A stretch of DNA of 44,221 nt, from IMG/VR virus record IMGVR_UViG_2721755643_000005, one strand, 5' to 3'. This DNA is from a virus (lineage: Duplodnaviria; Heunggongvirae; Uroviricota; Caudoviricetes). Each line of letters starts with the position of its first letter. Within the stretch, counting starts at the first letter, position 1. Under the pieces are notes generated by a model. It saw only the letters and a list, made by a program, of their open reading frames with translations, did not search any database and was not told the origin of the DNA. Positions 1 through 44,221 of this stretch are shown here, in pieces. Both the position numbers and the translations under genes were made by a program.

Positions 1-1236
1 CTACGATAACCGCGCATTCAACATGGCTATCTGTTCGTCGTTCATGTCATCAATCCACATACCGTAAATTTCATACACCATTTGCGCAGTTTCATGCCCC
101 ATCTGGCTGGCTATAAATGCCGGGTTCGCTCCTGCCGTCAACAGCCAGCAGGCAAAAGTATGTCGCGTATGGTACGGATTACGGCGGCGAATACCAGCAC
201 GTTTTACTGCTGCATTCCATCTTGCACCCAAACTGCTTACCGAGTAATAAGGTTTCTGTTTTTCGTTACACACCCTGGGCATGAAAACAAAATGCAGTTT
301 TTGCTTTTCAGTTCTGCCGTACTCCCGATGATAAAAAGTGATTTCGCTTTTGCGATGATGCCCGGTCAGTTTGTATTGCTCCTTCAGTGCTTCAAGAGCC
401 GGCTGCAGTAATGTTACCGTCCGGATCCCGGCATTTGTTTTTGGGGGACCGAACATATCAAGTATCGTCAGGTTTCTTCTGACATTCACAATTCCCTTCT
501 CGAAATCCACATCCTCCCACGCCAGAGCTGCCAGTTCCCCGTGACGAAGCCCGGAGTAAACGGCAAATTTCCACAAGTTTTGGCTCTGTCCTTTTTCACT
601 TTCCATTAATGCATTGAATTCTGTTTTAGATAACGGGTCAGGCTTTATTCTGTTTCGCTGTAATTTTTTTACTCCTTCAAATGGTTTGGTTGATATAAAT
701 CCCGACTGATACGCAAAACGTAACAACGAACAGAGCAGGGCGATATAGTTATCAACTGTGCGCACGGTTCTTCCTTTTTTGTTGGATCTTGGATTATCTA
801 GGTAAAGCGTTTCTCCATGCAGCAGTTCATTCCGGTAGTTTAAGATATCGCTATAACGAATATGCGATATCGGGGTACTCTCACAAATTATTATCCTGAG
901 TGTTTTTAATTGTGATTTCGTTTTCTTCATTGTGTTTGTTGTTAACTCTGTCTCTTTAATTTTTGTCCAGATATCACAAAGCTCCCCGAATGTTTTTATG
1001 ACCCTCGTTGTCACCATTTTTGCCCCAGTGCTGGACTGAGGAAAACGTCTTAAATACTCAAATTCACCGGAACTGATTTCATGAACTATCAACGCTCTTA
1101 AATTCCCGGCCTTTTTAATGTTACTGTTAGTAATCTCCCAGCCTTTCAATGTTTCCCGACATCGTTTTCCTCGAAACATGAACCAGATGCGAATGTATTT
1201 ACCTCGAATCTCGACACCTGTTGGTAATTTAGACAT
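1..1236 (-). CDS. int: Phage integrase, tyrosine recombinase family
   Basis: 411-aa ORF at the left edge; C-terminal region has integrase-like catalytic motifs (RHTFAC ... MVYEIYGMW); start lies 1 nt after the stop of an excisionase-like gene, the usual xis-int arrangement. Confidence 0.85.
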   Translation of the reverse strand: MSKLPTGVEIRGKYIRIWFMFRGKRCRETLKGWEITNSNIKKAGNLRALIVHEISSGEFEYLRRFPQSSTGAKMVTTRVIKTFGELCDIWTKIKETELTTNTMKKTKSQLKTLRIIICESTPISHIRYSDILNYRNELLHGETLYLDNPRSNKKGRTVRTVDNYIALLCSLLRFAYQSGFISTKPFEGVKKLQRNRIKPDPLSKTEFNALMESEKGQSQNLWKFAVYSGLRHGELAALAWEDVDFEKGIVNVRRNLTILDMFGPPKTNAGIRTVTLLQPALEALKEQYKLTGHHRKSEITFYHREYGRTEKQKLHFVFMPRVCNEKQKPYYSVSSLGARWNAAVKRAGIRRRNPYHTRHTFACWLLTAGANPAFIASQMGHETAQMVYEIYGMWIDDMNDEQIAMLNARLS

Positions 1237-1237
1237 A

Positions 1238-1453
1238 TCATGAGTCTTTGATAAACTGATTTATCTTCGGATAGTTGTACCAGATAATCCCTCGCTTACT
1301 GTCTGGCTTCCCTAAAGGAGATACTCGTTTGAAGTGGAAGCCTTCCACCCAACAGTTCTGGCGGTATGCTTCAATTTGTCTGGCACCCAGACCAGTGCGA
1401 AGCATCAGGCCGTATTCAACCATCCACTCTTCATTAAAGATTACTTGTGCCAT
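1238..1453 (-). CDS. Excisionase-like protein (resembles Rac YdaQ / DUF1233-type Xis)
   Basis: 71-aa ORF from ATG at 1453 with AGAGGTGA Shine-Dalgarno; sequence [15 protein letters not shown]... recalled as YdaQ-like; directly upstream of int. Confidence 0.55.
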
Positions 1454-1552
1454 CGCATCACCTCTGGCAGGCGCCAATGTTAGGCTGAAATTGACGCCCG
1501 ATGTTGATTATTAATAATCAGCTATGAAGTTTTAATTTGAATACAATGCAAT

Positions 1553-1741
1553 TCACGAGGACTGAAGTTTCTCGCAATTAAAATTTATCAGTTTTACTTT
1601 CTGCTCTCTGGAAACGCCTGCTTCTTTTTCCCCTGAGAGCATTTTTTCGCATTCTGATTTCGTTAGTTTTGTCTTTGAGTATCTTGTCCAGCTGGCAGGA
1701 GAACCACCTTCCTTTTCAATAGTGGCTGTAATTTTATACAT
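1553..1741 (-). CDS. Hypothetical small phage protein
   Basis: 62-aa ORF from ATG at 1741 preceded by GGAGGTG. Confidence 0.4.
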   Translation of the reverse strand: MYKITATIEKEGGSPASWTRYSKTKLTKSECEKMLSGEKEAGVSREQKVKLINFNCEKLQSS

Positions 1742-1791
1742 GAACACCTCCATTAATATTTTCAAAAACCGTGTCCAAAATGCACTTGGTT

Positions 1792-2889
1792 TTACACCGG
1801 AATATTCTCATCGTATCCTGCTTGTTGCGTTTCGTTTTGTGTTTGTGGATCCGGGAATGCATATTCAACGCCTTCCAGTTCAATCCATAGTGCATTACGA
1901 CCAGCTTTGATTGTCGGCCAGTCCATACCTTTGATTCTTTCCCATGAGCGGGAGGTGAATGTTTTTTCCAGCAAATCAGCTTTTGCGCGTTTGGCGTCGT
2001 TACTGGTGCCCCCATGGTGCTTGTTGAGCAACTCGATAATTTCATCAAGTGCGATTTCTTTTGCACGCTTTTCTTTTAGCCATGTCGGTGTACCGTCGTT
2101 GGCAAATAATTCACTGTTATCCCGTGAGGTATCGATGCCGAGGTGTTCACCTCCCAGGTTAAGAAACTCGATATGAGGAAGAAAGTTTTTAAATGTTGGG
2201 TTTGAAAATACCTGTCCATCAATACGGGTGGAGCGATCTTTTAGTATTCTGGCGGTGCGCCACACCTGACCGGTTTCTATGTTCATTTGCTTCTCCATCT
2301 GGATCAGGATGGAGGGTTCATAACCGGTTTCTGTTTCTGCTTTCATTTTTATACCGGTTTTTGCCAACTGGCGTTTGCCATCATCACCTTCGAAAAAGTC
2401 ATACTCATATCCTGCACGCCCGCACATAATAATGTGCGCCTGACTGTTAACAAATCGATCGGTAAAGCGTCGCCACTCCTGTTTGAGCCACGCCCAGTCT
2501 GAAAATTCCAGTCCTCGTTTACGGTTTCGGCGTCTGGCATACTCGTCGCATAATCCGGTCCAGAAGTGACTGATGGAGTCGATGATCATTACGGAACCGC
2601 TGCTTTCCGCTTCATTAATGGCTTCAAGCAGATCAACAAACGAGCGGGTTTTTGCCGTAAATAATTCGATATTTTCCGCATCAAAGCGGGGTTTAACCCA
2701 GTCAGAGCCTGTTTCTGTGTCCAGAAACATTACCGGGCGGTTACCAGCTTCAATTCCCCGTTGCCGCATAAGCATTACCAGACCAATAGCCAGTTCGCTT
2801 GCTGTGTAGGTTTTGCCGTCGCCAGCAAACCCCATAATTCCTGCTTTTAGATAGGCCTGTGTGTTTATTGCTCGTTGAAAAAGCGCCAT
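1792..2889 (-). CDS. P-loop ATPase, possibly Sak4/RecA-like recombination ATPase (product uncertain)
   Basis: 365-aa ORF; N-terminal Walker A GFAGDGKT and Walker B-like VMIIDSISHFW; GGAGGA upstream; tightly packed with neighbouring genes. Confidence 0.6.
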   Translation of the reverse strand: MALFQRAINTQAYLKAGIMGFAGDGKTYTASELAIGLVMLMRQRGIEAGNRPVMFLDTETGSDWVKPRFDAENIELFTAKTRSFVDLLEAINEAESSGSVMIIDSISHFWTGLCDEYARRRNRKRGLEFSDWAWLKQEWRRFTDRFVNSQAHIIMCGRAGYEYDFFEGDDGKRQLAKTGIKMKAETETGYEPSILIQMEKQMNIETGQVWRTARILKDRSTRIDGQVFSNPTFKNFLPHIEFLNLGGEHLGIDTSRDNSELFANDGTPTWLKEKRAKEIALDEIIELLNKHHGGTSNDAKRAKADLLEKTFTSRSWERIKGMDWPTIKAGRNALWIELEGVEYAFPDPQTQNETQQAGYDENIPV

Positions 2890-2894
2890 AGATT

Positions 2895-3191
2895 TTAGTC
2901 CTCCAAATCAATATCAACCTGGTGGTGGGCAATGGTTTCAGCCATGTACCGGATGTGTTCTGCCATGCGCTCCTGAAACTCAACATCATCATCAAATGCG
3001 TGGCTGATTGCCTGTTTATTGGCACCGTGGCGTTGCAAATGGTCGATGCAGAGCGATTCAAACAGGTGCTGAGGCAGACCTTTTTCCAGGTCGTCCGCCA
3101 GTTCCGTTTCTTTTTCTTCACGAACGATCTGCTGGTAGTGGCGAGCCCATGCCATTTCTTCAATACGATCAAAAATCGGGTAAGCGCTCAT
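2895..3191 (-). CDS. Hypothetical protein
   Basis: 98-aa ORF from ATG at 3191 with GGAGTGA SD; overlaps the stop of the upstream 646-aa gene, suggesting coupling. Confidence 0.45.
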
Positions 3192-5109
3192 CACTGGTCA
3201 CTCCAAAATTTTCAAGCTTGTTGGCAATCATCATTGCGATGTCAGGGATTGCAGGCGCATAGGCTATGCACGCAGGATTCGCACATAAACCGTAAACCGC
3301 CGCAATCAACACCTGTTTTTTCCAGTTGAGTTCATCTTCGCCAGTTTCATTATTGCTATCATTATGCTGATCGCTGCCAGCGTTCTCCGGTAACAAATCA
3401 TCAGCTTTTTCCGTTTTCTTCGGCTCTTCTTCCTGTGCTTCATCTGGTTTTTTTTCGTCAAAAGTTTCCTGATAAGTTGCGTCTCCCATCACCGCGCCAC
3501 AGTCAGGGCAGTTATCCTCGCCAGTCTGATTGCAGGGTGTTCCCTCCTCCGGTTCGCTGTTCTGGTGCTGTTTATCTTCAGTCTGTCGCACTTCATTTTC
3601 CGTTTTTTTGACTTCATTTGAGGAGATATGATGACCGGGAATCCATTTCGAATCATTCGGGTCGCTAATCCCTTCAACAAATTCTCCGCGAGAGGCAGCC
3701 AGTAATTTGTCTGCATCGACAGGATTTTTGGGCGGAATGTTTTTCCGGGCTTCATGGAGTTCTGTCCGCAGTTTCTGATATTTCGCATCAACAGCATTTA
3801 CCTGTGACTGAGCATCCAGCGGCTGCGTGTCCTGATGATGTTCAGTTGCATCCGGTTCCACTGTTTCAGCCGTTGCCTGTTCATCTGCCATTGCGCAAGA
3901 TGGTTGCGGTTTTTCTTCATCATCCTGTTTTCCTTCTTCTGTTACACGTTGCGGCATCGGGGCAGAGGAGCGACCGCAGGCAATATCCACGATTTCCGGA
4001 TCAGGGTTGGCATGATCGGTTTCAGTCAGTACCTTGTTCAGATATTCAGTGACGTGCGCGGGGATGACCTCGATACCAATCGGCGCTTCTTTCACTGACG
4101 CAACCACGATGGCGCGGGAATAATCCATCCCGCCAGGCATGGTGATGAATTTGTCGCGGAAAACAGAAAAGGGCGGTTTATTTTCAGCGATAATTTCCTC
4201 GACACGTTTAGCGTGTGCCGGATGAAGGTTATAAATATCCACGTCCATTGAACGGGCCAGTACGCCAGTGGCTACGTCGCGCGCCAGCGACGTCAGATCG
4301 TGGACGAAACCTTCGCCGCGATCGGTGAGGTTCCCGCCGCCAGCATTAGCACCGGAAGCCGTGCGAGTGATACGCGAAACACGATTTCCTTTCATCCACT
4401 CTTTTGTCAGCAGACCGCGATCGGTGTAGTTGGCATCCAGATATGCTTCGAAAAAAGCAGTCATCAGTCCCAGATTTGAATTGCCTGGATTAGGGAAAAC
4501 TCTGTCAGTATCACGCACCAGTTTGTGGAGATCGCGAATTTCCAGCGGATCGAGCAGGCTGGTTTTGTGGGAAACAGCCAGGGCAGTAACAGCTGGTAGT
4601 TCTTCATCCCGAGCAATGTGTAATGCCTGGAGTTCATCGCGTGAAACGTGCGTTACCGGTTTTTCGCTGCCGTGTTGCGCAAGCCAACGAATGGGCAGCT
4701 CCTGGCCAGAAATCGGGAGTAGCATATTCTCCTCAATCTCAGTCATGTCTTCGCCGTTGACGTTGGTATTGTCAGTGCTGGCTGGTTTGTCCTGAACAGA
4801 GGGAGAAGATGCGATAAATACCATTGTGATGCCATCTTCCCCGCCTTTTTCGTAACGGTTGCAGAATTCCGTATCAAACACGCCTTCTGGTGGGAGGTCA
4901 TCAACAACGGGCAAATTGACGCGAACAGGTTTTTTAAAGTCATCTTCATCGTAGCCAGCATCGTCAATCGCAACAGCACCACGGGAGATGGCAATGGATA
5001 ATTTTTTCGCTTCAGCCCAGTAAAAACCGCCTTTAATACCGAGGCGTTTTCTTACTTTGTCATTTTTTGCTTCGTAATACAGTGGGTAAACTTGTTTATC
5101 GGTGCTCAT
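3169..5109 (-). CDS. Hypothetical large protein with acidic low-complexity region and C-terminal Cys-rich zinc-ribbon-like motif
   Basis: 646-aa uninterrupted ORF; motif [13 protein letters not shown] and C-terminal CANPAC; long D/E-rich stretch; no family recognised from sequence alone. Confidence 0.6.
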
Positions 5110-5132
5110 TGTTTTTTAACCTCAACTCATAT

Positions 5133-5429
5133 TCAGATTGCATAAAAGAAACGAACTGATGATGCGATATGAGAGAGTTCTTTCAGTCGTTGATAACTGA
5201 TACCGTATTTCTTGTCAGCCTCTTCAATGCGAGCTGTGAGTAATGCAATTTCTTTAATGGCACATACACAACAATCAAATGTTCCCAGAACGTAACCGTC
5301 ATCAATAATTACCGTGACGTTTTCTTTTTGGGAAATCTGAATGAAACTATGTAATGTATTCCCACATTTAAATTCGGCGAGAGAATCGTTAATAACATCA
5401 AGTTCAATTTCACATTCAATAATGCTCAT
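5133..5429 (-). CDS. Hypothetical protein
   Basis: 98-aa ORF from ATG at 5429 preceded by AGGAAACAGCA. Confidence 0.4.
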   Translation of the reverse strand: MSIIECEIELDVINDSLAEFKCGNTLHSFIQISQKENVTVIIDDGYVLGTFDCCVCAIKEIALLTARIEEADKKYGISYQRLKELSHIASSVRFFYAI

Positions 5430-5503
5430 TGCTGTTTCCTTTTTTAAGGTTGAGTGAATCCCTGCCATTGCTGGCATAAATTCAGTTTCGAATATTCAGT
5501 TAA

Positions 5504-5791
5504 TTAAAGTTCGTGTGCCATCTTGTCTTTTTCGGCACAAGCTGCACTGCAATATTTTCGTTTCTTTCTGGCAATCATGTTTCCATGCATATAAATAAGC
5601 TCGCCAGTAAAAGCTTTTTCAGGTAAAAACTGTTTATTGCAGAGATGGTAATCACATTGTATTAAATCCAGGTCACCTTTTTGCTGGAGAATTTTTCTGA
5701 TTCTCCACAGCCATTTTTTAATCCCGGTATGACTGATGGTCTGCCTGAGGGCAGGTGTAAAACAATAATCAAGCATGGGGTTCATATCCAT
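5504..5791 (-). CDS. Hypothetical Cys-rich small protein
   Basis: 95-aa ORF with CDYHLC ... CSAAC cysteine pairs; exact start among 5791/5785/5776 uncertain. Confidence 0.4.
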   Translation of the reverse strand: MDMNPMLDYCFTPALRQTISHTGIKKWLWRIRKILQQKGDLDLIQCDYHLCNKQFLPEKAFTGELIYMHGNMIARKKRKYCSAACAEKDKMAHEL

Positions 5792-5801
5792 AGCTCCATT
5801 T

Positions 5802-6650
5802 TTATTTTAAGGAAAGCAACTGCTCTACGGTCATGTTTTTAATTGCGCCCCGGTTTACAAGAGTCCAGCCCTGTTTTTCCAGGTAGAACTGGAAAGTATC
5901 CAGGGTACAGACCAGTGCGCCATCAGGAACAGTTTCGGTGAATCTGATATTGCCGCGTTCGTCGAAGTGAACTACGAGAGTACGGCCATCTCCTGGGATA
6001 ATTTTGTCAGCGGGCAGGGTATTATTCTGGCGCAGTTCGGCCTCCATGCGGTCGAATTCAGCGATGTAGGCCTCTTTGAATGCAGCGGCTTTTTTACCAG
6101 TGAAACCCATCACCAGGAAAACGAAGCCGTTTTTGGTGATTTGGTACATTGGGCGTTTTTCGCCTTTGGCGTCGGTATAGGTGACGGGCTTAAAATTAAG
6201 CCGGTTAAACTCCGGCGAGCATTCGAGAGTTTCGATCTTCTGAATAACGTTTTTGTGCATTTTCCGGAAGAACTCCGCAACCGCAACAGACGTAGTGACA
6301 GCGCGACCATTTTCGATGGTTACGTCAGGGTGAGAAAGGGTAAGGATAGTAGCCATGATGGCAGCCTCGATAGTCAGTTTAAATAACTCACCACCAGAGG
6401 TAGCAATCTCATGGGTGGTGAGACGCACAGGGTTGCTACAACCGGTGACTACCGAAACCGGCCAGCCTTGCGGCTGCCCTGCACGCCCCACCATAATCTG
6501 AATGTGGCTGTGCTTGACGCATAAAAAAACCGCCTGAGCGCGGTTATGCGCAGTAGTCATCGTCGGGGTAGCAATCCCGGCACCCGTTTTATGAGGTGCA
6601 GGTGCACTATAATTCCACCCGTTCTGGTTTTCAATAGCTACATTCAACAT
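5802..6650 (-). CDS. Rha-family phage regulatory protein
   Basis: C-terminal half carries the Rha-type signature (AVAEFFRKMHKNV ... YQITKNGFVFLVMGFTGKKAAAFKEAYIAEFDRMEAEL); N-terminal extent and true start uncertain. Confidence 0.6.
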   Translation of the reverse strand: MLNVAIENQNGWNYSAPAPHKTGAGIATPTMTTAHNRAQAVFLCVKHSHIQIMVGRAGQPQGWPVSVVTGCSNPVRLTTHEIATSGGELFKLTIEAAIMATILTLSHPDVTIENGRAVTTSVAVAEFFRKMHKNVIQKIETLECSPEFNRLNFKPVTYTDAKGEKRPMYQITKNGFVFLVMGFTGKKAAAFKEAYIAEFDRMEAELRQNNTLPADKIIPGDGRTLVVHFDERGNIRFTETVPDGALVCTLDTFQFYLEKQGWTLVNRGAIKNMTVEQLLSLK

Positions 6651-6838
6651 TTTCTCTTACCTTTCATCACCGAAGTGAACTTTGTTGATGCGGTGCCTGG
6701 TGCCTCCAGGTGACGTTAACCAGTTAACAATTAACGCCGGATACAGGGATACCCATAACCACCCGATACGTGGGAACTAATCGCTTTTTAACTGTTCCGC
6801 GTGCGCTGAGCCGCATTCACCGCATCACAAAATTCACT

Positions 6839-6949
6839 TTAAAAAGGGCGGACATCAGCCAGCAATGAAACTGATGCCGCCAAAATCCACTCATAAAGTT
6901 CATCATCGGTATAGTCTGGCGCGATGATGACGGGTTCTCGTTTCTGCAT
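6839..6949 (-). CDS. Small ORF (36 aa), possibly not translated
   Basis: ATG at 6949 with GAGGAA SD; overlaps the DicF-like hairpin, so coding status is doubtful. Confidence 0.25.
   Translation of the reverse strand: MQKREPVIIAPDYTDDELYEWILAASVSLLADVRPF
6841..6900 (-). ncRNA. Candidate DicF-like small RNA with terminator hairpin
   Basis: Minus-strand sequence TTTGGCGGCATCAGTTTCATTGCTGGCTGATGTCCGCCCTTTTT resembles the recalled E. coli DicF core (TTTGGCGGTATCAGTTTTAC...GCCGCCC) and forms a hairpin followed by a T-run; sits downstream of YdfA/YdfB-like ORFs as in Qin. Confidence 0.35.
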
Positions 6950-6977
6950 ACTGATTCCTCGCGTGCTGTTTCGCTTA

Positions 6978-7106
6978 TCAGCCGTTAGATTTTGCCGAAC
7001 TGGAAAGCGCCTGTTTAAACTCACTGAAGCTGAGAGCTTCTTCGCCTTCGGCAAGGCCTTCGAAGTATTCTTCGTAAGCCTTTTTCATGATTGTGTCGAA
7101 ATCCAT
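6978..7106 (-). CDS. Small protein resembling Qin prophage YdfB
   Basis: 42-aa ORF MDFDTIMKKAYEEYFEGL...; AGGTGA SD; starts 1 nt after the upstream stop. Confidence 0.45.
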   Translation of the reverse strand: MDFDTIMKKAYEEYFEGLAEGEEALSFSEFKQALSSSAKSNG

Positions 7107-7107
7107 A

Positions 7108-7263
7108 TTACTCACCTGAGTTTCTTTCCAGCCAGCGACGCGCGCCAGATTCGGTTTTAAACGTTTTGCTTTTGGTATACGTCATCGCGGTGAACGTGCC
7201 GTCCTGGTTGGGAAACACGCCACACACCAGGGATTCGTTGTTGCCAAGATCGATAGTATCCAT
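7108..7263 (-). CDS. Small protein resembling Qin prophage YdfA (DUF1391-like)
   Basis: 51-aa ORF MDTIDLGNNESLVCGVFPNQDGTFTAMTYTKSKTFKTESGARRWLERNSGE; first gene of the leftward operon from the immunity region. Confidence 0.5.
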   Translation of the reverse strand: MDTIDLGNNESLVCGVFPNQDGTFTAMTYTKSKTFKTESGARRWLERNSGE

Positions 7264-7430
7264 GCTGACCTCATTTCCCCTTAACGCCGGGTGGCGGAAC
7301 TAAAACCTGTCGCACCGTTGTGCTTTGATGGAATACATTGTTCTCTTTAAATGAACATATGTCAACATTATGAATTCATAAAAGGCAAAAAAAACCGCCT
7401 TTCGGCGGTATTGTTTTGTAAAATAAAGAA

Positions 7431-7820
7431 TTATTTTTGACGCGTTGCTGGGTCAACGTATTCTGAATAAAATTCAGTCAGTTTTTGAAGTCGCATTTGA
7501 AAAGCTGCAAGCATATTTCTGCGTTCTACAGGTGGCAGATTTCTGTAAACATCAAGCAGGGCTTTCTCATCATCATCAAGTGTCTCTCTATTGCTATCTT
7601 CTTTTCCTGTCAGCAACCAGGAAAGGGATACGTTTGTAGCTTCTGCAATTTTTGCCGCGGAATCTTTACTGATTGTTCCTCTTTTTTTCCATGCGTTAAC
7701 TGACGAGCGACCTACACCAGCGATACGCGCTAAATCTGAACCGCTTAAGTGATGCTGTTGCGAGATCGTATCTAACCTTTCTGCCAGCGGGGTGTCGTAT
7801 TGCTTTTTTCTCATGTCCAT
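7431..7820 (-). CDS. Prophage repressor, DicA/RacR-like HTH (XRE family), no S24 peptidase domain
   Basis: 129-aa ORF with HTH (SDLARIAGVGRSSVNAWKK) and C-terminal region parallel to DicA; divergent from a cro-like gene. Confidence 0.8.
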   Translation of the reverse strand: MDMRKKQYDTPLAERLDTISQQHHLSGSDLARIAGVGRSSVNAWKKRGTISKDSAAKIAEATNVSLSWLLTGKEDSNRETLDDDEKALLDVYRNLPPVERRNMLAAFQMRLQKLTEFYSEYVDPATRQK

Positions 7821-7924
7821 TTGGCAATTATAACCGTTCAGTGAACACTAACAATTTCTCAGGGTGTTGACTTACGTTCTTTTTAAGTGAACAATTGTTG
7901 TGTTTGATTGAAGTGGAGGATTGT
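7821..7924. promoter_or_regulatory. Divergent immunity-region promoter/operator region
   Basis: TTGACT (7867-7872), 17-nt spacer, AACAAT (7890-7895) facing the cro-like gene; 10-bp palindrome AACAATTGTT (7890-7899); GTGAACA repeated at 7841-7847 and 7887-7893. Confidence 0.5.
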
Positions 7925-8200
7925 ATGACTGCTTTGGATAAAGCAATAAAGATTGCTGGTGGTATTCGCCCGTTAGGGCGCGCAATAGGGGCCTGGCCGT
8001 CCCAAATACACAAATGGGTAAATGAATACCATGGTCGAGTGCCGACAGGAGAACGAGTTCGCCAAATTTACCTTGCAACTGGGGTTACTCCTCATGAGTT
8101 GCGGCCAGATTTGTACCCCAACCCAACCGACGGTTTACCTGTTGGATGTAAGGCTAGCACACAAAATTCACGGGGGATGATTCATGAAAATCAGGCATGA
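7925..8200 (+). CDS. Cro/DicC/YdaS-like DNA-binding protein
   Basis: 91-aa ORF from ATG at 7925 after GGAGG; sequence MTALDKAIKIAGGIRPLGRAIG... resembles YdaS/DicC; divergent from repressor. Confidence 0.7.
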   Translation: MTALDKAIKIAGGIRPLGRAIGAWPSQIHKWVNEYHGRVPTGERVRQIYLATGVTPHELRPDLYPNPTDGLPVGCKASTQNSRGMIHENQA

Positions 8201-8606
8201 GCACATCGAATCAGTGTTGTTAGCCCTGGCAGCCGAAAAAGGGCAGGCGTGGGTTGCCAACGCACTGACTGAAGAATATCTGCGCCAGGGGGGAGGTGAA
8301 TTGTCTCTGACACCAGGCAAGGACTGGAATAATCAGCAGAACATCTATCATCGTTGGTTAAAAGGTGAAACGAAAGCGCAAAGGGAAAAAATTCAGAAAC
8401 TGATCCCTGCGGTTCTGGCAATTCTTCCGCGTGAGCTGCGTCACCGACTCTGTATCTTCGATACCCTGGAACGCCGTGCATTACTGGCGGCGCAGGAAGC
8501 GTTGAGTACGGCAATTGATGCGCATGATGACGCAGTTCAGGCCGTTTACCGGAAAGCACATTTCAGCGGTGGTGGGTCGTCCGACGATTCTGTCGTTGTG
8601 CATTGA
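8184..8606 (+). CDS. YdaT-like regulator (proposed CII functional analogue)
   Basis: 140-aa ORF MKIRHEHIESVLLALAAEKGQAWVANALTEEYLRQGGG... recalled as Rac YdaT-like; overlaps cro-like stop. Confidence 0.65.
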   Translation: MKIRHEHIESVLLALAAEKGQAWVANALTEEYLRQGGGELSLTPGKDWNNQQNIYHRWLKGETKAQREKIQKLIPAVLAILPRELRHRLCIFDTLERRALLAAQEALSTAIDAHDDAVQAVYRKAHFSGGGSSDDSVVVH

Positions 8607-8696
8607 TGTTTATGCCGAACCTCCTCTGGTTCTGTTGATTGGGGAATCACAGATTATATCCGGAGGAAGGTTCGGCACCAGACGAGGTTTCTATAT

Positions 8697-9452
8697 ATGA
8701 GCATGAAACTAATGGCAAAAGCAATGGAAATTAAAGTGGGTAATCCATTGCGTAAGCTGGTTCTGATTAAGCTGGCTGATAATGCCAGCGATCAGGGCGA
8801 GTGCTGGCCCAGCTACCAGTATATCGCTGACCAGTGCGAGATTAGCAAGCGTTCTGTGATTAATCATATTGCGGCGCTTTGTGAGTCCGGGCTGGTAAAA
8901 AAAATCACCCGGAAAGGTGAAAAAGGTAATACAAGTAATATCTATCTCCTTCATCTGGATGGTGCAGAAAATTTACCGGGGAATAGTGCAAATAATTCGC
9001 TACATTGTGCATCAGATGCATCGGGTAGCGCAGGAGTTGCACCTGTTGCCAGTGCAGGAGTTGCACCCAGAACCAGTCACTCTTTTGAACCAGTCAATGA
9101 ACCTGATGTTGGTGGATCTGCTGACGCAGATCCACAGGTCAGTCATCGCGCAAAAAACAAAATCGACTGGCAGAGGGTTCTGGACAGCTATCACGAAATC
9201 CTGCCTGAAATGCCATCAGTGAAAATTCTGACGGATACCAGGAAAAAAAATCTGCGGACGTTCTGGCAGAAATTCGGTTTTGACCAGCAGCGATGGGAGT
9301 CCTATCTGCGATACGTTGCTGAGAACTGTCGCTGGATGCTGGAAGATCGTCCCAATGGCAGCGGTGGGTTCTGGAAGCGTAAAAACCTGGATTACCTGAT
9401 CACCGAACGGTGCTATGTCGCTGTCAAAGAGGCGCGGGCAAATGACAGATAA
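8697..9452 (+). CDS. Replication initiation protein, O-like (N-terminal HTH)
   Basis: 251-aa ORF directly upstream of and overlapping a DnaB-type helicase; contains internal direct DNA repeats (candidate iterons). Confidence 0.6.
   Translation: MSMKLMAKAMEIKVGNPLRKLVLIKLADNASDQGECWPSYQYIADQCEISKRSVINHIAALCESGLVKKITRKGEKGNTSNIYLLHLDGAENLPGNSANNSLHCASDASGSAGVAPVASAGVAPRTSHSFEPVNEPDVGGSADADPQVSHRAKNKIDWQRVLDSYHEILPEMPSVKILTDTRKKNLRTFWQKFGFDQQRWESYLRYVAENCRWMLEDRPNGSGGFWKRKNLDYLITERCYVAVKEARANDR
9027..9100. repeat. Direct repeats inside O-like gene, candidate origin iterons
   Basis: GCAGGAGTTGCACC at 9030-9043 and 9054-9067; GAACCAGTCA-type repeat at 9071-9079 and 9087-9096. Confidence 0.35.
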
Positions 9453-18883: not shown

Positions 18884-18884
18884 A

Positions 18885-18960
18885 CCACCACTAGCTCATC
18901 CGGATAGAGCATCAACCTTCTAAGTTGACGGTGCGAGGTTCGAGTCCTCGGTGGTGGGCC
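18885..18960 (+). tRNA. tRNA-Arg (anticodon TCT)
   Basis: Acceptor CCACCAC/GTGGTGG, anticodon stem TCAAC/GTTGA with loop CTTCTAA, T-arm CGAGGTTCGAGTCCTCG, 3' CCA. Confidence 0.75.
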
Positions 18961-18962
18961 AG

Positions 18963-19039
<77 letters not shown>

Positions 19040-19042
19040 TAT

Positions 19043-19114
<72 letters not shown>

Positions 19115-19322
19115 AAGTTAAAGTCTTTCAGTCTGCGATGATGGGAAAGCCCGGAGTGACTGAAAGACGTTTGCGTTTTGAATGCTCGTCTTTTTTGCAA
19201 AATTGCTGTGCAGAAATACCAACCTTCGGGCAGGCGATCATTCATAAGCACTCTGCTTTTATTCCAATTAACTGTGGGTGGTTTGTTGGATAGAGTGCTT
19301 TCCTTACTGTAGATTCCGTTGC

Positions 19323-19345
19323 GCCCGCTTTTGCGGGCTTTTTTT
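19323..19345 (+). terminator. Rho-independent terminator upstream of the holin gene
   Basis: GCCCGC TTTT GCGGGC hairpin followed by TTTTTTT. Confidence 0.5.
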
Positions 19346-19405
19346 CAAATCCTTTTCGTCTCTCAGTGTAAAGCTACGCCATCCGTTATTTGCGGAGGTG
19401 AGGTT

Positions 19406-19621
19406 ATGAAATCTATGGACAAAATGTCAACGGGCATTGCCTACGGCACCTCCGCCGGCAGTGCCGGCTACTGGTTTTTACAGTGGCTTGATCAGGTCAG
19501 TCCATCACAGTGGGCTGCGATTGGTGTGCTGGGAAGTCTGGCGCTGGGCTTTCTGACTTATCTGACGAATCTGTATTTCAAAATAAGAGAAGATAAGCGT
19601 AAGGCTGCGAGAGGTGAATAA
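19406..19621 (+). CDS. S: Class II pinholin, phage 21 S-type, dual-start motif MKSMDK
   Basis: 71-aa; near-identical in pattern to recalled S21 ([29 protein letters not shown]...); GGAGGTGAGG SD. Confidence 0.85.
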
Positions 19622-20118
19622 TGTCGCCATCATTACGCAAGGCTGTTGCAGTTGCTATTGGTGGCGGGGCTGTTGCTATAGCATCTGTGTTAATCACTGG
19701 CCCAGGTGGTAACGATGGTCTGGAAGGTGTCAGCTACATACCATACAAAGATATCATTGGTGTATGGACTGTATGTCACGGACACACCGGAAAAGACATC
19801 ATGCCTGGTAAAACGTATACCGAAGCAGAATGCAAAGCTCTCCTGAATAAAGACCTTGCCACTGTCGCCAGACAAATTAACCCGTACATCAAAGTCGATA
19901 TACCGGAAACAACGCGCGGCGCTCTTTACTCGTTCGTTTACAACGTGGGCGCTGGCAATTTCAGAACATCGACGCTTCTTCGCAAAATAAACCAGGGCGA
20001 TATCAAAGGCGCATGTGACCAGCTACGTCGCTGGACATATGCTGGCGGTAAGCAATGGAAAGGGCTGATGACCCGTCGTGAGATTGAGCGTGAAGTCTGT
20101 TTGTGGGGGCAGCAATGA
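19621..20118 (+). CDS. R: SAR endolysin (lysozyme), phage 21 R-type
   Basis: 165-aa with N-terminal signal-arrest-release segment ([20 protein letters not shown]) and lysozyme catalytic region; overlaps holin stop. Confidence 0.9.
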
Positions 20119-20582
20119 GCAGAGTCACCGCGATTATCTCCGCTCTGGTTATCTGCATCATCGTCTGCCTGTCATGGGCTGTTAATCATTACCGTGATAA
20201 CGCCATTACCTACAAAGAGCAGCGCGACAAAAACGCAAGAGAACTGAAGCTGGCGAACGCAACCATTACTGACATGCAGCAGCGCCAGCGTTCTGCTGAT
20301 GCACTCGATGCTAAATACACGAAGGAGTTAGCTGATGCGAAAGCTGAAAATGATGCTCTTCGGCGCAAGCTTGATAATGGTGGTCGGGTGCTCGTCAAAG
20401 GAAAATGCCCTGTGCCATCCTCAGCCGAAACCTCCAGCGCCTCCGGCATGGGCAATGATGCCACCGTCGAACTCTCTCCAGTTGCTGGACGAAACGTTCT
20501 CGGTATCCGGGACGGAATCATCAGCGACCAGACAGCATTGAGAATGCTTCAGGAGTACATCAGGACTCAGTGCCTGAAATAA
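20115..20582 (+). CDS. Rz: Rz i-spanin
   Basis: 156-aa from ATG at 20115; N-terminal TM segment and coiled-coil region; follows endolysin. Confidence 0.75.
20335..20541 (+). CDS. Rz1: Rz1 o-spanin lipoprotein, embedded in Rz in the +1 frame
   Basis: 68-aa with lipobox VVGCSS and proline-rich region. Confidence 0.7.
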
Positions 20583-20614
20583 TTTTTTTGCAAATCACAA
20601 AGTCAATTTAATGA

Positions 20615-20638
20615 GCCTCGCACTTGCGGGGCTTTTAT
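20615..20638 (+). terminator. Rho-independent terminator after the lysis cassette
   Basis: GCCTCGC ACTT GCGGGGC hairpin followed by TTTTAT. Confidence 0.5.
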
Positions 20639-20784
20639 ATGTCCGCAGTAAACCGCGCATCGCAGCGCGTAACAATCCCGAGTCTTTCAGAAAGCTGAGC
20701 CTGAGAACTGCCGTATATGGTGGCGACCATCTCGGGGCGGCTTTTCTGTGCGAACAGGCTCAACTTTCTAAAGGACATACCGAC

Positions 20785-21381
20785 ATGAACAAATCATTAA
20801 CCGTTCTTCCTTCTGGCGAATACCCGACCATGAGCAGTCTTGAGATGGTGGATTACATTAATGCTGATCGGAAATCCAAAGCGGAGGCGGAGGGGCTTGC
20901 GTTCCCCTGTAAGAAATATCGCAAACTCGAACACCGCAGTTTCATGAAGAAAGTACCCAGGGTCCTCGGGGATGCAGCTGCAAAATTTTTTGCAACTGAT
21001 ACCTATATCAACGGAACAGGTGGTGTTGTGGAGAGGGATATTTGCAATTTTCCCAAGCGTGAAGCTTGCCTCATGGCAATGAGCTACAGCTATGAGCTTC
21101 AGGCGCAGGTGTATGACCACATGACGGAGCTTGAGGGCGGGAAGGACATTAACCTCCTCGATTTCTCTGGCCTGACCGATATGGCAATCAGCGAAATGCA
21201 AAACCGTGTCGCGGCTGCTGAGAAGTTCTCATTTGAAATGCACGGTCAAGCAGGTAGCGCTCTCATGACTCGTCGGAAGAAAGAGAAGAAGGCCATTAAA
21301 AAGGCTGAGCAGCTTGTGAAGGATCTGATTCAGTTCAAGCTATGTGACATGGGGGATTTCCCTGATGGTAAACCAGCATGA
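20785..21381 (+). CDS. Rha/Ant-like regulatory protein (second paralogue)
   Basis: 198-aa from ATG at 20785 (AAAGGA SD); Rha-like pattern MSSLEMVDYINADRK ... REACLMAMSYS; the upstream ATG at 20611 lies inside the terminator hairpin and is rejected. Confidence 0.45.
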   Translation: MNKSLTVLPSGEYPTMSSLEMVDYINADRKSKAEAEGLAFPCKKYRKLEHRSFMKKVPRVLGDAAAKFFATDTYINGTGGVVERDICNFPKREACLMAMSYSYELQAQVYDHMTELEGGKDINLLDFSGLTDMAISEMQNRVAAAEKFSFEMHGQAGSALMTRRKKEKKAIKKAEQLVKDLIQFKLCDMGDFPDGKPA

Positions 21382-21590
21382 CTCCGATTGATTTCATACA
21401 TAAAAATGTAACAACCGAGTTAATAAAGCTTGGGTACGACCAGAACGCGGCTATGACTGGCGCTGACATGGCGGTGGAGCATTACCGCCGTTGTTCACAA
21501 GCCAGCAGAAAAGGCCGAGTTTTCGATGACTGCCTGTACATTGCAAAACAGTGGGCAGGTAGGCAGAAAAGGGAAAAAATGACAACCTGA
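21378..21590 (+). CDS. Hypothetical small protein
   Basis: 70-aa ORF whose ATG overlaps the upstream stop. Confidence 0.4.
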   Translation: MTPIDFIHKNVTTELIKLGYDQNAAMTGADMAVEHYRRCSQASRKGRVFDDCLYIAKQWAGRQKREKMTT

Positions 21591-21713
21591 GAGCTACTTT
21601 CACAACGGCTCTTCATTACAAAGCCTATCTACGGGTGGGCTTGATAATGGCTTATACCCTACACGGGATAACTTAACTGATATCCCTTTTAACGGATAAA
21701 CGGAGCACAAATA

Positions 21714-22268
21714 ATGGCAAAGCTCACCGACAAACAAGAGCTGTTTGCCCGTGAGTACCTGAAAGATCTCAATGCCACGCAAGCAGCCATCAGGGCGGGT
21801 TACAGTGAGGATTCTGCCGCCGTACAAGGATGCAAAAACCTAATAAAAGCTAATATCGCAAAGCGCATTGCTGAGCTTAAAGCCGAGCGAAACGAAGAGG
21901 TAGGTATAGATGCCGCTTATGTTCTTCGTAGATTGGTTGAAATCGACCAGATGGATGTGCTCGACATTCTCCTGCAAAACGGTGAGCTAAAGCCCATTAA
22001 AGACTGGCCTAAGGTATGGCGCACAACGCTATCAGGAATGGATGTCGTGGAGATGGTATCCGCAGATAGCGCCGCACTTCTGAAGAAAATCAAATGGCCT
22101 GATAAGGTTAAAAACCTTGAGTTGCTTGGGCGCCATGTTTCTGTTCAGGCGTTTAAAGACAACGTCAAAAATGAAGTGACTGGCGCTGATGGAGGACCAG
22201 TCAGAACAGAAATTACCAAATTAACGCCTGAGCAGGCCGCAGAGGTGTATAGAAAAATGATGGGCTAA
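21714..22268 (+). CDS. Terminase small subunit
   Basis: 184-aa; N-terminal [29 protein letters not shown] typical of terminase small subunits; directly precedes large subunit. Confidence 0.75.
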
Positions 22269-22270
22269 GT

Positions 22271-23890
22271 ATGCCGTTACCATTCCCCTTCGATTTTAAA
22301 CATCCTGATTACCAGATGGTTTTTGAATGGCGGATGGAACGCCTACAGCGCATTCGCCAGAATCCTGAAATATTGCCTGCACTAAAACAGTTTTACCGTA
22401 CCAACCCGGCTCAGTTCATTATCGACTGGGGCATGACAACGGACCCGCGTAATATTGATTATGGCCTGCCGGTGACCATTCCGTTTTTACTCTTCCCTAA
22501 GCAGGAGGAGTGGATCCACTGGATTATGGAACGCTGGAGCAATCGGGAGAATGGTATTACCGAAAAATCCCGTGAAATGGGGCTCAGTTGGACCGCGATC
22601 GGACTGGCCTGCTCGCTTTGTCTCTTCAACAAAGAAATGGTTATCGGTTTCGGCTCCCGTAAAGAGGAATACGTCGACAGCACCGGTGACCCGAAAGCAT
22701 TGTTCTGGAAGGCGCGCAAGTTCGTGGAAACTCTACCTGTAGAGTTTCGCGGTTCGTGGAGCGAGAAGAAGCACGCGCCATATATGCGTGTTGAGTTTCC
22801 TGAAACTGGCGCGGTTATCAAAGGTGAGGCTGGCGATAATATCGGTCGTGGTGACCGTACGACCCTTTATCTTGTGGATGAGGCTGCTTTTCTCCTGCGA
22901 CCATTACTTATTGATGCCGCGCTTTCTCAGACAACCCGATGTCGTATCGATCTCTCATCGGTTAACGGCATGAACAACCCCTTCGCACAGAAGCGGCACA
23001 GTGGAAAAATCCCGGTGTTTACGTTTCACTGGCGTAGCGATCCGCGTAAAGACGATGAGTGGTATCACAAGGAGTGCGAGAAAATTGATAACCCAGTCAT
23101 CGTTGCCCAGGAACTGGATCTTAATTACCAGGCATCAGCAGAAGGCATCCTGATCCCCTCAGAATGGGTACAGGCTGCGGTTGATGCACATATCAGACTG
23201 GGCATTCAGCCCGGCGGCCAACGGCTTGGTGCAATGGATGTCGCCGACGAAGGGCGGGATAAAAACGCCTGTTCGCTCCGTTATGGCATCCTGCTGAATG
23301 ACGTACAGGAGTGGTCAGGTAAGGGGAGTGACATCTATGACTCTGTGGTTAAGGTTTTTGGTCTGTGCGATGACTTTGGTGCCGATGAGTTTCGCTTTGA
23401 TGAGGACGGATTGGGTGCTGGCGTTCGTGGTGATGCGCGCGCTATCAACGAACTGCGTGAAGCGGAGGGCATCTGTCAAATCACCGCCACTCCATTCCGG
23501 GGCAGCGGGAGCGTGTTTCATCCTGAAAATGAAGCTGTTCCCGGTGATAATGGTAAACCGGCTCGTCTGAATAAGGACTTTTTTGTCAATGCCAAAGCCC
23601 AGGGGTGGTGGCATCTTCGCAAATTATTCCGCAATACATTTCGTGCACTACAGGGTATGGAGTATGACCCGGATGAGATTATTTCCATCAGCAGCACAAT
23701 GGAAAATAAAGACCGGCTGTTGATGGAGCTGTCACAACCTACCTGGTCAAAAAATGCCACCGGAAAAATTCTTGTGGATAAGCAACCTGACGGAACGAAA
23801 TCTCCAAACCTGGCTGATTCTGTGATGATTGCTTATGCCCCGATGGAAATGCCCATCGTAATTTCTGATGACTTTATGGAGTGGATCTGA
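22271..23890 (+). CDS. Terminase large subunit
   Basis: 539-aa; Walker B-like LYLVDEAAF; position between small subunit and portal. Confidence 0.8.
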
Positions 23891-25431
23891 TGTGGCCGTT
23901 TAAACGAAAAGAACCGTCAGCGCCGGCGGTACCGGACAAACAACCTGAACCACAGCCACCGGAAATTAACGATGAGGTGATCGCTTCCGTCCGGCAGAAA
24001 CCACGGAGGGAGTTTGTTCGCTATGAGCCACCACCGGGCGTTATCCCGGCACCGGTTCGCGATGCTGTGCTGGCAATGGATGCAACACCGTATGACACCC
24101 TGAACAGTCATTATCCTGATTTTGTTTATGGTGGTTTCCCGGGCTATCCGTATCTGGCACTTCAGGCGCAGTTACCGGAGTACCGGCGTATGGTCAGTGT
24201 GCTTGCCGAGGAGATGACCCGTAAGTGGATAAAGGTTAAGGCGGTCGGAGAAGGGGACGACAGCCACGCGTCACGCATAGCGCAGCTTACTGACGCACTG
24301 GAGCACTATAACGTACAGGACGTTTTCAGACTGGCGATTGAGCACGACGGCTTTTTCGGGCGAGGGCAGATTTATATTGATGTGCGTTCGCCATCGGGTA
24401 TATCTGCCTGGACTGACCCGGCGGAGCTGGGATCCGGACTGTTTATTTCCGACAAAAAAATCCCGAAAGGTTCCCTGCTGGGGCTTCGTGTTATTGAACC
24501 CGTCTGGACGTATCCGGGTATATATAACGCGGATAATCCGCTGAGTGATGATTTTTACCGTCCGTCCGAATGGTACGTAATGGGAAAAACGGTTCACGCC
24601 AGCCGCATGATTGATCTGATCTCCCGTCCGGTTCCGGACATGCTGAAGCCGGCCTACAACTTTGGCGGCCTGTCACTGGTTCAGATTGCTGAGCCTTATG
24701 TTGATAACTGGCTGCGAACACGCGACAGCGTGGGCGATATGCTGCATTCGTTTTCGCTGAGCGGGATTAAGACGGATATGACACAGGTATTAAGTGGTAA
24801 AAGGGACCCGAATTACGCAAAACGCGCGGAGTTGTTTAACCGTACCCGTGATAATCGCGGGCTGCTGATGCTGGACAAGACGAACGAAGAGTTTTTCCAG
24901 TTCAACACTCCCCTGAGCGGCCTCGACACCCTTCAGGCGCAGGCACAGGAACACATGTTCTTTGTCAGTGCCATACCGTCCGTAAAATTCGCCGGGCTGA
25001 GCCCAACGGGACTGAATGCGTCGAGTGAGGGTGAAATCCGGGTGTTTTACGACACCATTGCTGCACTTGCCACCCGTCTTCTGAAGAAACCGCTGAAAAA
25101 GGTGCTGGATATTATCCAGTTGTCTGAGTTCGGCGATATCGATCCTGATATCACGTTTGAATTTGAACCCCTGCATGAGCTGACGCGCGAGCAACTGGCG
25201 AATATCCGTAAAACTGAGGCGGAAACGGATCAGATTTATGAGAGCACCGGAGCAGTGACCAATAACGAAGTACGCGAACGGCTGGCGACTGCGCAGGACA
25301 GCCCGTACAGCGGTATTGACCTGAGCGGGGACATCGAAATTGACGACACTGAAATTGACAACACCGAAGAAAATCCGCCGCAAGGCCCGAATGCAGACCC
25401 TGAGGCGGATTTCACCCAACGCGGGGATTGA
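23890..25431 (+). CDS. Portal protein
   Basis: 513-aa from ATG at 23890 overlapping terL stop (TGATG); size and position; acidic C-terminal tail. Confidence 0.7.
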
Positions 25432-26161
25432 GGCCTGGTACCGCAGACAACTGGATAATGCCGTCAGTGGGATGCACAACAGTGTACTTTACTGGCTGCG
25501 GGCTGAGTACCGTAAAACAGACCTCGCGCAGGATGCGTCCCCCGTTAACCTGATGCGTGGTGCCATGCAGCAACTTGCCCGGCGCTGGCAGAAAAATTTT
25601 GACGAAATGGCCCTGCGGCTGGCGAGGCGGTTTGCCGGTGATGTCCTGAAAAACAGCGATGCGTCACTGTACACTGCGCTCCGTGATGCCGGGTTTACGG
25701 TTCCTTTCCGTATGACAACGGAGATGAATACCGCACTTCAGGCCAGCATCACGGAGAATGTGAACCTCATTCGCTCCATCCCGCAGCAACATCTCACCCA
25801 GGTGGAAACACTGGTCATGCAGTCTGTTGGCCGGGGACGTGACCTGAAAACGCTGACCGATGAACTGGAAAAACGTTACGGCATCACACGACGGCGCGCG
25901 GCGCTGATTGCCCGCGACCAGAACAATAAGGCAACGTCGGTAATGCAGGCCGCCAGACAGCGTTCGGTGGGTATCACTGAAGGTGTCTGGAGGCATTCCC
26001 GCGCGGGTAAAACATGGCGTCCGTCGCATGTGAAGGCGAACGGTAAACGGTTTGACCTGCGAAAGGGGATGTTTCTGGATGGTAAGTGGGTACTGCCGGG
26101 CGAAGAAATCAACTGCCGGTGTGGCTGGGAGGCCGTTATTCCCGGACTGGAGAAAAAATGA
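25391..26161 (+). CDS. Head morphogenesis protein (Mu F / SPP1 gp7-like)
   Basis: About 256-aa; start uncertain (ATG 25391 or 25472; TTG 25340); overlaps the portal 3' end. Confidence 0.55.
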
Positions 26162-27507
26162 TTATTACCGAAATGCTGGCGTTTGACCGGGCATCGGTAA
26201 GGCAGTTCGATAAAGTCGGTCGCCTCCAGATTGAGCGCAGTAATCTCAGCAAGGCGAACGTCTGCGGTTATTTCGGGTATGAAATACCGGGGGCGGAAGC
26301 GCTGGGACTCGACCCCAAAAAACTTTATCAGCTTTACCGTGACCCCGATGAACTGCGCAAGGCAGTTTCAACCTTCAACAATATTCCCGTCCTGTGCCGA
26401 CACAAACCCGATTATCCGGGCGCGCCCGCGCGCGAGTACCGGGTGGGGACGACTCATGCCAACAGCGAGTTTGACGGTACCTATCTGGTTAACGGCATGT
26501 CCATCTGGGACAACTCCGCCATCGCGGGGATAGAAACGGATGAACAACGGGAAATCTCATCGTCATATGCCTATGTGGCAGATATGACGCCGGGAACCAC
26601 CCCCGACGGTGAGCCGTATGACGGCGTTATGCGGAATATCGTGGGAAATCATGTGGCCCTGGTCGGCGATGGCCGGGTAGGGTCGGACTGTCTTGTTATG
26701 GACTCTCTCCCTCAGGAGCTAAAACGCATGAAACTGAGTAAAAAAGAAGTGGCGGTGCTTACCGCGCTGGGAACCTATCTTGCGCCGCGTCTGGCGCAGG
26801 ATGCGGCTCCCGGGGATTTGTTACGCCTGATGGCGCAGTATAAGCGTCCGGCAGCTATCGCCAGCGCGGTAAAAACTGCTTACAGCGAACGGCTGGCACA
26901 GGATATGGATATTGAACCGGCGGAGCTGGCGCAACTGATGGAATCAGCAGAAGCCGTACCGGAGCTGGTCGGGGATGATGATACCGGGTTAACTGACGAG
27001 TCGAAGGCATTTGATACCGACAGCCCGATGGAAAGTGTACTGGCGTTGCTGTCCGGCAAAGTTCCTGATGATGTGCTGGAAAAAATTAAATCCGCACTGT
27101 CTCCGACAACCGACGAAGCCCCCGAAACAAAAGAGGCTGATGTGAAACCCGACGATGTGAAAGTCGATAAACCTGCGATGGATGCAGCAATCAGGCTGGC
27201 AACTGACCAGGCAACGAAACGGGCTGCTGAAAATTTCCGCGCCGTCCGTGTGGCTGAAGCTGAAGTGCGACCGCTGATTGGCGATGTGGTGGCGATGGAC
27301 TGCGCCGAAGATGTTTACCGTACCGCGCTGGAACAGACGGGGATCGATATCCAGGGTATTCACCCCGGTGCGTACCGCAGCATGGTGAAGTTTGCCGTTG
27401 AGCAGAAGCAGACGGCCAAATCCTCTCCCCGTGTGGCGATGGATCAGGCCAGCGCATCGACGTTTGCGGCAGATTTCCCCGGTGCAAAACTGAAACGAGG
27501 TTACTGA
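26158..27507 (+). CDS. Putative scaffold/prohead protease-like protein (DUF2213-like)
   Basis: 449-aa from ATG at 26158 after GGAGAAAAA; position between morphogenesis and capsid genes. Confidence 0.5.
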
Positions 27508-27508
27508 T

Positions 27509-27991
27509 ATGAATACTTTTCAGACACACATGAACCAGTACCCGGCACCGGGTATTCCGGGGGCGTTTGCCAGTGCTAACCCTCATGCCTCGTATGTGGC
27601 GGGAGATGGCGGGCTGATTACCGGCCCTGACGGGCTGGTAATTGCCCGGTTTGCCTGGGTAACCAAAGGTGTTGCCGCTAATAAGGGGGCCGGCGCACCG
27701 GCGGGTTTTGTTCCTCGTGACGGGCAGGCTTCCATTGTGGAATGGCTGGCCGGGGACTCGAACACCATTTATCCGGGGCGTGAATGCACCCTGATGGTGT
27801 CGGGGGATTTCTGGGCGCTGACCACCACTACTGCGACGATCGGGCAGAAAGTATTTGCCTCACTGGCCACCGGGGAGATAGCCACGGGGGCGGCTGGCAC
27901 CTCGATGGCGGGGTTTGTCGAAACCTGGTTTTCCGTTGCCAGCGCTGCGGCGGCAAAAGAAGTCATTAAGATCAGTACCTGGAGCAAATAA
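27509..27991 (+). CDS. Head structural/decoration protein
   Basis: 160-aa Gly/Ala-rich ORF immediately upstream of major capsid gene. Confidence 0.45.
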
Positions 27992-29019
27992 TGAATAAAT
28001 TTAAACAGCATTATGCGACGGCAAGTCGCGACTACGGGATTATTCTTCCCGGAGCACAGGCTTATTTGCCGAAGGAGTACGCCGCCGATTACGGACTGGC
28101 GATGGACGCGCAGCCTGCGCTGGTCACAGCGGCTAACAGTGGTATCCCTGCGTATTTCACCAATTACGTTGAGCCAGAACTGATCCGCGTGCTGGTGACG
28201 CCGATGAAAGCCGCTCAGATTCTGGGCGAAACCAAAAAAGGTGACTGGACGACACTGTCGGCACAATTCCCGATTGCAGAATCTGACGGGGAGGTGAGTT
28301 CCTACGGGGATTACAGCAACAACGGGGTGGTAAGCGCAAACGTCAACTGGGTACCGCGCCAGAGCTATCACTTCCAGACCTTCACCGTATGGGGCGAACG
28401 TGAGCTGGAGATGTACGGCGCAGCCCGTATTGGCTGGGCGGCAGAGCTGAACGTGGCGTCAGCACTGACGCTGAATAAGTTCCAGAATAAGTCCTATTTC
28501 TACGGTATTGCCGGACTGACGAACTACGGTTTGCTGAATGATCCGTCGTTATCTGCACCAATCACCCCGGATACCGTTGATGGTAAACTGAAGTGGGACG
28601 ACAAGGACGGACAGGGCGTGTATGACGATATCGTGAAACTCTTTAAGCAACTGGTGAAACAGACTAACGGTCATATTGAGCGTACCGACAAAATGAAACT
28701 GTGCATGTCGCCGCTGGCAGAGGTGAACCTCACCAAAACAAACCAGTACAGGGTTAACGTGTCCGATCTGCTGGCGAAAAATTTCCCGGCGATGACCATT
28801 GAAACGGCGGTGGAATACACCTCTGACGCTGGCGAGCTGGTACAGCTTATCGCGGAGCGTCTGGGTGAACAGGATACAGGCTATTGCGCTTTCACTGAAA
28901 AAATGCGCGCCCATGCGGTAGTGGCAGATACGTCTTCCTGGAAACAGAAAAAATCCGCTGGTACCTGGGGGGCGATTATTCGCCAGCCGCTGGCGTATGC
29001 ACAAATGCTGGGGGTGTGA
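27991..29019 (+). CDS. Major capsid protein
   Basis: 342-aa ORF in the canonical position. Confidence 0.7.
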
Positions 29020-29022
29020 GTT

Positions 29023-29370
29023 ATGGCTGAAATGGTAACAGTGGGCTGCAAACTGCCGAACGGTCTGGTGCTGGAAGTGGGTCAGAAACGGGTTCAGGTG
29101 GCAGGCTGGCGGAATAACGCGGTTAAAATTGTGGGGGGCTATGGTCTGACGCAGGTCGATAAGGTGTTTTTTGACGCCTGGCTGGCGGAGCACGGACAGC
29201 AACCTTATGTGAAAAATGGCGTTATTTTTGCGCAGGATAAGGCGAACAGTGCAGTCTCGCAGGCTACGGAGCAGAAAGCCGTTAAATCCGGCCTTGAACC
29301 GCTGCCGCAGAAAAATCCGGCTCCGGGCGTTAACCGCAATGATGAAGTGATGGGTAAACCTCAGGAGTAA
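29023..29370 (+). CDS. Hypothetical head-associated protein
   Basis: 115-aa ORF. Confidence 0.4.
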
Positions 29371-29375
29371 ACGCT

Positions 29376-29834
29376 ATGGGTACGGTGACGTTTGACTGTC
29401 GGATGTTTGTCAGTCTGTACCCGGAGTTTTCCACGGTGACACCGGAGCTACTGACGGCGGTGTTTAACCAGGCGACCGCGTTGTACCTGGATAACACGGA
29501 CGACAGTCCGGTTACCGACCTGAAGGAGCGGGAACAGCTTCTGTTCCTGCTGGTTGCGCATCTGTGCGCATTGCGGGGGCTGGGAAACGGGAGAGACGGG
29601 CAGGCTGGTCTGGTGGGGCGTATCACCAGTGCGTCGGAAGGTTCTGTATCGGTATCGGTGGATAATAGCGGCAGTAATGATGCGTCGTGGTGGTATCTCC
29701 AGACCCCCTGGGGTGCTGACTACTGGCAGGCGACAGCGCCATACCGCTCAATGCAGTATCATTCCGGGGGGTCACCTTCGCGATATCCGGGGCATTATTA
29801 CCGGGGATACGGGAGGGGCGTCGATGGTAAATAA
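29376..29834 (+). CDS. Putative head-tail connector/head completion protein
   Basis: 152-aa ORF; position. Confidence 0.4.
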
Positions 29835-30408
29835 AGTCACAGGTGGCAAACAGTTCCGGCAGAAGCTGAAACAGGTTGCCGCGAACCTTTCATTGGGTAA
29901 AAAACTCAAAGTGGGTTTTCTTGAGGGAGCAACTTACCCTGACGGTACGTCAGTGGCTTATATTGCCGCAGTTCAGGAGTTTGGTGGAAGAGCGGTCATA
30001 CCCGCCCGTGAGCAGACGCTCCACTTTCGCTATAACGAAAAAACGGGAGAAACCGGGCACCGCTTTGTCAAAGCCGGTAAAGGGAATTTTGTTCAGGATG
30101 TGGTTATTCCTGAGCACACGGTCACCATTCCCCCCCGTCCGTTCTTCCGTAAGATGATCGAACATAAAAGTCCCGAATGGGGCGAAAAAATGGCGACCTT
30201 ATTACGGGCGAATGATTTTGATACTGCGACCGCTCTGGTGTGTATGGGAGAACATATCAAAGGGCAGTTGCAGATGTCTGTTCGCGACTGGGAAAGTCCG
30301 CCCAACGCTGCATCCACTGCCCGGCAAAAGGGTTTTAACAACCCGCTTATTGAAACCGGACATATGATGGACAGCGTTGATTATTCTGTAGACGGGGGCA
30401 AAAAATGA
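29824..30408 (+). CDS. Putative virion morphogenesis/neck protein
   Basis: 194-aa from ATG at 29824 after GGGAGGGG. Confidence 0.4.
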
Positions 30409-30770
30409 ACTTTCACGGTATTGTTTCCGGCGCAGTACGTCGGGTAAATCCCTTTACAGACGCGCTGGTTTATCGTTCCCGCGGGAGTACACAGCAGGCA
30501 GATTATTCCCGCGTACCTGAGTATGAAGATCCGGTTTCCGTCAGGGTGCAAAAGCAGGCTGTCACCCAGGCTGATTTACGTCATCTTGATAATCTTAACC
30601 AGCAGGGAGTTTTCGCCACATTGTATACCGATGGTAACTGGTGCGGGCTTAACCGTGCCCGGCAACAGGGAGGCGATAAATTTGTTATTGGCGATGAAAC
30701 GTGGCTGGTGATTGAGGTACCGGAAATCTGGCCTGACTGGACGAGGGTTATTGTATGCCTTCAGGTGTGA
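30405..30770 (+). CDS. Hypothetical neck/tail completion protein
   Basis: 121-aa ORF overlapping neighbours. Confidence 0.4.
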   Translation: MNFHGIVSGAVRRVNPFTDALVYRSRGSTQQADYSRVPEYEDPVSVRVQKQAVTQADLRHLDNLNQQGVFATLYTDGNWCGLNRARQQGGDKFVIGDETWLVIEVPEIWPDWTRVIVCLQV

Positions 30771-31300
30771 CCCTCTCCGTTACGGAAAGCGCTCTTTATC
30801 AGGCCCTCGGTGATTATCTCCGGGGGCTTTTTTCTGATGCCGGGATTGAACGAACGCAGCAGAACCAGGTCCCGATGCCTCAGGGGAATTTCATCACCAT
30901 GACGGGCATTGATGTTACCGGATTATCCACTGCGGTAGTGGCATATTCTGCGCCAGCGCAGGCTGGTGAGGGCTCTCAGCATATCACCCGTACCACAAAA
31001 TGGCGTTGCCAGCTTGATTTCTACGGCCCTCACGCGGCAGATAACGCGCAGGTGCTGGCAACGCTTTTCCGGTCTGAATTTTCCGTACGGCTTTTCCGGC
31101 AGGGCGGTGGGCTGATTTCCCCGCTGTATTGCTCAGAGCCCTTTAACACCACATTCCCCAACGGTCAGCAACAGTATGAACCGCGCTGGACGCTTGATAT
31201 TCAGATGCAGATTAACCCTGTGGTCACAACTTCCCTGATGTTTTTTGACAACGTGATCACCCGGACAACGGAGGCTGATAATGCCAATTCCACTCAGTAA
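30755..31300 (+). CDS. Hypothetical tail-associated protein
   Basis: 181-aa ORF. Confidence 0.4.
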
Positions 31301-43647: not shown

Positions 43648-43657
43648 GGAATGCACC

Positions 43658-44221
43658 GTGGAAATTAAAAAAATCATTAATCCCCGTTATACCGAAAGTG
43701 GCGCAGTAGACTGTGACGTTTTTTTTGACGACAGGGACCAGGCAGTCCCCTACACAGCCACCGCTGATGATGTCGCACCGACGGGTCAGCGAATCTGGCA
43801 GGAACTGCAAAGTGGCAAATGGGGTGAGATAGCCCCATTCACTGTGACACCAGAAATGCTGGAAGCGGCCAGAGAGGCCAGACGTCAGGAAATTGAAGCA
43901 TGGCGCACAGAACAGGAGGCGAAGCCGTTCACGTTTGAATGGAACGGTCGTATCTGGAATGCTGGTCCCGACTCACTGGGCCGCCTGTCCCCGGTAGTCA
44001 TGCTGGCAAAATCTGTCACAGCACAAACACATATGGCGTGGAGCGATGCCGATAATCAGCAGGTGAAACTGTCGATGCCGGAACTGGAAGAACTGGCGGC
44101 AGCAATGGTGCAGGCGCAGGTCGATCGCAACGATGAGATTTATCGCCGTCAGCGGGAGCTGAAGGAAGAGCTGAATAGTCTGAAGGATTTGAATTCGGTT
44201 AGGAATTTTATCGTGGAATAA
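43658..44221 (+). CDS. Putative tail fibre assembly/chaperone protein
   Basis: 187-aa from GTG at 43658 after GAGGA; stop is the last codon of the window. Confidence 0.45.
   Translation: MEIKKIINPRYTESGAVDCDVFFDDRDQAVPYTATADDVAPTGQRIWQELQSGKWGEIAPFTVTPEMLEAAREARRQEIEAWRTEQEAKPFTFEWNGRIWNAGPDSLGRLSPVVMLAKSVTAQTHMAWSDADNQQVKLSMPELEELAAAMVQAQVDRNDEIYRRQRELKEELNSLKDLNSVRNFIVE

What the first reader, a model, noticed from the sequence alone, without database searches (positions are those of the whole stretch)
1792..5109. Tightly coupled early-left cassette: 646-aa acidic zinc-ribbon protein, 98-aa protein and P-loop ATPase beside int/xis
These three minus-strand genes overlap or abut and occupy the slot where lambdoid phages usually carry exo/bet/gam-type recombination functions. 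The ATPase has clear Walker A/B motifs, but its length and its 646-aa partner do not match a recombination module I recognise. It may be an unusual recombination module or an anti-defence/defence cargo cassette.
Basis: inference. Interest (0 to 1): 0.6.

Follow-up and report, generated by a model that had tools for sequence, protein, structure and literature searches.

The report
Mosaic phage recombination module without nuclease
The three genes are the recombination module of a Rac-type E. coli prophage, in which a RecE protein lacking its nuclease, the RecBCD inhibitor Gam and a RecA-fold ATPase (Sak4-like, with an extra domain) replace the usual exonuclease/annealase pair; it is an uncommon variant of a known kind of module, not a new system.

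Summary
Three tightly coupled minus-strand genes (646, 98 and 365 aa) lie between the early-left genes and ydaC/xis/int of a prophage at the Rac (ttcA) site.

- **98-aa protein:** lambda Gam (PF06064, E=8e-56).
- **646-aa protein:** the N-terminal region of RecE (residues 1-591), ending in a conserved 45-aa hydrophobic tail instead of the nuclease domain. This is the "RecE-2" type noted in 2025 with unknown role. It is under purifying selection, so it is not a pseudogene.
- **ATPase:** a RecA-fold protein of Pfam AAA_24, the Sak4 family. It carries a roughly 110-aa helical C-terminal domain that core-only Sak4 lacks.

The ATPase gene replaces ralR-exo-bet of a sister prophage almost exactly at gene boundaries. 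In 46 related loci it sits directly behind gam. In 8 Burkholderiales-type loci an SSB gene follows it, immediately in 7.

Most likely mechanism: Gam blocks RecBCD, and the ATPase binds and anneals ssDNA with host SSB and host nucleases. RecE-2 would be an accessory. This is inferred, not shown.

No defence-system profile matches. I rate it a new variant of a known kind, of moderate interest.

The parts
3169..5109 (-). RecE-2: a 646-aa acidic protein made of the RecE N-terminal region and a short conserved tail, with no nuclease domain
   Evidence: PF06630 E=1e-36. phrog_607 positions 1-622 of 883. NF007259 positions 1-596 of 877, at 1062 bits, below the 1269 cutoff. No PDB sequence match, so no match to any solved chain, which would include the RecE nuclease domain. 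dN/dS 0.22-0.31 against two diverged homologues.
3337..5109 (-). The part of RecE-2 homologous to full-length RecE (residues 1-591)
   Evidence: BLASTP against Rac-SA53 RecE ends at residue 591. DNA homology to recE ends at window position 3336.
3172..3336 (-). RecE-2-specific C-terminal tail (residues 592-646). The hydrophobic core is [41 protein letters not shown]. The last 23 nt overlap gam.
   Evidence: The tail is conserved in Shigella phage 75/02 Stx gp06 and in the E. coli R1 prophage, and absent from RecE. Tail dN/dS is 0.10-0.15. No Pfam match.
3499..3534 (-). Degenerate zinc-ribbon motif (C526, C534-x2-C537). The first Cys of the ancestral CxxC is deleted.
   Evidence: Alignment with the R1 and 75/02 homologues, which have CTACGQ...CPDCG. 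Invariant C526, C534 and C537 in A2.
2895..3191 (-). gam: a 98-aa lambda-type Gam, the RecBCD inhibitor
   Evidence: PF06064 E=8e-56 over profile positions 1-97 of 98. phrog_259. RefSeq annotation in the 99.9%-identical E. coli locus.
1792..2889 (-). 365-aa RecA-fold ATPase of the AAA_24 (Sak4) family: core residues 1-230, helical C-terminal domain, acidic disordered tail
2809..2832 (-). Walker A motif (GFAGDGKT, residues 20-27)
   Evidence: Invariant in 30 homologues of 60-87% identity.
2575..2592 (-). Walker B strand (VMIIDS, residues 100-105). Upstream of it, the invariant D57-T-E59 resembles the RecA catalytic-Glu motif (IDAE).
   Evidence: D104, S105, D57, T58 and E59 are invariant. The comparison with RecA motifs rests on my own knowledge.
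1870..2193 (-). Family-specific helical C-terminal domain of the ATPase (residues about 233-340)
   Evidence: Helices at pLDDT 85-93. No Pfam match. Found in 366 cluster representatives; in the listed ones of about full length it lies behind the ATPase region, and an AAA_24 core was confirmed in 8 of 10 checked. [quoted passage not shown]
1795..1842 (-). Disordered acidic C-terminal tail ending in DENIPV
   Evidence: pLDDT below 50 for residues 350-365. The [DE][DE][IVLM]P motif occurs in 35 of 167 family tails, against 3.5 in shuffles.
1765..2892 (-). The exchanged segment: the ATPase gene with its immediate flanks. It replaces ralR-exo-bet of a sister prophage.
   Evidence: blastn against the E. 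coli R1 prophage: the flanks (1504-1764 and 2893-5139) are 89-92% identical and the interior is unrelated. Against Rac-SA53, positions 1-1764 are 97% identical.
5133..5477 (-). Upstream small gene (phrog_2434, function unknown). It is a frequent neighbour of the module, is not RacC, and may not be part of the mechanism.
   Evidence: phrog_2434 E=2e-40. 39% identical to the gene just upstream of gam in a Cronobacter prophage. No similarity to RacC.

Best explanation
This is the homologous-recombination (Rec) module of the early-left operon of a Rac-type lambdoid prophage, in a rare mosaic form. The three genes are transcribed together and are translationally coupled.

**Step 1, Gam.** Gam binds host RecBCD and blocks it. 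This protects linear and rolling-circle phage DNA. It is inferred from family membership.

**Step 2, the ATPase.** The 365-aa RecA-fold ATPase is the module's recombinase. Like Sak4 of HK620, it would bind ssDNA with ATP and anneal complementary strands, at resected ends or at replication forks. The phage encodes no exonuclease and no SSB. The 3' ssDNA would therefore come from host nucleases or from replication, and host SSB would be the partner. Its extra helical C-terminal domain and acidic tail most likely mediate partner or second-DNA contacts. All of this is inferred.

**Step 3, RecE-2.** This is the RecE N-terminal region detached from any nuclease. It would be an accessory acting in trans. 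Plausibly it is the same activity by which full-length RecE improves end-to-end recombination. This is the weakest step.
For: **Identity of the parts**
- Gam: PF06064 E=8e-56.
- RecE N-terminal region: NF007259 positions 1-596 of 877.
- ATPase: AAA_24 at 52.5 bits, above the gathering score of 27.
- Phage "RecA-like recombinase" models match in BFVD.
- Walker A, Walker B and a DTE motif are invariant. An invariant ETGYEPS loop is predicted to be disordered, like a RecA DNA-binding loop.

**Position**
- The ATPase gene replaces ralR-exo-bet, with breakpoints at the end of gam and just beyond the ydaC ORF.
- In Rac the same slot holds recT and the recE nuclease part.

**Context in 78 loci**
- Gam lies directly upstream in 46 loci, mostly enterobacterial.
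- An SSB gene follows the ATPase in 8 Burkholderiales-type loci (directly downstream in 7); in the Achromobacter loci its start overlaps the ATPase stop. This is the known Sak4-SSB arrangement (PMC5928155, PMC8093625).
- In three of the four 40-42%-identical relatives the next gene is an AAA_23 (SMC/RecF-type) ATPase.

**Other support**
- No other annealase or SSB was found among the early-region ORFs I scanned with Pfam.
- Bobay et al. found no lambdoid phage with a RecBCD inhibitor but no recombinase (PMC3784561).
- RecE-2 is selected: dN/dS 0.22-0.31 overall and 0.10-0.15 for the tail.
- RecE-2 recurs upstream of gam with either bet-exo or the ATPase.
- Full-length RecE outperforms the nuclease domain alone in linear-linear recombination (PMC11611040, citing Fu et al. 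2012).
Against: - No activity of this ATPase subfamily has been measured. Its PHROG (phrog_1366) is "unknown function", and its match to the Sak4 PHROG is weak (E=1e-8).
- The protein breaks the "core-only, under 290 aa" definition of Sak4 (PMC2896510).
- A Rec module with Gam but no nuclease needs host resection, which is assumed.
- RecE-2 is absent from most loci that carry the ATPase, so it is not an obligate partner. Its structure could not be modelled (pLDDT 29).
- Five of the nine complete E. coli genomes with the cassette have an IS element inside it. Selection on the module in resident prophages may therefore be weak.
Confidence: 0.62

Rival explanations
1. The ATPase is a RecA-superfamily motor with a DNA-metabolism role other than strand annealing. 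Examples would be a mediator that loads host RecA, a helicase-like or replication-restart factor, or a regulator. On this view the phage relies on Gam plus host RecA/RecF functions for recombination.
For: - Fold searches cannot separate recombinases from KaiC, FlaH or DnaB-type ATPases.
- Eukaryotic Rad51 paralogues, which are the top hits, are mediators rather than recombinases (my own knowledge).
- The extra C-terminal domain is not found in characterised Sak4.
- Some AAA_24 phage proteins are annotated as helicases.
Against: - The gene substitutes exactly for bet-exo.
- It is linked to Gam or SSB across taxa.
- The prophage already has its own DnaB-type helicase and initiator in the early-right operon.
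- Characterised AAA_24 members (HK620, PA73 and staphylococcal Sak4) are annealases (PMC5928155, PMC5499656).
Confidence: 0.2
2. The cassette is accessory defence or anti-defence cargo. Gam would act as an anti-RecBCD factor, and the ATPase and RecE-2 as a superinfection-exclusion or counter-defence pair.
For: - Early-left regions of lambdoid prophages often carry such cargo; ralR sits in this very slot in sister prophages.
- Gam does neutralise RecBCD.
- Phage recombinases are themselves targets of defence systems (PMC11846896), so swapping them could be an escape route.
Against: - None of the six proteins tested hits PADLOC.
- All three belong to recombination families.
- The ATPase is 60-87% identical in hits named from beta- and gammaproteobacterial genera, in the same pre-integrase position. 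That fits a core phage function better than fast-evolving cargo.
Confidence: 0.08
3. The module is a decaying remnant. The 646-aa ORF would be a truncated recE pseudogene left by an illegitimate deletion, as RefSeq annotates it, and only gam and/or the ATPase would still function.
For: - PGAP flags the ORF as "incomplete; missing C-terminus" in the 99.9%-identical locus.
- It scores below the NCBIfam RecE cutoff.
- The window copy has lost one zinc-ribbon Cys.
- IS insertions are frequent in the cassette.
Against: - Open frames of 646-682 aa are kept in homologues down to 55% identity, with the same non-RecE tail.
- dN/dS is 0.22-0.31 overall, 0.10-0.15 in the tail and 0.04-0.14 in the core.
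- The ORF stays translationally coupled to gam in three lineages.
- PGAP calls the R1 homologue an intact CDS.
Confidence: 0.07

Closest known systems
Sak4 of phage HK620 (HkaL) and its module sak4-ssb-abc2 (Hutinet et al. 2018, PMC5928155); Sak4 structure PDB 8rc5
   Same: - AAA_24 family.
- RecA-like core with Walker A and B.
- Sits in the early-left Rec module of a lambdoid phage, next to a RecBCD-neutralising gene and without a dedicated exonuclease.
- Relatives of the window ATPase are followed by an SSB gene.
   Different: - 365 aa with a helical C-terminal domain of roughly 110 aa and an acidic tail, whereas Sak4 is defined as core-only (under 290 aa).
- Sequence similarity is confined to the core, at about 30% identity to the AAA_24 phage proteins found by tblastn; 18% identity to 8rc5.
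- It falls in a different PHROG (1366 rather than 124).
- Its partner here is Gam (an inhibitor), not Abc2 (a hijacker).
- There is no phage SSB in this window.
Lambda Red (gam-bet-exo), including the RecE-2-gam-bet-exo version in Shigella phage 75/02 Stx and the E. coli R1 prophage
   Same: - Same operon position and orientation.
- Same Gam.
- Same RecE-2 gene upstream, with the same tail and the same coupling.
- The flanks are 89-92% identical to the R1 prophage.
   Different: Bet (a Rad52-type annealase) and Exo (a 5'-3' exonuclease) are both missing. A single RecA-fold ATPase gene stands in their place.
Rac prophage RecET (recE-recT)
   Same: - Same attachment site (ttcA).
- int, xis and ydaC are 97% identical.
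- The first 591 residues of the 646-aa protein are homologous to RecE (61% identity to RecE of Rac-SA53; 86-88% to the 884-aa E. coli RecE proteins).
   Different: - No PD-(D/E)XK nuclease domain (RecE residues 564-866).
- No RecT.
- No RalR.
- Gam is present.
"RecE-2" proteins of Zheng, Casjens, Smith et al. 2025 (PMC12315714)
   Same: They are described as relatives of Rac and Gifsy-1 RecE that lack a nuclease domain, are encoded in lambdoid early-left operons, and have an unknown role. The 646-aa protein fits that description.
   Different: I could not check that the window protein is in their set, because no supplementary tables were held. New here: the conserved hydrophobic tail, the evidence for purifying selection, and the alternative fusions of the N-terminal region (PDDEXK nuclease, DEDD exonuclease, or none).

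Membership tests
Lambda Gam (PF06064) | Full-length profile match above the curated threshold, at about 98 aa | tested here: met
   186.8 bits against a cutoff of 25, covering profile positions 1-97 of 98. phrog_259 E=5e-54.
Lambda Gam (PF06064) | Binds and inhibits RecBCD | not testable with these tools
   Would need a RecBCD inhibition assay, or plating of T4 gene 2 mutant phage.
RecE / exonuclease VIII | N-terminal RecE region (PF06630; NF007259) | tested here: met
   PF06630 E=1e-36. NF007259 positions 1-596 of 877, but the total score of 1062 is below the equivalog cutoff of 1269.
RecE / exonuclease VIII | C-terminal PD-(D/E)XK nuclease domain (RecE 564-866; PF12684) | tested here: not met
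   Homology to RecE stops at residue 591. No PF12684 hit. No match to any PDB chain. Full-length relatives do carry PF12684.
RecE / exonuclease VIII | Paired with a RecT annealase gene immediately downstream | tested here: not met
   gam and the ATPase follow instead. RecT is present in Rac-SA53.
Sak4 (core-only RecA-like annealase, Pfam AAA_24) | AAA_24 profile match above the gathering score | tested here: met
   52.5 bits against 27, residues 14-187.
Sak4 (core-only RecA-like annealase, Pfam AAA_24) | RecA/Rad51-type fold with Walker A, Walker B and a catalytic Glu | tested here: met
Sak4 (core-only RecA-like annealase, Pfam AAA_24) | Short, core-only architecture: under 290 aa with no C-terminal domain (criterion of Lopes et al. 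2010, PMC2896510) | tested here: not met
   365 aa, with a confident helical domain at residues 233-340. That domain is conserved in 366 cluster representatives.
Sak4 (core-only RecA-like annealase, Pfam AAA_24) | Membership of the Sak4 PHROG (phrog_124) | tested here: inconclusive
   E=1e-8 over the core only. The best family is phrog_1366, "unknown function", at E=1e-79.
Sak4 (core-only RecA-like annealase, Pfam AAA_24) | Rec-module context: next to an SSB gene and/or a RecBCD-neutralising gene | tested here: met
   Gam upstream in 46 loci; SSB downstream in 8 loci (with Pfam calls in 17 and 18).
Sak4 (core-only RecA-like annealase, Pfam AAA_24) | ATP-dependent ssDNA binding and single-strand annealing, stimulated by SSB | not testable with these tools
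   Needs biochemistry or recombineering assays.
Two-component SynExo recombinase (Red-alpha/beta, RecE/T) | A 5'-3' exonuclease gene plus a Rad52-superfamily annealase gene | tested here: not met
   Neither was found in the cassette or among the other early-region ORFs I scanned.
Known anti-phage defence systems (PADLOC-DB 2.0) | Profile match of any cassette protein | tested here: not met
   No hits at E<=0.01 for six proteins.

The most novel reading that the evidence does not exclude
Two linked claims remain possible.

**A long Sak4 class.** The "long Sak4" proteins (RecA core, a private helical C-terminal domain, and an acidic tail that resembles the SSB C-terminus) would be a distinct, widespread class of phage recombinase. 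The C-terminal domain would supply the second DNA-binding or partner-binding surface that core-only Sak4 lacks. One gene could then replace the whole bet-exo pair, and might even support strand exchange.

**A portable RecE N-terminal module.** The RecE N-terminal region would be an autonomous module that works in trans with any recombinase (RecT, Bet/Exo or the ATPase). It would be attached to a PDDEXK nuclease, to a DEDD nuclease, or to nothing but a docking tail.
Probability: 0.15. Interest if true: 0.6.

Novelty: new variant of a known kind. Interest (0 to 1): 0.4.

Why it matters
**The ATPase.** If it is a single-gene, nuclease-independent recombinase, it is a compact candidate for recombineering. 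It is 60-87% identical in hits named from gamma- and betaproteobacterial genera, so it could suit non-model Proteobacteria. It would also show how a RecA core can be extended differently from RecA, Rad51 and Sak4.

**RecE-2.** The function of the 560-600-residue N-terminal region of RecE has been unknown since RecE was described. Here that region occurs as a free-standing, selected protein, and elsewhere it is fused to two unrelated nucleases. That marks it as an independent functional unit and gives a clean genetic handle: delete RecE-2 without touching any nuclease.

**Annotation.** RefSeq currently labels some copies as pseudogenes and names others "exodeoxyribonuclease", although they have no nuclease domain.

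Tried and rejected
- **RecE-2 structure.** AlphaFold2 with the only alignment available (15 sequences, at least 82% identical) gave mean pLDDT 29. The model was unusable, so I ran no fold search on it.
- **Homologues of the RecE-2 tail.** A search with the 61-aa tail alone returned only nine short fragments and cost one of three searches. I took tail conservation from pairwise comparisons instead.
- **RecE-2 ending in an SSB-like tail.** The window copy ends ...LPDF and R1 ends ...MPDF. Phage 75/02 ends ...GGDKS, so this idea is dropped.
[quoted passage not shown] The idea is not supported, though it was a profile-against-single-sequence test only.
- **Pfam on the isolated C-terminal domain and on the RecE-2 tail.** Nothing was found.
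- **ATPase against PDB by sequence.** Neither the single sequence nor the profile gave any hit. Similarity to RecA and Sak4 is visible only in the fold.
- **Other dead ends.** The afdb50 fold library was unavailable. No supplementary tables of PMC12315714 were held. PADLOC gave no hits.
- **Chi sites.** The window has 4 against 1.5 expected, and 7 of 100 shuffles reach 4. This is not informative.
- **Upstream 114-aa ORF as RacC.** There is no similarity.
Full report
**1. What is there**

The window begins inside a lambdoid prophage integrated at the Rac site. A 99.9%-identical locus in E. coli RMDEC332 lies next to ttcA.

Reading the minus strand in the direction of early-left transcription, the genes are:

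| Coordinates | Product |
|---|---|
| 5802-6650 | Rha/Ash regulator |
| 5504-5791 | YdaE family protein |
| 5133-5477 | small protein of unknown function (phrog_2434) |
| 3169-5109 | the 646-aa ORF |
| 2895-3191 | the 98-aa ORF |
| 1792-2889 | the 365-aa ATPase |
| 1553-1765 | ydaC (DUF1187) |
| 1238-1477 | xis |
| 1-1236 | int |

The three genes of the finding are tightly coupled.
- The 646-aa frame runs 23 nt past the ATG of the next gene. A GGAG lies 8-11 nt before that ATG.
- Five nucleotides separate the second stop codon from the ATPase ATG, with GGAGGA just upstream.
- No credible terminator intervenes.

One detail needs correcting. The "zinc ribbon" is CxxC-x8-CxxC in relatives, but the window copy has lost the first Cys through a roughly 15-aa deletion.

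**2. Identity of the parts**

*The 98-aa protein* is lambda Gam. PF06064 matches at E=8e-56 over the whole profile.

*The 646-aa protein* is the N-terminal region of RecE.
- It matches PF06630, phrog_607 positions 1-622 of 883, and NCBIfam exodeoxyribonuclease VIII positions 1-596 of 877. The NCBIfam score is below the family cutoff.
- Alignment with RecE of phage Rac-SA53 ends at residue 591. DNA homology ends at window position 3336.
- Published work places the RecE nuclease at residues 564-866 and calls the N-terminal part "of unknown function" (PMC11611040). That nuclease is absent here: PF12684 does not match, and no PDB chain matches.
- In its place is a 55-residue tail with a hydrophobic core, [41 protein letters not shown].

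This is not a broken gene.
- The same architecture and tail occur in gp06 of Shigella phage 75/02 Stx (682 aa, 55% identity) and in an E. coli R1 prophage (665 aa).
- Nei-Gojobori dN/dS is 0.22-0.31 over the whole gene, 0.10-0.15 over the tail and 0.04-0.14 over the central core.
- RefSeq is inconsistent. It flags the ORF as a pseudogene in one genome and as an intact "RecE family exodeoxyribonuclease" in another.

A 2025 survey of lambdoid Rec modules mentions "RecE-2" proteins that lack a nuclease domain and have unknown roles (PMC12315714). The window protein fits that description.

The homologue list adds a further point. The same N-terminal region is found fused to three different C-termini:
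- a PD-(D/E)XK nuclease (PF12684, about 884 aa);
- a DEDD 3'-5' exonuclease (PF16473, 814 aa);
- no nuclease at all (646-671 aa).

It therefore behaves as an independent module.

*The 365-aa protein* belongs to Pfam AAA_24, the family that holds Sak4 annealases.
- The Pfam match is 52.5 bits against a cutoff of 27, over residues 14-187.
- Its best PHROG is phrog_1366, "unknown function" (E=1e-79). The Sak4 PHROG matches only weakly (E=1e-8).
- A good AlphaFold2 model (pLDDT 86) shows three parts: a RecA-type core (residues 1-230), a helical domain (about 233-340), and a disordered acidic tail (350-365).
- Foldseek against viral models finds AAA-domain and "RecA-like recombinase" phage proteins.
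- Walker A, Walker B and a D-T-E motif are invariant in 30 homologues. From my own knowledge, the D-T-E motif sits where RecA has its catalytic glutamate. An invariant ETGYEPS loop is predicted to be disordered, as RecA DNA-binding loops are.

**3. The extra domain**

Sak4 was defined as a mini-RecA. Lopes et al. accepted only proteins under 290 residues, to exclude C-terminal domains (PMC2896510). HK620 Sak4 is called "core-only" (PMC5928155). The window protein fails that criterion.
- Its C-terminal domain has no Pfam match.
- Searched on its own against 1.84 billion cluster representatives, it finds 366 clusters.
- In nearly all full-length hits it lies at about residues 225-365, behind the ATPase core. 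Eight of ten longer hits that I checked have an AAA_24 match.

This is a distinct "long" subfamily.
- Among the 120 best of 2050 homologues it is 60-87% identical. Hits are named from Shigella, Salmonella, Cronobacter, Atlantibacter, Pseudomonas, Achromobacter, Roseateles and Aquabacterium.
- It is rare in cultured phages. Four of 50,697 records cover at least 80% of the query; the one listed in the output is Cronobacter phage phiES15.

**4. Context**

Comparison with sister prophages shows a clean cassette exchange.
- Window positions 1504-1764 and 2893-5139 are 89-92% identical to the E. coli R1 prophage.
- Window positions 1765-2892 (the ATPase) replace R1's ralR-exo-bet, with breakpoints at the gam stop and just beyond the ydaC ORF.
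- Against Rac-SA53, positions 1-1764 are 97% identical. The slot there holds ralR, recT and the nuclease part of recE.

I compared 78 loci that carry the ATPase (Pfam checks).
- Gam is the gene directly upstream in 46 loci, nearly all of the enterobacterial ones.
- RecE-2 is present only in the E. coli/Shigella loci.
- An SSB gene follows the ATPase in 8 Burkholderiales-type loci (directly downstream in 7); in the Achromobacter loci its start overlaps the ATPase stop. This is the documented Sak4-SSB arrangement (PMC5928155, PMC8093625).
- In three of the four relatives at 40-42% identity, the next gene is an AAA_23 (SMC/RecF-type) ATPase.

Further points:
- The ORFs I scanned in the early regions of the window include no other annealase, no SSB and no lambda-Exo/RecE-type exonuclease; the only nuclease-family hit is a putative YbcO nuclease.
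- Bobay et al. found no lambdoid phage that encodes a RecBCD inhibitor without a recombinase (PMC3784561).
- The whole three-gene arrangement is rare. It occurs in 9 of 5,426 complete E. coli genomes, five of them with an IS element inside it.

**5. How it most likely works**

*Established by family membership:* Gam inhibits RecBCD.

*Inferred:*
- The ATPase is the module's recombinase. Like Sak4, it would bind ssDNA with ATP and anneal it to complementary ssDNA.
- Because the phage supplies neither nuclease nor SSB, host resection or replication-fork ssDNA and host SSB are required.
- The C-terminal domain and tail are candidate partner or second-DNA surfaces. The tail ends in DENIPV. The motif [DE][DE][IVLM]P occurs in 35 of 167 family tails, against 3.5 in shuffles.

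*Speculative:* RecE-2 acts in trans as the N-terminal region of RecE does in cis, where full-length RecE improves linear-linear recombination (PMC11611040, citing Fu et al. 2012).

I put 0.62 on this overall picture. The rivals are:
- a non-annealing RecA-superfamily role for the ATPase (0.20);
- defence or anti-defence cargo (0.08; no PADLOC hits);
- a decaying remnant (0.07; contradicted by the selection analysis).

**6. Comparison and novelty**

The module works like HK620's sak4-ssb-abc2 and occupies the place of lambda's gam-bet-exo. Membership is mixed.
- Gam is a plain member of its family.
- The 646-aa protein is not an exonuclease VIII, because the defining nuclease domain was tested and is absent. 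It matches the recently named but uncharacterised RecE-2 type.
- The ATPase is an AAA_24 protein but fails the core-only criterion for Sak4.

Each oddity has been glimpsed in the literature. RecE-2 appears in PMC12315714, and some Sak4-like proteins with extra C-terminal domains appear in PMC8093625. I therefore rate this a new variant of a known kind, not a new system.

Interest is moderate (0.4). It offers a testable single-gene recombinase candidate and a clean handle on the long-unexplained RecE N-terminal region.

**7. What failed**

- The RecE-2 structure prediction was unusable (pLDDT 29).
- The tail-only homology search returned only fragments.
- Sequence and profile searches of the ATPase against PDB found nothing.
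- The afdb50 library and the supplementary tables of the 2025 paper were unavailable.

Noticed in passing
window 12077-13350 (+): An IS3-family insertion sequence sits inside the prophage's replication/nin region. It has an HTH_Tnp_1 orfA (12077-12487) and an overlapping rve orfB (12445-13350), next to a DUF1627 gene.
   Followed up: no
E. coli genomes H29, H31-H34: Five of the nine complete E. coli genomes with the whole cassette have an IS element inserted in it (IS600, IS911 twice, ISEc60, ISSso6). This may mean weak selection on the module in resident prophages.
   Followed up: no
window 1795-1842 (-) and homologues P0001-P0120, P0250-P0399: Disordered C-terminal tails of the ATPase family often carry an acidic [DE][DE][IVLM]P motif: 35 of 167 tails, against 3.5 in shuffles. 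It resembles the SSB tail DDDIPF, and a few tails end in -IPF or -VPY. Separately, 45 of 167 end in -AA. The motif is common in close relatives but rare in distant ones (5 of 57).
   Followed up: partly
L017-L019, L073 (about 4699-4983, just upstream of the ATPase): In four Enterobacteriaceae-type loci the gene in Gam's place encodes a 94-aa protein. It shares only Gam's first 27 or so residues (MNAYLTYDRIEDRRW; Pfam Gam E=0.099), then diverges and ends in GCPF. It could be a hybrid or an alternative RecBCD inhibitor.
   Followed up: partly
proteins P0201, P0203, P0204, P0226, P0236, P0239, P0241: The RecE N-terminal region (PF06630) is also found fused to a DEDD-type 3'-5' exonuclease domain (PF16473; 814 aa in the complete proteins) in place of the PD-(D/E)XK nuclease. 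This is a third architecture for the same N-terminal module.
   Followed up: no
L003 7838-9610 versus L083 3700-5697: RefSeq/PGAP annotates the nuclease-less RecE type inconsistently. It is a pseudogene ("missing C-terminus") in NZ_CM177021 and an intact "RecE family exodeoxyribonuclease" in NZ_CP031706. Neither label fits a selected protein that has no nuclease domain.
   Followed up: yes
window 5802-6650 (-): A 282-aa early-left protein combines an Ash domain (residues 14-108) and a Rha domain (119-203). It stands where Rac has kilR/sieB-type genes.
   Followed up: no
window 7955, 14061, 14633, 18751: The window has four Chi octamers (three on the + strand) against 1.5 expected; 7 of 100 shuffles reach four. 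Gam-encoding lambdoid phages are reported to under-represent Chi (PMC3784561), so this prophage does not obviously follow that trend. The count is too small to interpret.
   Followed up: partly
window 5133-5477 (-); L008 6355-6639: The small protein upstream of RecE-2 (phrog_2434, function unknown) is 39% identical to the gene directly upstream of gam in a Cronobacter prophage that lacks RecE-2. It recurs near the Gam-ATPase pair in 8 loci and is unrelated to RacC.
   Followed up: partly

Follow-up and report, generated by a model that had tools for sequence, protein, structure and literature searches.

A probable decayed dicF locus that keeps its terminator hairpin in an Escherichia coli prophage

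The Rac/Qin-type E. coli prophage studied here (the window, i.e. the whole analysed stretch of 44,221 nucleotides) contains on its minus strand, downstream of homologues of ydfA and ydfB, what is left of a dicF locus. The locus is homologous to dicF by synteny, carries an exactly defined deletion, and has lost the 5' arm and the spacer as well as the sequence complementary to ftsZ, while a stable hairpin followed by T5 is still present. We consider it probable (roughly 0.7) that this is a decayed dicF locus of which the terminator hairpin and U-tract survive, and now function as a leaky intrinsic terminator and 3'-end stabiliser. Since the parts by which DicF silences ftsZ are missing, the element is decayed and is probably no regulator of cell division.

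Genomic context and fold of the element

The features of the region, in the order in which an early-left transcript would meet them, are the following.

7431-7820, minus strand: CI-type repressor gene (Pfam Phage_CI_repr).
7337-7365, minus strand: promoter-like site TTGACA-17-AACAAT upstream of ydfA, called by consensus scan alone.
7108-7263, minus strand: ydfA homologue (DUF1391), first gene of the early-left transcript (Pfam DUF1391, E = 1.5e-29; PGAP).
6978-7106, minus strand: ydfB homologue (PGAP on the identical record L001; alignment with K-12 ydfB).
6839-6949, minus strand: ydfC' remnant, an open reading frame of 36 codons (MQKREPVIIAPDYTDDELYEW followed by ILAASVSLLADVRPF and a stop; ORF list).
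6884-6886, minus strand: deletion junction, where the ydfC part ends in ...GAGTGGA(T) and the hairpin-allele part begins with (T)TTTGGCGG.
6847-6881, minus strand: GC-rich hairpin, the terminator stem-loop of the minority C-type allele of the dicF/kilS locus.
6881-6869, minus strand: 5' arm of the hairpin, GGCGGCAUCAGUU.
6868-6861, minus strand: loop of the hairpin, UCAUUGCU, 8 nt.
6860-6847, minus strand: 3' arm of the hairpin, GGCUGAUG-U-CCGCC.
6845-6841, minus strand: T5 run (U-tract) 3' of the hairpin, predicted point of intrinsic termination (read from the sequence).
6681-6840, minus strand: remnant of the dicF-dicB spacer or dicB leader, STnc100-like (partial match to STnc100 with 34.6 bits, below its gathering score of 47).
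6634-6606, minus strand: promoter-like site for the isrK-C4-antirepressor module (consensus scan).
6523-6599, minus strand: isrK (Rfam).
6411-6498, minus strand: C4 (Rfam).

The CI-type repressor gene, ydfA, ydfB and the hairpin follow each other on one strand, an arrangement as in the dicB operon of Qin. An earlier note on this DNA had described the ydfA/ydfB context as a mirror of that operon, and the two genes indeed lie immediately upstream of the hairpin. The parallel ends at the hairpin, however, because there is no dicB, kilR or ydfD in the window: tblastn searches of the window found none of DicB, KilR, RacC and YdfD, and YdaE alone was matched. The promoter-like site at 7337-7365, located downstream of the CI-type repressor gene, is a candidate equivalent of PL/dicBp, a role that is argued by analogy with dicBp (PMC10448788). 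Between the end of the repressor gene (7431) and this PL-like promoter (7365-7337) lies a perfect bidirectional terminator-like hairpin (7394-7409, both strands; ACCGCC-GAAA-GGCGGT), with T-runs on the minus strand.

The minus strand from 6900 to 6837 reads AACTTTATGAGTGGATTTTGGCGGCATCAGTTTCATTGCTGGCTGATGTCCGCCCTTTTTAAAG. The hairpin within it has 13 bp and one bulge, and the 64-nt stretch has a minimum free energy of -21.6 kcal/mol (z = -3.38), a stability reached by 0 of 200 dinucleotide shuffles. The hairpin and T-run on the minus strand that had been noted earlier are thus present (6841-6895), and the consensus scan also lists 6847-6881 as terminator-like. With a stable GC-rich stem-loop directly before a U-run on the transcribed strand, the element has the predicted features of an intrinsic terminator, and it shares the CCGCCC-TTTTT-AAAG tail with K-12 dicF.

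We propose that early-left transcription would start at the repressor-controlled PL-like promoter and read ydfA, ydfB and the truncated ydfC. The hairpin with T5 would act as a leaky Rho-independent terminator, ending a ydfA-ydfB-'ydfC transcript of approximately 490 nt, and may in addition protect the 3' end of that transcript. The terminator role is suggested by the dicF hairpin of K-12, which likewise ends a transcript: the 1,146-nt ydfABC-dicF transcript stops at the hairpin, and a 1,608-nt species passes through it (PMC10448788). Read-through in the prophage would go on into the dicB-leader remnant and then into the isrK-C4-Rha/antirepressor module, which appears to have its own promoter too. 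As a GC-rich stem with a U-tract in a repressor-controlled operon, the element resembles the generic Rho-independent terminators of lambdoid early-left (PL) operons. These yield a short terminated transcript plus read-through, as does the K-12 dicF hairpin, and the same is expected of the window element. Unlike them, it is derived from an sRNA gene and is located inside a remnant reading frame.

Homology to dicF and the deletion junction

The earlier note had pointed to a resemblance to DicF and had named the Rfam model as a check on it. In a permissive search of 1.1 kb, DicF (RF00039) matches 6846-6895 on the minus strand over its full length (model positions 1-52 of 52) with 43.3 bits (E = 6.9e-8), and 37 of the 46 aligned columns in hairpin and tail are identical to K-12 dicF. 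The resemblance is real and far beyond chance, but it is sub-threshold: the gathering score of DicF is 48 bits, and for that reason the Rfam scan of the whole window at gathering thresholds contains no DicF. On the same model K-12 DicF scores 76.7 bits, a type with covariant GGUGG/CCACC and the ACUCCG loop 61.1, an E-type allele 43.5, the KilS type 39.1, the C-type hairpin in its intact context 38.8 and 34.1, and a C'-type 28.6 (the main types are described below); two further alleles have no match to the DicF model. The window element, fused to ydfC, outscores its own intact parents only because codons 19-22 of ydfC (UAUGAGUGGAU) by chance resemble the 5' arm of DicF.

The origin of the element is settled by its surroundings, since both of its flanks align with K-12 Qin and with phage Tritos. 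On the upstream side ydfA, ydfB and the 5' part of ydfC are collinear in the alignment with Qin and Tritos; on the downstream side the sequence past the T-run (AAAGTGAATTTTGTGATGCGGTGAATGCGGCT...) aligns with the K-12 dicF-dicB spacer. Like DicF of Qin (RF00039, E. coli K-12 b1574), the element follows ydfA-ydfB-ydfC and precedes the dicB leader, with the same strand logic, and this is the position of dicF in a dicBF-type operon. Common to both are the GGCGG...CCGCC base of the 3' terminator hairpin and the CCC-UUUUU-AAAG tail with its U-tract. The differences lie in the loop (UUUCAUUGCUGG in the element versus UUUUACUCCGUGA in K-12 DicF), in the 3' arm (CUGAUGUCC versus CUGCUCUGCC), and in the 5' arm UUUCUGGUGAC and the upstream spacer with RNase III and RNase E sites, both of which DicF has and the element has lost. 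K-12 DicF is also predicted to pair with ftsZ and has dicB downstream, whereas the element has neither property.

Intact relatives contain, in this order, a full-length ydfC (219 nt), a spacer of approximately 340 nt, dicF and dicB. We aligned the junction in the window against K-12, phage Tritos and an O121 strain. According to the exact breakpoint analysis, 495 bp are absent compared to strain A36, which has exactly the same hairpin as the window in undeleted context, and a single nucleotide (T) of microhomology is found at the breakpoint. Codons 21-22 of ydfC (...TATGAGTGGAT) run directly into TTTGGCGG, the foot of the hairpin, the junction being 4 nt before the hairpin itself. At the level of sequence, the deletion takes out the 5' arm, the spacer and the putative RNase III and RNase E maturation sites.

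The contiguous ydfC'::hairpin junction was found in 7 of the 5,426 complete E. coli genomes, two of which have it twice. It is 100% conserved in the seven, with the flanks of these prophages 92-96% identical, and a stretch of 801 bp is 100% identical in three complete genomes. The two genomes with two copies, RMDEC364 (NZ_CM177020.1) and VL46 (NZ_CM177010.1), have the identical junction at two distant chromosomal sites each, which points to two resident prophages that share the deletion allele through recombination or inter-prophage duplication.

Alleles at the dicF/kilS position

Alleles were gathered by means of a conserved 18-mer just downstream of the T-run, which yielded 143 loci from IMG/VR, GTDB genomes and further fetched sequences. 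Outside Escherichia and Shigella this anchor gave mostly chance matches, and the locus is confined to that group. All alleles at the dicF position share the GGCGG/CCGCC base, which in one K-12-type lineage carries a compensatory GGUGG/CCACC change, and the T-run, whereas their loops and upper stems are unrelated. RNAalifold on 19 distinct alleles recovered just the stem base of 5 bp, in which one pair is compensatory. Since homology between alleles does not extend to the upper stems and loops, covariation at the level of the alignment cannot test the full hairpin, and folds per allele were used instead.

The K-12 DicF type hairpin is present in 3,946 of the 5,426 complete E. coli genomes (73%), the B-type (KilS type) in 1,430 (26%), and the C-type, the allele of the window with the same 44 nt, in 91 (1.7%). 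The carriers of the C-type mostly have the hairpin in an intact intergenic context upstream of dicB. In such loci (E. coli A36, P393-F10 and SE11; unannotated) the 44 nt of hairpin and T-run agree 100% with the window, and so does the sequence downstream, but they also have the full-length ydfC, the spacer, an allele-specific 5' arm GUUGAUUACC-UUUU and dicB, all of which the window has lost. This 5' arm before the stem is to be compared with UUUCUGGUGACG in K-12 dicF, and the C-type 3' arm CUGAUGUCCGCC with CUGCUCUGCCGCC. The allele closest to the C-type, C', differs from it in the loop. A literature search gave no description of divergent natural dicF alleles; the paper of Faubladier and Bouché (1994) on dicF-like prophage sequences may hold one.

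The B-type allele is the 3' end of KilS, a 98-nt sRNA of Rac (b4833; K-12 Rac locus L194:1906-2003, minus strand), which has been verified by northern blot and forms chimeras with yncL in Hfq RIL-seq (Bar et al. 2021, PMC8175672). In its stem arms (GGCGGCAUCAG / CUGAUGUCCGCC) and T-run it does not differ from the window element, whereas the arms of DicF do, and it has the same conserved sequence past the T-run and the same syntenic slot in a Rac-like early-left operon. BLAST matches between the window and KilS are limited to nt 50-64 and 79-98, the terminator arms and T-run. The 5' body of KilS (~50 nt, i.e. the first 49) is absent from the window, its loop (UUUUUUUCUUGAAGUUCGG) is unlike that of the window, and KilS is located in the 5' UTR of kilR, a gene that the window does not have. 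With the KilS allele as query, Rfam 15 gave no match but DicF (39 bits); in other genomes no annotation was found under the KilS allele among the matches listed.

The likeness to KilS bears on an alternative explanation, in which the element works as an sRNA with a new specificity and represents a third dicF/kilS species, which would come off the 3' end of the ydfA-ydfB-'ydfC mRNA. Such an sRNA would be made by termination and RNase E cleavage near the junction, and its loop, or the 5' tail derived from ydfC, would direct it to targets that do not include ftsZ. RNase E prefers the motif RN|WUU. The junction GA|UUUU suits this preference, and cleavage there could free a hairpin RNA of approximately 45 nt. 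Since the verified, Hfq-associated KilS has identical arms and T-run at its 3' end, the hairpin module can support a functional sRNA. The hairpin is also very stable, the C-type is kept in 91 genomes, mostly in intact context, and the conservation of the junction across diverged prophages could mean retention and not mere recombinational spread. On the other hand, the deletion has removed the 5' arm that belongs to this allele, together with the whole of the precursor upstream, and the single-stranded part that remains is ydfC coding sequence, translated by ribosomes. There is no sign of constraint on the loop, which is different in C', the closest allele. Moreover, when the 44-kb window was searched for targets complementary to the loop and upper stem, the strongest duplex had -28.1 kcal/mol, compared to a shuffle-best mean of -27.1 +/- 1.6, so that no target within the prophage rises above shuffles. 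On balance we consider a new sRNA unlikely.

A wider version, in which the dicF/kilS slot is a modular sRNA cassette, the C-type is a third functional species and its ydfC-fused derivative in the window is still an active sRNA or an Hfq-binding decoy, seems to us quite unlikely. If it were true, a constant terminator base and leader would be combined with interchangeable 5' arms and loops, each combination making a distinct Hfq-dependent sRNA that acts on host targets of its own.

Loss of the determinants of ftsZ control

The targets of DicF, a discrete Hfq-dependent RNA of approximately 53 nt, are ftsZ, xylR, pykA and manX. The determinants of pairing with the ftsZ ribosome-binding site reside in the 3' region of DicF (loop and 3' arm), and those for xylR, and by prediction pykA, in its 5' end (PMC5069750). 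The decayed locus in the window has neither. Its loop and its 3' arm are those of another allele, in which the ACUCCG anti-Shine-Dalgarno motif, and with it the ftsZ-complementary ACUCCG...CUGCUCUGCC, is absent. The single-stranded 5' arm UUUCUGGUGAC... has given way to ydfC coding sequence, and the intact parent (C-type) allele is also without this K-12 arm. As for the 5' ends of DicF in K-12, RNase III cuts approximately 137 nt upstream and RNase E forms the mature end (PMC10448788). Judging from the alignment, neither maturation step would be available to the window element, the whole spacer being inside the 495-bp deletion.

Duplexes with ftsZ were computed on the initiation region (-40 to +20), since a 160-nt ftsZ segment gave long-range artefacts. 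For K-12 DicF the predicted duplex has an energy of -33.8 kcal/mol, reached by 4.9% of shuffles, with a cofold gain of -11.3. The corresponding values for the window element are -24.9 kcal/mol, reached by 56% of shuffles, and a gain of -2.7, and in the joint minimum free energy structure with ftsZ the element's own hairpin stays closed. Over 32 distinct alleles, those with ACUCCG all have duplexes between -31 and -37, with gains between -9.4 and -14.3, and the single ACUUCG point mutant has -30.9 and -8.4. The remaining alleles range from -15 to -31 with gains of -2.4 to -8.4, and the window is among the weakest. The predicted pairing of the window element with ftsZ is no better than that of a shuffled sequence, and we do not expect the element to repress ftsZ or to regulate xylR or pykA.

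With the 5' arm and processing sites deleted, ACUCCG absent and the pairing equal to that of shuffles, the effect on host cell division through ftsZ that had been suggested for this prophage is not upheld. Of the proposed DicF-like small RNA, the descent from a dicF locus stands (strand, position, hairpin and T-run), but the DicF-like regulation of ftsZ does not. It follows from the same data that a bona fide DicF orthologue, by which the prophage would repress ftsZ translation and inhibit host cell division, is very improbable, despite the full-length covariance-model match (E = 6.9e-8), the correct synteny and a terminator tail as in K-12 dicF. The score is below the gathering score and is inflated by ydfC codons that happen to look like the 5' arm of DicF, and both the anti-Shine-Dalgarno loop and the 3' arm that contact ftsZ in K-12 are missing.

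Loop and 5' arm are found in other combinations elsewhere. Compared to K-12 (L005), the loci L011 and L101 (IMG/VR contigs) have the ftsZ-pairing ACUCCG loop with a different 5' arm (..UGUGUAGUCUUUGG) and not UUUCUGGUGACG, and L029 and L129 have kept the K-12 5' arm next to a shortened hairpin without the ftsZ loop. DicF thus appears modular, and the mixing of loop and 5' arm among these four loci suggests that ftsZ and xylR/pykA targeting may assort independently among prophages.

The ydfC' remnant

The last 15 codons of ydfC' span the hairpin, and its UAA stop (6841-6839) takes the last U of the U-tract. Since the frame runs through the hairpin and the stop overlaps the U-tract, transcripts that terminate here would be non-stop or close to it, in agreement with a pseudogene and not with a functional peptide. 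In the PGAP annotation of the identical locus (record L001), ydfC is a pseudogene ('incomplete; missing C-terminus') and no ncRNA is called, and the open reading frame has no Pfam match. That the product is a chimeric 36-aa YdfC' peptide, for which the hairpin is merely coding sequence, is extremely improbable: although the ATG is intact, the native ydfC ribosome-binding site (GAGGA) is present and the frame is open to 6839, PGAP and Pfam offer no support, the C-terminal 15 residues are an accidental reading of the terminator hairpin, terminated mRNAs would have no complete stop, and the fusion occurs in just 7 of 5,426 genomes.

The downstream module and other features of the window

The dicB leader remnant is kept in the window though dicB is gone, and the homology to K-12 stops just before the ATG at 6650; the K-12 dicF-dicB spacer itself scores 34.4 bits on the STnc100 model. 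The same order of DicF, isrK and C4 is found in locus L011, there with a DicF allele that is predicted to be ftsZ-competent, which indicates that the replacement of dicB by an isrK-C4 module is a recurrent mosaic and not peculiar to the window.

The promoter-like site at 6634-6606, together with a weak c4-a1b1 match (6560-6612), suggests a P1-type immI antisense-controlled antirepressor module. PGAP places a 282-aa 'Rha family phage regulatory protein' at 5802-6650 on the minus strand, starting at 6650 and spanning isrK and C4. In Pfam its residues 14-108, exactly over isrK and C4, match the 'Ash protein family' (PF10554), and residues 119-203 the Rha domain. Either the start of this reading frame is over-extended and the Ash family in part reflects the translation of RNA genes that are conserved, or protein-coding sequence does overlap with RNA genes here.

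The Rfam scan of the whole window at gathering thresholds lists RalA, sok, C4, isrK and four tRNAs. RalA, the antitoxin sRNA of the RalR/RalA type I toxin-antitoxin pair, is full-length (1557-1735, plus strand, 207 bits). Together with a RecE-family open reading frame (3169-5109) and a homologue of YdaE (5504-5791) it makes the left arm of the prophage Rac-like. Further to the right are a sok antitoxin RNA of a hok/sok-type module (15176-15350, plus strand, 113 bits) and a cluster of four tRNA genes (18807-19113, plus strand).

Implications

In complete E. coli genomes at least three hairpin alleles are common at the dicF position, and Rfam at gathering thresholds and PGAP call the K-12 type alone. 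Control of ftsZ in the manner of DicF should not be ascribed to the window prophage; dicB and kilR are absent from it too. A sub-threshold Rfam match to DicF can signal true homology of the locus without DicF function, and to conclude on 'DicF-mediated division control' because a prophage shows synteny or a weak covariance-model match is an over-call.
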